The notes below the pieces were generated by a model. It was not told where the DNA came from, made no database searches, and saw nothing but the letters and a program-made list of their open reading frames with translations. Position numbers and translations under genes: made by a program. From the NCBI GenBank assembly GCA_041666325.1, contig JBAYHC010000004.1, positions 64,929 to 128,928 on the forward strand: a DNA stretch of 64,000 nt. The letters are read 5' to 3'. This document shows, one piece after another, positions 1 through 64,000 of this stretch. Source of the DNA: Patescibacteria group bacterium (GTDB taxonomy: Bacteria; Patescibacteriota; UBA1384; XYA2-FULL-43-10; 1-14-0-10-43-13). Positions within the stretch are counted from its first letter, which is position 1, and the number at the start of each line of letters is the position of its first letter.

Positions 1-677
1 TCAGGATACTCACTTCCAAAAAGCTCGCCGGCCTCCCGTTTTCCGCAGAGTTCAAGCTTTAGTTTACTAACAACTGACCAGCATTTTTCATAATCTAGCG
101 CGAACGCCTCCTTTTTACCTTTGCCAACTTTCAGCTTATCCTCATCGTACTCATAGAGAAAAGTCAGTGACTTAGCGTATTCGCTGATAATCGCCAGCAG
201 CTCCTTCTCCTGGCCGTCAAGCAGCTCAAATTTCGCCTTTGATTGGATTAATCTGATAGCATCCTGCAGCTCTTTCAGCGTTTCTGATTGCTCGACCAAT
301 CTTTGCTGGTTGACAACATAACCTTTAATTAAAAAGTCCCGAAGCACTCCATTAGCCCAAATACGAAACTGGGTCGCTTTCTTCGAGTTGACTCGATAGC
401 CCACTGAAATAATCACATCTAAGCTATAAAAATTCACCGGACGATCGGAGTTTGCAATGTGCATTTTTTGCACATTACCTTTTTCTTCGACTTCGCCGGA
501 ATTAAGAATGTTGTTGATGTGGCGCGTAATCACAGTACGATCCGTGCCAAAAACACCGGCAATTTCTTTTTGCGAAAGCCAGATATTATCATCCCGTAAT
601 CTCACCTCAATCTTCGGCCTATCCTCACCAGATCGATATATGATAACTTCGCCCCGAGTTTGTTCTCTTGTTTTCAT
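1..677 (-). CDS. RhuM-family (virulence-associated, DNA-binding) protein homolog; 3' end lies beyond the window
   Basis: Manual minus-strand translation from ATG (rc of 675-677): MKTREQTRGEVIIYRSGEDRPKIEVRL...NSDRPVNFYSLDVIISVGYRVNSKKATQFRIWANGVLRDFLIKGY, the hallmark RhuM block. Absent from the ORF track because it runs off the edge. Confidence 0.65.
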   Translation of the reverse strand, partial: MKTREQTRGEVIIYRSGEDRPKIEVRLRDDNIWLSQKEIAGVFGTDRTVITRHINNILNSGEVEEKGNVQKMHIANSDRPVNFYSLDVIISVGYRVNSKKATQFRIWANGVLRDFLIKGYVVNQQRLVEQSETLKELQDAIRLIQSKAKFELLDGQEKELLAIISEYAKSLTFLYEYDEDKLKVGKGKKEAFALDYEKCWSVVSKLKLELCGKREAGELFGSEYP

Positions 678-795
678 GATGCCTTCTACCTTCTACTTTC
701 TCCCATTGTGCCGAACATATCCCAAACAGTCAAATCTTTACGATCAAAAAACCGCAACCTCTGGGTTGCGGCACAATACGAAAGGGTCAGGTATC

Positions 796-1383
796 TCACG
801 AGTTATACCCCGCAAAACGAAGATGGCAACGATGAGTTAGCTCGCCGATAGCTTTGAGAGACTCGGCCTTAGTCAATATATCATCATAATCTTGAGGAAC
901 AGCATTATTCTCCAGCCACCGCCTGGTCCGGCGCAAAATCAGTTCCCAGGCAAGAAATGCACCGAAACTCCGATCAAAGAGAGGGTTCCCCGTCTGGGTA
1001 ACTTCAACGATAACCCTGTCCCCTGGCTGCAACCATAAAGCAGGCAAGAAATCGGTCGCTTGTATGCCATCCTTCTTCGGATTAATCTCCGAAAAACCAA
1101 AGAACATGAGCTTAATCGGAGAAGTTTCACTATGATGAATACTCGCCACAGACAAGACACTGTCTCCGCGATTCACCTCAATCTTGGCCGGTCGATAGCA
1201 ACCACGCCGACTCACAGTTTCATCGGGAAAGTAGTTAGCAAACTGCTTGAAGGCCGGAAGTCCATCGAGATGTATGATCATTCCGTTTGGTTGGCAATAA
1301 GCAAGTGTCATTTCCTGATCAAGATCTTCAGCCACAAACTCAAGCGGCTTGACTTGCATCAGATCCCTCCATTCCGATCTCAA
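796..1383 (-). CDS. hypothetical protein (195 aa)
   Basis: Intact ORF in the track, with no diagnostic motif recognised. Confidence 0.45.
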   Translation of the reverse strand: MRSEWRDLMQVKPLEFVAEDLDQEMTLAYCQPNGMIIHLDGLPAFKQFANYFPDETVSRRGCYRPAKIEVNRGDSVLSVASIHHSETSPIKLMFFGFSEINPKKDGIQATDFLPALWLQPGDRVIVEVTQTGNPLFDRSFGAFLAWELILRRTRRWLENNAVPQDYDDILTKAESLKAIGELTHRCHLRFAGYNS

Positions 1384-1501
1384 GGATCATCTGTCTTATA
1401 CAATATAATCACTCCCTTGTCCAGCCTTCGGCCGGCTTTTTCTTTACAAAAAAGCCGCCGGGGTACCGGCGACAGTGCAAAGAATACAATACTCAATCAA
1501 A

Positions 1502-2545
1502 TCACCTATCAAGGACATAATCACCTTTTAGCAATATATCAGCCGCCTCAGTGCGATACCGATAGACGATCATGAGGCTCCCCAGTTCATGCCTGCTTGG
1601 ATTGTTGTCCAATATTTCCCTGGCTGCCATGTCTTGCAACCATGATGGGATATTGGTAATCAAGCCGTTGGCCATGTTGCAGAGACCATATCTCGGACGC
1701 TCCCTGCTTATTAGCTCAACCAGTGCGGCCCAAGCGCGCTGACGAAGCTGCACATGTTCACACATGATCTTGACAAGATCAGTCCCTTTGTCGAAACCGC
1801 GCCGGGCCAATTCATCCCAGATCCTGTCTTGAAACTGAAAGAGGGAAAGGCGCTGTTGAAGATCTTCCGAACGCGGGTCGCGCTTGACATACTCGGGCCA
1901 GGCCCGCTCCGGCAGGTCTTCTATACCCTCAATCAACACTCGGCCAAAAGCGAAAGAAGATGGCCTAGATTCGTCACAATGAGCGATAAACTTAACCCAC
2001 GCTTCTTCACGTAAAGACGGGTTTCGTTGCGCATAGCGCCAGATCGCATTTAGATCAACAACATCTCTGGCACCCTCATGCAACAGCGCCGCCAAAGCCT
2101 CTTCGCGAAGATCCAGAACATTCTCAATAACCTTGACGTAACGCCTATGGCCATGTTGAGTCGCCATGTCAAGAATCTTCCTGCCAGCTAGACGAGAAAG
2201 AGCGGGGTCAGCCACGATATCAAAGATGCAATCCAAATCCTCCGGCTTGTCTGCAACGAGCGAGAGCAATAAAGGCGCGATCAGCCACCGGTTAGGCGGA
2301 CTATGCTTGATCAATGTTGTGCACGACTTAACACCGAGCGGCTCGCCTGTGCGCAAGGGTATAGCCATCAAATCGGCCACAGCATCTGCCCGACGCTCCG
2401 GCACATGCTCAATGATGTCGCAAAGTACCTCTTCGGAAAGTAGCGGTCTCTTTCTTCCTTTTTCTTCACTCACTTTAGGTTTTTTCTCCCTCCGTCGAGT
2501 GCGTACCAGCTGGCGGTCCTGCTTCTCCGGCAGTCCCCAGCTCAA
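1502..2545 (-). CDS. hypothetical protein (347 aa, GC-richer than flanks)
   Basis: Long uninterrupted ORF, Arg/Leu/Glu-rich, with no recognised catalytic motif. Confidence 0.5.
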   Translation of the reverse strand: MSWGLPEKQDRQLVRTRRREKKPKVSEEKGRKRPLLSEEVLCDIIEHVPERRADAVADLMAIPLRTGEPLGVKSCTTLIKHSPPNRWLIAPLLLSLVADKPEDLDCIFDIVADPALSRLAGRKILDMATQHGHRRYVKVIENVLDLREEALAALLHEGARDVVDLNAIWRYAQRNPSLREEAWVKFIAHCDESRPSSFAFGRVLIEGIEDLPERAWPEYVKRDPRSEDLQQRLSLFQFQDRIWDELARRGFDKGTDLVKIMCEHVQLRQRAWAALVELISRERPRYGLCNMANGLITNIPSWLQDMAAREILDNNPSRHELGSLMIVYRYRTEAADILLKGDYVLDR

Positions 2546-2642
2546 GGAAAGTATAATCAGGACCTAACAATTTGTCAACTTGGGTTGATATACAAGAGTC
2601 AAACTGATAGTTTAAGAACTAATTCCCGAGAGAGGAGAGCTT

Positions 2643-3023
2643 ATGGTTCGCCTTTCTGAGCTGCAAAGCATCAATCAGCCGACACCCGCATTGATGCAGT
2701 TAATCGACCGGCTTTGTGCCCGCATCCAACCCCTGACACCAAATGAGCTTCATTACGGCTTCGAATATCCGATGATCGGCCAGCCATTCTTTTACGTTAC
2801 CGAGATAGAACGCAAGAGATTGTTCAGATTCATTCCCCTTGGCAACAAGAAGAGATTGATCATGGCCATCTCTTCCGGATTTTTCGGAGAGGCTATTGGC
2901 AAAAAAGAAGTTCGAGGCTGGATTGGCAACAAGCAATTTGAAGCAATCATTCGCGAAGAGTTCGAGCGTTTTGCCTGCGATGTTGGTGCAAGCAGTCACA
3001 TGCTCGCCTATGCCTACCAATAG
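2643..3023 (+). CDS. hypothetical protein (126 aa)
   Basis: ORF preceded by GAGAGGAGAGC RBS-like sequence and followed by an intrinsic terminator. Confidence 0.45.
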   Translation: MVRLSELQSINQPTPALMQLIDRLCARIQPLTPNELHYGFEYPMIGQPFFYVTEIERKRLFRFIPLGNKKRLIMAISSGFFGEAIGKKEVRGWIGNKQFEAIIREEFERFACDVGASSHMLAYAYQ

Positions 3024-3037
3024 GGCGCCCCCATTAG

Positions 3038-3064
3038 CCGCAACAGCCCAGTTGCGGTTTTTTG
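3038..3064 (+). terminator. rho-independent terminator
   Basis: CCGCAAC-agccca-GTTGCGG hairpin followed by TTTTTTT. Confidence 0.6.
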
Positions 3065-3095
3065 ATTCACAGCCTCACCCCATGAATCAAAAAAC
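3057..3095. repeat. 12-bp inverted repeat TTTTTTGATTCA / TGAATCAAAAAA
   Basis: Perfect inverted repeat separated by 13 nt; the 15-mer AGTTTTTTGATTCAC recurs as a direct repeat near 3236-3252. Confidence 0.5.
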
Positions 3096-3253
3096 TAATT
3101 GTCTCTGAGATTTATTTTTCTTTCGTCATTCCAGACTTGATCTGGAATCCAGGCGCGATAACTATTTTATGGATCCTGAATCCCTTCGGTCTCGCTCAGG
3201 GCGGGCAAGTTCAGGATGACAACCTGAGAGCAGGATAGTTTTTTGATTCACGG

Positions 3254-3284
3254 ATTGACATACGCCCTAGTTCAGGCTATTATA
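3254..3284 (+). promoter_or_regulatory. sigma70-like promoter for the M50 protease gene
   Basis: TTGACA - 17 nt - TATTAT located about 45 nt upstream of the CDS start. Confidence 0.4.
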
Positions 3285-3326
3285 TTCACGCTTTGGTGAA
3301 TAACACGAGAGGGGAACAAGTAGAGA

Positions 3327-4127
3327 GTGAAAAAGTCCCTAGCCAGTTCAGCCAAACGCGTTAACTTGAGGCCTATCATTGTCTCGGCAATCGCGCTGAT
3401 GGTTATGTGCCACATCCTTGGAGCAACTGTCGGAACACTATTCTTCTCGATGCTAGTAGTACACGAACAGGGCCATCTTATCATTGCCAGAAAGCTCGGT
3501 TACGAGACGCAAGGCATGGTCGTTATTCCATTCATTGGCGCGATTGGTTTCCTTAAAGAGGAAGTCCAATCCAATAGAGACGAGGCTATCATTGCACTCG
3601 CCGGCCCGCTCGTTGGACTGGTCTTCAACATCATCTTGCTGGTAGCCTGGTTGCTCACGCTGTCGCCGGCGCTGCAGACTGTGGTTTGGATCAATGCGAT
3701 GGTCAATCTTTTTAATCTGCTGCCGATTTTTCCACTTGATGGCGGCAGAGTCGCTCGCGTAATTCTGCGTTCAATGAATATGGATGCGAGCGTTCTCCTA
3801 TCTCTGAGCGTGATTATAGCGGTAATTATGATTATCAAGCATCCGATTTTTCTTTTGCTTGCTCTCATGGCACGGCAAGCACTAAGGCAACACTGTTTTC
3901 TGTCGAGCCTGTCCAATCAAACCACGGCGCTGGCAGAAATCAAAGCCTCGGCCGAGAACGACCATGATCCAGAAGCGATGTCACTGATTCATCAGGTCGA
4001 CTCGTTCCGTGCCAGCCAGTCGGCACCGTGCCTGTCCCAGCGCGAAATAAGCATCACAGTTACGGCATATCTATTGGCATGCATTTGTCTCATCTCAATG
4101 GTGGTTGCCGTAAGCCTTCCCCATTGA
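3327..4127 (+). CDS. M50 family site-2 zinc metalloprotease (RseP/SpoIVFB-like)
   Basis: HEQGH (HExxH) in a predicted TM helix plus the LLPIFPLDGGR motif; multiple hydrophobic segments. Tool start is a non-ATG codon, so the exact start is uncertain. Confidence 0.7.
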   Translation: MKKSLASSAKRVNLRPIIVSAIALMVMCHILGATVGTLFFSMLVVHEQGHLIIARKLGYETQGMVVIPFIGAIGFLKEEVQSNRDEAIIALAGPLVGLVFNIILLVAWLLTLSPALQTVVWINAMVNLFNLLPIFPLDGGRVARVILRSMNMDASVLLSLSVIIAVIMIIKHPIFLLLALMARQALRQHCFLSSLSNQTTALAEIKASAENDHDPEAMSLIHQVDSFRASQSAPCLSQREISITVTAYLLACICLISMVVAVSLPH

Positions 4128-4307
4128 TTTTCCGCTGCACCCAGGTCCCTGCTCTTGGCAGGGCCTTTTTGTATATTGAACACAATCTCTTCCCTGGCAG
4201 TAACATTTTTTGGCAACATATTTTGCAAAGTTTTTAGATTATTGACAGCGGTCTGATTGTTGCTGTAATTTGTAGCTCAGATAATCATTTATTTACAATC
4301 ACTTGTT

Positions 4308-6686
4308 ATGCAAAATATATTCAAAATTGCCTTGATTTGTGGCGGACCCTCGCTTGAACGAGGCATTTCCCTCAATTCCGCCCGATCGGTCATGGATAAC
4401 TTGGAGGACGACAACATTGAAATCGTCCCGTTCTACCTTGACCAACAGAGAAGAGCTTATCGTCTATCCAAGCCGCAGCTTTACTCTAATACGCCCTCTG
4501 ATTTTGATTTTAAGCTTAGCCGGACCGCCAAGCCACTCAGCCAAATCTCCTTCATTCGCAGACTGAGAGAGTGTGATATCGCCTTCCCTGTCATGCACGG
4601 TACATACGGCGAAGACGGCGGGATTCAACGTTTTCTGGAGAAAAACTCGATTCCATTCGTTGGCTCCGACTCGACTTCATGCAAGCAGGTTTTTGATAAA
4701 TTCAACGCCCACCAACTTCTGGGGGATCTTGATTTCAAGGTTATGCCGACCGCGCTGCTCAAGATCTATCATCATGACCACAAGCAAATTATTGATAAAT
4801 TTTTTGAGGCAAACAAGATTAAGCACGCCGTCGTCAAGCCAGCAAGCGGCGGATCAAGTATGGGTGTTTTTCCGGTCAGTAATACGATCGAGGCGCTCGA
4901 GAGGGCCAACTACCTTTTTTCTAAGCGCATTGACACCAGGGTTGTACTAGAGCCGTTCGCCGAGGGTATAGAATTCACTACCATTGTACTCGAAAATCGT
5001 TTTGGCCAACCGGTGGCTATCTTGCCGACAGAGATTGAGGCTGATTATGCGGAGCACCAAATTTTCGATTTCCGCAAAAAATATTTGCCCACTCGCCACG
5101 TCACCTACCACTGCCCACCTCGTTTTCCCAACAAGCTGATCGAACAAATCCAGATTCAGGCAGAACAAATCTTTTCAGCCACCAAGATGTCTGATTTTGC
5201 ACGATTTGACGGCTGGGTATTATCAGACGGTTCGATCTGGTTTTCTGATTTGAATCCAATTAGTGGCATGGAGCAGCACAGCTTTCTCTTCCAGCAGGCC
5301 TCGCGAGTTGGGCTCAGCCACAGAGGTGTCTTGCGCCATATCGTCAAAAGCGCCTGCCGCCGGCAAAGCATTGACTTTCCGGAGCGCCAACCACAAGCCA
5401 AAACTAGGCGTCGCGAGATCAATATCCTTTTCGGAGGCAACACATCAGAACGCCAAGTCTCCCTCTTAAGCGGTACCAATGCTTGGCTCAAACTTTTACA
5501 ATCGAAAAAATACCTTCCCAAACCGTATCTACTCGATCGGGAAAACAATGTTTGGCAGTTACCTTACAGTCTTGTACTCAATCATACAGTCGAAGAGATT
5601 GCTACGAACTGCAGCAAATTCTCAAAGAGTGAAAGGCGCTTGCGCTATCTGGAGAACAGGGTCAGATTTAGGCTTGGTCTCAGCCCGGAATCGAGCGATG
5701 CGCCGCTCTTTGCACCCCAGAAGCTCTCTCTCAAGAATTTTATCAAGAACTCTTCCTTTGTCTTCAACGCCCTGCATGGCGGAGAGGGTGAGAACGGTAT
5801 CCTGCAGCAACAATTCGAAAAACTTGGCACAAAATACAATGGACCAGATGCCACAGTTTCAAATCTATGTGCTGACAAGGCTCTGACACTCGAAGCAGTC
5901 AAAGCGAGCGGCATTCCCGGCATACATACAGCAAACTACATCACAGTTAGCACCGACGAATTGATCCATTTTGATAATTTTGGACTGAGCAACTACTGGA
6001 AAAAAATACTGAAAGATCTCAAGGCTGACTCTGTCGTGATTAAGCCCAAGTCCGATGGCTGTTCCTCTGGTGTTGCCCACCTTTTCAACCACAAAGACCT
6101 GGCGAACTATATTCGAGCAATCAGGGAGAACTGGCCTTCTATCCCCAAGGGCACGCTCCCTCATCAATTGAATGACATTGAGATGCCGACAGAGCAGCCG
6201 CATGACTTTTTGATCGAAGAATATGTTACTACTGACAAAATCTCTGTTCGAAATAATAAGCTCAACTATCAGCGACGTCGGGGCTGGATCGAGGTAACGA
6301 TTGGTGTGATCGAAAAAGACAACGAGATAATTGCGCTCAACCCAAGCCTGACTGTGGCCTCCGGCGAAATACTTTCGGTTGAAGAGAAATTTCAGGGTGG
6401 TACAGGCATAAACATCACGCCTCCCCCAAAAGAAATTATCAGTCAAAAAGCAATTAACCGGACGAAAGAGTTGATTGGCAAATTATCAAATCGTCTTGGT
6501 ATCAAGGGCTATTCTCGAATCGACGCCTTTCTCCAAGTTGACCGCGGCGATCTCATTATCATTGAAATAAACACTCTCCCAGCACTCACGCCCTCGACCG
6601 TTCTCTTCCATCAGGCCCTAGCCGAAGAAAAGCCTCTCTATCCGCGAGAATTACTCGAACAAATCATCTCAAGTGCCGGATACTAA
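4308..6686 (+). CDS. ddl: tandem-duplicated D-alanine--D-alanine ligase (two complete Ddl / ATP-grasp modules in one 792-aa polypeptide)
   Basis: First module: IALICGGPSLERGISLNSA...HGTYGEDGGIQ...VVKPASGGSSMGV. Second module: INILFGGNTSERQVSLLSGTNA...ALHGGEGENGILQ...VIKPKSDGCSSGVAHL...IIIEINTLPALTPSTV. Both carry Ddl N-terminal, central and ATP-grasp signatures. Confidence 0.8.
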   Translation: MQNIFKIALICGGPSLERGISLNSARSVMDNLEDDNIEIVPFYLDQQRRAYRLSKPQLYSNTPSDFDFKLSRTAKPLSQISFIRRLRECDIAFPVMHGTYGEDGGIQRFLEKNSIPFVGSDSTSCKQVFDKFNAHQLLGDLDFKVMPTALLKIYHHDHKQIIDKFFEANKIKHAVVKPASGGSSMGVFPVSNTIEALERANYLFSKRIDTRVVLEPFAEGIEFTTIVLENRFGQPVAILPTEIEADYAEHQIFDFRKKYLPTRHVTYHCPPRFPNKLIEQIQIQAEQIFSATKMSDFARFDGWVLSDGSIWFSDLNPISGMEQHSFLFQQASRVGLSHRGVLRHIVKSACRRQSIDFPERQPQAKTRRREINILFGGNTSERQVSLLSGTNAWLKLLQSKKYLPKPYLLDRENNVWQLPYSLVLNHTVEEIATNCSKFSKSERRLRYLENRVRFRLGLSPESSDAPLFAPQKLSLKNFIKNSSFVFNALHGGEGENGILQQQFEKLGTKYNGPDATVSNLCADKALTLEAVKASGIPGIHTANYITVSTDELIHFDNFGLSNYWKKILKDLKADSVVIKPKSDGCSSGVAHLFNHKDLANYIRAIRENWPSIPKGTLPHQLNDIEMPTEQPHDFLIEEYVTTDKISVRNNKLNYQRRRGWIEVTIGVIEKDNEIIALNPSLTVASGEILSVEEKFQGGTGINITPPPKEIISQKAINRTKELIGKLSNRLGIKGYSRIDAFLQVDRGDLIIIEINTLPALTPSTVLFHQALAEEKPLYPRELLEQIISSAGY

Positions 6687-6727
6687 AAACCAGGGTATAA
6701 GCCCTGGCGATAGAAACGAACCAACCA

Positions 6728-7279
6728 TCATCTGGTAGGTTCAAGCAAATACTGGCAAGTCTCATAGCTCCGGCCACCCTCCTCGTACCTCTCGGGTATG
6801 ATCGGCGAAAGCTCAAAACCAAGACGCTCAAGAATATGGCGGCTGGAACGGTTGGAAGCAAGAACCTCAGCTAAGAGCAATGTGGCAAGGTTCGTCTCAA
6901 AGATATATTTGATTGCCCTCCTGGCCGAAGCTGTTGCCACACCCTGGCCGCGGAAACCCGGCGATACAGCATAATAAAGTCTACCAGTCTTGTGACCCTC
7001 AACTTCATTGACACCAAGCCGATAAGCACCAACCACTCCGGCAAATTGACCGTCAACGCATATCCACCAGAGAATGCCTTTTTCATTCTCCTTGGCCCGA
7101 TGAACTCTCTCTATGTACTCTTCCAGGCTGGGAACCTCATAACCAAGCATGAAATCAGGGTGCAATGATGGATCCCTCAAGAGTAACCAGGCGAGCTCAG
7201 CCTGATCGGGCCGTGGCTGCCGCAAAAAAATCGTTCTCAGGTCATGAGTCAAACCACAGAGCATCTCCGATCCATACAC
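6728..7279 (-). CDS. GNAT family N-acetyltransferase (RimJ/RimL-like)
   Basis: LRxLxxxDxxEL N-terminal pattern and the acetyl-CoA fold block RLGVNEVEGHKTGRLYYAVSPGFRGQGVAT. Confidence 0.7.
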   Translation of the reverse strand: MYGSEMLCGLTHDLRTIFLRQPRPDQAELAWLLLRDPSLHPDFMLGYEVPSLEEYIERVHRAKENEKGILWWICVDGQFAGVVGAYRLGVNEVEGHKTGRLYYAVSPGFRGQGVATASARRAIKYIFETNLATLLLAEVLASNRSSRHILERLGFELSPIIPERYEEGGRSYETCQYLLEPTR

Positions 7280-7434
7280 GAAGCATTCCCCCTTCCAGAA
7301 TGTCGCTCTCGTTGCGCCCTGATACTATAACCATATTTTGGTAATTTTCCAAGAGTAACAAAACTATTGACAGACTGACAAAAATCGGTTATTACATGAG
7401 TGCCAAAGAGGCAATCCACAAGGGAGGATAGACA

Positions 7435-8172
7435 ATGCAGGTACTGGTCGTAGGCACAGGCAGATCCGATCTGCCCCTTGTCGATACTTTGCTTAACCAT
7501 GGCATTATTGTCTCCATAGCCAGCAGTGACGGAGCGGCCGAAAAGTTCAACAGGGTTAAACCCGACATCGTTTTGGTCACCATTGAAGGACCCCTTCACA
7601 CAGCGGAAACCATCGAGAAAATCGTGGAGATTGATCCTGATGCCAGGATCGTTGCCATTTGCTTTGGAGACTCCAACGATCTTAGAGCAACCATTCGATC
7701 AGGAGCAATCTCTATATTGCTAGCTCCTGTTGACGAGGAACTCTTGCTCAGGCGGCTTGAACAGGTTGCGAAGCGGACTCCGGCCATCGGCGTCGATTCC
7801 CAATCAAAGCCGGGGAGCGGCAAGAAGTTCCTGGTCGTTGACGACGAACGACATATAATTGCCTTAATGAAGCTCAACCTGGAGCTCGCCGGGTTCGAGG
7901 TGGCGACTGCCGCCGATGGCATCGAGGCAGTTGAACGGTATCGGGCGTTCCAGCCTGATGTTGTTTTCATGGATCTGTGTATGCCGCGGATGGACGGCAC
8001 CGAAGCGATTCAGAAGATTATTGAGATGGATCCCGATGCCAGGATTATCTCCTCTTGCGGCATCGAAGAGAACGACCATGCCGCCCAAGCGGCAGGCGCT
8101 CGGGATTCGATTACCAAACCCTTCGGCCCGACTGATCTGATTAACAAGGCCTTAGTCTTGATGAAAGAATAG
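7435..8172 (+). CDS. response regulator with two receiver domains (first degenerate pseudo-receiver, second canonical CheY-like)
   Basis: Second half: KFLVVDDERHII...PDVVFMDLCMPRMDGTEAI...SSCG. First half is receiver-like but has Thr where the phospho-acceptor Asp is expected (DIVLVTIEGP). Confidence 0.7.
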   Translation: MQVLVVGTGRSDLPLVDTLLNHGIIVSIASSDGAAEKFNRVKPDIVLVTIEGPLHTAETIEKIVEIDPDARIVAICFGDSNDLRATIRSGAISILLAPVDEELLLRRLEQVAKRTPAIGVDSQSKPGSGKKFLVVDDERHIIALMKLNLELAGFEVATAADGIEAVERYRAFQPDVVFMDLCMPRMDGTEAIQKIIEMDPDARIISSCGIEENDHAAQAAGARDSITKPFGPTDLINKALVLMKE

Positions 8173-8186
8173 TATCGCATTCTGTT

Positions 8187-8214
8187 AGGCGCCCCCCGTG
8201 GGGTGCCTTTTTTC
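8187..8214 (+). terminator. rho-independent terminator
   Basis: AGGCGCCCC-ccgt-GGGGTGCCT hairpin followed by TTTTTT. Confidence 0.6.
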
Positions 8215-8350
8215 TTTCAAAACCTAAAGTTCAATGAGCACCAATAGTCTGATTTATCAAAATTTATTTACCGCATTACCACAAACATCTCTTAGGCTGT
8301 ATTCAGAGCTTCAGTGGTGGCTACACCACCTCCGATCAACCATATCTTAA

Positions 8351-8416
8351 GTGTCATCCTGAGGAACCTGCCGATTTGGCAGGTGACGTGAGGATCCCAT
8401 CATCGCGTTAGCGACG
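8351..8416 (+). other. candidate structured RNA motif, copy 1 (UCAUCCUGAG-hairpin-GUGAGGAUCCCAU-hairpin-CGAC)
   Basis: Shares an ordered motif with 21753-21810; stems differ by compensatory changes (ATCCT/AGGAT vs ATCCC/GGGAT; inner hairpins CCTGCC/GGCAGG vs GCAAG/CTTGC). Confidence 0.4.
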
Positions 8417-8574
8417 GGATTTCTCGCTTTGATTCATTCCGCCCGGCGGAAGGTCCCTCGGCAAGCTCGGAATGGCTTCGCCAGTTCACGCCAATGGCTC
8501 TAAATGACACCAAGGGAAGGGATTGCTGCGCCTCAAATGCATTAGCTAACGCTTGTGATCTCTAACTTTTAAAA

Positions 8575-8605
8575 CAAAAGCCCCTGAAGAGGGGCATCGG
8601 TGCGA
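8575..8605 (-). terminator. rho-independent terminator for the minus-strand nucleotidyltransferase gene
   Basis: On the minus strand: GCCCCTCTTCAGGGGC followed by TTTTGTTTT. Confidence 0.55.
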
Positions 8606-8607
8606 GC

Positions 8608-9444
8608 TTAAATCGGGGCTGGAGCAGTACGAACAAGATAGTTCTCAATAGAGCCGAGAAAGCTAAGCAGGACAATGCCACAATCAGCAACTCTCGTCTC
8701 GACCTCATACCACACTGCAGGATTGGGGTTAGTAAGCTGTTGCCCAAGGCAAACAGCATATTCCAGCCGCATCGCATCCAGATGAAGAAAGTCTTCGATC
8801 GCACCAGTATCCCGCAACAAAACATCCGGATCAAAGCAATCATGCATATCGTACATGTCCTGAAAACGGAAAAGCACATGGCGGTGAACACTCAGAATAT
8901 CGCCAAGCCAGTCGTACCAAGAATCGCCCCGGATACCGATCCCGCTACCTCGCTGACGGATAAAGTTGCCACGCGCCTTGTCAATCTTGCGAGCAACATA
9001 GCCAATGAGGTCGTCGCGGGAATTACCTGGCAACCCCGGTACGCAATCTATTGACCCCTTAATCAAGCCGCCCTTAGCAATAGCCCAATTGAGATGTCTG
9101 GCATAGCCATGACGAAGAGTATGGAGGCCAGCTTCCAGCTCATCCTCCGTCACAACATGGGGCTCAAATGGAACACCGTGCTCTGCTGCATCGGCACTGA
9201 TTGCACTGATCTGGGCTAAAGCCTCAACAATCTCGAATGAGCGCAATCCCTTGCCCAGGCAAACGACAAGATCAATATCGCTAGCCGGTGAGAGCATGTG
9301 CCGGACAGCCGAACCGGCCAAGATTGCCCAAGAAACATATTCGTTTTGGTCAATCGCCGCTCGCGCCAAATCGATAATCCGATCGAAATCTTCGACAGAT
9401 GGCACCAGTTTGTCCCGAATATCGGAGTATGGAATGAATCGCAT
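8608..9444 (-). CDS. Pol-beta superfamily nucleotidyltransferase domain protein
   Basis: GS-x9-DxD signature LAGSAVRHMLSPASDIDLVVCL; C-terminal helical region containing RHGYARH. Confidence 0.6.
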   Translation of the reverse strand: MRFIPYSDIRDKLVPSVEDFDRIIDLARAAIDQNEYVSWAILAGSAVRHMLSPASDIDLVVCLGKGLRSFEIVEALAQISAISADAAEHGVPFEPHVVTEDELEAGLHTLRHGYARHLNWAIAKGGLIKGSIDCVPGLPGNSRDDLIGYVARKIDKARGNFIRQRGSGIGIRGDSWYDWLGDILSVHRHVLFRFQDMYDMHDCFDPDVLLRDTGAIEDFLHLDAMRLEYAVCLGQQLTNPNPAVWYEVETRVADCGIVLLSFLGSIENYLVRTAPAPI

Positions 9445-9546
9445 GTGTTTCCCCCCTCCCGTACCGGTCTCGCAGGTACAGATCTGAGCGTATTTTACAC
9501 GAAAAATAGCTCCCCTGCAAGAAACAGCACCAACACAACGTTCTGT

Positions 9547-10326
9547 TTACACGCTAGAACACTGCCACAATGAGGCAAAGATCTGCGAGAAATTGCCAGC
9601 CAAATGCTGATTTGTTATGCGAATACCGACAAGACCGCCGCTCTCGAAGGAAAGTATGCTAACCATATCTCCAACAACATAGATGGCAAACTCTTTGATC
9701 ACTGTGCTCTTTGGCAGTAAACGAAATTCCAGCGCATTGCGCGTCTGGTAGTACTTAGCTTTATCTCTCTCGGTTGCTGAATCATTGATCAGCAATTTTG
9801 TCTTGATGCCTCGTTCAACTTTGAAATGCTTGACCAGATCGTGCCACTCCCGATCGAAAACAAATGACCATTCCTTGCTCCAGACAAACTCATCCCGCAG
9901 AATCAGCATCGTCTCGTTCTCCTTGGCCTGACGCAACATCGATAGATAGATTTTTTTAAGCCCTTCCTGCCCCTCAAAAAAAGTAATTTGAGGAATGGAC
10001 AGATCTTGATTGCCGAGTATTTTGAACTGTTCCTTGAGGTTTTTAACTAGTTGAAACTTCTGATCAATGGCGGCTTTCTCTTTCTCTACCATTTGTTCAA
10101 GCACGTTGTAATCTTCGACAATAAATTGTTTTACTTCGTTCTTGTACGTCGTGCTGACAAGACCCTTGGACTGCAAATCACTCAGAGCGGTGTAGACGCT
10201 GCTTCTAGAAAGATTAGTCTTCCTGGCAATGAGCGAGGCACCGGATGGCGACTTCTCAACCAGAGCAGAGTAGACCAGGGCCTCGTTTTTAGTAAACCCA
10301 AGTTTCTCGATCAATTGTTGAATCAT
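9547..10326 (-). CDS. TrmB-family transcriptional regulator (paralog 1 of 3)
   Basis: N-terminal winged HTH LGFTKNEALVYSALVEKSPSGASLIARKTNLSRSSVYTALSDLQSKGLV plus a C-terminal TrmB-like domain. Confidence 0.65.
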   Translation of the reverse strand: MIQQLIEKLGFTKNEALVYSALVEKSPSGASLIARKTNLSRSSVYTALSDLQSKGLVSTTYKNEVKQFIVEDYNVLEQMVEKEKAAIDQKFQLVKNLKEQFKILGNQDLSIPQITFFEGQEGLKKIYLSMLRQAKENETMLILRDEFVWSKEWSFVFDREWHDLVKHFKVERGIKTKLLINDSATERDKAKYYQTRNALEFRLLPKSTVIKEFAIYVVGDMVSILSFESGGLVGIRITNQHLAGNFSQIFASLWQCSSV

Positions 10327-10403
10327 CTGTCTCCTTTTGTGTTGTCGTAATTGTACGGCACATTGTACATATTGTCAATTAGCAGTATTATTGTGACAGA
10401 TTC

Positions 10404-11849
10404 TTGCAAATGCGCAAGGGAGAAATGGAAATGAAAACGACAGCACCGATAATCCAGCAGCACGAACTGACCACCGCCTGCAATAATGCTTGCGGCTTCT
10501 GCTACAACCCCGAACGATGCCAGAAATCATTCGCTCCACGGCAAGAATCGCGCCGGCAAAACTTGGCAGTGGCCGAAATGTCAGTCGCGCATGGTGTCAT
10601 GGCAGTGTGCCCGACCGGAGGAGAACCGCTCTTAGTTGGCAATCACCTCTTGGATGTGATGGCCATCTACAAACAAGGCGGATGTTACATCAGCGTTAAC
10701 ACCAATGCCAGACTGGCAACACCACGAGTGGCCAAACAGTTGGCACAAGCTGGGCTCAAATCGGCCCTCACCTCGCTTCATGGCGTGGGCAAACTGCACG
10801 ATGAGCTCGTTGGGGCCGACGGCGCATTCGAAGAAACATGGCGCGGCATGGTTACCCTGCGCTCTGAGGGCATCGCCGTAACACCCAACGTTGTCGTCAC
10901 AGCCAAGAACATCGGACGCATCGGCATGGTCGGCGCCTATCTGCTCAAGGAGGGATTCAGTTCGATCGCATTCACCCCCTTCCTGCCATCATGGGGGTCA
11001 GACCATCACCAGGATTTCCTTCTCACCGAGGATCAGCATCAAGCGTATTTCCGGCTTCTGAAGGAAATTGGCGAGCAAGGTGCACGCATCGACTCCACGC
11101 TACCGGTTCCGCCCTGCATTCTGCGCCAGATGCTTCCCTCAACATGGCCAGAATATCTGTCATTCCTGTCTCCGCGCGTTTGCATGGCCGGCCGATCATT
11201 CGGCGTTGTCTCGCCGGACGGCCACTTCCGAGCCTGCATCCAAGCACCGTTCTTCGACCAATTCGGCGGCAATGTTCACACGAACTATGCCCGGAGCTGG
11301 TCACGTGCAAACCGGTGGGCAGAACAAAAACTTCTCCCAGATGAGTGCCGGGACTGTGCCGTCCTCTCAGTCTGCGGAGGAGGCTGCCGCACGAGCAGTC
11401 TATGGCGAAACCAAGGAAGCGTTTGTGGCAAGACCATGTACATGGGTCAGCCACTCACGGCAGCCGAGGCTGAACCATTCAAACAGCGTGTGGTTGTCAA
11501 TGTCGCCGCTGCCGTTAGCTACCGCTGGCAGGATCACCTCAAGTTCCGGGATGAGGGCTGGGGCGTCATCGTCTTCAATGCAAAAAACCAGTCATTCACT
11601 ATTCTGGATCAGTCTGCGCGGACGATGCAACGGACGGGCATAGTCGCATTCGACGACGAAAAAACCGGCCGCGTGCTACAAGCAATGGGCGCAGTCGCAC
11701 CCGAGCACATGCTGGCAATACCGGCATGCACCTGCAACACCAAGGCACTTCCCGCCAACCTGCTCCTACCACGACTGGCAGGTGATCTCGATTCACCACA
11801 TGTAGTCTACCGCTTGCGTGCCGACACCGGCGAACGGTACTACTTCTAG
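10404..11849 (+). CDS. radical SAM / SPASM-domain enzyme with C-terminal PqqD-like (RRE) extension; putative peptide-modifying maturase
   Basis: CNNACGFC (CxxxCxxC), GGEPLL, SPASM cluster CRDCAVLSVCGGGC, and C-terminal FRDEGWGVIVFNAKNQSFTILDQSARTM resembling the PqqD fold. The gene is visibly GC-richer than its flanks. Confidence 0.8.
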   Translation: MQMRKGEMEMKTTAPIIQQHELTTACNNACGFCYNPERCQKSFAPRQESRRQNLAVAEMSVAHGVMAVCPTGGEPLLVGNHLLDVMAIYKQGGCYISVNTNARLATPRVAKQLAQAGLKSALTSLHGVGKLHDELVGADGAFEETWRGMVTLRSEGIAVTPNVVVTAKNIGRIGMVGAYLLKEGFSSIAFTPFLPSWGSDHHQDFLLTEDQHQAYFRLLKEIGEQGARIDSTLPVPPCILRQMLPSTWPEYLSFLSPRVCMAGRSFGVVSPDGHFRACIQAPFFDQFGGNVHTNYARSWSRANRWAEQKLLPDECRDCAVLSVCGGGCRTSSLWRNQGSVCGKTMYMGQPLTAAEAEPFKQRVVVNVAAAVSYRWQDHLKFRDEGWGVIVFNAKNQSFTILDQSARTMQRTGIVAFDDEKTGRVLQAMGAVAPEHMLAIPACTCNTKALPANLLLPRLAGDLDSPHVVYRLRADTGERYYF

Positions 11850-11853
11850 CCCC

Positions 11854-11885
11854 GTGGGCGGCCTTCCGCCCACTTTTTTTAATTA
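11854..11885 (+). terminator. rho-independent terminator
   Basis: GTGGGCGG-ccttc-CGCCCAC followed by TTTTTTTTT. Confidence 0.7.
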
Positions 11886-11936
11886 GTCCAATATTGATTA
11901 AATCCTCATCTTTTGGTATACCATTCCCGGAGGTGA

Positions 11937-12239
11937 ATGCTGATGCTTGACCGTCTGACAGCCGAACGTGCCCAACGGGCACAAAAAGCCACTTCATTTA
12001 CAGTTATCACGAGATCGAAGGGCGATTGGAGTAAAGAAGAGATAAGGGTGATTGTAGATGGCCGTCTTACTGAATGGTTTGGCCACCAGAAGCAGAAAGG
12101 AATTATGATTGGACTTGGCACCATTGACGCCAAGATGATAGAGCGGCGTTTGCTTCATCATAATTTCACTCATCAGATTGTCACTGATCGCACAGCTCTC
12201 CCCTTCGAGCCCCAAGATTATCTTTCCCCCAGCGCATAG
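11937..12239 (+). CDS. hypothetical protein (100 aa) downstream of the radical SAM gene
   Basis: GGAGG RBS 3 nt before the ATG; followed by a GCCGG/CCGGC hairpin plus T-run. Confidence 0.4.
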   Translation: MLMLDRLTAERAQRAQKATSFTVITRSKGDWSKEEIRVIVDGRLTEWFGHQKQKGIMIGLGTIDAKMIERRLLHHNFTHQIVTDRTALPFEPQDYLSPSA

Positions 12240-12260
12240 TCGGTTTGACTGTGCAACCGT

Positions 12261-12283
12261 GCCGGTTCACGCCGGCTTTTTTT
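12261..12283 (+). terminator. rho-independent terminator (overlaps the stop of the convergent minus-strand gene)
   Basis: GCCGG-ttcacg-CCGGC followed by TTTTTTT. Confidence 0.5.
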
Positions 12284-13037
12284 GTTCCTTTGATTGTTTG
12301 CAATAATTGATCATGGCTCCGGAAACGTATTGAGCCAAGCCCGGAGCAATCTTCTCGTAATTAGCGGTGAATCGCTCGTCTGCCACGTACATCTTGGCTA
12401 AGCCTTCAAAAATCTCCAGAGAACAATCATAGAAATTGTTCATGTACCTGTGATACTGGCCAGCTAGCTTGCGCACCTCGGCGTCTTCTGGCGGTACGCC
12501 AGCCTTCATCTTTTCGGCTATCTCGTTGACAATTGCACCACCCTCATCTTTGACGCTTTGGAGCTTTTCTTTGCTCCAGGATTTAACCCGAGCAACAGAC
12601 TGATCGACAGTGTCCTTGCCCCAACGTTGTCTTGCTTCCTCCTGATATTCCTGCACCTGCTCTTTGGTCAGTCCCTCGTATAGGTCTTCGTCTTTCATTC
12701 CTTTTTCTCCTGTCATTTTCTTTATCGTATTCTCAATTGTGTTAATCATCCGATCATAGCGATGTCTCTCGGCTTTAAGCGCTTCCCCGTGGCTGCTGAG
12801 GGCTTGAAGCATGTCAAAATTAGTGTCATCCAGTATCTGCTTAATCTCATCAAGTTTAAATTCTAACTCACGAAAAAAGAGGACCTGCTGCAAGCGCAAA
12901 AGATCTTTTTCCTCGTAGTAGCGATATAAATTCTCGCCAATATGCGATGGCTTGAGCAAACCGATCTGGTCATAGTAGTGGAGCGTTCTCACGCTTACGC
13001 CAGCCATCTTGGCTAACTTGTTGATTGTATATTTCAT
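12267..13037 (-). CDS. MerR-family regulator with TipAS-like C-terminal domain (TipAL/Mta-like)
   Basis: MerR HTH TINKLAKMAGVSVRTLHYYDQIGLLKP, a coiled-coil linker and a C-terminal TipAS-like region. Start taken at MKYTINK rather than the upstream in-frame Met. Confidence 0.75.
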   Translation of the reverse strand: MKYTINKLAKMAGVSVRTLHYYDQIGLLKPSHIGENLYRYYEEKDLLRLQQVLFFRELEFKLDEIKQILDDTNFDMLQALSSHGEALKAERHRYDRMINTIENTIKKMTGEKGMKDEDLYEGLTKEQVQEYQEEARQRWGKDTVDQSVARVKSWSKEKLQSVKDEGGAIVNEIAEKMKAGVPPEDAEVRKLAGQYHRYMNNFYDCSLEIFEGLAKMYVADERFTANYEKIAPGLAQYVSGAMINYCKQSKEQKKPA

Positions 13038-13128
13038 CTTAACAAGAGCATGCACTATAACGTTACGTCATAGTCAAGGGGTAAACAAAAAATATCATCT
13101 GATTACAGAGTATCTCTCTTTGCGCCTT

Positions 13129-14607
13129 TTACCCCACATTCATCTCAATCACCGGGGCGGAGCCATCCGGATTGCGCTGGAGCTCAACATCAGCAAAACG
13201 CATTTGAGCAGGATTAAAGTAGAGCATGACTTCGCCGGTCGGGCCGTTTCTGTGCTTGCGGATGAGAACCTCGGTGATACCCTTCTTCTCCGTATCTGGT
13301 TTGTAGTACTCTTCGCGGTAGAGGAACATGACGATATCAGCGTCCTGTTCGATAGAACCGGATTCACGCAGGTCAGAAAGCTGCGGCCGTTTGTCGTCTC
13401 GATGCTCAACCGCACGTGAGAGCTGAGAGAGGGCAATAACGGGCACATTAAGTTCGCGAGCCAAGCCTTTGAGTGATCGAGAAATCTCAGAGATCTCCTG
13501 AACGCGATTTCCATCGCTTCGGGACTTCCCCTCCATCAACTGCAAGTAGTCAATAATAATTAAACCAAGTCCATGCTCCATCTGCAGCCGTCTCGCCTTG
13601 GCTCGAACCTCCATAACATTGGCCCCAGGAGTGTCATCGATAAAGATCGGCGCCTCGGACAAAACACCCATAGCGTAACCAATCTTGGGAAAATCTTCAT
13701 CGGACAGATTGCCCGTACGTAATTTCCAAGAGTCAACGCCAGCTTGGGACGACAAGAGACGATCGACAAGCTGTTCCTTGCTCATTTCCAGAGAGAATAC
13801 ACCAACAGGCACCTTCTCTTCTATGGCTGCATTTTCGGCCAGGTTAAGGGCAAAGGAGGTTTTACCCATAGACGGGCGAGCGGCAAGAATAATAAGGTCA
13901 GATTTTTGAAAACCGGCTGTCTTGGTGTCTAGACCTTTGAAACCGCTGGGGACTCCGCGAATAGCACCCTTGTCCTTGTCGCGATGAATAGTGTCGATAC
14001 GCTCAAATGCTTCGGTTAGGACATCTCTTATGGGTAAGAATTTATCTTTCAAAAATTTTTGGGAGACCGCAAACAAAGACTGTTCTGCCCTATCTAGAGT
14101 TTCAGCGATTTCCCCATCCTCGTCGAAACCTAATCCGGATATATTGTTTCCAGCGCTAATCAATCGCCTCAAGACTGCCTTGTCTCTGACGATCTGTGCA
14201 TAGTGAGTGATGTTGGTCGCGGAGGGAGTGCCATTAACTATTTCGGCCAAATAGCTCGAACCGCCGACTTCCTTGATTTTGCCCTCGTTCTCCAGTGTCT
14301 CTGAGAGAGTGACAATATCAATCGGCATACGCTTTTCGAATAATCGAAGCATGGCTTCAAAGATAATGGCATGGCGATCCTCGTAATAGTCAGGAGGGGT
14401 AACCATATCGGCAACCTTGATAATCGCGTCTTTATCGAGCAGGATCGCACCCAAAACACTCCTCTCTGCTTCCGTGCTCTGGGGCGGGATGCGAACACCA
14501 GAAAAGGCTGCCTTCTTTTGGCTCTCGCCATCTCGATCAAAATTTTTTGCATTACCCCTTGGCATTCGCCCGTCCTTTTCGAATAACGTACTTGGACTCA
14601 ATAACAT
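13129..14607 (-). CDS. dnaB: replicative DNA helicase DnaB
   Basis: N-terminal domain RIPPQSTEAERSVLGAILLD, Walker A ARPSMGKTSFALNLA, and RecA-like core through the C-terminus. Start may be the internal Met at about 14562. Confidence 0.85.
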   Translation of the reverse strand: MLLSPSTLFEKDGRMPRGNAKNFDRDGESQKKAAFSGVRIPPQSTEAERSVLGAILLDKDAIIKVADMVTPPDYYEDRHAIIFEAMLRLFEKRMPIDIVTLSETLENEGKIKEVGGSSYLAEIVNGTPSATNITHYAQIVRDKAVLRRLISAGNNISGLGFDEDGEIAETLDRAEQSLFAVSQKFLKDKFLPIRDVLTEAFERIDTIHRDKDKGAIRGVPSGFKGLDTKTAGFQKSDLIILAARPSMGKTSFALNLAENAAIEEKVPVGVFSLEMSKEQLVDRLLSSQAGVDSWKLRTGNLSDEDFPKIGYAMGVLSEAPIFIDDTPGANVMEVRAKARRLQMEHGLGLIIIDYLQLMEGKSRSDGNRVQEISEISRSLKGLARELNVPVIALSQLSRAVEHRDDKRPQLSDLRESGSIEQDADIVMFLYREEYYKPDTEKKGITEVLIRKHRNGPTGEVMLYFNPAQMRFADVELQRNPDGSAPVIEMNVG

Positions 14608-14739
14608 TCACAGCAGGTATCAGGTATTTCGTATCTCGTAGCTCGTGTATCGTCTCATGTAACACACAAGGCACTGAAAAAAGTTTGATGTTTTCGCCTG
14701 ATACTAAAATACTAAAATACGAACTGCGGCACACAAACA

Positions 14740-16419
14740 TCAGCTTGCAACTTCAAAAACCTGCTCTGCCACCTTCTGTAACTCATCATCCGCGACGGGC
14801 TTTTTCTCCTTGGGCTTTGGAGTATTAATCTCGCACAGTATCCGGCAACTCCCACCAAGAATTGCGGCCGCTATCTCCTCAAGAATCTGCCGGTTTTTTA
14901 TCTCAGAGATACGGTCCTGGTGAAATTTGAATTTGACACCCAGGGTAAGAAGACCAGCATTTAAAGATAATGGTTGTGCATCACGAAGCAACGCCGCCAA
15001 TGTACCGTTCTCCTTTTTGGTTTGATCAATAATGCTCTGCCAAATATCATCTGTCATTTCTAGCACTGGCGCTGTGGCAGCAGCACTGTCCATGACCTTC
15101 TTCGGGTCATCTGTCGGAATGGATGCCTTGTTTGATTCATTTGGCTCTGTCTTTGGGCTTTCGACAGCATCCTTCAGGCCGGCATCTTTGCTCTCCGGTA
15201 TGAGAGATGATCCGTTTTCTTCTCTGTCCTCTTTCTTCTCGGCTGGTTTCGCCTGAAGTGTATCTGCTGCAGCCTTTGTCGTGCTCGCAACAGGTCGCGC
15301 TTCGGCTCTTGTCTCGCCTGACTTGCTTGCCTCTCCTCCTTCCACCTTCGCTGCAATCTGAACCACAGCCATCTCTAGCGGCAGTGTTGGAATCGATACA
15401 TCTTTAAGCGCCCGACCTTTTTCAATAAATATTTCTAGCGCAGCGACAACCCTCTCAACCGAAACCGTTGCGGCAATCTTCGAGATCTTTTCCAGTCCCT
15501 CTTTTGATTCATTCAGGATTGATTGACCGCCGATAAGATAGTGAAGTACGCGACGCAGGCCTTCGATCACCTGTCGGTTAAACACTGTCATTTCCGCACC
15601 GCTCTCATAGAGACGGTGGACGATTTTTAATCCCTCCTCCGGGAGACCATTAAAAATCGTCCACAGGAAGCTATCTACCTCCTCCCCTCGCACTACACCC
15701 AAAACACTTTCAACATCGGCAACGCCGATATCCTTGGTGCGGCTTGCGACCTGCTCAAAAAGACTAATCGCATCCCTATGACCGCCCTGTGCTGCACGAG
15801 CGATCAAGTCAAGTGCCCCGTCCGTTATTTTGATGGCCTCGCCTTCAGCAACACGCTTAAGATATTTGACAATGTCGCCGTGACTGACTCGCTTAAAGTC
15901 ATACCTCTGGGCCCTTGATAATATTGTGGCCGGAACCTTCTGCACCTCTGTCGTCGCCATAATAAAGACAACATGAGACGGCGGCTCCTCCAGGGTCTTT
16001 AGTAGTGCATTAAACGCACTCTTTGAGAGCATATGAATTTCATCGATGATGTAAACTTTCTTCTTCGACACAGCCGGGGCCAGTCTGGCCTTGTCGATAA
16101 TATCTCTGACATCATCAACGCTAGTGTGTGAAGCGGCATCGATTTCAATAACGTCGAGCGCTTTGCCTGCCGCTATCTCAAGACAGCGATCGCACGTATT
16201 GCACGGCTCCCCCCTACCGTTTTCCTCAATTTTCTGACAACAAAAGGCCTTGGCAAGCAAGCGAGCGGTAGTTGTCTTTCCTGTTCCGCGCGGTCCCGTC
16301 AAAAGATAGGCATGAGAAAGACTGCTGCTCTTGATAGCCTCAAGCAGAGTCAAACTAACATGGTCTTGACCAATAACATCAGAGAAGTTTTGAGGACGGT
16401 ATTTGTGATATAAGGCCAC
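14740..16419 (-). CDS. dnaX: DNA polymerase III subunit gamma/tau
   Basis: MALYHKYRPQNFSDVIGQDHV...LLTGPRGTGKTT, a zinc module CNTCDRC, and a low-complexity tau-like C-terminal region. Confidence 0.9.
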   Translation of the reverse strand: MALYHKYRPQNFSDVIGQDHVSLTLLEAIKSSSLSHAYLLTGPRGTGKTTTARLLAKAFCCQKIEENGRGEPCNTCDRCLEIAAGKALDVIEIDAASHTSVDDVRDIIDKARLAPAVSKKKVYIIDEIHMLSKSAFNALLKTLEEPPSHVVFIMATTEVQKVPATILSRAQRYDFKRVSHGDIVKYLKRVAEGEAIKITDGALDLIARAAQGGHRDAISLFEQVASRTKDIGVADVESVLGVVRGEEVDSFLWTIFNGLPEEGLKIVHRLYESGAEMTVFNRQVIEGLRRVLHYLIGGQSILNESKEGLEKISKIAATVSVERVVAALEIFIEKGRALKDVSIPTLPLEMAVVQIAAKVEGGEASKSGETRAEARPVASTTKAAADTLQAKPAEKKEDREENGSSLIPESKDAGLKDAVESPKTEPNESNKASIPTDDPKKVMDSAAATAPVLEMTDDIWQSIIDQTKKENGTLAALLRDAQPLSLNAGLLTLGVKFKFHQDRISEIKNRQILEEIAAAILGGSCRILCEINTPKPKEKKPVADDELQKVAEQVFEVAS

Positions 16420-16518
16420 AGCACCTCCGGTGCTCCCTACTTAATTGCAAATCAAACAAAACTACAAGCCTTACGAATTTGCTTACATGCGACTTTGTCC
16501 TATTCGTATTTTCGTAGG

Positions 16519-16562
16519 GGACATCCCCTTTGCCTCTGTATTATAAGGGCAAAGGGGATGTC
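16519..16562. other. perfect 16-bp palindrome (GACATCCCCTTTGCCC / GGGCAAAGGGGATGTC) with 12-nt AT-rich loop in the 460-bp dnaX-pilB intergenic region
   Basis: Read directly from the sequence; no U-tract on either side. A second imperfect hairpin sharing GGCAAAGGG lies at about 16668-16722. Confidence 0.5.
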
Positions 16563-16880
16563 TCGTGAACAGATGTACTATTATCTGCTGCTGGGCTTGA
16601 AGATATATTTGTGAGCTAAAACATAGCCCTCTTATCCCCATACATATCCACAGGAAGTCGATCAATAGGCAAAGGGCGTAAGTAAATCACATTCTTGACC
16701 ACGCTCCTTTCCCCTTACGCCTATCTTCATTATCCTGTCTTTTTTCCAATAAAAATGGTATATTTAACTAGACAATATCGATTGTCCAACTGCGCCCCAA
16801 CAGGTCAGGGCTATGAGGGACAACACTTCGCCAATTTGGCCTGCCGGCCGTAACCTTGGCGAGGGTCGGAGGGGAAATAA

Positions 16881-19292
16881 ATGAATCGGAGCGAGCTAGT
16901 CAGGGCCGTGGCGGACAAGACGGATTTTTCGCTGGTCAAATCAGATAAGTTGGTTACCGCCCTGTGCGACACCATTACAGAAGCTTTAGAACGAGGCGAC
17001 AGAGTCGTCTATTCTAACTTTGGTTCGTTTTACACCGTCCACTATCCCTCAAAGGTCATCATCCATCCCAAGCTTGGCCTGGCTAAAAAAATGATAATGT
17101 TACCAACAAACGTAGCCAAATGGATGCCATCAGAGAATATAAAGAGTTTGGTCAGATCCGGTGAAACCAAGGGTTCGCCAACGCTCCACGCACTAAAATC
17201 AACCAACAAAGAAGTTCCGTCCGGTACCATCGTAGCGAGCAACAACACTACGAGAACGGTTCGCGATGAAACACCAGACTCCGATGAAACCATCGTACCA
17301 ATCCGTCTCTCCAGCCGAAACGCCAAAAACATTGTCGGGGCAGAAATTAACCCCGAACAGAAAAACAAAAATATCAACATCTATGAAGAGTTAATGCAGG
17401 ACGGCAGCAAAGAAGAGACAACTTTTAATGGCGCAATCAGGGTCCCCAAAGACAGAAGCAAGCCATTTTGGAGCAAGCTCTTTAATCGCTCTAAAGACCA
17501 GGAATCATCTACCCCAACAATTGGTCACATAGACAACCAAAACAAAGACACCCAGAAAGTCTCACTGGTTGATTCAGGCGTATTCGATCCCGCCAGCAAA
17601 CCGGAAACTATGGCAGTGCAAGCCACTGCGGAACAAAGCGCTGGAGCCGGTCTTGCCAGTCATCCTCAGGGCGAGACAGTTTCAGTTCAGACAAACAATG
17701 ATCAGACACCCATCGAAAAACCCATTGCGCCATTTCCATCTAATCCGATGGAGATCTCGTATATAGATCTATCCAAAGCGATTGTTCCCAAAGAAATTCT
17801 ACAAAAAATCCCTGAGAAAATTGCTCGCCACTACGGAGTCGTGCCAGTCGAGGAGAACGATAACGAGCTTGTCGTTGCCATGACAGATCCCGAGGACATC
17901 GAGGCGAAAGAGTTAATCAAGAAGTATGCCCAAAAGCCGCTAAAAGTGAGGCTTGGCACACAAGCCGACATCAACCATGTGCTAGACCAATACCAAGGAC
18001 TAGAGTCAGAAGTCCTGGAAGCTATCGAAGAAGTGAACACCGAAGAGGAGGAGAACAACAAAACAGACAACGGCAAGGCAGCAAATCTTACGGTTGCCGA
18101 CGATGCTCCAACAGCAAGGATTGTCAATTCTCTCCTCAGGCGCGCGATTCGAGATAAGGCCTCGGACGTACATATTGAACCACTAGAGAATGAGGTTCAG
18201 GTCCGCTTCAGAATTGATGGCGTTTTACACAAAAAGTTAACTTTACCAAAAGATATTCAGCTGTCAGTCTCCTCCAGGATAAAGATCCTATCCAACATAA
18301 AGATTGACGAGCAACGCTTGCCTCAAGACGGACGATTTAGCATAAGCATCGACAACAGAAGAGTAGATTTTCGTGTCTCCACTCTCCCCACGGCTTACGG
18401 CGAAAAAATTGTCATGAGAATCCTAGATAAGGCCTCTGGAGTTTTAACAGTTGAGCAACTTGGTCTTCAGGGCATGGGCCTCGACGCGCTAACTCAAAAT
18501 CTAGAAAAATCACATGGCATGATCCTGGTGACTGGCCCAACGGGATCAGGTAAAACCACTACTCTTTACGCCCTGATTGATAAGCTTTTTGCCGAGGGCG
18601 TTAATATCGTCACTCTCGAAGACCCGATCGAGTACCAGATGCCAGGCATTAACCAGAGCCAGGTTAACTCCAACATAGACTACACTTTTGCATCAGGATT
18701 GCGCTCAATAGTCAGGCAGGATCCGGATATTATTATGATCGGGGAAATTAGAGACATGGACACAGCCGAGATGGCGGTTCAGGCCGCCCTGACCGGCCAC
18801 GTTGTCCTCTCCACTCTCCACACCAATGATGCTGCCGGCGCAGCACCGCGATTAATAGATATGGGTGTCGAGCCATTTCTTCTTACCTCCTCGGTCAATG
18901 TCATTATCGGACAACGCCTCGCCAGAAAGATATGCGATGAGTGCAAGGAGAAAGATGCGATTCCTGAAGCAGAGATAGAGAGCGTCAAAAAAATTATCGA
19001 CACTATGCCCGAAAAAGAAAAGAAGGAAATGTCCAGCAAGGAGCTTGTTTTCTATAAGGGAAAGGGTTGCAAATCCTGCGACAACACAGGCTATCGTGGC
19101 AGAATCGGCATATTCGAGGTCCTAAGTGTTACCGAGACAGTCAGAGATTTGGTTCTGCGCAAGGTCTCCTCGGGAGAGATTCAGACCAAGGCAATCGAGG
19201 ACGGGATGGTAACAATGATTCAAGACGGAATAATTAAGTCCCTTGAAGGCAAAACCTCGCTGGAAGAGGTTTGGAGAGTAACAAAAGATTAA
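16881..19292 (+). CDS. pilB: type IV pilus assembly ATPase PilB/GspE family with N-terminal HU/IHF-like DNA-binding domain and disordered linker
   Basis: C-terminal Walker A VTGPTGSGKTTTLYA, the GspE N-domain and a tetracysteine motif CDECK...CKSCDNTGYRGR. Residues 1-90 (MNRSELVRAVADKTDFSLVKSDKLVTALCDTITEALERGDRVVYSNFGSFYTV...) align with HU/IHF, followed by a Ser/Thr/Asn/Gln-rich linker of about 190 aa. Confidence 0.85.
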   Translation: MNRSELVRAVADKTDFSLVKSDKLVTALCDTITEALERGDRVVYSNFGSFYTVHYPSKVIIHPKLGLAKKMIMLPTNVAKWMPSENIKSLVRSGETKGSPTLHALKSTNKEVPSGTIVASNNTTRTVRDETPDSDETIVPIRLSSRNAKNIVGAEINPEQKNKNINIYEELMQDGSKEETTFNGAIRVPKDRSKPFWSKLFNRSKDQESSTPTIGHIDNQNKDTQKVSLVDSGVFDPASKPETMAVQATAEQSAGAGLASHPQGETVSVQTNNDQTPIEKPIAPFPSNPMEISYIDLSKAIVPKEILQKIPEKIARHYGVVPVEENDNELVVAMTDPEDIEAKELIKKYAQKPLKVRLGTQADINHVLDQYQGLESEVLEAIEEVNTEEEENNKTDNGKAANLTVADDAPTARIVNSLLRRAIRDKASDVHIEPLENEVQVRFRIDGVLHKKLTLPKDIQLSVSSRIKILSNIKIDEQRLPQDGRFSISIDNRRVDFRVSTLPTAYGEKIVMRILDKASGVLTVEQLGLQGMGLDALTQNLEKSHGMILVTGPTGSGKTTTLYALIDKLFAEGVNIVTLEDPIEYQMPGINQSQVNSNIDYTFASGLRSIVRQDPDIIMIGEIRDMDTAEMAVQAALTGHVVLSTLHTNDAAGAAPRLIDMGVEPFLLTSSVNVIIGQRLARKICDECKEKDAIPEAEIESVKKIIDTMPEKEKKEMSSKELVFYKGKGCKSCDNTGYRGRIGIFEVLSVTETVRDLVLRKVSSGEIQTKAIEDGMVTMIQDGIIKSLEGKTSLEEVWRVTKD

Positions 19293-19437
19293 TAAAGGCA
19301 AAAGTTAGCAAGGCACCAGGCGAAAAAGATGCGGTCAAGAAAGAATGTGGTTCTCTTACGCCTTACGCCTTTCACACTTACGCCCGCCTGCATCGTCTGG
19401 AGCGAAGCGACTGCGGGCAGGCCTTACACCATTTATC
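19290..19437 (+). repeat. intergenic repeat element copy A (AGGCAAAAGTTAGCAAG ... hairpin CGCCCGCCTGCATCGYCTGGAGCGAAGCGACTGCGGGCAGGC ... ACACC) immediately upstream of pilC
   Basis: Near-identical 42-nt hairpin core also at 20697-20739 and 37956-37998; flanking modules are also shared. Confidence 0.6.
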
Positions 19438-20628
19438 ATGCAATACACCTACAGCGCAAAAGATGACAAGGGAAATATTATAAAAGGCACGCTAGAAGCA
19501 GCGTCTGAAATCTCGGCTGCGAACGCTCTCCGCGCCAAGGCCCTTTTCCTGCTGGACCTCAAGACCAAAAAATCCCCAAGAGCGATTTGGCAACGCCGTG
19601 TTCCGCTCAAGGAGAGAATTATCTTTACTCAGCAATTGGAGATTATGGTCAGATCAGGCTTACCGCTCGTTGATGCGATCACATCTCTCCAGGAAGAAAC
19701 CGAAAACAAAAGATTTGCCTCCGAACTCTCGCAAGTTGTGGCTAGTGTGGAAACGGGATCACTTCTTTCGGACGCACTGGCCAAATTCCCCAAAACTTTC
19801 AGCGAAGTATACGTCAACCTGGTACGATCCGGAGAGAAGACGGGCCAACTAGACAAAGTCCTGCAACGTCTGTCTGGTCAACTTCAGAAAGACTTTGAGG
19901 TAAATAGAAAGGTGAAGGGCGCCCTATCCTACCCACTGTTTATTCTCACTGCGCTGATTGGCGTGATGGTTTTGATTCTAAACGCGATTATCCCGCAACT
20001 GCAACAAATATTTGACGATGTTGGTGCCGAGCTTCCCCTTTCTACCCGCATCGTGATTGGGGCTAGTAAATTTACACGAAGCTATGGCGTTTTTACTCTG
20101 GCGTTTATCATTGTGGCAATTGTCTTAATATCCCGTTGGCTCAAAACAGCCCAAGGCAAGAGATTCTTTGATCGTTTTTTACTGAAAATACCGGTTATCG
20201 GACTCTTGCTCAGAAAGTCGTACCTGGCTCGCTTGACTCGTACCTTTGCTGCTTTATCAAACGCCGGCCTACCAGTGCTTGAGGCGCTGCGGGTGTCGAG
20301 CAATGTAATCGGAAACTCCGTCTACGAAAGAGAGGTTGTGAAGGTTGCCGACAGAGTAAAAAATGGGCAAACAATCTCGAAGGCGTTCGGAGAGAGCCCG
20401 CTATTTCCGGCAATGATTATGCAGCTAGCCTCTGTTGGCGAAAAGTCCGGCAACATCGGAGAGGTTTTTGACAGCTTGGCCGACTTCTTCGACAGGGATG
20501 TCGACTCCATAACAACAAATTTATCAACAATGCTTGAACCACTGTTAGTCATTATTCTGGGTGTTGGGATAGCAGCCATCATCATATCTGTTCTGCAGCC
20601 AATCTATGGATTAGTAAATACGATGTAG
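19438..20628 (+). CDS. pilC: type IV pilus inner-membrane platform protein PilC (GspF family)
   Basis: Two GspF repeats and three TM segments. Start placed at MQYTYSAKD because the upstream tool start would translate through the repeat element. Confidence 0.8.
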   Translation: MQYTYSAKDDKGNIIKGTLEAASEISAANALRAKALFLLDLKTKKSPRAIWQRRVPLKERIIFTQQLEIMVRSGLPLVDAITSLQEETENKRFASELSQVVASVETGSLLSDALAKFPKTFSEVYVNLVRSGEKTGQLDKVLQRLSGQLQKDFEVNRKVKGALSYPLFILTALIGVMVLILNAIIPQLQQIFDDVGAELPLSTRIVIGASKFTRSYGVFTLAFIIVAIVLISRWLKTAQGKRFFDRFLLKIPVIGLLLRKSYLARLTRTFAALSNAGLPVLEALRVSSNVIGNSVYEREVVKVADRVKNGQTISKAFGESPLFPAMIMQLASVGEKSGNIGEVFDSLADFFDRDVDSITTNLSTMLEPLLVIILGVGIAAIIISVLQPIYGLVNTM

Positions 20629-20630
20629 AT

Positions 20631-20764
20631 GTTAGGCGAAAGTTAGCAAGACGAAAGTAAGACAAGTATCGATTCAAGCAGCAGCTCTGACACCTTGCGC
20701 CCGCCTGCATCGCCTGGAGCGAAGCGACTGCGGGCAGGCTTTTTACACCATTATTTGGAGACGT
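20631..20764 (+). repeat. intergenic repeat element copy B immediately upstream of pilM
   Basis: AGGCGAAAGTTAGCAAGACGAAAG ... GCGCCCGCCTGCATCGCCTGGAGCGAAGCGACTGCGGGCAGGC ... TTTTTACACC. Confidence 0.6.
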
Positions 20765-21706
20765 ATGTTTCTTCCCTTCTCTGAAAATTCAATTGTGGGT
20801 CTTGATATCGGCTTTGAAACGCTGAAGCTTGTCGAGCTCAACAAGGGCGGCGGCAAAGTTTCTCTGCGCGGCTTAAGCAATATTTCTCTACCAGAGCGCA
20901 TACTGGAGCGAGACCACTTCAAGGACAAAAAGGCCACTGCGCAGCTAATTGCAAAAGCTTGCGAGGAGGCAAAACCAGCCTCGATCAAGGCCAGAAAAAT
21001 TGTCTCTGCACTGCCAGAAACGTTTGTCTTCTCCAAGACAATTCAACTACCAAAGATGGAGGAAGGTGAATACGAAAAAGCTGTACCGATGGAAGCAGCT
21101 CAGTTCTTGCCCATACCTATCGAACACGTCTATCTTGACTTCGAGGTGCTCATCACCAGACCAGACCAACCGCTTGCAGACATCCTTATCGTCGCGTCAC
21201 CAAAACGCTTAGTCGAAGAGTACGTCGAGGTTGCCCAGTTGGCAGGATTTGAATTAACTGCCCTTGAACCAAAAGCTCTGGCAGTCGGCAGAGCCCTTTT
21301 GCCGCATGATTTCACTGAAGGAGTACTGATAGCCGAGATTGGGACGGAAATCACCAGAATATCGATTTGGGACGGAAATAAGCTTAGGCTGACAACGACT
21401 GTCAGCGCTGGCAACAACCAGATAGCCGAGAGCACCAAAGCGGGTGATTTTCACCATTTGCTTCCGATTATTGACGAGGTAGTAACCGCCATACGCTATC
21501 ATCAAAATCGCGATTATCAACCAAAACCAATTAGTAAAATTTTGCTATGCGGATCAGGCGCCTGCATTCCAGGCATAGATAAAATATTTGAAAACGAGAG
21601 TAAAATTAAGGTTGAGATTGCTAGGCCACAACTTCACGGCGAAGACGAGCTTGGGCCAGAATACACAACAGCATTCGGCCTGGCGCTAAGAGGAGAATAT
21701 GAATAA
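20765..21706 (+). CDS. pilM: type IV pilus assembly protein PilM (actin-like ATPase fold)
   Basis: IVGLDIGFETLKLVEL N-terminal actin-like start and LLCGSGACIPGIDK C-terminal block. Confidence 0.8.
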   Translation: MFLPFSENSIVGLDIGFETLKLVELNKGGGKVSLRGLSNISLPERILERDHFKDKKATAQLIAKACEEAKPASIKARKIVSALPETFVFSKTIQLPKMEEGEYEKAVPMEAAQFLPIPIEHVYLDFEVLITRPDQPLADILIVASPKRLVEEYVEVAQLAGFELTALEPKALAVGRALLPHDFTEGVLIAEIGTEITRISIWDGNKLRLTTTVSAGNNQIAESTKAGDFHHLLPIIDEVVTAIRYHQNRDYQPKPISKILLCGSGACIPGIDKIFENESKIKVEIARPQLHGEDELGPEYTTAFGLALRGEYE

Positions 21707-21752
21707 ATCAGAGTGTGAAAGGGCGAAAGTTCTAAGCACTAAGTAACACGCA

Positions 21753-21810
21753 GTGTCATCCCGAGCAAGTGAGGCTTGCGAGTCGAGGGATCCCATTGCA
21801 ACAATGCGAC
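21753..21810 (+). other. candidate structured RNA motif, copy 2 (UCAUCCCGAG-hairpin-GUCGAGGGAUCCCAU-hairpin-CGAC) in the pilM-pilN spacer
   Basis: See copy 1 at 8351-8416. Flanked by the inverted repeats GTGTGAAAG / CTTTCACAC and CTAAGCACTAAGT / ACTTAGTAC. Confidence 0.4.
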
Positions 21811-21868
21811 TCCTTTCGCCCCACAAAGGAGCCCCTGGTGGGACACTTAGTACTTTCACACCAATATC

Positions 21869-22408
21869 ATGTCCATTAATTTACTGCCACCAAAATTAAA
21901 GAAACAGAAAGGCGTTGAAAAAAAGCTTCGCTCAGTTTTGCTTGGCCTGATTTATCTCGCCGCCATGATCCTGGTTTTAAGCGGGGTGCTCTTTTCCTTC
22001 AATATTGTGAATAAAAATGAACTCGACCAAGTGATCGCACGCACAGAGGCGTACAAGACAGAAGCAAAAGCATACTCAGAGATCAAGGAAAAAATAACTA
22101 AGACCAACAGCAAGTTAGACAAAATCAGCCAGATAGACAATAACCGCGTTTTGTGGAGTGTCATAATCGCTGAAATAGAGATCCTTACTCCAGCTCAAGT
22201 CACAATTCGCACTATGGACCTATCCCACGATTCCAAGATCATTAATACAGTTGGAAAAGCTGAAAGCCGCTATGACGTTGTTCTGTTCAAGGACAAACTA
22301 GAGGCTTCACCGTTCTTCAAAAATGTCACCTTTTCCTCTTCGTCCTTCAATCCAGATGAGAACAATTACTCCTTTGCCTTAAAGTTCGAGCTGGAGAAAA
22401 ATAAATGA
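21869..22408 (+). CDS. pilN: type IV pilus assembly protein PilN
   Basis: MSINLLPPKLKKQK start, a single TM helix, then a coiled-coil/periplasmic domain; position after pilM. Confidence 0.7.
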   Translation: MSINLLPPKLKKQKGVEKKLRSVLLGLIYLAAMILVLSGVLFSFNIVNKNELDQVIARTEAYKTEAKAYSEIKEKITKTNSKLDKISQIDNNRVLWSVIIAEIEILTPAQVTIRTMDLSHDSKIINTVGKAESRYDVVLFKDKLEASPFFKNVTFSSSSFNPDENNYSFALKFELEKNK

Positions 22409-23004
22409 TGATTAGCTCATACAAAAAAACAATCGTCCTGCTTGTAGTAACAACCGTAATAATGACGGCAATAATTCAATTTGTGCTTTCTCCGCAAGTT
22501 CGCGTATTCGCCACGAACCGAAAGAAAATAACCAAGGCTCTGGAAGGCCAAACAAGCGTTCAGGTGGAAGTCGAACAATTAAAAAGGGTCAAAAAGAACG
22601 AAAAGGATGTTAGCGCTAAGGCAGAGCGAATTAATAAGCTCTGGCCGGACAGCAACGAAATATCAAGCTATATCATCCAGACAGAAGCGCTTGCCAGTAA
22701 AAACAATTTAGTCCTGAACAATATCACGATAACCGAAAGCACAAAGAAAGAGGCCAAGACCAGTGAGAACAAGGAAACCAAGGCCGATAGCGAAGCAGTG
22801 AACACCAGCACCAGCAAGAAGGGCAAGAGCGAAGAGGGCATACGATTTTCATTTGATGCCAGCGCCTCGTATGACAACTTCAAGCGTTTCGTTGACGGCA
22901 TGGAACAGCTTGAGCGATTCAACCTTGTTTCATTGGTAAATATTAGCTCAAGTGGTGGCGATGGAGTCACTTTTAAGATCAGTGGAGTGATATATGCTAA
23001 GTAA
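22405..23004 (+). CDS. pilO: type IV pilus assembly protein PilO-like
   Basis: N-terminal TM helix plus coiled coil, translationally coupled to pilN (ATGA overlap); position in operon. Confidence 0.55.
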   Translation: MMISSYKKTIVLLVVTTVIMTAIIQFVLSPQVRVFATNRKKITKALEGQTSVQVEVEQLKRVKKNEKDVSAKAERINKLWPDSNEISSYIIQTEALASKNNLVLNNITITESTKKEAKTSENKETKADSEAVNTSTSKKGKSEEGIRFSFDASASYDNFKRFVDGMEQLERFNLVSLVNISSSGGDGVTFKISGVIYAK

Positions 23005-23242
23005 AATTAAAAACAATGCTATCTATGGAGCGCTGATGCTTGTGCTGATCGCAGCAGCAGTATTTTATTGGAAAAACTCGACGCCGATAGTCCCCAGCAA
23101 ACAAAAGGCAAGCTCAGACAGCGCGCTCTCAATCAAACAAGACGCTTATTCACGGGCGACAAATGTACAAGAAACCAAATCCCCACTTTCAACCTCGACC
23201 GCTGGTTTCGGCCGAAACAACCCGTTTTCGCCATACAAATAA
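22994..23242 (+). CDS. small membrane-anchored protein (82 aa), possibly a PilP-like accessory
   Basis: Single TM helix; overlaps the pilO stop; no motif recognised. Confidence 0.4.
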   Translation: MLSKIKNNAIYGALMLVLIAAAVFYWKNSTPIVPSKQKASSDSALSIKQDAYSRATNVQETKSPLSTSTAGFGRNNPFSPYK

Positions 23243-23302
23243 GTACGCAAAAAAGAAGAAACCCTGCCTAGGGCTGCTTCTAATCGCAAAATTAAGACAG
23301 AA

Positions 23303-23701
23303 CTAAGCCACTGTCTTTTTGGCCACGCCTGCCGATTTTAGCGCACTCTCGATCTTCTCAACCACTTCCCCGGGCATGACCTCACTTTTGATGAGATAAG
23401 CATCGGTATCTCTCATCATCTCCTTGACCTTATCGATCTCGCGAACAAGGGCGGTCAATAGAATTACCGGGATACCGGCAGTCTCCTCATCCTCGCGCAG
23501 TTTCTTCATGACATCAATGCCGTTAACCTTCGGCATCATAATATCCAGAAGAATAACACTTGGCTTCTCGCTCGATGCCTTTTGGAGTGCTTCCTCTCCA
23601 TCAGAGGCGGAGATGATCTCGTAGCCGCCCTCCTTGAGCCGAGCTTCATACATTTCGCGCAAGATCATATCGTCATCAACAACCAGAATCTTTGCCATCA
23701 A
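23303..23701 (-). CDS. single-domain response regulator (CheY-like receiver)
   Basis: KILVVDDD ... VILLDIMMPKVNGIDV ... K near the C-terminus. Confidence 0.75.
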   Translation of the reverse strand: MMAKILVVDDDMILREMYEARLKEGGYEIISASDGEEALQKASSEKPSVILLDIMMPKVNGIDVMKKLREDEETAGIPVILLTALVREIDKVKEMMRDTDAYLIKSEVMPGEVVEKIESALKSAGVAKKTVA

Positions 23702-23707
23702 TACCTC

Positions 23708-24700
23708 CTAGTTTGCTTTGTAAACTACGTAGTCAAATAGATCATATAACGTTCCCGATTGGCGATCAATATCTGCGGTCAACTTTCGACTAGTTCCGTT
23801 GAAGTAACCGGTCGACTCAACGTGGGTATATGGTCCATATATTGGCAATCCAATCCCTGTTGGATTGTTCATGTCTCTAAAGGCAAAAGCAATATCCGCT
23901 CCGATCGGCTTGACTGACAGCTCCGCCTCCGGGTCCAACATATCACCCATTCCTTTAAGCATAAATTTAGCCTTGATACCGTTTATCGGGGCATATCCAT
24001 TGGTAGGATGCAGAGTATAATTTATCCTTGATGATGGATCAATATTAGAATTAATACCGTTGCAAACAGCGCTATTGTTATAAAACATAAGTTTGTGCTC
24101 CTCAAGGTTGCCGCCCTGTTTGCCGGTCAGCTTCATCTCCAGCAAGACGCATCGACTGTCAAGTGTGGTACCGGAATCGCTTGACGAGGCAATCGGCCTG
24201 AAAAAAAACTGAATATCGCTCGTAGATAAATTCACCTTAAACTTTTTAGCCTCATCCTTTAGAATCCGGTAGGGGGCAAACCGGTGTTCGCCATAGTTCT
24301 TATCGTCAGCGGCAGTTAGAGTGAAGGGAATAGAGATAATCTTGTTAACATTGCCGTGCGCAACCGAGCGAGAACCAAGCTTCAGATCATAATAGGCTTT
24401 GCTCACATCAAGGGGCAGGGCTACATTGGGTTGGCTGCCATCAGAAAGATTACTTCGAGTAAATTCATTTCTGTTGTAAGCTAGATCATCAAATGGGACC
24501 TCCGTGTCGCGATCGTAGCGGTAACGCAAGAAGCTCTCCTCGATGCCGGACTCAGCTGAGTAATAGGCAACGATGCCACTCTCGTAAATCGATGAGATAG
24601 TGCTCTCAGCAAAGAGAAGCCGACTCAAACCAAAAACAGTGCCGCCGATTGCGGTCAGAAGAAAAATAGTGATAATGAGCGCCGATCCCCTCCGCCTCAT
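23708..24700 (-). CDS. hypothetical secreted/membrane-anchored protein adjacent to the pilus cluster
   Basis: MRRRGSALIITIFLLTAIGGTVFGL signal-anchor-like N-terminus; Asn/Ser/Gly-rich body. Start taken at the second in-frame Met. Confidence 0.5.
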   Translation of the reverse strand: MRRRGSALIITIFLLTAIGGTVFGLSRLLFAESTISSIYESGIVAYYSAESGIEESFLRYRYDRDTEVPFDDLAYNRNEFTRSNLSDGSQPNVALPLDVSKAYYDLKLGSRSVAHGNVNKIISIPFTLTAADDKNYGEHRFAPYRILKDEAKKFKVNLSTSDIQFFFRPIASSSDSGTTLDSRCVLLEMKLTGKQGGNLEEHKLMFYNNSAVCNGINSNIDPSSRINYTLHPTNGYAPINGIKAKFMLKGMGDMLDPEAELSVKPIGADIAFAFRDMNNPTGIGLPIYGPYTHVESTGYFNGTSRKLTADIDRQSGTLYDLFDYVVYKAN

Positions 24701-24956
24701 CGGGCCTCCGTCAACTAGTAAGAGTATAAGCAAGTAAGCTGCACTGAATCCTGTGGCTGACTTACCAGCCTACTAGCTTATCTGCTTATCGCTATTTTAC
24801 CAGATTTACCCGACAAGCAACAAATCCCCCGCCCTAAATTACGATGACCGAGATACAAAAGATCAATGAGCCTGACATAATAAGACGCCGGAGCACAACC
24901 ACTTGCCCTAGCGGTGCCTTACCCCGTATAATTGGTTTAATATTCAAAGGAGGATA

Positions 24957-26249
24957 ATGTATAAGTTGCGCATCTCTTTTTGGGAAGCGGCCACCTGGTC
25001 GGTCGTCATCTTGATGACACTTATCGTTGTCTCTTTCTTCCCATGGTATACGGCCGAAAACCTGCTTCGATACATCTTCGCCACCTCAGGCGTAGCAGCA
25101 ATATTCTGGTATCTGAAGAGTCGTCGGCTTTATCGCGAGAGCCAGGAAAAAACTTTGGAAATTGCCCAAAAACAGAAGGAGATCTCTGCTCATCAAAAAA
25201 CCATTAGCCTGATCTTCGACAATTCCGCTGACGGCATTCTTATCCTCGACAACGACCAGATCATCACCGACTTCTCTCCGGGACTAGAAAAAATCACCGG
25301 CTACTCCAAGAATGAGGCTATCGGAAAAAATGCTCAAGAACTATTAAAGTTTTCCGGCGACAACAGCAACAGCTTGCTTCCAGATGCGATGTTCATCTCT
25401 CGCTCTCTCCACAAGAAGCCCTACATCAGAAACACCCTCATGACCAAGCAGGGCAGAGAAATTGATGTCGAAGCAAGCTACACCTTGATCTCTGATCCCG
25501 GCAAGAACAACATAAGCGGCATGGCAATCATTCGCGACATCACATATGAGAACGAACTCGTGCGAAGAGACAAAGAGTTTATTGCGATCACCTCTCACCA
25601 GCTCAACACCCCGCTCTCTATCATTCAAGGCTACGTCTCTCTGATCAAGGAGGGCAAGGCGGGAAAAGTAACTGAAACTCAGATGAATTACATTAATGAA
25701 ATTGTATCGGCACTCAAAAAGATGATCGACCTCACGAACAATCTTCTATCTATCTCACGGATTGAGCAAAATAAAATCAAGTTGGAGAAGAGTGATGTCA
25801 ACGTCGCTGAGATAATAAAAAAGATTATGGACACATTTGGCTCTTTTGCCAAGAAGAAAAATATCGATCTAATTTGCATGCAACCCAAGAAGGACCTATT
25901 GGTTTACGCTGACCAAGAAAAGTTAATTCAAGCACTATCAAATATCACCAGTAACGCCATAAAATACACTCAAAAAGGCAAGGTCGAACTATCCGTCAAC
26001 AGAGAGGCTGGCAATATTGTCTTTCAAATCAAAGATAGCGGCATCGGTATCGCCCCAGAGGAAATAGAGCGTATTGGCGAAAAGTTTTATAGAACGCAAC
26101 AAGCGATTGATGCCGACCACCAGGGCACAGGTCTGGGCGTCTTCATTGCCAAGACAATAATCGAAAAGCACGGCGGGACGCTGGCGATCAGAAGTGTTCT
26201 AAATAAAGGCACAACCTTTGTCGTGTCTCTGCCGGCAACTAACTATTAG
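24957..26249 (+). CDS. sensor histidine kinase (TM + PAS + HisKA + HATPase_c)
   Basis: H-box ITSHQLNTPLSIIQGYVSLI, N-box SNAIKYT, G-boxes DSGIGI and GTGLGV; PAS-like segment FSPGLEKITGYSKNEAIGKN. Confidence 0.8.
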   Translation: MYKLRISFWEAATWSVVILMTLIVVSFFPWYTAENLLRYIFATSGVAAIFWYLKSRRLYRESQEKTLEIAQKQKEISAHQKTISLIFDNSADGILILDNDQIITDFSPGLEKITGYSKNEAIGKNAQELLKFSGDNSNSLLPDAMFISRSLHKKPYIRNTLMTKQGREIDVEASYTLISDPGKNNISGMAIIRDITYENELVRRDKEFIAITSHQLNTPLSIIQGYVSLIKEGKAGKVTETQMNYINEIVSALKKMIDLTNNLLSISRIEQNKIKLEKSDVNVAEIIKKIMDTFGSFAKKKNIDLICMQPKKDLLVYADQEKLIQALSNITSNAIKYTQKGKVELSVNREAGNIVFQIKDSGIGIAPEEIERIGEKFYRTQQAIDADHQGTGLGVFIAKTIIEKHGGTLAIRSVLNKGTTFVVSLPATNY

Positions 26250-26257
26250 AGGAGTAT

Positions 26258-26620
26258 ATGAAAAAGGTATTAATCGTCGACGACGAAGAAGCAATATTAA
26301 AAATGTATTCGGTCGTGCTACAGGATGAATTCGAGGTTATAACCGCTCATAATGGCAACGAGGGCTTTGAGACTGCAAAAAGGGAAAAGCCAGATTTGAT
26401 TTATCTCGATATCATTATGCCGCAACTGAACGGACTTGACGTCTTGGGCAAGCTGAAGGATGACAAGGAGACGACCACCATTCCGGTTGTTCTTCTAACC
26501 AATCTTCCCAAGGAAGCTTCTGCCGATAAAGCTAAAGCGCTTGGTGCTGCTGACTATTTTGTTAAGGTTGAGACTGAGCCGAGCAAGATTGCCGAAATTA
26601 CCAAACAAATACTGGGCTAG
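26258..26620 (+). CDS. single-domain response regulator (receiver)
   Basis: KVLIVDDEE ... LIYLDIIMPQLNGLDV ... K. Confidence 0.75.
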   Translation: MKKVLIVDDEEAILKMYSVVLQDEFEVITAHNGNEGFETAKREKPDLIYLDIIMPQLNGLDVLGKLKDDKETTTIPVVLLTNLPKEASADKAKALGAADYFVKVETEPSKIAEITKQILG

Positions 26621-26636
26621 CACTGCTATTAAAATT

Positions 26637-26666
26637 AAAAGCGCTACTTCGGTTAGCGCTTTTAAT
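26637..26666 (+). terminator. rho-independent terminator
   Basis: AAAAGCGCTA-cttcggt-TAGCGC followed by TTTT. Confidence 0.6.
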
Positions 26667-26761
26667 TTTGTACTTCGATGCTGTTGACAAACTGAGTGAT
26701 AAAATGTACAGTGTTGCGTTAAGCTACTATTTGACTATCGGGCCAGTATGGCCTAGTCGTT

Positions 26762-27214
26762 TTGATTATTATGAAAAAGAAAACTAGAAAAAATAGAAAA
26801 ATTCTTATCATCGATGATGATTGGACTATCGCCCAGATGTATGGCGAAAGACTGGACACAGAGGGCTACGATGTTGTCTGGGCCAATGATGGTGTTGTCG
26901 GACTTGAGAAGATACTCCACCACAAGCCTGATTTGATCATTCTTGATCTCTTCATGCCCAACCGTGGTGGTTTAGGCGTCTTGCGAGTTCTGCGAAGCAT
27001 TCCAAAGACTGCCCAGATCCCAGTCATCGTTCTAACTGCCTATCCGAAAGAGGAGTTTACCTCTGTTGCCGAACGTTACGGCATATCATCATTCTTTGGC
27101 AAGGCAAGCACTCTTCCTGCTGAGATCGTACTAAAGGTAAAAGAGGCTATGGCAGTACCAAGGACAGTCAGGAAAAGCTACACCCAGGAAATCACAATCG
27201 CAAAGTTGTACTAA
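26762..27214 (+). CDS. single-domain response regulator (receiver)
   Basis: ILIIDDD ... LIILDLFMPNRGG ... K; start possibly at MKKKTRKN. Confidence 0.7.
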   Translation: MIIMKKKTRKNRKILIIDDDWTIAQMYGERLDTEGYDVVWANDGVVGLEKILHHKPDLIILDLFMPNRGGLGVLRVLRSIPKTAQIPVIVLTAYPKEEFTSVAERYGISSFFGKASTLPAEIVLKVKEAMAVPRTVRKSYTQEITIAKLY

Positions 27215-27223
27215 TATCACCTC

Positions 27224-27252
27224 AAAAAGCGGTCAGCCTTGACCGTTTTTTG
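27224..27252. terminator. bidirectional intrinsic terminator
   Basis: AAAAAGCGGTCA-gcct-TGACCG followed by TTTTTT, with an A-run on the other side. Confidence 0.55.
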
Positions 27253-28012
27253 TTTTGGCTTCGACTCCCAAAACATCAAGCGCAATCCGCGTTGCTCCCT
27301 CAAGGTTTTTAGCGCAAACATCCGTACCATAGATCGAGGTAAACTTACCATCCAGATAATAGTCACTGATAACCTGGAGGGAGGCAATTTTAACACCCTT
27401 CTCCTTGGCGATCGCAAACAAAGCAGAACATTCCATCTCGAAGCCAGCAATATTATTTTCTTTGGCGTGATCAATCTCAGCCAGCGTCTGTCTAAACATA
27501 CAATCGGTTGTCCAGATTGAAATCGGCTTAGCACCCTTTTCGATCAGCCTGTCTGTCAAATCCTTGTCTGGATAAGCCCACGGATCACTGTTCTCCGTGT
27601 AATGATGCGACACACCTTCGTCCCGCATTGCCCTGGTTACTGCGTAGACGGCATCGTTGTCGTGCTTCGTGCTCACTTTGCCATACAATCCGATATAAAC
27701 GAAATTCTTGATACCGTAGGCAACCAATTGCTCAAATACCCATGCCCACATCGGAGAACCGAATCCGACGAAAGCACAAAAAACAGCCACATCCTCATTC
27801 ATCAATATCGGCTCGATAATATTCGGTCCCTTGGCCAGATCCAAATCTTGTTCCAATCCACTCCGCAGCCTCGCCAACGGACTAAAAATACAATTCTCTG
27901 GCGCCAGTGGAAGCTCCGATAAGTCGGAGGCCTTGTTGTTCTTCAGGAACATGTCGATCGCCCGAAGGGAATTCTCCGAGCTAAACTTTTCCTTTCGCTG
28001 AGGTAAATACAT
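27233..28012 (-). CDS. PNP/UDP family 1 nucleoside phosphorylase-like protein
   Basis: GFEMECSALFAIAKEKGVKIASLQVISD matches the conserved phosphorylase block (compare DeoD [29 protein letters not shown]). Confidence 0.6.
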   Translation of the reverse strand: MYLPQRKEKFSSENSLRAIDMFLKNNKASDLSELPLAPENCIFSPLARLRSGLEQDLDLAKGPNIIEPILMNEDVAVFCAFVGFGSPMWAWVFEQLVAYGIKNFVYIGLYGKVSTKHDNDAVYAVTRAMRDEGVSHHYTENSDPWAYPDKDLTDRLIEKGAKPISIWTTDCMFRQTLAEIDHAKENNIAGFEMECSALFAIAKEKGVKIASLQVISDYYLDGKFTSIYGTDVCAKNLEGATRIALDVLGVEAKTKNGQG

Positions 28013-28092
28013 GAGATCTCACTTATTTAGTTATTATCCATCTAATCCTAGTCTTTTCACTGTTCTGATTCAATGCTCAAAAAAAGCGCCAG

Positions 28093-28470
28093 CTAACTGG
28101 CGCGGCGGCAACTTACTTCTAAGGAAATCGGCTGCAAAACGCAACCCTCAGGAATTTCCCCCGGCGAATAATATCCAATATATCGAACAGTAAGGTCAAA
28201 GAGGGTCCATTGACCTGTTTTACCTCTTGGGTGATAGGGATTACCGAACTCCAAATCAAGCATCGGCTGACCGCACTGAATTAACCAATCAATCGGGAAA
28301 AAGCCGTCCTTAACAGAACTGCAAGAAAACTGGCATCTCACTCTCCTGGTATCAATAACTTGCACATAAATGGCATCACCGAGATTTGGCTTACGCCATG
28401 TTCCATCGACAAGCAAACAAAATATCTCGCCTGGCCGCCTTGGCCGGGCCACGTCCAGAGGTATTCTCAC
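28093..28470 (-). CDS. hypothetical protein (125 aa, GC-rich)
   Basis: ORF only; no motif recognised. Confidence 0.4.
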   Translation of the reverse strand: MRIPLDVARPRRPGEIFCLLVDGTWRKPNLGDAIYVQVIDTRRVRCQFSCSSVKDGFFPIDWLIQCGQPMLDLEFGNPYHPRGKTGQWTLFDLTVRYIGYYSPGEIPEGCVLQPISLEVSCRRAS

Positions 28471-28598
28471 CCGGCACCTCCTTGGTCAGAATATTTATAC
28501 TACCCCAAAGCAAATTTATCAACCACTGCCACTAAAAGATTGCCCCGACAATAGTTGCCGGGGCGGGGATTTTCCTCTGCTCGATCCCTTCGTCCTCA

Positions 28599-29237
28599 CT
28601 ATGCGACCATCCTCTCCGGCCGCGATACCCGTGCCATCTTCATCAACTTGATTTCCTCCATGGCTTCGATCCAGGTCAGGATCTGCCGGGCAGCAACATC
28701 GAGATAGACGTTGTCGATCTTCCTGATCATGTTCAGCGTCGGCAAGCGACGCGGACAGAGCTCGTCGACATACTCGCCGAAGACGTTGTGCTCGGCCATG
28801 CGCTCCCGGTCGATAACGACCAGATCCGTCGAAGCTGGCTGCATACAGTTGAGGTATGGTGCAGCGGCACGCCGATCGCTGAGATGGAAGGTGTCGACAT
28901 CGATCCGGATCATTGTCATCTCCTCGATGGTGGGAAGATTGACGATCCGGCCGATGCAGCGGGCTGAGACGAACGGCTCGAAGCCTCCGCTCTGGTTTCT
29001 GGTTGCGTATCGCCCCCAGTCGACGATTGTTATACCAGGGGGCAGGAGAGCTATGGTCTGTTCCAGATACCGCTCGAAGTCCTGGATGCCGCCATTGGCG
29101 TTACCGAGATAGACCGCAGCACAAACTTCCATGTTGAAACGATGGAAGTCGGGCCGCCACTCGATCAATCGACTAACGACACTTGTGACCCCGCTACAGC
29201 GCGGGCCTCCGATCGTGACCAGAACGTTTCTCATCAT
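28599..29237 (-). CDS. hypothetical protein with degenerate P-loop-like N-terminus (GC-rich)
   Basis: VTIGGPRCSGVTSV resembles a Walker A motif with Val in place of Lys. Confidence 0.45.
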   Translation of the reverse strand: MMRNVLVTIGGPRCSGVTSVVSRLIEWRPDFHRFNMEVCAAVYLGNANGGIQDFERYLEQTIALLPPGITIVDWGRYATRNQSGGFEPFVSARCIGRIVNLPTIEEMTMIRIDVDTFHLSDRRAAAPYLNCMQPASTDLVVIDRERMAEHNVFGEYVDELCPRRLPTLNMIRKIDNVYLDVAARQILTWIEAMEEIKLMKMARVSRPERMVA

Positions 29238-29361
29238 GGTGCTCCTCTCTGTCGACGTTCGATCGACCCCATCATAATACGATTAGAAATTGCTCCAAGA
29301 GATCTTGTCTATAATTTTGACAACTAATTAATTGCAATAGTACTTAGCTCGATCTATAATA

Positions 29362-30117
29362 TTGTCAATGAACAACAAAAATCTCGAAACATTAATCGAT
29401 CTTGGTATGGAGGACAAAGAGGCAAGAATCTATCTTTCACTCCTTGCGCTTGGCAATGCCACCGTCGCTGATGTTGCACAACGATCTGGTATTAAGCGAA
29501 CTACCATTTATTTCATACTGGAAAATCTCAAGAAGAAAGGGCTGGCTCACCGATTGAAGGTAGATACAAAAACTTTCTATTCGGCTGAGCGTCCGCAAAT
29601 GCTACTGCGCCACGAGAATGAAAAAGTTAAAAAATTAGAGGAGATACTACCCTCCCTTGTTTCATTGGGTCACGCCAAATCACAGAGAGCAAAGGTACTC
29701 TTTTTTGACAGCGAGGAGGGCTTCAAGCAAATCTGGTTTCGCCTCTTCCAATCTGGCGAAAAAGAGTACTTGATTATCACCGACCCAAGAGAGATGCTCT
29801 ACTTCGTACGCAAAAATTACATCACCGGCAAGATCATTAAGGAAAAAATCGAACGAGATATAAGCAGTCGCCAGATCATCGCGGCATCAACCTACGCCAA
29901 AGAGATTGTGGCCAAGGACAAAGAAGAAAACCGCACCTCAAAAATTTTGCCGTTCGGCCACTCGCTACCCTTCACCACGATAATCTTTGGCGATAATGTT
30001 GCCCTTATCTCTCCCATCATGGAGAATATTATTCTTCTAATTGAAAGCGAGGCCTTTGCGCAAACCGAACGCTCCAAGTTCGAGGCGCTGTGGCAATCAT
30101 TGTCCGCTAGCAGCTAA
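29362..30117 (+). CDS. TrmB-family transcriptional regulator (paralog 2 of 3)
   Basis: wHTH LIDLGMEDKEARIYLSLLALGNATVADVAQRSGIKRTTIYFILENLKKKGL. Confidence 0.65.
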   Translation: MSMNNKNLETLIDLGMEDKEARIYLSLLALGNATVADVAQRSGIKRTTIYFILENLKKKGLAHRLKVDTKTFYSAERPQMLLRHENEKVKKLEEILPSLVSLGHAKSQRAKVLFFDSEEGFKQIWFRLFQSGEKEYLIITDPREMLYFVRKNYITGKIIKEKIERDISSRQIIAASTYAKEIVAKDKEENRTSKILPFGHSLPFTTIIFGDNVALISPIMENIILLIESEAFAQTERSKFEALWQSLSASS

Positions 30118-30408
30118 ACCATCGATCTCCTCTGCCAGCTCAAAGTCTTTTGCCGTTACGGCTTCAACGTCATGGGTCCACGTCTCTATGATAACTTCGT
30201 TGAATGAGATATGAATCTCAGGATGGTGTTTGCGACGCTCGGCGATTGCGCCGACATCATTAACAAATTGCAACGCCTCAGGGAAATCCTTGAAGGCGAA
30301 CTGACCGAAGAGCGTCATGTCGTCTTCATCGATAAACCAGCTTTCTGATAATTGGTCGAGCCGCTCCTCCATTTCGTCCTCATTCATTTTTTGTTCTTCA
30401 TTAGCCAT
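30097..30408 (-). CDS. pterin-4a-carbinolamine dehydratase (PCD/DCoH)
   Basis: ERRKHHPEIHISFNEVIIETWTHD signature. Start set at MANEEQK because the longer tool ORF overlaps the neighbouring gene. Confidence 0.7.
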   Translation of the reverse strand: MANEEQKMNEDEMEERLDQLSESWFIDEDDMTLFGQFAFKDFPEALQFVNDVGAIAERRKHHPEIHISFNEVIIETWTHDVEAVTAKDFELAEEIDGLAASGQ

Positions 30409-30469
30409 GAATGCTCCTTCCTGCTCACATTGTAACAAAAAATGTACCCGGGCAGGGACCGGGTACGGA

Positions 30470-31051
30470 CTAGGGCAACAAGAGACTATAAAACTCCTGC
30501 CAAGAGTAGACGCGAACGGCAATGTCACCAGGATCCTCGTCCCGGTTGTAGGGTTGATCAAAGAGATACAAACGTGGCACGACGCCAACGAGGCACTGCA
30601 GGGCCTCAATACTGTCGTCGACGTAAACATCAAGACCGCCGAGGTCACGCACAATCGCCGTCTTGTCCTTGCTCATCCCATTGCTTAGGACTGGAATATC
30701 CCATCCATGCAACTGGAAAAGCTCAACAATGTGCCTGGCAGCAACCTCCGGCCGACTACTGATAACTGGCACAAACCAGCCATCACGCAACATTCGGTCA
30801 ATGTGCTCTCTGGCACCGGGAACAAACTGGAAGGTCAGGGCCTGCTCGCGAACCTTATAAGCAAAGTCCTTAATCGCATCATACTGTTTGCTTGTAATAA
30901 TACCCTCCCGAACCAGAAGCTCGCGCTTGGCAAATCGGGGCGGAATATCAATACCAAAAAGTATTCTTGACGCCCTGGACTTGGCTTCGGCACCGTCAAG
31001 GACAACACCGTCACCATCAAGGCCGACACGCAGACGGGTCAACAAAACCAC
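30470..31051 (-). CDS. HAD-superfamily hydrolase, 5'(3')-deoxyribonucleotidase-like
   Basis: HAD motif I LDGDGVVLD near the N-terminus; C-terminal DD-containing motif YVDDS. Confidence 0.55.
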   Translation of the reverse strand: MVLLTRLRVGLDGDGVVLDGAEAKSRASRILFGIDIPPRFAKRELLVREGIITSKQYDAIKDFAYKVREQALTFQFVPGAREHIDRMLRDGWFVPVISSRPEVAARHIVELFQLHGWDIPVLSNGMSKDKTAIVRDLGGLDVYVDDSIEALQCLVGVVPRLYLFDQPYNRDEDPGDIAVRVYSWQEFYSLLLP

Positions 31052-31149
31052 CCCCTCTCCTGTCGTAGAGTGACCATCCGATATTAGTCTAAGCCTTTTT
31101 TTATCAGATGGGCAAGACCTTGGGACCCGAGATACAAATATTTAGTAAA

Positions 31150-31740
31150 CTATGCCTGGTCAAACTTTTTGACATTTTCATGTAGGCGCGAAAAGGAGAA
31201 CTCCAGTCGATCCAAAAGAGCTTGTGCCGTTTTGGGAAAACGCTTAAATTCGATTGAACCCATCTCTTCCCGCATCTCCTCAACGATGGGAAGAAAAAAT
31301 GAATGAGCCCAGTCAGAACCGAGATCGTGCAGTCCATAGGCGACACAGATCGTATTTTCAACCAAATCACTCAGCTTTATAAGTTTCGCCTCTTCCGGTG
31401 CCTCTGCCATTTTGGTCAAGTAGGCATCGCGGTCAGCGTCGCCGCCCTCATTGGTCAAAAACCAGATAAGCTCGTCAACCTCCTTGCCAAAATGCTTAAT
31501 GATCTCACCTCTCTTGATACTTGTGTCTTCGTAGAGATCGTGGCCGAGAGCCGCCAACAAGATTTGTTCCAATCTTTTCTTGTTATGACTGAGCTCATTA
31601 GACTGGATGAGTGCATTGTTTAATATCTCAGATACGCTTACCAGATGGTGCCAATAAGGAACTTTGTCAGCATTGCGCCCCTGGTGAGCATGATATTTTT
31701 TGATAACCTCGACCATTTCCTTGTATTGCGCGCTTTCCAT
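31150..31740 (-). CDS. HD-domain phosphohydrolase
   Basis: H...HD metal-binding pattern HHLVSVSEI ... ALGHDLYED. Confidence 0.65.
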   Translation of the reverse strand: MESAQYKEMVEVIKKYHAHQGRNADKVPYWHHLVSVSEILNNALIQSNELSHNKKRLEQILLAALGHDLYEDTSIKRGEIIKHFGKEVDELIWFLTNEGGDADRDAYLTKMAEAPEEAKLIKLSDLVENTICVAYGLHDLGSDWAHSFFLPIVEEMREEMGSIEFKRFPKTAQALLDRLEFSFSRLHENVKKFDQA

Positions 31741-31827
31741 ATTGCCTCCAAATTATCTAGATCTAATTTAGCAACTTTTGAGAACAAAAACAGCCCCGCA
31801 AGCAACGCCTGCAGGGCCGGAAAACGG

Positions 31828-32520
31828 TCAAAACAAAGAACGGTAATAATCCAGGAAATGGCGGTAGTCCAGTTCATCCTGGGCCGGATGTTCACCAGGG
31901 ATCTGACGCGGACGATGGCTCAGGTATTCGACCCTGGCTAGATTTGCCGGCAACCCACCACCCATGGTGTAGTCAGGAAGCGCCGTATTGGCGCGCATCA
32001 GGAGCCAGGCGCTTGCCATCTTGGCCGCCTTGCCGCAACCATCAGCAAAGAAATGGTCCCGCATATCAATGTGCCACTCAGCCAGAGCGGCCAAGGTAAT
32101 GGCGTCAGCACCGCTTCTTATCTGCTGGTGCAGATTGTAGTAGAAGCGCTGCATGGCCCTCTCAAGATCAGCCACCCGAGTGTAAAGATATTTGTCAGAA
32201 TCGGCACCGCCACGGAAAAGGCAGCCATCACGCAGAATTCCCCGATTGACCTTCTGAGCCAGAGTTTCGATCACAAAGCGAAGTGATTGCGGACAGGTCA
32301 CAAATCCAATCTCATGACGGCCCTCAAATGCATACTCGACGGCCATCTCCAGGTTCAAGCGAGCCAGTTCGGCCGCCCCTTCAGCATCCAATCCTGGCAC
32401 GATCTTTGCCCCCTTATCGGCTGACGCGCCAAGATCCAATATACCTTTGGCCGTCCGACTCATCAGTAGCAGATTGCGACCTGCTTGTTCCTGATACTCC
32501 TCTAGCGTTGGCACTGTCAT
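31828..32520 (-). CDS. Fic/Doc-family protein with degenerate active-site motif
   Basis: HFFADGCGKAAKMASAWLLMRAN in place of HPFx[DE]GNGRxxR (N->C, R->K). Start at MTVPTLEEY, preceded by GGAGAGGAGG. Confidence 0.55.
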   Translation of the reverse strand: MTVPTLEEYQEQAGRNLLLMSRTAKGILDLGASADKGAKIVPGLDAEGAAELARLNLEMAVEYAFEGRHEIGFVTCPQSLRFVIETLAQKVNRGILRDGCLFRGGADSDKYLYTRVADLERAMQRFYYNLHQQIRSGADAITLAALAEWHIDMRDHFFADGCGKAAKMASAWLLMRANTALPDYTMGGGLPANLARVEYLSHRPRQIPGEHPAQDELDYRHFLDYYRSLF

Positions 32521-32536
32521 TCCTCCTCTCCGTTCC

Positions 32537-32998
32537 CTACTCACGCATAACCGCCAGATCAGTCGTCTCGACAACCTGAAGACCGTTGTTGTTGAGAACC
32601 TCTTCAACATCGGCGTAAACAGGCATTATGGCGGCAACGCCAGTAACCGTGATCGCCCGCTGGACTATCGGCTGCAAACCGACAAGAACGAATGGCGCGC
32701 TCAACTCAGGCGGGAGAGCGGGCCGATCCGCACTGGCAATGCCAGTGAATTCAACCAAGCCCTGGATAAGCACCCCTAGACCGACGCTATCCATGAAATC
32801 AACTTCAATCATGTCGACAATGACGCCAAATCCGATCGGCGCTCGCTTGTGCAGTTCAGAGAGAATATCCCTCAACTGCTCCGCGGTATGGCCGTCGAGC
32901 TCGCCGGAGAGCTCGACGACATAGAATTCACCCTCAATCCGTACGGGGTTAATATGCAGATAGCTCACTTCATCTATCTGCAAATGTCTCGGGTTCAT
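32537..32998 (-). CDS. STAS-domain protein (anti-sigma-factor antagonist-like)
   Basis: FYVVELSGELDGHTAEQLRDIL ... VIVDMIEVDFMDSVGLGVLI matches the SpoIIAA-like pattern. Confidence 0.6.
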   Translation of the reverse strand: MNPRHLQIDEVSYLHINPVRIEGEFYVVELSGELDGHTAEQLRDILSELHKRAPIGFGVIVDMIEVDFMDSVGLGVLIQGLVEFTGIASADRPALPPELSAPFVLVGLQPIVQRAITVTGVAAIMPVYADVEEVLNNNGLQVVETTDLAVMRE

Positions 32999-33116
32999 GC
33001 TACACCTCCGTACGTTCTTATAACATAAAAAAGAATATTAAGCAATGGCTAATATTGCATGCCGGCACTTTCCGTGTTATTATGCGCGCAGCGACAGGCA
33101 AAGGAGGGAACAGGTC

Positions 33117-34100
33117 ATGCCTGATGATCCGTATCGCGCTACGTTTGATTGCCGAGTGGTGGGGATGAAGTTTTCGCCCATCTCGCTCGACCTGATTGTC
33201 CTGCTTGAAGACGCCCGCCTTGTTGTGTTGGGTGACGACGGGCAGCGCAAAGTATTTCTGCCAGAAAGAGTTGGCGGCAGGGCCTACTCGCTCGCAGTCT
33301 CTCCGACTGAGGACGCGTCCAGGGAGTTTCCCCAGTTTGTTGTTGCCTGCGATAAACCGTTCGAGCATTCGGATGATACGCATTTCTTGCAATTCAGGGG
33401 TCTGAGAAGCAGCTCACACCACCTCATGACAATCGCAACCGATCACCCGATCGGTGTGATGTCTTACTTTAAACGAGATGGCAATCTCAACCTGCTTTAC
33501 GGTGACACAGATGGCAAGTTGGCCTGTTTCGATATGCAGAGAGGAGGAAGTAACTGGCATGAGCCAATCTGGCAAAACCGAGTGGCCTCTGGACCGATCC
33601 TCTCTCTGGCAGTGTCACCCGATGGAACGTGGGCCGTTGCCGGAAGCGAAAGGCCATCGTTTGTTACATTTGATCCTACCAGTGGCAGCGAGATAAACCG
33701 TAGGCAACTTTCTCTTTATGGTGATCCAATCGGGCCGGTTACCTCACTGGCGATAGGCAAAGACACATCCGATTACTTTGTCTACACAACTTCCAACGGC
33801 GCAATCTGCGCGCATCACTATGCCAGCAGTGCCTATGCCTGGTTTATCTCCGATTCTCAGTTTGACTACAGAACCGTTGTTGCCCACAAGAATTCCCGAA
33901 CAATGATCGCTGGCAGCAACTTTAACACCCTGCGTATCTTTGACGAAATTCGTGGCGAAACACCAGCCCGCCACATTGCCACTGAGCCATCAGTTTACTT
34001 CCTCGATGTTCATCCATTCCGAGGTTGGCTTGCTATCTGTTCCATTATCGGAGTACACGGCGGCGTCAAGTCGAAAGTTCGAGTTTGCACTACCCCCTAA
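33117..34100 (+). CDS. WD40/PQQ-like beta-propeller repeat protein
   Basis: Repeated blocks of the form ILSLAVSPDGTWAVAGSERPSFVTFDPTSG. Start at MPDDPYRATF, preceded by AGGAGGG. Confidence 0.55.
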   Translation: MPDDPYRATFDCRVVGMKFSPISLDLIVLLEDARLVVLGDDGQRKVFLPERVGGRAYSLAVSPTEDASREFPQFVVACDKPFEHSDDTHFLQFRGLRSSSHHLMTIATDHPIGVMSYFKRDGNLNLLYGDTDGKLACFDMQRGGSNWHEPIWQNRVASGPILSLAVSPDGTWAVAGSERPSFVTFDPTSGSEINRRQLSLYGDPIGPVTSLAIGKDTSDYFVYTTSNGAICAHHYASSAYAWFISDSQFDYRTVVAHKNSRTMIAGSNFNTLRIFDEIRGETPARHIATEPSVYFLDVHPFRGWLAICSIIGVHGGVKSKVRVCTTP

Positions 34101-34218
34101 TTCTATTGGACGAATTGTCATGGGCGCAGTACTGACTGCGTCCTTTTTTATTACAAAAAAATCGGAGGAGATCCGATTTCGGCTAAAGGGGCGGGCTGAC
34201 ACCCTTGCCCCGGGGAGA

Positions 34219-34575
34219 TTATTGAGGCTCTATGGCCTCTTCCAATGTTCTATATAACCGGATAACGCTGAGACGCTTCGCCAGACCAAGGATCCTTTTG
34301 ACCCGGGACGAGACACCGACCAACTTTACCTCGCCATTATTCTGACTGGCCTTCTTGTAGTACCGGCTGATGGCGCTGATACCGCTCGCATCCATAAATG
34401 ACACCCGGCTCAGATCGATCACAATGTTGTAGCAACCTTCATTTAATACTCGATCCAGGCAATCGCAAAGCTCAGGAACGGTATAAATGTCAATTTCACC
34501 CTCGACACTTACAACCGTCCATCCGCCGAGCCCCCTAGATACCACGAGGAACTGGGGACCTGGAGTCTGTTGCAT
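34219..34575 (-). CDS. STAS-domain anti-sigma-factor antagonist (SpoIIAA-like)
   Basis: WTVVSVEGEIDIYTVPELCDCL ... IVIDLSRVSFMDASGISAI. Confidence 0.65.
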   Translation of the reverse strand: MQQTPGPQFLVVSRGLGGWTVVSVEGEIDIYTVPELCDCLDRVLNEGCYNIVIDLSRVSFMDASGISAISRYYKKASQNNGEVKLVGVSSRVKRILGLAKRLSVIRLYRTLEEAIEPQ

Positions 34576-34854
34576 GGGCTTCCTCCTTTGAATGGCCTCT
34601 CATTTTATCACATAGTTGACAACAAGAAAAGACGGGTAGGAATAATTAATCTCAGGTTAAGATCAAAACAGTCTGACAAATTAGATTAGACAGACTCTCG
34701 CATCCAAGACACCTTGCACATAAGCCAACAAACAAAGCAGCTATTCCGACCGACCAACTATGTGCCTCCCCAACAGAATAATATCATCAACCAAATATTA
34801 CATATTACAAAAAAGCCACCGGCTATGATCCGGTGGACGTGTGAGAATACACCA

Positions 34855-35397
34855 CTATGTGCCAAGGGGCCAGCAACCCTTCGCAAGAAGATATCGGTCA
34901 ACATTCGCCGCTCCAGCCATACGCAAACCAATATCAAGATCCAAAAGTGCCTCACTGGGAGGCTCGCTTCTTCCGACAAAAGCGGTTCCACCACACGACC
35001 AGTCACAAGACTGGCCAGATGCCAAACCATAAACAGTGACATTAAACCTCGGTCCGGTCGGCTGATCACCGTTCAAACGTGCGGATTCGTAGCACAAATA
35101 CTCTCGGAGCTCATGACAACGATCAATTGTTGAAACATGGACAACTATGGTTGGAACAGGTAGCGATAATGATATGGCCGACTTCAAAAAGGCGGCTATC
35201 TGTCCTTTCCACGCACCCGATTCACCAATCTCTATCAATCCAATAGCACCATTGCCCATAACAACATCACAGTCGCACGAAAGTGTCTTCGGAAGCTGCT
35301 CGCTTCGTGGCAACGTTGGATCGTACACCAACAGAATCGATCGAGCCGATGGTCTCATCAGCGCCTCCTCTCGACACGATTTAACCAAATTTATCAC
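34855..35397 (-). CDS. hypothetical protein (180 aa, GC-rich)
   Basis: ORF only; start may be the internal Met (MRPSARSILLVYD). Confidence 0.35.
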   Translation of the reverse strand: MINLVKSCREEALMRPSARSILLVYDPTLPRSEQLPKTLSCDCDVVMGNGAIGLIEIGESGAWKGQIAAFLKSAISLSLPVPTIVVHVSTIDRCHELREYLCYESARLNGDQPTGPRFNVTVYGLASGQSCDWSCGGTAFVGRSEPPSEALLDLDIGLRMAGAANVDRYLLAKGCWPLGT

Positions 35398-35513
35398 TTA
35401 CTTAGGTCTTTTTCAACTATTCCAATTGCTCTGAGCTAGGCCCAACAACCAATAAACCGCCAAACAAGTTGGCAGTTTTTAAAAAACACTCAAACCGTAG
35501 CTTGAGCATTTTT

Positions 35514-35590
35514 TGGTACCGCGTATGGGAGTCGAACCCATGATTTCCGCCGTGAGAGGGCGGCGTCCTAGACCACTAGACGAACGCGGC
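35514..35590 (-). tRNA. tRNA-Glu (anticodon CUC)
   Basis: Hand-folded cloverleaf: acceptor GCCGCGU/ACGCGGU, anticodon stem CCGCC/GGCGG with loop CUCUCAC, T-loop GUUCGACU, encoded CCA. Confidence 0.8.
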
Positions 35591-35666
35591 ACGTCGTGTC
35601 TGTCCCGCTAACAACGAATCTCGATAGACTTTGCAATAATAGCACAATCTGGCCTTTTTCTCAAGC

Positions 35667-36230
35667 CTATAGTTGTTCCTGGGGCTGCTCGTTCGCAGTT
35701 TTTACATCTGCAAAGAGCAAACTGTCAACTATTGCGCGCGCGAAGTCAGTCGCAACCTCGGAACTGCTAGCAGTAATAATATTACCGTCTGTCACGACAT
35801 CATTGCCAGAAAACTTGGCACCGACTTCATCAATTGCTTCTCGTGCCCCACTCCAAGCGGCAACGTTATGGCCAGACAAAATCCCTGCCTTGGCAAGCAC
35901 GACCGGAGCCCAACAGATCGCGCAAACGTATTTCCCAGTACTGGCAAACTCCTGAGCCAAGCCCAAGGCCAAGTCATCCGCGAAATAGCGCTCAACTCCA
36001 TTCCCGCCCACATAAACAATGCCATCGAATTCATCAGGGTTGACTTCATCAAAAGTTAGATCTACCCCAATTGTAGTTCCGCCGATTCCGGTACACTCTC
36101 CTGGCTCTGCGGCCGCAATCTTTATTCCGATTCCGTTATCCGAAAGCATCTCATAAGGCACACTAAACTCCTCATCACGAAACTCATAGTTCGGCACAAC
36201 CATAACTACCTTTTTCTCTGAATCCATCAC
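35667..36230 (-). CDS. DJ-1/PfpI family protein
   Basis: Nucleophile elbow YVCAICWAPVVLAKAGIL and the overall ThiJ fold pattern. Confidence 0.75.
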   Translation of the reverse strand: MMDSEKKVVMVVPNYEFRDEEFSVPYEMLSDNGIGIKIAAAEPGECTGIGGTTIGVDLTFDEVNPDEFDGIVYVGGNGVERYFADDLALGLAQEFASTGKYVCAICWAPVVLAKAGILSGHNVAAWSGAREAIDEVGAKFSGNDVVTDGNIITASSSEVATDFARAIVDSLLFADVKTANEQPQEQL

Positions 36231-36420
36231 GCCTCCTTATCGTTAACGATAGAAACCCTTTGATCATTATAATGCGTATCATTCCCCCAGAGCAACCTTT
36301 TAGCTTTTGTCGTATTGCGAACAACTGAGTGTTTGTCCAAAAGCGCAACACCCCGTTCCTTGTCTTTTTTGAAAAGAAATGTTAACATTCGATCGCCAGG
36401 CACTAATGTTTTGAGATCAT

Positions 36421-36494
36421 TCCGAGATCGTCTAGTGGCAGGACAGCGGATTCTGGCTCCGCTAACCTAGGTTCGAATCCTAGTCTCGGAACCA
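36421..36494 (+). tRNA. tRNA-Gln (anticodon CUG)
   Basis: Hand-folded: acceptor UCCGAGA/UCUCGGA, anticodon stem GCGGA/UCCGC with loop UUCUGGC, T-arm CUAGG-UUCGAAU-CCUAG, encoded ACCA. Confidence 0.8.
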
Positions 36495-36665
36495 AGAAAA
36501 GAGCTTTCATTGAGAGCTCTTTTCTTGGTTTGTAGGATTCGAACTGGGAAGGGGTCGGGAAACGGGAGTTTCCCGTGTCGGAAGGTTGGGAAACCGAGGG
36601 TTTCCCAAAGCGAGACGTAGAAGCGAGCGCTCGAGATCCTAGTCTCGGAACCAAGAAAAGCACTC
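36495..36665 (+). repeat. tRNA-Gln-linked repeat: terminator-like 16-bp hairpin, shared 31-nt GGGAAAC/GTTTCCC motif (antisense), then a direct duplicate of the tRNA 3' end plus a loop-flipped hairpin
   Basis: GA(A)TCCTAGTCTCGGAACCAAGAAAAG occurs at 36474-36499 and 36638-36665; the hairpin loops agctttcattgagagct and cactctcaatgaaagtg are near reverse complements. Confidence 0.6.
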
Positions 36666-37051
36666 TCAATGAAAGTGCTCTTCTTGGTTAATCAAGACTA
36701 CTCAAATTTGCTCGTATACGTATTTTAACTCGGCCCCAGGACTCAATAATTTCTCCATTTATTTAGTCCTATGAGAGCAATTTTTTTCAATTAAGCGTTT
36801 GGAATCTGCTTGTCTCCATAAATCCAAGCGGAACTCGCTGTAAGCTAGAGTTGGAGCCACAAGGACCTGTTCAAATACTTTTTCCTGAAGCGAGAGCGAG
36901 ATGATATCAGGCGAAAAACAGGAATTGTGAGGAGGAATAGCCAAAAGCTATTATGACAAGCAATTCGTGCTTTGCAGCCGAAATCAGCCGCTCACAGCTA
37001 TCGGACACAAGTGTTTGGGCAGGTCCCAATGCTCGGAAAGGAGGTGAGAAT

Positions 37052-37858
37052 ATGCAGATAAGACTGAGGACACGAATGACAATCTGGCTCATAGCAGCGA
37101 TAATTGCAGTTGGCGGATCAATAGGTCTCGGCTCTAATTCAGCTGAGGCGCACGACTGCGCTTGTAGCTGTGGGCAGCAGGTTCAAACCACAACAAAACG
37201 GGTTATCGCCGCACCTAAAAAATTCAGACACAGAAAGGTTGTTCATCAGGCCCCGATCGAGAAAAGAATTATAGTCAAAAAGGTTGTCGTCAAAGAAGTA
37301 GTTCATGAGCCGATTGAGAAAACCGTCATCGTGAAGGAGCCGGTGGTGCTGCGTGAAAGCATTGTCAATGAAGGACCAGTTGTTGTCGAAAAGAAGGTAA
37401 TCGTGAAGGAGCCGGTGGTGGTTAAAGAGCCAACCATTATCAAGGAAACAAAGGTGATTAAAGAACCCGTTATAATCAAAGAAAAAGTAGTAATCAAGGA
37501 GCCTGTTGTCGTCAAGGAAAAAGTAATTATCAAAGAACCGATAATAATCAAGAAGCCCATCATTATCAAAGAACCGGTCGTGATTAAGGAACCGGTAATA
37601 ATCAAAGAGCCGGTCATTATCAAACAACCAACCCCCGCTGTTCAACAGCCGATTCAGCACAACGAGATTACGGATATCGAGCGAACAACAATAAGAAGCG
37701 GTGACGACGTCAACGTTTCTACCCGCTCAGTCAACACGATCAATGCAAGAGGATCAAGTTTCAACCGAATCTACAACGCTGATCGTCAAAGTATTTCGGC
37801 CGATGGTGATGTTAGTGTTAGTAACACCAATATCAACACAATAAACGCAAGGTTCTAG
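37052..37858 (+). CDS. secreted repetitive protein with about 25 tandem hexapeptide (V/I)(V/I)(I/V)KEP repeats
   Basis: GGAGGTG RBS, then a signal peptide MQIRLRTRMTIWLIAAIIAVGGSIGLGSNSAEA, then repeats VIVKEPVVVKEPTIIKETKVIKEPVIIKEKVVIKEP... Confidence 0.6.
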   Translation: MQIRLRTRMTIWLIAAIIAVGGSIGLGSNSAEAHDCACSCGQQVQTTTKRVIAAPKKFRHRKVVHQAPIEKRIIVKKVVVKEVVHEPIEKTVIVKEPVVLRESIVNEGPVVVEKKVIVKEPVVVKEPTIIKETKVIKEPVIIKEKVVIKEPVVVKEKVIIKEPIIIKKPIIIKEPVVIKEPVIIKEPVIIKQPTPAVQQPIQHNEITDIERTTIRSGDDVNVSTRSVNTINARGSSFNRIYNADRQSISADGDVSVSNTNINTINARF

Positions 37859-37904
37859 GTACAACCAACTTAGATAACTTAACTAAGGCCCCGCTCGGGG
37901 CTTT

Positions 37905-38040
37905 GGTGTATAACTTAGGCAAAAGGCGAAAGGAAAGCAAATATATGGCCCTCTTGCGCCCGCATGCATCGCCTGGAGCGAAGCGACTGCGGGCAGGCCT
38001 CTCACACTTACGCCTAATATATGCTATAATCCCTCATATC
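37905..38040 (+). repeat. intergenic repeat element copy C immediately upstream of gmk
   Basis: AGGCAAAAGGCGAAAGG ... GCGCCCGCATGCATCGCCTGGAGCGAAGCGACTGCGGGCAGGC ... CACACTTACGCC, followed by an extended -10 TGCTATAAT. Confidence 0.6.
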
Positions 38041-38616
38041 ATGAACAATAAACCACCCCTAATCGTTATCGTTTCCGGCCCGTCAGGGGCAGGCAAAAAT
38101 TCTGTCGTCGCACCACTGCGAGCAAAGACCGATGATTTTGCTTTTTCTATTTCTTACACAACAAGACAAACAATTCGCCCCGACGAAATCGATGGGCGAG
38201 ACTATCATTTTGTGAGTAGCGCTGAGTTCGCTCATTCTATCCAGAAAGAAGAATTTTTGGAGTGGCAAGATGTCTTTGAAAACCGTTATGGCACCAAAAG
38301 GTCTGATTTTGAGAAGCTTCTTACAACAAACAAGACTGTTGTTGCTCTCCTGGACGTTAAGGGAGCGATGTGCGTAAAGGGGGAGTACCCAAATGTTGTA
38401 ACTGTTTTTGTTATGCCGCCCGATTTAGACATCGCCTCAGAACGGCTGGAGAAGCGGGCAACGGACTCCGAAACGTCTCGGAATATCCGCAAAGAAAGAT
38501 ATGCCCTAGAAATGGACTACAAGGACAAATACGACTATATTATTGTCAACGACGACCTACCAATGGCCCAGCAAGAACTCTCTAGCATTATCAGTAGCAG
38601 ATTGCTCAAAAATTAG
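38041..38616 (+). CDS. gmk: guanylate kinase
   Basis: LIVIVSGPSGAGKNSV P-loop, the YHF guanylate-binding block and RLEKRATDSE. Start at MNNKPP, since the upstream tool start would read through the repeat. Confidence 0.8.
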   Translation: MNNKPPLIVIVSGPSGAGKNSVVAPLRAKTDDFAFSISYTTRQTIRPDEIDGRDYHFVSSAEFAHSIQKEEFLEWQDVFENRYGTKRSDFEKLLTTNKTVVALLDVKGAMCVKGEYPNVVTVFVMPPDLDIASERLEKRATDSETSRNIRKERYALEMDYKDKYDYIIVNDDLPMAQQELSSIISSRLLKN

Positions 38617-38664
38617 AAAGGCTCCCGCATTTAAGGAAGCCTTTCTCGCTTGAATATTGAGCAC

Positions 38665-38931
38665 TTATCGCAGTACGTTAACCCATTTCAAGACGGCGAT
38701 AAGTACGACTGCCCCAACGACGCCCCACAACAACCCGAAGAGTGAGAGCGTTCCGGCGGCAGCAGCAGAACCGATGCCCAATAGATTGAAGAAGATAAAC
38801 CTGGCCAACAACGCTCCGATTATTCCAACTATCACGTTGGCCAGTATTCCCTGCTGTTCATCGGTTCTCATAACCATGCTTGCTAGCCAGCCGACGATTC
38901 CGCCGACAATGATGGCTACTAATATATCCAT
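38665..38931 (-). CDS. GlsB/YeaQ/YmgE family stress-response membrane protein
   Basis: Three glycine-zipper TM helices (IVGGIVGWLA, GIIGALLARFIF). Confidence 0.65.
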   Translation of the reverse strand: MDILVAIIVGGIVGWLASMVMRTDEQQGILANVIVGIIGALLARFIFFNLLGIGSAAAAGTLSLFGLLWGVVGAVVLIAVLKWVNVLR

Positions 38932-39198
38932 TGTGCCTCCCGATTTATTACAAGATGCGCAAGTTACCCAAAGGACACACGCTGCGCAACAAAAGGGTAA
39001 TACTTCGAAGGTTCCTGTTTGTCAAAGCTTCGGGCCCGACAACTACCTGACACTCATCGGCTAGCACCCTTTTATTTCATTATGGGCACTTCTCCCTCTT
39101 AATTATACCATTCGTATTCAAGTTGTTTTCTCAACAATTCCCCGCTCCCAGAAACGACAAAAGTGCTGGCAAAAATAGATCTCTGGTACAACAAAAGG

Positions 39199-41001
39199 CT
39201 ATTGAGTGCGTCCAAGTTTTTTTGCCAGCACCCTGGCTTCTGCGAGAAGAGCCGCTACCTCCAAAAGCCCCTTTTCCCAGAAAGTCTTGTCCTCAATGTC
39301 AACACCGAGCCCTCTAAAAATATTTGTGGGCGAATCAGATAACCCCGCCGAAAAAAATACTTTTACCTTCTGCATAAATTTGTGATCTCGCCTGACTGAG
39401 CTTTGCAATGATTTCGAAATTAATAATCCGCTAGCATAGGAGTAGACATAGAAGAATGTTCTAAAGTGCTGCCAGTAAACCCACCAGTTCTCTGATCCGC
39501 TCGTTTGCTCAACCGCCGAACCCATATAGTCAGCCATGTGCTTCTGGAAGATAGCACCTATCTCCTCCTTAGAGAGATAGCCCTTCTCCCTCAGAGCATT
39601 GTGTAGTTCTTTCTCGAATTGATATGCTGCCACCTGTCGAAAGATTGTGGCAATATCATCATCGAGTTTGGCAACCATGAACGCCAGCTTGGTCTCCTCG
39701 TCAGCCTCTCCCCGTAATTCCTCGAGCGCAAAGTCCTCCATAAATGTACTCGCCACCTCGGCCGTGGACAAAGGAGTGCCGAAGTTCAACGCATTTTGCT
39801 TTGCCTTGATCAGTTCATCGTTAATACCGTGTCCCATTTCGTGAGCAAAGGTAGACACGTCCCCAGCCTTGTTGGTGTAATTCAAGAAAACATAAATCGG
39901 CTGAGATATCAGGTTGCCCATGCAAAAAGCGCCACCGTGCTTGCCCTGACGAGGATAGACGTCGATTCTACCTTCATCAACGAAACGCTCGAATATCTGG
40001 CTAAACTCCGGATCAAGGTTCGAAAAAACTTTGCGCAGCAGCACGACGGCATCTTCATATGAATATTCTTTGTTGATATCGCCATAGACGAGGCTGCGCC
40101 AATGGTAGGGAAGGGATTTCACACCAAACAGCTCAGCCTTAAACTGGTAGAAATCCCTCGAAATTGAAAAGTGATCGGAGACCGCCTCGACAAGCGCATC
40201 AACACTGGTTGAGCTGATATCATCGCTCAAATGTCTAGCAGCATCGGGCCGCACAAAGCCCCGCAGCTCGTCGTTAATTTTTTTGTCTTGCAAAATTGAG
40301 TTAATCTCCGCCTCAGCCACATCAACATATTTGACCAAGACCTCGTTGATTGCCTTGCCCGCGCTATCGCACACGTCAGTATTGCTTGTTTGGAGCATGT
40401 TCTGAATTTCGGAGAAACTTTTTTTCTCTCTCGTGCCCTCCTCGGTCAAAACCTCTCGAGTTTCGCGGGAAAGAAATCCGGAGGTCATTTTGCGCCAGTT
40501 GGAATAGGCCGGCGTCGACTTGAGGTTTAATATCTTCTCCTCGTCCTCGCCCAAGAGATATTGAGCCTCAGCAAAAAGCTTCTCCAAAAAGTGATGATAA
40601 GCAGAGAGCTCCTTGCTCTCCAGAAAGGTTTTCTGCCTGTCAGCCGGCACCTTGGCAAGCCTCAAGACGAAGAACTGCATCTCGTTCTCGCATTTAATCG
40701 AAAAATCATTTATCTGGTTATACTTTGCCTTTAGCTCGGGATTGTTCTCGTCTTGCTGGGTTCGAAGGTAGTAGTAATATCTCTCTCCGCCACCGTTAGA
40801 ATAGACCCGCTCCCACTCATCATATTCAGACAGTGCCTCACTAAGAACCTCCGGCTTCTCCAAATAATCGTTTCTGTTTCGCCACTTCTCAACGAATTCC
40901 TTGAGTTTGTTTTCTATCTCTCGACGCTCATCTTGCGCCTTCTCGTCACTCTCAAATAGCGGCGACAGGTTCCACTCTGTTTGATATTTTCCGTGATTCA
41001 T
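39199..41001 (-). CDS. pepF: oligoendopeptidase F (M3 family)
   Basis: HEMGHGIND zinc motif; length and architecture of the PepF family. Confidence 0.8.
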   Translation of the reverse strand: MNHGKYQTEWNLSPLFESDEKAQDERREIENKLKEFVEKWRNRNDYLEKPEVLSEALSEYDEWERVYSNGGGERYYYYLRTQQDENNPELKAKYNQINDFSIKCENEMQFFVLRLAKVPADRQKTFLESKELSAYHHFLEKLFAEAQYLLGEDEEKILNLKSTPAYSNWRKMTSGFLSRETREVLTEEGTREKKSFSEIQNMLQTSNTDVCDSAGKAINEVLVKYVDVAEAEINSILQDKKINDELRGFVRPDAARHLSDDISSTSVDALVEAVSDHFSISRDFYQFKAELFGVKSLPYHWRSLVYGDINKEYSYEDAVVLLRKVFSNLDPEFSQIFERFVDEGRIDVYPRQGKHGGAFCMGNLISQPIYVFLNYTNKAGDVSTFAHEMGHGINDELIKAKQNALNFGTPLSTAEVASTFMEDFALEELRGEADEETKLAFMVAKLDDDIATIFRQVAAYQFEKELHNALREKGYLSKEEIGAIFQKHMADYMGSAVEQTSGSENWWVYWQHFRTFFYVYSYASGLLISKSLQSSVRRDHKFMQKVKVFFSAGLSDSPTNIFRGLGVDIEDKTFWEKGLLEVAALLAEARVLAKKLGRTQ

Positions 41002-41031
41002 TCTTGTTTCCTTCTATCTCCCTCGCCCCCT

Positions 41032-41052
41032 GGGTGAGGGTGAGGGTGAGGG
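41032..41052 (+). other. canonical G-quadruplex-forming motif (GGGTGA)3GGG in the pepF leader
   Basis: G3N3G3N3G3N3G3 read directly; the C-rich complement lies on the pepF sense strand. Confidence 0.5.
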
Positions 41053-41142
41053 TAATGATCAAGTTGATACTACCTTATTCTAGCACAAAACGCCGCCCCG
41101 GAGACTTTCGGGGCGGCCGTGTTGATGAGATATTTTTGGATA

Positions 41143-41715
41143 TTAGTCCCAATCGCCACTCCGTATCATCCCATAGTGCTCCAATACCCGGATAGCCAAT
41201 CTGGGCTCTTTCCCTTTTAACTGTTGGAACACTTGGTAGACCTCCCGATGATCTTCGGGCGAAAGGCCATGGAAAAGTTCATCCTCAAGATCAGGGCAAA
41301 TCTTAACGACTGCGAGAAGGCAACGAAGATTGATGCAAGCAACTTGATTACCCATAATCCGTGTATACGGCGGCCTAAAAAATTCTTTTCTTAGAGCTTC
41401 CTGTATTTCTCTAAGTCTCTCCGGTACCAGATCGGCAATTTGTGCTGACAACCAGAGGAAGGTTGACGCAATTTCAGCTGCCGATTCTGGCAGGTCACGG
41501 GCGATCTGAATCATAACCTCATCCCTAAAACTCAGATGCGCCAACTCTACCGCCTTATCGGGGAAAGCCATGGCTAGTTCATAGTACTTTCCCGACTCTG
41601 ACGCGATCCAGTTGAGAAGACCAGGGTATTGCCTAGCGAGCTCAATCGCACTATCGGGGTTGTCGTGTAGCCGTCGAACTACTGCACAACGCTCTCCTTT
41701 AGTAATGCTGTTCAC
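41143..41715 (-). CDS. hypothetical protein (190 aa)
   Basis: ORF only; helical, no motif recognised. Confidence 0.4.
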   Translation of the reverse strand: MNSITKGERCAVVRRLHDNPDSAIELARQYPGLLNWIASESGKYYELAMAFPDKAVELAHLSFRDEVMIQIARDLPESAAEIASTFLWLSAQIADLVPERLREIQEALRKEFFRPPYTRIMGNQVACINLRCLLAVVKICPDLEDELFHGLSPEDHREVYQVFQQLKGKEPRLAIRVLEHYGMIRSGDWD

Positions 41716-41950
41716 TTTTCCCCCTATTCCGCATTGTCAAGCCAGCCTATTCCAGCCTGATTGAGGTATTGTAGATTAGTTGCTACTAATATTCAAGTGT
41801 TTCCACTTGTTTTGTGGTGGTTTTATGCTAACATTGGGGCAGCTATCACTATATTTGTTTTGTCATCGCTGGTCGAGTCAGGAATTCAATGATATTAATT
41901 TCTAGATTCCTGATCGAGAAGCCCCCGCCTGGAATGACAGAGGAGTAATT

Positions 41951-42688
41951 ATGTATCGAATCTTAAAGCAGATAGGTTTAACCTCAAAAGAAGCAGAGGC
42001 GTATGAGGCCCTGCTTCGGCTTGGCGAAGTGCCAGTTTCGGAGATCGTTAGGGAGACAGGTGATCATTCGCAGATCATTTATCGAGCAATAGATGGATTG
42101 GTTGCTCTTGGCTTAGTTGCAGTCTCCTATCAGCAACATCGAAAATTTGTGAAGGCCGAGGACCCAACTACTTTGGAGCGGCTCGAGGAGAAACGATTGG
42201 AGGAGCTTCGACTAGTGGTGCCAGAGTTATTGTCAATTCAAAGACAAGCTCACAATACCTCAATCATCAGGACAAGCAAGGGCAATGAGGCGATTAGAGC
42301 AATGAGACTGGATAGCCTGGAGAGATTAAAAGCGGGAGACTGTTACTACGCCATTGGAGCAACTGGAGACCGGTACTTAGAAGCAATGGGCCAGTATTAT
42401 TATGAGCAAACCGAGAGACGCCGGATCAAAAAAAAGATTCAGCGCAAAATGCTCTCTTATGACAATCAACGAGATAGATGGGAGTACGCCAAACCGTATA
42501 AAGAACTAGCTGAGACTCGATATCTGCCGGAGAGCTATACTATCCCCGCAACTACTAATATCCATGCGGATGTGGTGACAATTATCATTTGGGATGATAT
42601 TCCGGTAGTGGTGACAATTGAAAGCAAAGCTATTGCCGAAAGTTACTTGCACTATTTTCATATGCTCTGGCAGATCGCTAAACTTTAA
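41951..42688 (+). CDS. TrmB-family transcriptional regulator (paralog 3 of 3)
   Basis: wHTH LTSKEAEAYEALLRLGEVPVSEIVRETGDHSQIIYRAIDGLVALGLV. Confidence 0.65.
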   Translation: MYRILKQIGLTSKEAEAYEALLRLGEVPVSEIVRETGDHSQIIYRAIDGLVALGLVAVSYQQHRKFVKAEDPTTLERLEEKRLEELRLVVPELLSIQRQAHNTSIIRTSKGNEAIRAMRLDSLERLKAGDCYYAIGATGDRYLEAMGQYYYEQTERRRIKKKIQRKMLSYDNQRDRWEYAKPYKELAETRYLPESYTIPATTNIHADVVTIIIWDDIPVVVTIESKAIAESYLHYFHMLWQIAKL

Positions 42689-42857
42689 TTTTTCAGTGCA
42701 CGATAAAAATGTGTCACTTCTTACATCCCGACGAAGCCACTTGAAGCTACGACAGAGAAATTGACAAACATTTTACAATTGATAATTGGGCCTACCAAAC
42801 GGCCACGGCCAAATGCCTGAGACACTCTGGGCACCGGTGTAACAGCCTTAGAACTAG

Positions 42858-43793
42858 TTATAGTCCGGCATTAGTCAAAATACGGCGGTGGATCTCGAAG
42901 GCGGCGAGAGCCCCTTCGCCGCCGGCGATAATCGCCTGATCGGGACCATTATTGCACGGTCCAACGGCGAACAAATTGTGATGCGAGCTTTCGAGTGAAT
43001 GGAAATCAACCTTAATATAGCCGTCATCATCACGTTCCACCTCGATGCCGCCTTCATCCAGAAAACGGTCCAGCCTCTCATGTCCGAGCATGGTAAAAAT
43101 CGCCTCTGCCTGAATCCGTGTGCCATCTTCTAAAATAATGTGTTCCAGATAGCCTTCATCCCCTTGCAGCTGGCTGATTGGGCTAACATAGGTATCTATG
43201 CCGTTTTTCTTGGCTCTACTCATCATCCCCGCACTGAATGCAGACGCTTTGTCAGAGAGAATTACCGCAATAGCTGATTCCGGCCTCATAAACTTAAAAA
43301 TCAACGCCTCTGAGATTGTTCGATCATTGTTGCCGACAACAGCAATTTTTTTGCGCCTATTTTGATACCAATCACAGGCAGGGCAGTGAAAAACAGAGTG
43401 ATCAAAAAACTCGTCAGGAATATCAATCGGCGGGATCGGATCAACAACTCCAACCGCCACAATGACATACCGGGCTTGATATTTATTTCCCTCCTCCGTC
43501 ACGACGTCAAAACCATCTCCGCTAAACCTGACAGTGGTCACCCTCTCTTCCTTGCACTCAATCGGCAGATTGGCGATCTGCTCTCGGATGCGCCGCAAGA
43601 AATCCTGACCGGGCGTCACCTCGGCATGACCAAGAAAGTTCTTGAGGTTTGTCGCCACCGCCGTTCTGCCGGTAATTTTTTCCGGAACATCAAAAAGGAT
43701 GACCTCGTGGCAGAAACGAGCAAGGTAGATAGCCGCACTCGATCCAGCCGGTCCGCCGCCAATAATAATTGTTTTATCCTGAAAATTATCCAT
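42858..43793 (-). CDS. trxB: thioredoxin-disulfide reductase-like FAD/NAD(P) oxidoreductase
   Basis: GGGPAGSSAA FAD-binding motif, redox-active CPACD and a second dinucleotide-binding GxGxxA. Confidence 0.7.
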   Translation of the reverse strand: MDNFQDKTIIIGGGPAGSSAAIYLARFCHEVILFDVPEKITGRTAVATNLKNFLGHAEVTPGQDFLRRIREQIANLPIECKEERVTTVRFSGDGFDVVTEEGNKYQARYVIVAVGVVDPIPPIDIPDEFFDHSVFHCPACDWYQNRRKKIAVVGNNDRTISEALIFKFMRPESAIAVILSDKASAFSAGMMSRAKKNGIDTYVSPISQLQGDEGYLEHIILEDGTRIQAEAIFTMLGHERLDRFLDEGGIEVERDDDGYIKVDFHSLESSHHNLFAVGPCNNGPDQAIIAGGEGALAAFEIHRRILTNAGL

Positions 43794-43959
43794 TCTTTTC
43801 CTCCCTGCTGATAAGCAGGTAATTATAAAGGGTATAATACCCCGGGGGCAAGTCCTGACCCAAGATTTCGTAGCAACATACGGGTTATTAACCCTTTGTT
43901 ACGCCCTGATTCTACGTCTTTTATATCTTGTAATAGCAAGAATTCAAGAATTGGATAAT

Positions 43960-43998
43960 TCAACAAAAAAAAGACAGTAAGCACCCACGGCTTGACCG
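43960..43998 (-). terminator. rho-independent terminator for the glycosyltransferase gene
   Basis: On the minus strand: GACGGTCAAGC-cgtgggt-GCTTACTGTC followed by TTTTTTTT. Confidence 0.5.
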
Positions 43999-44000
43999 TC

Positions 44001-45125
44001 TTAGTTTGTTAGTTCTAAATAGAGCTGTTCCAGTCTGTCGGTCACAGATGGCCAGCTGAATTGCTTGATTCTTTCCCTTCCCTCAGTGACAAGATGACTG
44101 GCAAGATCTTTGTCGCCCAGAATTCGCAGAGTTGCGCTACCGATCTCCGCAGGAAAGCGCGGTCTCACGAGCAGTCCGCTCTTTTCGTTTTCGATCACAT
44201 CAGGAATTCCGCCGACTCTTGTCGCCACAACCGGCACCTTCATCGCCATTGCCTCGAGAAGAACGATGCCAAACGTCTCCGCAAGAGAGGGAAGGACGAA
44301 AACGTCCCAGTGCTTAAGATACTTCTCCACATCTTTCTTGTGCCCCAAGAGCGAGATATGATGTTCTAGGCCTAATTTATTGATAAACCTCTCCAGTGAC
44401 TGACGATCTTCTCCATCGCCGATTATCTCGAGAGTGGCAAGCGGGTATTTTTTGATAATCCCAGACATTGCCTCAATCAAAAATCTGTGCCCCTTCTGAG
44501 AATTAAGGTTGCCAATGGAGCCAATGATTGGGTTGTTGGTTTTTTGCTTCTCTGCGCGGGACCTCGGCTCAAAGTCTCTAAGGTCAACCGCATTTGGAAT
44601 GACAACAATCCGCTCTCGCCTAACCAACCCTTCGTCAATTAAAAATTTCCTCACCGACTCGGAGACAGCGATAACCGCGTCTGTGTTATGGTTTAGCCAG
44701 CCAAGGATTTTCTTCTGGACCCACTCATTAATAGGGCTCCCAAGATGAAAATCGGAGTCAAAACGATGCTCAGTGTACACATAACAAACCCCCGGGATTC
44801 GCTTCAGACGGGAGAACAAGCTTGCTCTCGAACCGTGCGAGTGAACGATCATCGGCCCGAACGGATCGTTCTCTGCCCGAATTTCTTCGATTATTCCATG
44901 GAAGCCAGACATGGCACGAAGATCAAATTTTGACTTGAAAGAAAGGGTGTAGACCTTCGTGCCAGCTATCTTCCTCGCCTCTTGGTTGAGATAACCGGCA
45001 GGGCAGATGAGATAGCAATCGAATCTGCTTCGATCCAAATTGGCGAGCAAACCAAGAATATGCTTCGGCCCCCCACCTAAGCCGGAATCAGCGATAACCT
45101 GAATAACTTTTATTTTACGCCTCAT
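44001..45125 (-). CDS. GT4-family glycosyltransferase
   Basis: EAMAMKVPVVATRVGGIPDVIENEKSGLLV, with the E-x7-E-like GT4 C-terminal signature. Confidence 0.75.
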   Translation of the reverse strand: MRRKIKVIQVIADSGLGGGPKHILGLLANLDRSRFDCYLICPAGYLNQEARKIAGTKVYTLSFKSKFDLRAMSGFHGIIEEIRAENDPFGPMIVHSHGSRASLFSRLKRIPGVCYVYTEHRFDSDFHLGSPINEWVQKKILGWLNHNTDAVIAVSESVRKFLIDEGLVRRERIVVIPNAVDLRDFEPRSRAEKQKTNNPIIGSIGNLNSQKGHRFLIEAMSGIIKKYPLATLEIIGDGEDRQSLERFINKLGLEHHISLLGHKKDVEKYLKHWDVFVLPSLAETFGIVLLEAMAMKVPVVATRVGGIPDVIENEKSGLLVRPRFPAEIGSATLRILGDKDLASHLVTEGRERIKQFSWPSVTDRLEQLYLELTN

Positions 45126-45152
45126 CGTACCCTCCTAGGTCGCAATCATGAT

Positions 45153-46535
45153 TTACGATTCGAGCATTTGTAGTGCTCGATCAATTCTTTGCAATGATTC
45201 GGATTTGCCTAGCGCTATCAATAGTTCAACAGGCGATGGAGATTTCTCCTCACCAGAAAGCGCCACTCGAACAGGCCAAAAAACATCACCATTCGTTAGA
45301 TTCAAATCACTAACCACCCCCAGAAGTAAGTTTTGCAATTCTTCGTTGCTCCAAATATCTGTCGCCGCAAGCTTAACTCTTGCCTCTTTTAGTCCAGCAA
45401 GTGTTTTTACTTTGGTTGATTTCTTAAAGACGAGGAGATCGGCATCGTACCTTGGTTCACTGCGCAACTTCTCAATGGTGTCAACGATCTCTCTCAAGGT
45501 CTTGTAGCCGCCACGCTGGGCCAGAGCAATCTCGCCCTCAGTCGGGCACGGAAGACCAAAACCAGCCAACTCCACCGCAAGCCTTCCCGGATCTTGATCG
45601 CGAATATATTTTTCATTGATACTGTTGAGCTTGTCGACATCAAAAACAGCCGGAGACGTATTGATGTTTTCCAGACTAAACTCACGAATTAGCTGCTCTC
45701 TGGTAAATTCTTCTCTGTTGTCCTTAGGATTCCAGCCAAGAAGCACCAAAAAGTTAACGAGCGCATCTGGCAAATATCCAGCCTCCTTGTATTCAAGTGT
45801 TGATGTCGCCCCATGCCTCTTGGAGAGTTTCTTGCGGTCCGAACCAAGGATGAGCGGCAGATGAGCGAAGAGTGGTGGTTCCCAGCCAAAAGCTTTATAA
45901 AGTTCGATATGCTTAGGCGTTGAAGAGAGCCATTCTTCAGCCCGAATAACATGGCTAATCTCCATTTCATGATCGTCAACAACCGCTGCTAAATGATATG
46001 TTGGAAAGCCATCAGATTTTAAAATAACGGGATCATCAATCAAAGCGGCATCAAAGTCGATCCGACCCTTCACTAAATCGTTAACCTCAATAATCCCAGA
46101 ATGGGGCATCTTCAGACGGATGACACAGCCTTCTTTGTATTTGAGATCGAGATCACGGCATTGACGATCGTATTGAGGCGGAAGCTTTTTTTTCTCTTGC
46201 TCCTCCCGTAGTTTTTCCAGGCGATCCTTCGAGCATTCACAGACATAGGCAGAACCCTTTTCAACTAGCTCGAGAGCGTGTTTAAGATAGATATCTTTGC
46301 GTTCAGACTGAACCATCGGATTATCAAAGTTGTCGGGTGTTATCGAAAGCCAATTGAGAGAAGCGACAATCTGTTCAATTGCGCTCTCATCGTATCGCTC
46401 GCGGTCAGTGTCCTCGATACGCAACAAAAACTCGCCTCCGCTGTGCTGGGCGAAGAGATATGAAAACAGTGCCGACCTGACATTGCCGATATGCAGCTTG
46501 CCAGTCGGGCTTGGAGCGAATCGCGTTCTAATCAT
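45153..46535 (-). CDS. gltX: glutamate--tRNA ligase
   Basis: RFAPSPTGKLHIGN (HIGH), KLSKRHG (KMSKS), and a class I core. Confidence 0.85.
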   Translation of the reverse strand: MIRTRFAPSPTGKLHIGNVRSALFSYLFAQHSGGEFLLRIEDTDRERYDESAIEQIVASLNWLSITPDNFDNPMVQSERKDIYLKHALELVEKGSAYVCECSKDRLEKLREEQEKKKLPPQYDRQCRDLDLKYKEGCVIRLKMPHSGIIEVNDLVKGRIDFDAALIDDPVILKSDGFPTYHLAAVVDDHEMEISHVIRAEEWLSSTPKHIELYKAFGWEPPLFAHLPLILGSDRKKLSKRHGATSTLEYKEAGYLPDALVNFLVLLGWNPKDNREEFTREQLIREFSLENINTSPAVFDVDKLNSINEKYIRDQDPGRLAVELAGFGLPCPTEGEIALAQRGGYKTLREIVDTIEKLRSEPRYDADLLVFKKSTKVKTLAGLKEARVKLAATDIWSNEELQNLLLGVVSDLNLTNGDVFWPVRVALSGEEKSPSPVELLIALGKSESLQRIDRALQMLES

Positions 46536-46603
46536 GCTTTGATCTTAACATAATCTTGCCATTTTCTAAAGAGTAGGCTAGACTTTCAGCGAGCCTGTCA
46601 GCT

Positions 46604-47353
46604 ATGACGGGTTTCGGCAAGGAGAAGACGATGGCAGAACCAACCAGGGAAAACATTGCCAAAGCTTCAGACAAATTGATTATTCCTCCCGGAAGCCAAG
46701 TTAACAAGTATCTTGACTTGATCGATCGAGACAGCCAGGGTGATCACACAGGGCTTGGCCCTATCTATCATGGTCCAGACCTCGAGTTCACTTCCTATCC
46801 CGGCAGGAATCTGATAGTTGATGCGTATGTAATTGAGCGTGCCAGCATTCCGGAGCTCAAAGACCACTCCGTCACAGCTTATCGCAATTTGACCGGCTTC
46901 TCACTTGAAATGTTGCCCGGCATGATCGAGGCCACCATTCTGGCCGGGTCAGATCATCTGATCCTGCCATATCCCGGGACCAATAACTGGGATGAGCCTA
47001 AGAGATGGATGGTCGCCAAGAACAAAGCGGTCGAGGCGGCACAAAGGCCTAGTCAGCCGAAAACATACATGTGGTCTCCTCCGAGTCTGGGCGGCATTAT
47101 ATCTGGTGCTGCTGCCAGTTTCGGTTTCGATGGTATCATTACCCACTTTGGAGGTTTTCCTTCGGCCAAAAGCCAGTCCGAAGGAAAACAGGTTGAAATC
47201 ATCGTCGAGCTCGATGATGGCGATGAAGATACTGTTACCAAGGCCCTTCAGGCCGGAGCAGATAAAGTAATCGTTTACGGCCTTGATACGAGCACCGATC
47301 AGTGCGTTAAGCGAGTCCAAACCTTGATCAACGAGATCATCGCCACTCTTTAG
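46604..47353 (+). CDS. hypothetical protein (possible TIM-barrel-like C-terminus)
   Basis: ORF; the C-terminal block VEIIVELDDG...ALQAGADKVIVYGLD is weakly reminiscent of phosphate-binding barrels. Confidence 0.45.
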   Translation: MTGFGKEKTMAEPTRENIAKASDKLIIPPGSQVNKYLDLIDRDSQGDHTGLGPIYHGPDLEFTSYPGRNLIVDAYVIERASIPELKDHSVTAYRNLTGFSLEMLPGMIEATILAGSDHLILPYPGTNNWDEPKRWMVAKNKAVEAAQRPSQPKTYMWSPPSLGGIISGAAASFGFDGIITHFGGFPSAKSQSEGKQVEIIVELDDGDEDTVTKALQAGADKVIVYGLDTSTDQCVKRVQTLINEIIATL

Positions 47354-47436
47354 TCCTCACTGACCATTTCGCCCCCCCGACGAGTCGGGGGAATCCCCAC
47401 ACTCATTGATCTTTTGTTCACATCCTTTTTCCCTGC

Positions 47437-47462
47437 GCCTGCCCCAGGCGCTTTTTTGAACA
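47437..47462 (+). terminator. rho-independent terminator
   Basis: GCGCCTG-cccc-AGGCGC followed by TTTTTT. Confidence 0.6.
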
Positions 47463-47486
47463 ACAAAAAAGACGCCCGGAAGGACG

Positions 47487-47825
47487 TCATGGTTGGCCAA
47501 CTCTGCTTCGGACAGAGCTTAATATAAGACGGACAATTTCCCTCTCATCCAGTTCACCGGCCAAATATTGGTCCAGGATTTTGTGCAAACCAGGATAAGT
47601 TTCAAACAACTTGGCTATGGCTGCTCTCCTGCAGCTACAATATTCACACCGAATGATGTGTTCTTTTTTGAGTTCATCCAGTGCGTCACCACGGAGCAGG
47701 TCAACCAAAAGCACATGACTTGGGTCTTGATCAAATGCATGAATTTCTTCATCGGTAAATCGCCTGTTTGAATCAGGTGGGAGCATCCCACAAATAGTCC
47801 TTTCCATTGAGTCGCCGTGTCCCAT
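47487..47825 (-). CDS. hypothetical protein with zf-HC2-like motif (possible anti-sigma factor)
   Basis: H-x3-C-x2-C element HIIRCEYCSC. Confidence 0.4.
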   Translation of the reverse strand: MGHGDSMERTICGMLPPDSNRRFTDEEIHAFDQDPSHVLLVDLLRGDALDELKKEHIIRCEYCSCRRAAIAKLFETYPGLHKILDQYLAGELDEREIVRLILSSVRSRVGQP

Positions 47826-47970
47826 ACGATCACCCCCTCTCCTCCCTATTCGTTATCATAGATAATTATGATGTCTTTGTCAATGTAGACCAAATTGCCT
47901 GGCCCCGCTTGATTCAAAAGCTGTGACTGTGATAGGTTAAAAACATAATTACCACTCATTGGAGGTTAGG

Positions 47971-48861
47971 ATGGAAGGACTTAGGCCACCAGATGGAGAA
48001 ATCAAGGTAGATGAAAATCTTGATCTCTATTCATTGCCACGCGAAAAACGCCCGCCTACCGAAAAAACACCGTCTTCTATCAAAGAGTTAGCAGAAACAC
48101 GCCAGAAACTCCTGGAAACAACAGCATTGTTGTCTCATCCAGAATTCCAAAGGGAACTTTATCAGTTCAGCAAAGCTATAGCCGAGTTCATTCATCGCAA
48201 GCAGATTCCGCATACCGTTCTTCTAGACCGATCTGCCCGGCCAATATACGTTGGAGTAATCGAATACTGGCGCCGCAGATATCAAGAAGAGCCCTTACCA
48301 CAAATTCACTTTGTCAACCCAGATGGGTTCAAAGCAGCAAATAGACTTGGTGTCCAACAAATGTTAAAAGTGGCCACAGACTCTATGCTAAAACAGGACG
48401 TTGTTTACAACCCCTTTGATATGCGTGAAAGCAGTGAAATTATTGAGGAATTTCAAAGGACATATCATCGGCTGTACGCAGATAGGGACAAACCCGTGCT
48501 CATCATGGATGTCTGCTCGCATAGCGGCGAAGCAATCAGACATGTCAAAACGATCTTCCAAGAAGCGGGTTTCAGCAACCTAGCGGTTGCCACCGTAAGC
48601 CCACCAGATGATCCCAACAACGATGTCGTAGATCTAGTTATATCCGACAGAGAAGCAACTGCAGGTTGCTACCCATTTGGCCATGATACTATGGTTACTA
48701 AAAACATAAAGCGTACTTACTCAGACCCAAATCCGGCTTGGGGCGCACATCAGCTAGCCGGAACTCTTCGAAGAAACATTAAGAAAGTTGTTGGTGAGTG
48801 CTACAAATTAGACCACCAACAAGTCACCCTACAACGCCAACTCAAAACACAGCATTTCTAA
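47971..48861 (+). CDS. hypothetical protein (possible phosphoribosyltransferase-like fold)
   Basis: GGAGG RBS 5 nt upstream; VLIMDVCSHSGEAI loosely resembles a PRTase PRPP-binding loop. Confidence 0.45.
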   Translation: MEGLRPPDGEIKVDENLDLYSLPREKRPPTEKTPSSIKELAETRQKLLETTALLSHPEFQRELYQFSKAIAEFIHRKQIPHTVLLDRSARPIYVGVIEYWRRRYQEEPLPQIHFVNPDGFKAANRLGVQQMLKVATDSMLKQDVVYNPFDMRESSEIIEEFQRTYHRLYADRDKPVLIMDVCSHSGEAIRHVKTIFQEAGFSNLAVATVSPPDDPNNDVVDLVISDREATAGCYPFGHDTMVTKNIKRTYSDPNPAWGAHQLAGTLRRNIKKVVGECYKLDHQQVTLQRQLKTQHF

Positions 48862-49204
48862 TGTGATCAATCTTCGGTTCGCCATCGCCAAACTCAATAC
48901 CGATTACATCAATCCGAATGGTTCTGTTCGGATATTTTTGCTCGAGCGCTCTGGCTAGCATTTTGAGCTTTTGTTGTTTTTTGAAACGCACCAGCTCTTG
49001 GGCCAAGCCAAATCCAGTACCACGGACAGTTTTAACCTCGACAATGACGATAACTTGGTGATCTTCAGCCAGAATATCAATCTCGCCAAAGGAAAAATTT
49101 ATATTCCGGCCCAATATTTTATAACCCAGAGCCAACAGATACTTTTCTGCCTCGTTCTCACCTCTTGCACCCGTGCTCTTGTTTTTCGTCTTGTCAAACA
49201 TCAT
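48842..49204 (-). CDS. YraN-family (UPF0102) endonuclease-like protein
   Basis: GENEAEKYLLALGYKILGRNINFSFGEIDILA ... VIVIVEVKTVR matches the YraN pattern. Confidence 0.7.
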   Translation of the reverse strand: MMFDKTKNKSTGARGENEAEKYLLALGYKILGRNINFSFGEIDILAEDHQVIVIVEVKTVRGTGFGLAQELVRFKKQQKLKMLARALEQKYPNRTIRIDVIGIEFGDGEPKIDHIRNAVF

Positions 49205-49240
49205 AGTAATGAAAAGTTAAAAAATTTAATAAGGAGGAAA

Positions 49241-49492
49241 ATGCCCCTAACTGAAGCCCCCTCGATGTTACCGCAAGATCCTGAGATGGGAAAACCGCTG
49301 GAAAGCCGCCCTGTGGCAATCAGGCGTTTGGAGCGCGAAATTGCCATTGTTGAGGGATGCCTGGATTACGAGATAGGCTCTGAACCAAACGAATACAGCC
49401 ACCCGCTCACTGTCAATAAATCACACACTGAGCTGTTGGACATGCTAAAACAACGCAAACGAGAACTGGATGATCTAATTGCCAACAGATAG
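49241..49492 (+). CDS. hypothetical small protein (83 aa)
   Basis: AAGGAGG RBS 4 nt before the ATG (MPLTEAP). Confidence 0.4.
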   Translation: MPLTEAPSMLPQDPEMGKPLESRPVAIRRLEREIAIVEGCLDYEIGSEPNEYSHPLTVNKSHTELLDMLKQRKRELDDLIANR

Positions 49493-49541
49493 CGGCGTGG
49501 TTGCGTTCCCCTTTCTACTTTCTATTCTCAGCCTTACATAA

Positions 49542-49748
49542 TCAGCCTCTGCCCTCCTGATTTAGAATTTTAATCTGTCTCTCCAAAAAATCCAAACGGT
49601 GCCTGACATCGGCCAGCTCTTTGGCGAAAGCAATATCATCATCATACGAGCGTTTTTCGATACTATCGATCTTTGTGATAATCTCGCCCAAATCAGCGCG
49701 CAGCTCCTTGATCTCTCCTTTGACGGAAATAAGCTCTTTCTCAATCAT
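49542..49748 (-). CDS. hypothetical small coiled-coil protein (68 aa)
   Basis: ORF with a heptad-like periodicity. Confidence 0.35.
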   Translation of the reverse strand: MIEKELISVKGEIKELRADLGEIITKIDSIEKRSYDDDIAFAKELADVRHRLDFLERQIKILNQEGRG

Positions 49749-49816
49749 AATTTTCCCTTCGTCATTAACATCAAAAACGGCTTTTCAGTATAGCACGAAT
49801 GTTGTATTTTTAGACT

Positions 49817-50248
49817 ATGAAAGCAGGCAAAGATTTTATCGGCGTGGGTTGTGGAGCATTAATCGTTAATGACAAAGGCGAGACTTTATTGATGAAGCGT
49901 GCAGCCAAAAGTAAGAACGAAGTGGGCTACTGGACTAAGCCCGGCGGCACTATTGAGTTTGGAGAAACTGTAGCCGAGGCTATCAAGCGCGAAGTGAAAG
50001 AAGAGCTAGGTATCGAAGTCGAACTGACAGATTTCATCAACTATACCGACCACATCATTGCCGAAGAAGAACAGCACTGGATTGCGATCAATTATGCAGC
50101 GAGAATTATCCGCGGCAAACCCAGAATAATGGAACCAGAAAAAGCGGAAGAAATCCGCTGGTTTCCACTGGATGAATTGCCTGACAAGATCTCCCAGACT
50201 ACCATTGAGCCAGCAGAAGTCTATCTAGATAAACACAAAGGAACATAG
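49817..50248 (+). CDS. NUDIX hydrolase
   Basis: Nudix box GGTIEFGETVAEAIKREVKEELGI. Confidence 0.75.
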   Translation: MKAGKDFIGVGCGALIVNDKGETLLMKRAAKSKNEVGYWTKPGGTIEFGETVAEAIKREVKEELGIEVELTDFINYTDHIIAEEEQHWIAINYAARIIRGKPRIMEPEKAEEIRWFPLDELPDKISQTTIEPAEVYLDKHKGT

Positions 50249-50249
50249 T

Positions 50250-50471
50250 ATGAGTGAGCAACTTGGCCCGATTCCAGCAGAAGAGCAAATGCTTCAGATT
50301 GAAAAGGAAATCAATCGAAGAATGCTCGAGATGAGGGAAATTATTCAAAAGAGTCCACACGGTCGTGCTTCTGGGCATCTCTATCTTAGCCACCCGGTTA
50401 TCCGCAGGCTTGATGACGAAATTGCAGACTTAAAAACTAAACTAGAAGATTTAAAAAGTGAAACTGCCTAG
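50250..50471 (+). CDS. hypothetical small protein (73 aa)
   Basis: ORF translationally coupled to the Nudix gene (TAGTATG). Confidence 0.4.
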   Translation: MSEQLGPIPAEEQMLQIEKEINRRMLEMREIIQKSPHGRASGHLYLSHPVIRRLDDEIADLKTKLEDLKSETA

Positions 50472-50649
50472 CTAGTATCTTGTTAAAACAAAAATGCCCC
50501 AATCGGTTGACTCGGCCAGGTACCAGGTGGTACAAGGTTTCGCTTGGACTAGGGCATTCATTAATTGTATTATATCACATCGCTTCCGCTTGTGCCTGAT
50601 TGAGCGTAATTTGAGAAGCACATGTATAAAATGTTGCGGCAGGAGAGGA

Positions 50650-51147
50650 TTATTCCTTAATTCGATCTCCGGCAGCTATTCTTGCTTTGCGCTCAATTTC
50701 CTCTTCCTCGGCCTTTTTCTTGGCCTCGGCCTCGGCGGCTTCCTTGGCCTTTTCCTCAGCAATTCTAGCTATCTCTTCCTCTGCCTCTTTCTCTTCCCAG
50801 ACAACCAAATCTCGATTTACTTCCTTGAGTCTGGCGTTTTTGCCGGTAAGCTCTCTCATGAAGTAGAGCTTACTGCGACGGACTTTGGATTGTTTGATGC
50901 GCTCGACTTTAACGATCTTTGGTGAATGAATTGGGAAGGTTCTCTCGACGCCAACACTAAAGGATTCTTTTCGGACAGTAAACGTACCGTCAAGACCATT
51001 GCCGTGTTTGGTAGCAATCACAAGGCCCTCAAAAATCTGAACACGTTCTTTGCCTGCTTCTCGGACGAGAAGGTGGACACGGACAGTGTCGCCACTAGCG
51101 ACGGCCGGAGCATTCTTTTTGGTATATTTTTCGAGTAATTTTTCCAT
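50650..51147 (-). CDS. rplS: 50S ribosomal protein L19 with C-terminal Lys/Ala/Glu-rich extension
   Basis: GDTVRVHLLVREAGKERVQIFEGLVIA...HSPKIVKVE matches L19; about 50 extra residues of AEEKAKEAAEAEAKKKAEEEE follow. Confidence 0.85.
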   Translation of the reverse strand: MEKLLEKYTKKNAPAVASGDTVRVHLLVREAGKERVQIFEGLVIATKHGNGLDGTFTVRKESFSVGVERTFPIHSPKIVKVERIKQSKVRRSKLYFMRELTGKNARLKEVNRDLVVWEEKEAEEEIARIAEEKAKEAAEAEAKKKAEEEEIERKARIAAGDRIKE

Positions 51148-51155
51148 GTCAGTGC

Positions 51156-51446
51156 TTATTTAGCTGATTCCTGTGAAACAACGTGAACGAATGTTCGTTT
51201 TTCTTTGTTTCCATTAAATGCAGTTGCTCTTTTTTGTTGGAACTTGACTGTGCCTGAGGCTAGAGCAAACAATGTGTCATCGCCACCCCGACCAACATTG
51301 TCACCAGGGTGATATTTGGTGCCACGTTGGCGAATAATGATACCACCAGCCGAGACTCTCTGGTCACCAAAAATCTTGACTCCAAGCATCTTTGGATTCG
51401 AATCTCGTCCTAGTCTTGTACTACCACCGGCTTTTTTATGGGCCAC
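51156..51446 (-). CDS. rpmA: 50S ribosomal protein L27
   Basis: [29 protein letters not shown] ... [14 protein letters not shown]. Confidence 0.85.
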
Positions 51447-51470
51447 AGCAACTCCTCTGGGGATGAAATC

Positions 51471-52727
51471 TTAGCTCTTGTTCCCCAAAAACACAATTTT
51501 ACGTTTAACTACCTGATAATCCCTGCCATAAATTAATGGCGGACGTATATCAATATAACCTAATTTTTTAATCTCGTCAACACTCTCCTCAAATAAATCA
51601 AAACGATTAGTGTCAGAGGTCTCGACGAGAGGGAAAACAAGACACAAGTTTGATAGCGCGAGCACATTGGCATCAGACAATTTTTTGATATTTTGCAAAA
51701 ATTTAATATATATATCTTTAATCTTTCTGTATTCACCCCTGGCACTGTTCAATGATGGCTTAAACTTCTTCGGTTGACCAAGATATGGCTCAGTGATAAT
51801 AAAGCTTTTTAGTTTTAGGCTCTCTGCCTTGGAGCTCAACCAGTTTAAAAGCTCATTCGTAGTTGCATCAATCTGTTCAATATCAATGATCGAACTCGCT
51901 AAATCAGGAAATCTGCCAGCAAGCCATTCTAGATTTTGTTTTGTATCGAGTACCGCCTTGCTAGAAACATCGCTGCCAGCCACATCGTACCCAAGCAATA
52001 GAGCCTCTATCAAGATATTACCGGAGCCACAAAAAGGATCGATTACCACGCTCTTGATCTCAATATTTTCGTTTTTCAGCGCAAGACTGTTCTCTTCTGT
52101 CGCAATATTAACCAACATTCTTGCCAATTTAGGCGGCACCATGCCTGAGTAGCGGTCCCCTGCCGGCTTGCCATAATCACGCTCGCCCCACTCCTCGGGG
52201 TTATTTAGTGCAATTAGAGCTCCGACACCAGACTCAAAAAGGCCAATTTCGATACCTCCGTCTATCAGCTTGTTTTTAAGAACAACGATCGACGACAGCT
52301 CGTTACTATCACGCAGAGCAACGAAGCGCGAGTTTATGCCCGCCTTTTTGAGCTCTTTTTTTACCTCAAGACCGAGAGAGTTTACTCCCCACTGCGACAA
52401 CTTCCTGGTGTATGATGAAATACCAAAGTCCGTCTTACCAGATTTGTTGGGCCGGCACTCTGCAATAGCCTTCGCAAGATCGGTTTTTGTGCTATTTGGG
52501 CCCGGTATCAACTGAAAAATCTTAACCACGCCAGCCAAAACTTCAATTAACTTTGCAACATCTTCCTCTGACTTGTCAACGTTGGCAAAAACAACGTTTC
52601 CCGATACACTGGTGACATCAAAACAAAAATCAAAGCGGTGAAAAACCGCTTTTAATTCCTCCAGGGCCAGCTCGCGTTCCCGCCCCAAAACAAAAGCAAA
52701 TGTATTTTGGCTCACAATAGAACTCAT
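51471..52727 (-). CDS. THUMP-domain class I SAM-dependent RNA methyltransferase
   Basis: SAM motif I VIDPFCGSGNILIEALLLG; N-terminal THUMP-like region. Confidence 0.65.
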   Translation of the reverse strand: MSSIVSQNTFAFVLGRERELALEELKAVFHRFDFCFDVTSVSGNVVFANVDKSEEDVAKLIEVLAGVVKIFQLIPGPNSTKTDLAKAIAECRPNKSGKTDFGISSYTRKLSQWGVNSLGLEVKKELKKAGINSRFVALRDSNELSSIVVLKNKLIDGGIEIGLFESGVGALIALNNPEEWGERDYGKPAGDRYSGMVPPKLARMLVNIATEENSLALKNENIEIKSVVIDPFCGSGNILIEALLLGYDVAGSDVSSKAVLDTKQNLEWLAGRFPDLASSIIDIEQIDATTNELLNWLSSKAESLKLKSFIITEPYLGQPKKFKPSLNSARGEYRKIKDIYIKFLQNIKKLSDANVLALSNLCLVFPLVETSDTNRFDLFEESVDEIKKLGYIDIRPPLIYGRDYQVVKRKIVFLGNKS

Positions 52728-53130
52728 AGTGCTCTTACTATACCAGAAATTATATCGTTTGTCACTCGGTTAGTTTTGTTAAAAAAGGGGGCATCTCCAC
52801 GTGGATAGCCCCGACGGCGTTGAGGGCTCACGCCCCCATGCGAGTCCAGGCTCGCATTCAGTCCTTCATCCCAGCCGTGCGACGACTGAGCACAATCTGC
52901 TCGGGATCTTGGCCCACTCCCCATGCTTCCTCACCCTTGTCGTGGGCCTTTGCCGAACTCGGTCTCTCGTCGACAGCTACCGTAGCCGACACGGGGAAGA
53001 GTAGCACTGCGGCTCTTCCGCGTACATTGTGGCCGGCAGCCGCACCTCGAACGCTCCGACTCGCCATGGCACACCTCCCAATGATGATCTATGTCATCCA
53101 TAGTATATTAATTAATCCCCAACATCAAGA

Positions 53131-56100
53131 ATGGACGATCAAGAAAAAAAATTTGTCCACCTCCATGTCCATAGCCATTTCTCCATGCTCGATGGTATGG
53201 GTAAGATTCCCGATCTTGTCGCCAAGGCCAAGGCCGAGGGCCAGCATGCGCTCGCTCTTACCGACCATGGCGTCATGCACGGATCGATTGAATTCTATGA
53301 GGAGTGCGAGAAACAGGGTATCAAGCCATTGATCGGCGTTGAGACCTACGTTGCTGCCAGAACACTGCGGGACAAAACTCCGCGCATTGACGCCCACCCT
53401 TATCACCTTGTACTCATCGCCAAGAACGACGAAGGATATCGAAACTTGCTCAAGCTAACCTCGATTGCACACCTTGAGGGCTATTACTACAAGCCTCGCA
53501 TTGACAAAGAAACTTTGCGCCAGCACTCGAAGGGCGTAATAGGCCTCTCTGCCTGCCTGCAAGGCGAGGTCACGCGAAAATCGCTCGAAAGCCTGGACAA
53601 AGCCCGCGAAGCACTCAAGGAATATTTGGAAATCTTCGAGCCTGGAGATTTTTACCTCGAGGTCCAAAAGCACCCCTCAATTCGAGAGCAGGAAACAGCC
53701 AATGCAAATATCTTTACGCTTGCAAAAGAGTTCAACCTGAAGGTCGTGGCGACGTGCGACACTCATTATGTCAACAAAGAGGACGCCATCGCCCAGGACG
53801 CCCTGATCTGCCTTCAGACAGGCAGGCTCCTGTCAGACACCAATCGGATGTCGATGGCAGACGATGACTATTCTCTGATGACAACCGATCAAATGCTAGC
53901 CAACTTTCCAGACAACCCCGAGGTTATCACCAATACAGTCGAGATTGCAGACAAGTGTAGCCTCACCATGGAGCTAGGTAAGTTTAAATTCCCCGAGTTT
54001 CCATTACCGGAAGGCGAAACTTATGAATCATATTTGCGCAAACTGATTGACGAGAGACTGCCACAAAGAGTCGGGGAAATCACGCCCAGCATGAGAGAGC
54101 GTCTGGAATACGAACTAGATGTTATCAAACAAAAAGGATATCTGGGATACTTTCTCATTGTTCAAGATTTCTTCAACTGGGCCAAGGAGCATGGAATCCC
54201 GACCAATACGAGAGGCTCGGCCGCTGGTTGTTTTGTCTCTTACGCTGTGGGTATAACTCCAAAGCAGCTAAACCCACTGGACTACAATTTGCCCTTCGAG
54301 CGCTTTTTGAACCCTTTCCGACCCTCGGCGCCTGATATTGACGCTGACATTGCTGATTCCGGACGTGACGCCATTATCCAATATGTGTCGGACAGATACG
54401 GCAAAGACCACGTGGCCCAAATTATCACCTTTGGTACCATGGCTGCCCGCATGGCAGTCAGAGACGTCGGCCGAGTGCTCGGCATGACCTATAACGAGGT
54501 CGACATAATAGCCAAACTGATTCCGCCGATGAAAACGACTCTTGATCAGGCGCTCGAAAACATCGCGGAGCTAAAAAGTCTCTACAATTCAGACGGGCAC
54601 GTCAGGCAGTGCATAGACATCGCCAGGAAGCTTGAGGGTGTTGTTCGCCACGCCTCCGTTCACGCTGCCGGCGTCGTGATAGCGCCCGAGGATATCACCA
54701 ATTTCACCCCTGTTATGATGGATGCCAAAAACGAACGGCTTATCACTCAATACGAGATGCACGCGGTAGGTGAGGATGGCGTAGGATTGATCAAGATGGA
54801 CTTTCTGGGATTGGCCAACTTGTCAATCATCCAAAATGCTCTGCGCATCATTCGAAAAACAAGAGGCACCGAGATAAACCTCGATGAAATCCCCCTGGAC
54901 GACAAAAAAGCCTTTGAGCTCCTCTCCCGCGGCGAGACAATCGGCGTCTTCCAGTTGGAAAGTGAGGGCATGAGAAAAAATATCAAGGAGCTTCGCCCGA
55001 CAAGCATTCACGATATCATGGCCATGGTCGCCCTATATCGTCCTGGCCCAATGGCGTTCATCCCTGAGTATATTGCCCGAAAACGCAATCCGGCACGAAT
55101 TGTTTATCCTGACGCCCGCATGGAAAAAATTCTTGCCAAGTCTCTTGGCTTAATCGTCTACCAAGACGATGTTTTGATGATCGCAATCGAGCTTGCCGGA
55201 TACAACTGGCAAGAGGTTGACAAGTTTAGAAAGGCTATCGGCAAAAAGATTATCAAGGAGATGGCCGCGCAAAAAGAGAAATTCTTCAAACAGATCATCG
55301 AGCGAGGCATGCAGCAAGAAGTAGCGACTGAACTCTGGGCACAGATCGAGACATTCGCCGGCTACGGTTTCAACAAGGCCCATGCTGCGAGTTATGGTAT
55401 TGTCGCATATCAAACCGCCTACCTCAAGGCCAACTATCCGCCGGAATACATGTCCGCTCTCATGACCTCGAACAAGGACGACCTTGACAAGCTGGCAATG
55501 GAGATAGAAGAGTGCAAACGAATGGGTATCGAGGTTATGGTTCCCTCCATCAACGAATCCTTCGTTGACTTCGGCGTGGTCAAGGACACAAACAACGTTC
55601 GCTTTGGCCTGTCCGCCATCAAAAACGTTGGCCAGGCCGTTGCCGAAGCAATCGTTGAGGAGAGAAAAAACGGTGGCAACTACAAAGACTTGAAGGATTT
55701 TGTCACCAGGCTCGACTCGAAGGTAATTAATAAAAAGTCTCTGGAATCGCTTGTTATGGCTGGAGCGATGGAGGATCTGGGTGAGCGTGCCGAGCTGCTC
55801 TTCAACATGGAGAAGATCCTCGCTTTTGCAAGCATCTTTCACAAAAATAAATCTGCCGGACAATCATCTCTCTTTGGCGACTCAACCGAAGTGCAGATAG
55901 GCGATATTCCGCTCGAGGCCACAAGACCGGCAGACCAGAAACAGCGCTTGGCCTGGGAGCGGGAGCTGCTTGGCATGTACATCTCCGAACACCCCCTTTC
56001 AAATATCGGGCCCCTGCTTGAACAGGCCCGCACCAAAGCACTGTCAGAGATCAAGGAGAACCTGGAAAACCAATTTGTCAGAGTTTCGGGCATAATCACG

Positions 56101-56700
56101 GCAACGCAAAAGATATTAACGCGCGCAAATCAGAATATGGTATTCGCTCGATTCGAGGACCGAACAGGCAATGTTGAGGTCTTGGCCTTTCCCAAGGTTC
56201 TCGAAGCGAATCCCATTCTTTGGGTAACTGACAAAATTGTTGCTATCGATGGATTCGTATCATTCAAGGACGGCGCCCCCAAAATCCTCGCAGAAACGAT
56301 TTTCGAGCTTTCTGACAACATTACAATTCCACCCTTCGAGACAAGAAGCAAAAGATCTCGGGGCTTCGGCGGCGGCAAGAATGGAGGCTCCTACGGGTCA
56401 AGTGGATCATACGGACAGAGCGGTAATACCGGAAGCACCGCAACCAAGTCGCCGGCGCCGGTGTTTGTTCCACAATTTTCCTCCCCTCTGGTCGTCACCA
56501 TTCCCTCTGGCTCTGACCGATCTGTTCTCAATGAGATTAAAGCTATCCTCGAGAAACATCCGGGAAGTTCAGGTGTAACTCTCAAGATCCCCAACAATGG
56601 CTCCGGACACAAGGAACTCAAACTTAAACAAAAAATTGAGCCTGCCCCGGTGGTCCTGCGCAAGCTCAAAGAACTCGTCGGCAACGAGAATGTTGTATAG
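53131..56700 (+). CDS. dnaE: DNA polymerase III alpha subunit with Gly/Ser-rich insertion and C-terminal extension
   Basis: PHP domain HLHVHSHFSMLDG, a palm/fingers core and an OB domain; C-terminal GFGGGKNGGSYGSSGSYGQSGNTGS low-complexity run plus about 90 extra residues. Confidence 0.9.
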   Translation: MDDQEKKFVHLHVHSHFSMLDGMGKIPDLVAKAKAEGQHALALTDHGVMHGSIEFYEECEKQGIKPLIGVETYVAARTLRDKTPRIDAHPYHLVLIAKNDEGYRNLLKLTSIAHLEGYYYKPRIDKETLRQHSKGVIGLSACLQGEVTRKSLESLDKAREALKEYLEIFEPGDFYLEVQKHPSIREQETANANIFTLAKEFNLKVVATCDTHYVNKEDAIAQDALICLQTGRLLSDTNRMSMADDDYSLMTTDQMLANFPDNPEVITNTVEIADKCSLTMELGKFKFPEFPLPEGETYESYLRKLIDERLPQRVGEITPSMRERLEYELDVIKQKGYLGYFLIVQDFFNWAKEHGIPTNTRGSAAGCFVSYAVGITPKQLNPLDYNLPFERFLNPFRPSAPDIDADIADSGRDAIIQYVSDRYGKDHVAQIITFGTMAARMAVRDVGRVLGMTYNEVDIIAKLIPPMKTTLDQALENIAELKSLYNSDGHVRQCIDIARKLEGVVRHASVHAAGVVIAPEDITNFTPVMMDAKNERLITQYEMHAVGEDGVGLIKMDFLGLANLSIIQNALRIIRKTRGTEINLDEIPLDDKKAFELLSRGETIGVFQLESEGMRKNIKELRPTSIHDIMAMVALYRPGPMAFIPEYIARKRNPARIVYPDARMEKILAKSLGLIVYQDDVLMIAIELAGYNWQEVDKFRKAIGKKIIKEMAAQKEKFFKQIIERGMQQEVATELWAQIETFAGYGFNKAHAASYGIVAYQTAYLKANYPPEYMSALMTSNKDDLDKLAMEIEECKRMGIEVMVPSINESFVDFGVVKDTNNVRFGLSAIKNVGQAVAEAIVEERKNGGNYKDLKDFVTRLDSKVINKKSLESLVMAGAMEDLGERAELLFNMEKILAFASIFHKNKSAGQSSLFGDSTEVQIGDIPLEATRPADQKQRLAWERELLGMYISEHPLSNIGPLLEQARTKALSEIKENLENQFVRVSGIITATQKILTRANQNMVFARFEDRTGNVEVLAFPKVLEANPILWVTDKIVAIDGFVSFKDGAPKILAETIFELSDNITIPPFETRSKRSRGFGGGKNGGSYGSSGSYGQSGNTGSTATKSPAPVFVPQFSSPLVVTIPSGSDRSVLNEIKAILEKHPGSSGVTLKIPNNGSGHKELKLKQKIEPAPVVLRKLKELVGNENVV

Positions 56701-56709
56701 GGAAAATAA

Positions 56710-56745
56710 AAAAAAGGGTCACGCTAAGCGTAACCCTGTGGCGTT
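56710..56745. terminator. bidirectional intrinsic terminator
   Basis: AAAAAAAA-GGGTCACGC-taa-GCGTAACCC-TGTGGCGTTTT. Confidence 0.55.
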
Positions 56746-57056
56746 TTGCCCTTCTCCCTGTCTCGGTGAAAGAACAACATGGATAAGGCAAGTAGAAAAA
56801 TCAATCCCATCACTACATCTGCGATGTATGTGAACAGCCTCATACTAAACCCGAAATACCAAATATTAAGGCCTGCAGTGACAGCTATCACCTGAATGAC
56901 TGACAAGGCAAATACTTTGAAGCGGCATTGTCTGGGTAGCGTCCCGGCCAAAGCGTGTAGGGTGAGCAACAGTATCATCGCCAGCAATAGAAGGAAAACA
57001 ATGCCAGCAATCCGTTGTAATCTTGCTGGCGTCCCAGAGATGATGGGCCAAAGCAC
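56724..57056 (-). CDS. hypothetical membrane protein (110 aa)
   Basis: Three hydrophobic helices. Confidence 0.4.
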   Translation of the reverse strand: MLWPIISGTPARLQRIAGIVFLLLLAMILLLTLHALAGTLPRQCRFKVFALSVIQVIAVTAGLNIWYFGFSMRLFTYIADVVMGLIFLLALSMLFFHRDREKGKTPQGYA

Positions 57057-57130
57057 TATTGCAGCAAAAATGAGTGCTGCGATCGGATGAGCGTATCCGC
57101 GTAAAATAGAACGGACTTCGCTATTGATAT

Positions 57131-57454
57131 CTATTCTCCATTCATCCTGCGGAGTGCATCTGCGGAACGTCGTGCAAATTGCCGCGGATTACAGTCAAGG
57201 ACCAAAGCCAGCAAGCACTTCGTCGACAATGCCCTGATTTCATCGCTGCACTCTCCCAGACCTTCCAACACGGACTCAAACGCCACGCGCATTTCGCTGT
57301 CGTCCCTCAGGCGCAACAACGCCCGCGTATCCAGTGAAGCTTCGCTGCTGATCTCCCCGCCAAGCTCAACCTCAACAAGAAAAGCGTCTTCAAGCGGCAG
57401 GGAGACCTCATCGTCTAGCCACCCCACGCGAACCTTACCAGTCGCACCGTTCAT
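57131..57454 (-). CDS. hypothetical protein (107 aa, GC-rich, acidic)
   Basis: ORF only. Confidence 0.35.
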   Translation of the reverse strand: MNGATGKVRVGWLDDEVSLPLEDAFLVEVELGGEISSEASLDTRALLRLRDDSEMRVAFESVLEGLGECSDEIRALSTKCLLALVLDCNPRQFARRSADALRRMNGE

Positions 57455-57604
57455 ACTCGCTCTCCCTTCCGGATGGTATCGCTCACCATTGAAGCAGTGA
57501 AATTATACAACAAAACCGCCATTATTTCAATAGCGGCGAAGACATCACGAGCAATTTTTAACAGTGAGTCACTACGCGGGGCCCGACGGATCAAACAAGG
57601 AGGG

Positions 57605-58087
57605 CTATTTAGTACCAACTATCAACTGCTGAACCGCATACGGGTTGGCAACATTTCTGATAATGATCTCGCTGCCAGCAGTAGCACCAGCCGTACGAAC
57701 AACCAGATCACCATATTTAAAAACTGTGCGCAGCAAGCCGGACGTACTAGAGGAGATATCTTGAATATTCGAAAGCTCTGTCTCAGTTATCTTTTTGCGT
57801 AAATAACCGCCCTGATCAATGTTAACAATCCTCATATTGGTAACAATAAGGTTACTGCGCGAAAATAAATAATATGAACGAGAAAAGATGCCTATCCCAA
57901 CTATACTCAGGACAAATGCAATTAACCCAGAATACTCATTGGACCAAAACCAGACGAGCGCAACAGCCATAGCGAGAACAACAACCAGCTTTATCCCTGG
58001 CCCAAATAAAACAAAGGGGTGGTTTTTCACCACGGCAAGAATTTTCTCGCCCGGCTTCTGGCCATCAAATTTGAATTCTTCGTTCAT
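57605..58087 (-). CDS. membrane protein with bacterial PH (bPH_2/YdbS-like) domain
   Basis: Two TM helices followed by the block YLFSRSNLIVTNMRIVNIDQGGYLRKKITETELSNIQDI. Confidence 0.55.
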   Translation of the reverse strand: MNEEFKFDGQKPGEKILAVVKNHPFVLFGPGIKLVVVLAMAVALVWFWSNEYSGLIAFVLSIVGIGIFSRSYYLFSRSNLIVTNMRIVNIDQGGYLRKKITETELSNIQDISSSTSGLLRTVFKYGDLVVRTAGATAGSEIIIRNVANPYAVQQLIVGTK

Positions 58088-58222
58088 GCGTCAGTTCGTA
58101 AAGTTCTTAAAGTTTATAAGGTTCATAAAGTGATGTCGCAATTCAATGCCCATTGCTCTTATATTAAGGCATCCAATCAGTAACAAGTGCCGAGTTGCTG
58201 GTTGCGATTAACTTTATAAACT

Positions 58223-59332
58223 TTATGAACTTTTCACTTTATGAACTATGTGCTTGGCGCGATAATTCAATACCTTGATCAAGATTATCAAAAGAACCAC
58301 AAGAACAAAAGCGCTCACTACCTTATTGAGTGTCTTCAATTGAAGCGCAAACGCACCAAACACTCCCGAGATGATATAGAGAACGATGATTGATTGCCTC
58401 ACGGAAAAACCTGCCTGCAGAAATCGGTGATGTAAATGAGTTTTATCAGGAGTTGTCAGTGGGTTCTCACCGCGCATGATCCGACCCCCCGCCACAAGAA
58501 TACCATCGATAATCGGGAAACCAAGCACCAGGAAGGCAGTTGCCAACTTGCCGCCAGAGATGATAGCCAAAACACCGAGCATAAACCCCAGGAACATGCT
58601 GCCGGAATCACCCATAAATATCTTGGCTGGCGGAAAGTTCCAAACCAAGAAACCAGCCGTTGATCCAGCAAGAATTGCAGCAAGTAGTGCTGTGGCTGGC
58701 TGGCTGACTTCGACACTGACAGACAGGAGCAATATTGTCACGGCGGCAATGGTAGATATGCCCGCAGCCAGACCATCGACCCCATCAACAAAATTAATAA
58801 CGTTCATCATTCCCACGAGCCAAACAAGCGTAAAAAGGTCAGACCACAAAGAAAAGTGGTAAGACACACCGTTTATCTTCATGATGGGAATGTAAACAGA
58901 GTTTAGGTCGATGGCTAGGCCGAAGGGATTTGATATCTTGTCGATACCAACACCCGCAGAGACAACAATGGCTACCGCCAAAATCTGAAAGAATACCTTC
59001 TGCCAAACTTTTAATCCCCTCACGTCATCAACTAGCATTGAGAGAACAATAACAAAACCAGCAAGCCAGATGCCAACCAGATGCTTATCAACGCCAAACC
59101 ACAAGCCGGGTCCAAATTTAAGAGTAGGATTATCGATCAAGAATGTGATCGCCGAAACAACAACGAAGGCAGCAAAGAAGCCTACGCCACCGATCCTCGG
59201 TGTCGGCTTCTTGTGAACATCCCGTGCACGGGGAACAGAAAGAAGACCAGCAGAAAGCCCAATCTTCCTCACTATTGGGGTCAAAACAGCCGCAAGCAGA
59301 AACGAAGATATTAAGGGAAGAAAATATGGCAT
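58223..59332 (-). CDS. MraY/WecA-family polyprenyl-phosphate N-acetylhexosamine-1-phosphate transferase
   Basis: NFVDGVDGLAAG and IFMGDSGSMFLGF motifs; about 10 TM helices. Confidence 0.7.
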   Translation of the reverse strand: MPYFLPLISSFLLAAVLTPIVRKIGLSAGLLSVPRARDVHKKPTPRIGGVGFFAAFVVVSAITFLIDNPTLKFGPGLWFGVDKHLVGIWLAGFVIVLSMLVDDVRGLKVWQKVFFQILAVAIVVSAGVGIDKISNPFGLAIDLNSVYIPIMKINGVSYHFSLWSDLFTLVWLVGMMNVINFVDGVDGLAAGISTIAAVTILLLSVSVEVSQPATALLAAILAGSTAGFLVWNFPPAKIFMGDSGSMFLGFMLGVLAIISGGKLATAFLVLGFPIIDGILVAGGRIMRGENPLTTPDKTHLHHRFLQAGFSVRQSIIVLYIISGVFGAFALQLKTLNKVVSAFVLVVLLIILIKVLNYRAKHIVHKVKSS

Positions 59333-59414
59333 AAAAGACTATAAGCTAGTAGGAAATGAGCCGGCAAGCAAGGCACGGCAAAGACGCAAACCGCCCGCTT
59401 GAATTTATTATTAA

Positions 59415-60026
59415 CTAAAACATTGCCTTGTGCTCGCTTCTATCGTAGTCGTGTATCTCCTCCTCGGAAAACCAATGGCCAATTTCATGTTTGGCTTCAC
59501 CCACTGTTTCAGATGCATGGATAAGGTTCTTGATTGCTCGCTTGCTCAGATTAGCGGCAGCAGGAGAGTCAACAGAGTAGTCGCCACGAATAGTGCCAAT
59601 ATCCGCTTTGGCCGGAAGAGTAGAACCGGTAATCTTTCTGACCATGTCAATCGCATGCACACCTTCGATCACCATGGCTACAACAGGGGCATCGGCAATA
59701 TAATCCATGAGCCACTGCCGTACTTGCTTGCCAGCTTCCTTCTTGTCGTCTGTCCCCATGACTTCCTTTGGATCAATCCCGTGTTCTGCGAAAGTATTAA
59801 ACCCCTTCTCTCCCAAGCGTTCAATCCAAGAGTCGTCTTTAGGATAGTGCTCATCGACATGTTCAAGAGAAGGCTTTACCATCTTCATGGCGATTATCTT
59901 TAGCCCACGCTGCTCATATCGCTTAATAATCTCGCCGGTCAAGCCACGCTCTACACCATCGGGCTTAATCATAACAAATGTGCGTTCAAGAACAATTTCT
60001 GGGACAAGATCCTTCAATTCAGACAT
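59415..60026 (-). CDS. ndk: nucleoside-diphosphate kinase (with C-terminal extension)
   Basis: ERTFVMIKPDGVERGLTGEII and NAIHGSD-like GTIRGDYSVD blocks; about 50 extra C-terminal residues. Confidence 0.85.
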   Translation of the reverse strand: MSELKDLVPEIVLERTFVMIKPDGVERGLTGEIIKRYEQRGLKIIAMKMVKPSLEHVDEHYPKDDSWIERLGEKGFNTFAEHGIDPKEVMGTDDKKEAGKQVRQWLMDYIADAPVVAMVIEGVHAIDMVRKITGSTLPAKADIGTIRGDYSVDSPAAANLSKRAIKNLIHASETVGEAKHEIGHWFSEEEIHDYDRSEHKAMF

Positions 60027-60127
60027 GGAGACTCCTTATTAGACTAAAGAACGCAAAAACAAACTCTTAGTACAAATCTTTTGAAGTGTATTGTTCTTCA
60101 GCTATTACTGTTATATCACAATCAATA

Positions 60128-61393
60128 TTAAATCTTAAAGATTTGGTTAAGATCTTTTTCCTTGAGCGCGGGTCCAATGTAAGCAAGGCTCATGCGATTG
60201 TCCAAGATATATTTCTTTGCAACTTCGGTGATATCTTTCACCGTCACTTTTTCATAACGCTCTAGGATTTCCTCTGGCGTCAGTGTTTGGTTCGCCACTA
60301 TCTCAGAAATGGCATAATGAGTAGCCAAGTCAAGCGAATCCTCAAAAGAGATAAGAACTCGGCCAGAGATCATCTCCTTTGCCCTTGCGAGCTCAACTTC
60401 TGTTACTCCGCCGTCCCTGATCTTGGCGTATTCTGAAATCACCGCCCTGACTGTTTCCCCGACCTTGTCGTGAGGAACGCCAACCTGAGTTTCAATTGAT
60501 CCAGCGTCGCTGTAGCCGGAAACTGACGTTCGAACAGCATAGGCCAAGCCTCGTTTTTCCCTAATTTCAGCAAACATCCTGGAACTCATGCCGCCGCCCA
60601 ATATAACACCGAGAAGTTTAAGTTTGTATCTATCAGGGTGGGCATAAGCAGGACCATGAAAACCAATAACCATGTGTGACTGTTCTGTCTTCTTGGAACA
60701 AATCAGATGGCTCTTGGCCTGATTTACGATTAATGGCGGAAGATCAATGGGCGTTGATGAAGGAAGGGGAAACATCTCCTCAATCATGGCCATTAAGTCC
60801 TCCCTGGAGTACTGACCAAAATTACCGGCGATAACGATAATTGTGTTCGGCCCGGTGTAATACGAAGACTTATAATCCTGCAAACTCTTCGAGGAAACAC
60901 CTGAGACGGTTTGCTTGTAGCCAATGATGTCTCGGCCAAGAGAATTGTTGCCGAAGAGGCTCTCTTCGAATTTGCTATCAACCATCTCCGAGGGAGAATC
61001 TTCGTACATGTTGATCTCTTCAATGATTACATTTTTCTCACGAGCAAGCTCCTCCTCTTTCATAACGGAGTTGATCACGATGTCGGACAAGAAATCAAAC
61101 GCATCCCGAAGATGTTTTGGCGCAACCTTGACGTAGTAACCCGTGTACTCCTTGCCGGTAAAAGCATTGTGCTCTCCTCCGATCGATTCGATGAATTCAG
61201 CGACTTCAATAAAAGTGGGCCGTTTCTTTGTGCCTTTGTAATGCATGTGTTCTAGCACATGTGAAATGCCCGCGTTTTCCTCTGATTCATAGCGACTTCC
61301 CACCCCAAACATTGTCATTATTGTGACGACTTTTGTTGCATTATTTGGCGCAAGTATGACCTTGAGACCGTTCTTTAAAATTTCCTTCTGCAT
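60128..61393 (-). CDS. M16 family zinc peptidase (pitrilysin/insulinase-like)
   Basis: Inverted zinc motif HVLEHMHYKGT with a downstream Glu. Confidence 0.75.
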   Translation of the reverse strand: MQKEILKNGLKVILAPNNATKVVTIMTMFGVGSRYESEENAGISHVLEHMHYKGTKKRPTFIEVAEFIESIGGEHNAFTGKEYTGYYVKVAPKHLRDAFDFLSDIVINSVMKEEELAREKNVIIEEINMYEDSPSEMVDSKFEESLFGNNSLGRDIIGYKQTVSGVSSKSLQDYKSSYYTGPNTIIVIAGNFGQYSREDLMAMIEEMFPLPSSTPIDLPPLIVNQAKSHLICSKKTEQSHMVIGFHGPAYAHPDRYKLKLLGVILGGGMSSRMFAEIREKRGLAYAVRTSVSGYSDAGSIETQVGVPHDKVGETVRAVISEYAKIRDGGVTEVELARAKEMISGRVLISFEDSLDLATHYAISEIVANQTLTPEEILERYEKVTVKDITEVAKKYILDNRMSLAYIGPALKEKDLNQIFKI

Positions 61394-61465
61394 AGATTTA
61401 TCTCAAAATTAAAAACTCAAACCCCAAAACCATTGTAGCGCATCTCTACTCACTTAGGGAAATTT

Positions 61466-61744
61466 TGGTACCCGCGACAGGACTTTCACGTCGCCCTGCT
61501 CCCTAGGAACCCACGGTTCCTAGTGTCCTCCCCTAGCGGGAAACTCCCGTTTCCCGACCCCTTCCCAGGTTCAAACTCTTCATCGCCAGAAAACAAAAAT
61601 CACCTTTCGGTGATAATATAGGCCCCTCGACAAGCTCGGGGTCATTCGACTTCATGCCACGAATAAACAAGAAGGCATTTTAAAATATGGCTTGCCATGA
61701 GCGAAATCCCGATTTATCGGGATGGAGTCGAATGGTACCCGCGA
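61466..61744. repeat. tRNA-Arg-linked repeat: 20-nt direct duplicate of the tRNA 3' end (61466-61485) and intervening hairpin-rich segment containing the shared 31-nt motif
   Basis: TGGTACCCGCGACAGGACTT occurs at 61466 and 61745; CGGGAAACTCCCGTTTCCCGACCCCTTCCCAG lies at about 61540-61575 in the same relative orientation as downstream of tRNA-Gln. Confidence 0.6.
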
Positions 61745-61821
61745 CAGGACTTGAACCTGTGACCTTCAGATCCGCAATCTGACGCTCTATCCAACTGAGC
61801 TACGCGGGCAGACATAGCAAG
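61745..61821 (-). tRNA. tRNA-Arg (anticodon GCG as parsed)
   Basis: Hand-folded: acceptor GCCCGCG/CGCGGGU, D-arm GCUC-AGUUGGAUA-GAGC, anticodon stem UCAGA/UCUGA with loop UUGCGGA, T-arm ACAGG-UUCAAGU-CCUGU, ACCA. Confidence 0.75.
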
Positions 61822-61910
61822 TAAGCACATAAGCAGGTAGGCTAATAAGCAAAGGCTTGCAAACACAGCTTGTCACAGGCTTACCAGCTTACCAACTTAA
61901 TTCTTACAAA

Positions 61911-62411
61911 CTAGAATCTTAGTATTCTGTTGACCATATCCATTAAATCTTCGCCTGTGGGTTCGGTCTCCGGCAAATACTTTTTCAAATAAATGCGGAC
62001 CTGGCTAATATCAACGTTCTTTAAGGGCAGGGCAACCTCTCCGCCAAATTGCCCGACCTGAACTAAACGAACCTTTGGAAGCTCAGACAGAGCAAGGCTG
62101 AACGATTTGAACTCATCGAAACGATAAACCCTGTCGTTCACAACGATTCCATCCCGATAGATAGCACACTTTACAGTGCGCGGATGCACGCTCGACAAAC
62201 TGATAAGAGCAATTGTCCCAGCTATCGTAACAATCACCCCACTCAAGAGACCGGACAGGTAGAGGACGACCGCCATAGCCACAGCAACCACAACTACTGC
62301 AGCATACCACCCATTGCTCTTTGAGTGATGAACATATTCTGGTGAATCCCAAGAAAAAACAGGATATTCACCGTCACCATCAGCACGAACTTTTGTCTTC
62401 TCAAGAGCCAT
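61911..62411 (-). CDS. hypothetical membrane protein (166 aa)
   Basis: Two TM helices; ORF only. Confidence 0.4.
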   Translation of the reverse strand: MALEKTKVRADGDGEYPVFSWDSPEYVHHSKSNGWYAAVVVVAVAMAVVLYLSGLLSGVIVTIAGTIALISLSSVHPRTVKCAIYRDGIVVNDRVYRFDEFKSFSLALSELPKVRLVQVGQFGGEVALPLKNVDISQVRIYLKKYLPETEPTGEDLMDMVNRILRF

Positions 62412-62552
62412 TTCCCTCCTTGAAGAATTGGAAGTAATACTATTTGGTCCTACCCAACTCTATCATACAAATGCTCTGCGCGAATCGCATCAAACCTATT
62501 TATTAACTGGCTTGTTATAAGCTTGCCGAATCCCCTGCACCTTTAAATATAG

Positions 62553-62645
62553 TGGCGGAAGGTGCGGGATTCGAACCCGCGTGGCGGCTTTTAAACCACC
62601 GACGGTTTAGCAAACCGTTCCCTTAAGCCTCTCGGGCAACCTTCC
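62553..62645 (-). tRNA. tRNA-Ser (anticodon GCU, long variable arm)
   Basis: Hand-folded: acceptor GGAAGGU/ACCUUCC, anticodon stem ACGGU/ACCGU with loop UUGCUAA, 20-nt variable arm, T-arm GCGGG-UUCGAAU-CCCGC, GCCA. Confidence 0.8.
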
Positions 62646-62986
62646 GTAGCATCGACTTTCAAACACAAAAAAACATTTTGATTAGTGCCGTCCGCTCTAA
62701 ATCCGGCTTTTCTAGATCACTCTATCAAAAAAACTCAATAAAATCTACCCCGCTCCTCAACGCTAGAACGTCCAGAATAATTTAATTAATGATAACTGAA
62801 AACTATCTTTTGTCATCCAGAGAAAATAATTTAAGACAGGGCCAATGCACCTATCCCCCAGGTATTTTATTAATCTTTAATCAATGTTACAATCGTCTAT
62901 GAACAAACTCGGGCGCACTACAGCACATTATCACGATCAATTAAGGACAGACAGTTGATTTAGTTACTCACAGGAGAACCGTTTCA

Positions 62987-64000
62987 ATGAAAAAATTACT
63001 AGTATTCATGGTTGCGCTGCTTGTTAGCATAAGCATTTTTTCGTCCTCTCAAGTGGGGGCAGCAAATACGGTAAATATATATTTTTTCCGCGGAGAGGGC
63101 TGCCCTCACTGCGCCAAAGAAGAAATTTTTCTCGAAGAGCTTAAGTCAAGATACCCGAGCATGAAAGTGAGTGACTATGAGGTCTGGTACAACAAGAACA
63201 ACCAGGAGCTGCTAACAAAAGTCGCCGAGAAATTGAACGTCAAGGTTTCAGGTGTCCCATTTACTATTATTGGCGATAAAACATTCTTTGGTTTTTCCGA
63301 GTCAGCCACCGGCCCGGCGATGGAGGCACGGGTCAAAGAAGGGTTAGAATCAACTTTGCCTGATTCGGTTGCTGACACGATTAAAGCTGAAACGTCAAAA
63401 CCAGTGGCTGACCCTCAGCCCGAACCAGGAGCTGGCAGTTTACAGCCCATACCCATGGCGCCAGACCCAAAAAGTGAGGATAATTCAGAAGATAACTCCA
63501 TAAAACAAAACGACATACCAGACAGCGTGCAAGTTCCCTTTATCGGAGATATTAAAACTAAGAATCTATCTCTGCCACTCCTGGCAGTAGTATTCGGTAC
63601 GCTGGACGGATTTAATCCCTGTGCTATGTGGACCCTAATTTTTCTTATTAGTCTGCTCATAGGCATGAACGACAGAAAAAGAATGTGGATACTGGGAAGT
63701 GCCTTTATTATCGCTTCTGCATCCGTCTACTTCCTTTTTATGGCAGCCTGGCTCAACCTCCTGCTCATTATCGGCCTTGTCACCAGTATTCGAGCGTTAA
63801 TCGGCCTTGTCGCCCTTGGCGGAGGTGGCTTCAACATCAGGGAGTACTTCAAGAGCAAGGAAATTGCGTGCAAGGTGACCAACCACAAAAAAAGACGCCG
63901 TATTTTTGAAAAACTCAAAGAGATCACTCTGGAAAAAAAGTTTCTACTAGCCCTGGGTGGAATTATCCTCTTGGCAGTTGCAGTCAATCTGGTTGAGCTT
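62987..64000 (+). CDS. thioredoxin-like (CPHC) domain fused to DsbD/CcdA-like transmembrane disulfide-transfer domain; 3' end beyond window
   Basis: AGGAG RBS; signal peptide; FFRGEGCPHCAKEE thioredoxin-fold motif; TM region with GFNPCAMW. Runs off the edge, so it is absent from the ORF track. Confidence 0.6.
   Translation, partial: MKKLLVFMVALLVSISIFSSSQVGAANTVNIYFFRGEGCPHCAKEEIFLEELKSRYPSMKVSDYEVWYNKNNQELLTKVAEKLNVKVSGVPFTIIGDKTFFGFSESATGPAMEARVKEGLESTLPDSVADTIKAETSKPVADPQPEPGAGSLQPIPMAPDPKSEDNSEDNSIKQNDIPDSVQVPFIGDIKTKNLSLPLLAVVFGTLDGFNPCAMWTLIFLISLLIGMNDRKRMWILGSAFIIASASVYFLFMAAWLNLLLIIGLVTSIRALIGLVALGGGGFNIREYFKSKEIACKVTNHKKRRRIFEKLKEITLEKKFLLALGGIILLAVAVNLVEL

Follow-up and report, generated by a model that had tools for sequence, protein, structure and literature searches.

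A conserved folded core with target-copied arms recurs behind tRNA and ribosomal-protein genes of Patescibacteria

Here we describe a short non-coding cassette that lies just downstream of tRNA genes and other highly conserved genes in Patescibacteria/CPR genomes, and that joins one strongly conserved, covarying folded core to arms copied from whichever gene stands upstream. Two copies occur in the 64,000-nucleotide stretch of DNA analysed here (the window), and a wider search places the same core behind many unrelated targets. We give about even credence to the proposal that the family is a non-autonomous integrative mini-element mobilised in trans.

The window contains four tRNA genes by ARAGORN and Rfam: Glu (35514-35590, minus), Gln (36421-36494, plus), Arg (61733-61809, minus) and Ser (62553-62645, minus). 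A covariance model of the core matches at two loci only, behind tRNA-Gln (83.9 bits) and tRNA-Arg (79.1 bits), with the next best match at 13.6 bits; by this measure two of the four tRNAs carry a module. The tRNA-Arg locus is organized as follows.

61733-61809, minus: tRNA-Arg(GCG), the target gene, with CCA encoded (ARAGORN; Rfam tRNA, 71.9 bits)
61733-61752, minus: copy A, tRNA positions 58-77, running from the T-loop through the 3′ strand of the T-stem and the 3′ strand of the acceptor stem to CCA (exact 20-mer and boundary analysis)
61645-61732, minus: spacer, first part, a second and unrelated conserved element, TTCGACTCC...CGCTCATGG...GAAGTCGAA, abutting CCA and containing an ATCCCGA/TCGGGAT hairpin
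61623-61641, minus: spacer, second part, the small hairpin-like sequence CCCCGAGCTTGTCGAGGGG, which is also nested within the module of another locus (L042)
61589-61614, minus: spacer, third part, the terminator-like hairpin ATCACCGAAAGGTGAT followed by a T-run, immediately 5′ of the 5′ arm
61566-61578, minus: 5′ arm, GAGTTTGAACCTG, the tRNA-Arg T-arm in inverted orientation (9 of 9 exact, abutting GGGAA; duplex energies)
61499-61569, minus: conserved core, GGGAAGGGGUC, comprising hairpin 1 (61537-61556, GGGA loop), a linker, hairpin 2 (61503-61523) and GGGAG (covariance model E=2e-19; covariation)
61486-61498, minus: 3′ linker and altered T-loop-like junction, CAGGGCGACGTGA, with the family-wide GCGACG and GTGA motifs (family comparison)
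61466-61485, minus: copy B, the tRNA 3′ end in displaced or duplicated form, with native DNA after it

A sequence-only reading of this segment had drawn attention to a 20-nt repeat of the tRNA-Arg 3′ end. The repeat TGGTACCCGCGACAGGACTT is real and exact, with precisely two occurrences in the window (61466-61485 and 61733-61752; none expected by chance), but the tRNA copy starts at 61733 rather than 61745 and the spacing is 267 nt rather than 279 nt. Among the small hairpins noted in the same reading, CTAGGAACC/GGTTCCTAG (61503-61523) proved to be hairpin 2 of the conserved core; ATCCCGA/TCGGGAT (61706-61723) is likewise real and belongs to a different element in the spacer; and CCCCTCGA/TCGGGG (61623-61641), described as perfect, is only partially self-complementary. 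In the 5′ arm, TTGAACCTG is the exact reverse complement of CAGGTTCAA, and the remainder pairs through G·U. The pattern of the first spacer part also occurs directly 3′ of a tRNA-type CCA end at three other loci (L008, L100 and L112), and the native DNA beyond copy B includes a promoter-like box that is conserved with a Saccharibacteria locus (L011).

The tRNA-Gln locus has the same layout on the opposite strand.

36421-36494, plus: tRNA-Gln(CTG), the target of the second copy in the window (ARAGORN, Rfam)
36477-36535, plus: copy A, exact over 25 nt (36477-36501) and continuing into a diverged version of the trailer hairpin
36533-36544, plus: 5′ arm, TAGGATTCGAAC, reverse-complementary to the tRNA-Gln T-loop and T-stem at 12 of 12 positions
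36543-36611, plus: conserved core, with hairpin 1 at 36556-36575 and hairpin 2 at 36586-36608 (covariance model E=1e-20)
36612-36635, plus: 3′ linker and altered T-loop-like junction, ...GAAGCGAGCGCTCGAG
36636-36694, plus: copy B, exact over 25 nt (36636-36660) and continuing into a diverged version of the trailer hairpin

Both tRNAs therefore show the proposed arrangement of tRNA, motif and 3′-end duplicate, tRNA-Gln with its own exact 25-nt repeat. The motif TGGGAAGGGGTCGGGAAACGGGAGTTTCCCG is shared exactly over 31 nt (36545-36575, plus, and 61537-61567, minus; none expected by chance) and has the same orientation relative to each tRNA; the description of it as antisense is true solely relative to the plus strand, since the two tRNAs lie on opposite strands and the motif is on the own strand of each. 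When the two loci are aligned in tRNA orientation, similarity extends over a block of about 70 nt. It is not limited to T-arm-like sequence: a non-tRNA core of about 70 nt is common to both loci. At the Gln locus, a long palindrome with the terminator-like hairpin at its centre spans copy A, spacer and 5′ arm, an organization also seen elsewhere (L017 and L058).

To define the extent of the family, we scanned one genome per species with an exact pattern for the core hairpin; all family counts below come from the matches listed. The core is present in at least 118 genome stretches, and by record titles the listed hosts are almost all Patescibacteria/CPR, including Saccharibacteria, Parcubacteria/Paceibacterota and Moran-, Kaiser-, Berkel-, Falkow-, Uhr-, Curtiss-, Wolfe-, Yonath-, Zambryski-, Nomura-, Harrison- and Colwellbacteria. 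A few listed matches carry automated bin labels of 'Bdellovibrionales' or 'Gammaproteobacteria', which may be wrong. Several MAGs among the matches listed have two or more loci, with up to three copies within 8 kb and tandem arrays. Further tRNA-adjacent copies were readily found: a same-strand tRNA lies just upstream in 83 of the 120 core matches listed, representing 32 anticodons, and within 300 nt upstream of the core the listed matches have 101 same-strand tRNAs versus 0 on the opposite strand. Setting aside the tRNAs that recruited each locus, about 15% of bystander tRNAs in the listed loci also carry a module. The element is non-coding and about 110-270 bp in size; all of the roughly 130 copies examined are small, with a tRNA-to-core distance mostly of 23-110 nt.

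The shared core consists of a closing helix and three hairpins separated by purine-rich linkers. On the gene strand, the family consensus begins with a variable 5′ arm, (N)GGGAA-GGGGUC, hairpin 1 (CGGGAAAC-loop-GUUUCCCG) and G-UGGAGGAAGG, sometimes followed by an inserted hairpin; it continues through hairpin 2, which has a variable outer stem and a conserved AACC-GWG-GGUU apex, and ends with (A)GGAG, a variable hairpin 3, (C)GACG(AC), an altered T-loop-like junction (GTGAGAT, CTCGAGAT or GTTCNTAT) and a variable 3′ arm. One sub-family has hairpin 2 replaced by GGGGUGAC...GAGGGCGGAAGCCCUAUAGA. In a model-based alignment of 83 copies, 93.9% of cells are paired versus 86.3% in shuffles, and none of 500 shuffles reaches the observed value; changes on both sides occur in 13 of 16 pairs, and every slid control is far worse. 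The scan pattern fixed the hairpin-1 stem and left its loop free, which bears on covariation in that stem; in copies without the exact search motif, hairpin 1 shows compensatory changes, whole base-pair insertions and a G·U pair. Rfam 15 gave no match to the core: tRNAs were the only hits above gathering threshold in the window, and searches of both loci in E-value mode returned nothing relevant. A core segment of about 40 nt is almost invariant across deeply diverged lineages. The window is itself CPR DNA and is syntenic with the Saccharibacteria MAG locus L011 (tRNA-Arg(GCG), module, M16 peptidase), where flanking genes share about 55% amino-acid identity. The two loci agree at 45 of 47 nt (about 96%) in the 5′ half of the core, their differences in hairpin 2 are compensatory, and the surrounding intergenic DNA is barely alignable save for the promoter-like box near the downstream gene. 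Purifying selection therefore acts strongly on the core, imposed either by the host or by recurrent selection at the level of the element.

The arms of the cassette are copied from its target. On the gene strand the order is fixed: the gene end (copy A), a spacer or terminator, an inverted copy, the core, the altered junction, a direct copy (copy B) and then native downstream DNA. At 59 of the 83 tRNA-linked loci among the matches listed, 12 nt or more of the tRNA 3′ end recur without mismatch after the core. Copy B starts at a nearly fixed point in the T-loop, taking in 18 nt of tRNA if CCA is encoded and 15 nt if it is not, and its end varies from the tRNA end to at least 39 nt into the trailer, sometimes including the terminator; the duplication has a fixed start, a variable end and a length of about 10-75 nt. 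Copy B lacks CCA where the gene lacks CCA, indicating that it derives from DNA and not from mature tRNA. An 18-nt repeat beginning near position 59 had suggested a retro-copy of mature tRNA or tRNA-primed reverse transcription, and the missing CCA together with the inclusion of trailer sequence rules this out. Adenine mutagenesis of the DGR type was also rejected, with 37% of mismatches at A against an A composition of 29% and no reverse transcriptase cluster.

The inverted copy is equally specific. In 77 of the 83 listed loci, the 5′ arm lies 0-3 nt from GGGAA and is the reverse complement of the 3′ part of the same tRNA, with a median of 14 and a maximum of 23 identical nucleotides. Of the two direct copies, A is the better match for the arm at 71 of 78 listed loci, and median pairing energies are -26 kcal/mol for arm and copy A, -17 kcal/mol for arm and copy B and -12 kcal/mol for a shuffled arm. 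Pairing with copy A is better because the T-loop-like junction of copy B is always altered. Two targets that seemed not to be tRNAs resolved into a tmRNA gene (L104) and a tRNA gene split by a group I intron (L022). The sequence-only reading thus underestimated the scope of the element, which spans the superphylum with a strongly conserved covarying core and has the inverted target copy as part of the unit.

Protein-coding genes are targeted as well. Among the matches listed, the module occurs at the 3′ end of rplL (8 loci) and at L11-like (L077 and L109), L33-like (L029) and S9-like (L078) genes and a uvrB-like C-terminus (L095), where the L11-, L33-, S9- and uvrB-like names were assigned solely from C-terminal peptides and rplL also from neighbour clustering; in one further case (L076) the module lies in a 5′ UTR. 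L076 and L078 come from one MAG and are identical from GGGAAGGGG to GAGCGACGACG with different arms, an identity that delimits the element proper. At ten protein-gene targets, the same C-terminal peptide is encoded twice, by copy A and by copy B, down to the variant particular to each species. Across 90 codons the two copies differ by 46 synonymous versus 4 non-synonymous changes (p=3.5e-24 relative to random change), and 49 of 55 nucleotide differences fall at third positions. Measured in related loci, as the window targets are tRNAs, this pattern is the signature of a surrogate 3′ end. Phage 21 and e14 supply their target gene icd with a replacement 3′ end and show the same synonymous pattern. 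Codon usage of copies A and B did not tell native from foreign.

The architecture suggests how a mobile mini-element of this kind might operate. The cassette lies a short way within the 3′ end of a gene that is very conserved and highly expressed, with the site in tRNAs falling in the T-loop at about positions 54-59. A small unit of copy A, spacer, 5′ arm and core would enter through one crossover at the repeat's left edge, providing a surrogate 3′ end and pushing the original end downstream, where it becomes copy B. Copy A and the 5′ arm can form a hairpin with a stem resembling the target duplex, and the conserved core would serve as a handle for a recombination or replication factor supplied in trans. 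Strand exchange between such a folded circular single strand and the chromosome would yield the observed order and orientation, leaving an irregular junction at the putative crossover and an arm still matched to copy A; the better match of the arm to copy A is as expected if the two form one hairpin.

That the element is recurring, as first proposed, is firm, with target-derived repeats in most of the stretches that carry it; that it is mobile or recombinogenic is supported indirectly, by the many different targets including protein genes, by identical elements at two sites in one MAG and by the surrogate-3′-end signature. No integrase, transposase, reverse transcriptase or other recurrent gene was found near the at least 118 copies; the window loci have housekeeping genes as neighbours and no recombinase nearby. 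Viral, phage and plasmid collections yielded no copy, and neither a free form nor a phage- or plasmid-borne parent was found. For strain comparison, the sole other contig retrieved was an ENA metagenome contig identical to the window, and no empty site came to light. Several observations count against integration. The same-site module in relatives with flanking proteins about 55% identical, and the eight rplL loci, can also be read as long vertical retention of an RNA useful to the host; a single recombinase acting on dozens of unrelated target sequences would not be classical integrase behaviour; and integration gives no account of how an element acquires the direct and inverted copies of a new target.

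The main rival, unlikely in our estimate, casts the module as a structured RNA that acts in cis and serves the host, placed in the 3′ trailer or 3′ UTR of transcripts for tRNAs, tmRNA and ribosomal proteins. Pairing of the 5′ arm with copy A or with copy B would give alternative structures, and the core would bind a protein or ligand and set the choice. That choice would govern how the upstream RNA matures, how stable it is or how RNase III/RNase P process it, or would free a small RNA resembling a tRNA minihelix. The strong covariation of the core favours such a role, as do its G·U pairs on the gene-sense strand only, the constant placement of the module on the strand of the upstream gene, and the retention of the module at one site across deep divergence, its 5′ half almost unchanged, in genomes that are very small. 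The two arm pairings are far stronger than shuffled controls, and at some loci (L021 and L018) the arm and copy B reproduce an acceptor/T-stem minihelix exactly. Yet a terminator-like hairpin with a T-run separates tRNA and module in about half of the tRNA-linked listed loci, and a promoter scan of the window returned no convincing candidate. Only some tRNAs bear a module, Rfam 15 holds no match, and pairing of the arm with the 3′ half of its own tRNA would harm that tRNA. A cis-acting RNA also leaves unaccounted for the duplication of gene ends at many unrelated genes, the tandem arrays and the identical elements at different sites.

Whether the core folds as RNA or as single-stranded DNA bears directly on this choice. 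Hairpin-1 loops are GNRA in 86 of 120 listed copies (72%), as a functional RNA would favour; the others include GNYA (n=21) and CNNG (n=6), and cGNNAg fits 107 of the 120 listed copies. The motifs cGNNAg and cCNNGg form stable DNA loops, and the GCGAAGC mini-hairpin is exceptionally stable as DNA. GCGAAGC is 19-fold enriched on the sense strand, and typical RNA tetraloop hairpins are not enriched; the loop motifs and this enrichment are hints of single-stranded DNA folding, and the terminator-like hairpins that precede the module at about half of the tRNA-linked listed loci point the same way. The G·U pairs of the core, valid solely on the gene-sense strand, are equally compatible with RNA. 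Wobble pairs are asymmetric in favour of G·T over A·C (33:16 and 47:31, the hairpin-2 count being confounded by a 1-nt bulge), which mildly supports folding of the sense strand without separating RNA from DNA. If the cassette is mobile, the folded strand may be DNA rather than RNA. Two further structures were discarded since variants do not conserve them: a pseudoknot of the 5′ linker with the loop of hairpin 1, and a G-quadruplex in GGGAAGGGGTCGGGAAACGGG. Rfam contained no ribozyme or other known family matching the core.

An origin that needs no dedicated enzyme is improbable. Template switching during replication could generate the module if a terminator hairpin folds back and copies the gene end in inverted form, synthesis then switches into a donor core and finally returns; spread among CPR bacteria would proceed by natural transformation and homologous recombination, with the gene body and copy B as homology arms, and the core would be kept since it promotes uptake, recombination or fork stalling. 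The long palindromes of copy A, terminator and 5′ arm centred on the terminator loop (window Gln, L017 and L058) fit such an event, as do the absence of a mobility gene near the listed copies and the targets, all of which are among the most conserved sequences of the genome. CPR bacteria also possess competence machinery. However, template switching does not account for a near-invariant segment of about 40 nt across the superphylum or for the helix covariation, and an 18-nt right homology arm is marginal for RecA.

Tyrosine-integrase elements classically leave direct repeats of tRNA 3′ ends that begin in the T-loop, and the window repeats have this form. A decayed prophage or integrative island, with attL and attR left after internal deletion as a CIME-like relic, is nevertheless very improbable: no integrase fragments were seen, all of the approximately 130 copies examined are small and have the same conserved covarying core, and independent decay would not leave the same 70 nt. 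Still more remote is a pseudo-tRNA fragment or chance T-arm-like similarity, as the 5′ arm and junction do hold T-loop-like sequence but the core has no tRNA similarity by Rfam or ARAGORN, matches exactly over 31 nt where no such match is expected, and recurs at non-tRNA genes; the conserved covarying core effectively excludes both of these explanations. Dual-guide RNAs of the TIGR or IS110 bridge type were considered and rejected. TIGR dual guides match adjacent, non-overlapping stretches on opposite strands (PMC12045711), whereas the arms described here are fully self-complementary copies of one stretch, and no Nop-domain, RuvC-domain or other associated protein was found.

CPR genomes are tiny and have little room for junk, and the cassette nonetheless stands behind tmRNA, several ribosomal-protein genes and a sizeable share of the tRNA genes in CPR bacteria. 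A mobile cassette would be a compact gene-free element that restores the gene it enters and apparently serves many targets with one core, pointing to a trans-acting recombination system not yet known and perhaps offering programmable insertion a natural template. As a functional RNA, it would instead represent a new and widespread class tied to tRNA and ribosomal-protein expression in a major, poorly understood branch of bacteria. Either way, the family is relevant to the annotation of CPR genomes, to tRNA gene prediction, in which partial tRNA copies can appear, and to the reading of 'att-like' repeats.

Searches of Rfam 15 and of the literature by sequence and by concept returned no description of this family, which is apparently previously undescribed, and comparison with known systems places it among several. 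Like tRNA-targeting integrative elements and CIMEs, their derivatives that have no integrase, the cassette has direct repeats of the target 3′ end that begin in the T-loop, leaves the tRNA gene intact, since it is completed by one of the copies, and forms tandem arrays, and like phage 21 and e14 at icd it has copies at protein targets that differ almost solely at synonymous sites, so that a surrogate 3′ end preserves the product. Unlike those elements, it has no tyrosine or serine recombinase in or near any listed copy, measures only about 110-270 bp, includes an inverted copy of the target and serves dozens of unrelated targets with one core conserved across a superphylum. The folded single-stranded attP of CTX phage mimics dif, and the cassette resembles such IMEX and integron attC sites in that inverted target-like sequences about 70-120 nt apart can fold into a site-mimicking hairpin that is irregular at the presumed crossover; the order predicted after single-strand exchange of the CTX type (target, element, inverted arm, loop, target) matches the cassette, and its loop motifs hint at single-stranded DNA. 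It differs in targeting tRNA and gene ends rather than dif or attI, in having no replicon or cassette ORF, and in that its intervening 'loop' is its most conserved part.

With REP, BIME and REPIN sequences and Correia, ERIC and MITE-like repeats, the cassette shares being short, non-coding, hairpin-forming and multi-copy, lying after genes and often by terminators, with any mobilising enzyme encoded elsewhere. Those families are species- or genus-specific, bear inverted repeats of their own, and make target duplications, if any, that are short and of fixed length; the arms of the cassette, by contrast, copy each local target and differ between identical cores, with no shared terminal inverted repeats and no duplication of fixed length as in a MITE, and its core is conserved across CPR. 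As in plant mitochondrial t-elements and MALAT1 mascRNA, the arm and copy B of tRNA-linked cassettes can form an acceptor/T-stem minihelix 3′ of a gene, but the cassette also occurs at protein genes with no tRNA-like helix and has the T-loop replaced by a core of about 100 nt. The family thus shares features with integrative elements, IMEX/attC sites and REP-like repeats, and fails the defining features of each. Tentatively, and with considerable doubt, we propose that it may represent a new class of mobile element or a CPR-wide functional nucleic acid in which sites are chosen by target mimicry around an invariant folded core. If such mimicry operates, one machine reading the core in trans could address any conserved gene end, perhaps with the cassette as folded single-stranded DNA, making this a re-targetable integration system free of protein genes and peculiar to ultra-small episymbiotic bacteria.

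A second conserved element lies directly 3′ of tRNA-type CCA ends at the window's tRNA-Arg locus and at three collected loci, L008, L100 and L112. Further sequences touching the tRNA-adjacent modules (5′ arm, folded core, junction and copy B, the direct duplicate of the gene end) occur in the window as follows.

61645-61732 (-), window copy of the second conserved element
61623-61641 (-), 19-nt sequence in the spacer between tRNA-Arg and the 5′ arm
36488-36532, trailer hairpin after copy A, the intact 3′ end of tRNA-Gln
36647-36691, trailer hairpin after copy B at the same locus

The second element runs in the order TTCGACT[CT], a hairpin, CGCTCATGG, further hairpins and a closing helix, formed in the window copy by TTCGACTCCAT paired with ATGAAGTCGAA. 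It has no sequence relationship to the main core, and the four copies among the loci covered are divided equally between positions behind real tRNAs and positions behind copy B of a main module.

The two trailer hairpins of the tRNA-Gln locus have stems in common, and their inner parts are mutually reverse-complementary (AGCTTTCATTGAGAGCT versus CACTCTCAATGAAAGTG); the tip of the hairpin appears to have been inverted.

Six loci (L020, L023, L001, L021, L097 and L012) carry record titles naming Gammaproteobacteria, Bdellovibrionales or Bacteriovorax. Modules from loci with these labels are approximately identical to Moranbacteria or Paceibacterota modules, with L021 and L028, L097 and L019, and L012 and L099 as examples of near-identical pairs; this would reflect either mislabelled bins or recent transfer.

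The 19-nt spacer sequence, CCCCGAGCTTGTCGAGGGG, recurs identically, as a nested sequence, inside the optional extra hairpin of the L042 module. Similar sequences are present in L024, L106 and L113, and variants of the form CCCGAGC-N(4)-TCGAGGG are found elsewhere, some of which look to be within coding regions. Dispersed among the CPR loci is also a perfect 20-nt palindrome, CCTGCCTGCCGG(C/T)AGGCAGG, with single sites in L001, L009, L070 and L100 and two each in L007 and L067. It lies within the main module in L001 and L070, within copy B of a tRNA end in L067 and, apparently, in other contexts as well, and it looks like a separate family of tiny insertions.

In a Harrisonbacteria MAG (L022:4761-4971), the tRNA preceding the module is split by a group I intron, scoring 62.4 bits in Rfam, so that intron and 3′ cassette are combined in a single tRNA gene. 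Two near-identical Saccharibacteria tRNA-Ile(TAT) loci, L038 and L039, differ by an insertion of about 65 nt within hairpin 2 of the conserved core in L039, demonstrating that the module tolerates nested insertions.
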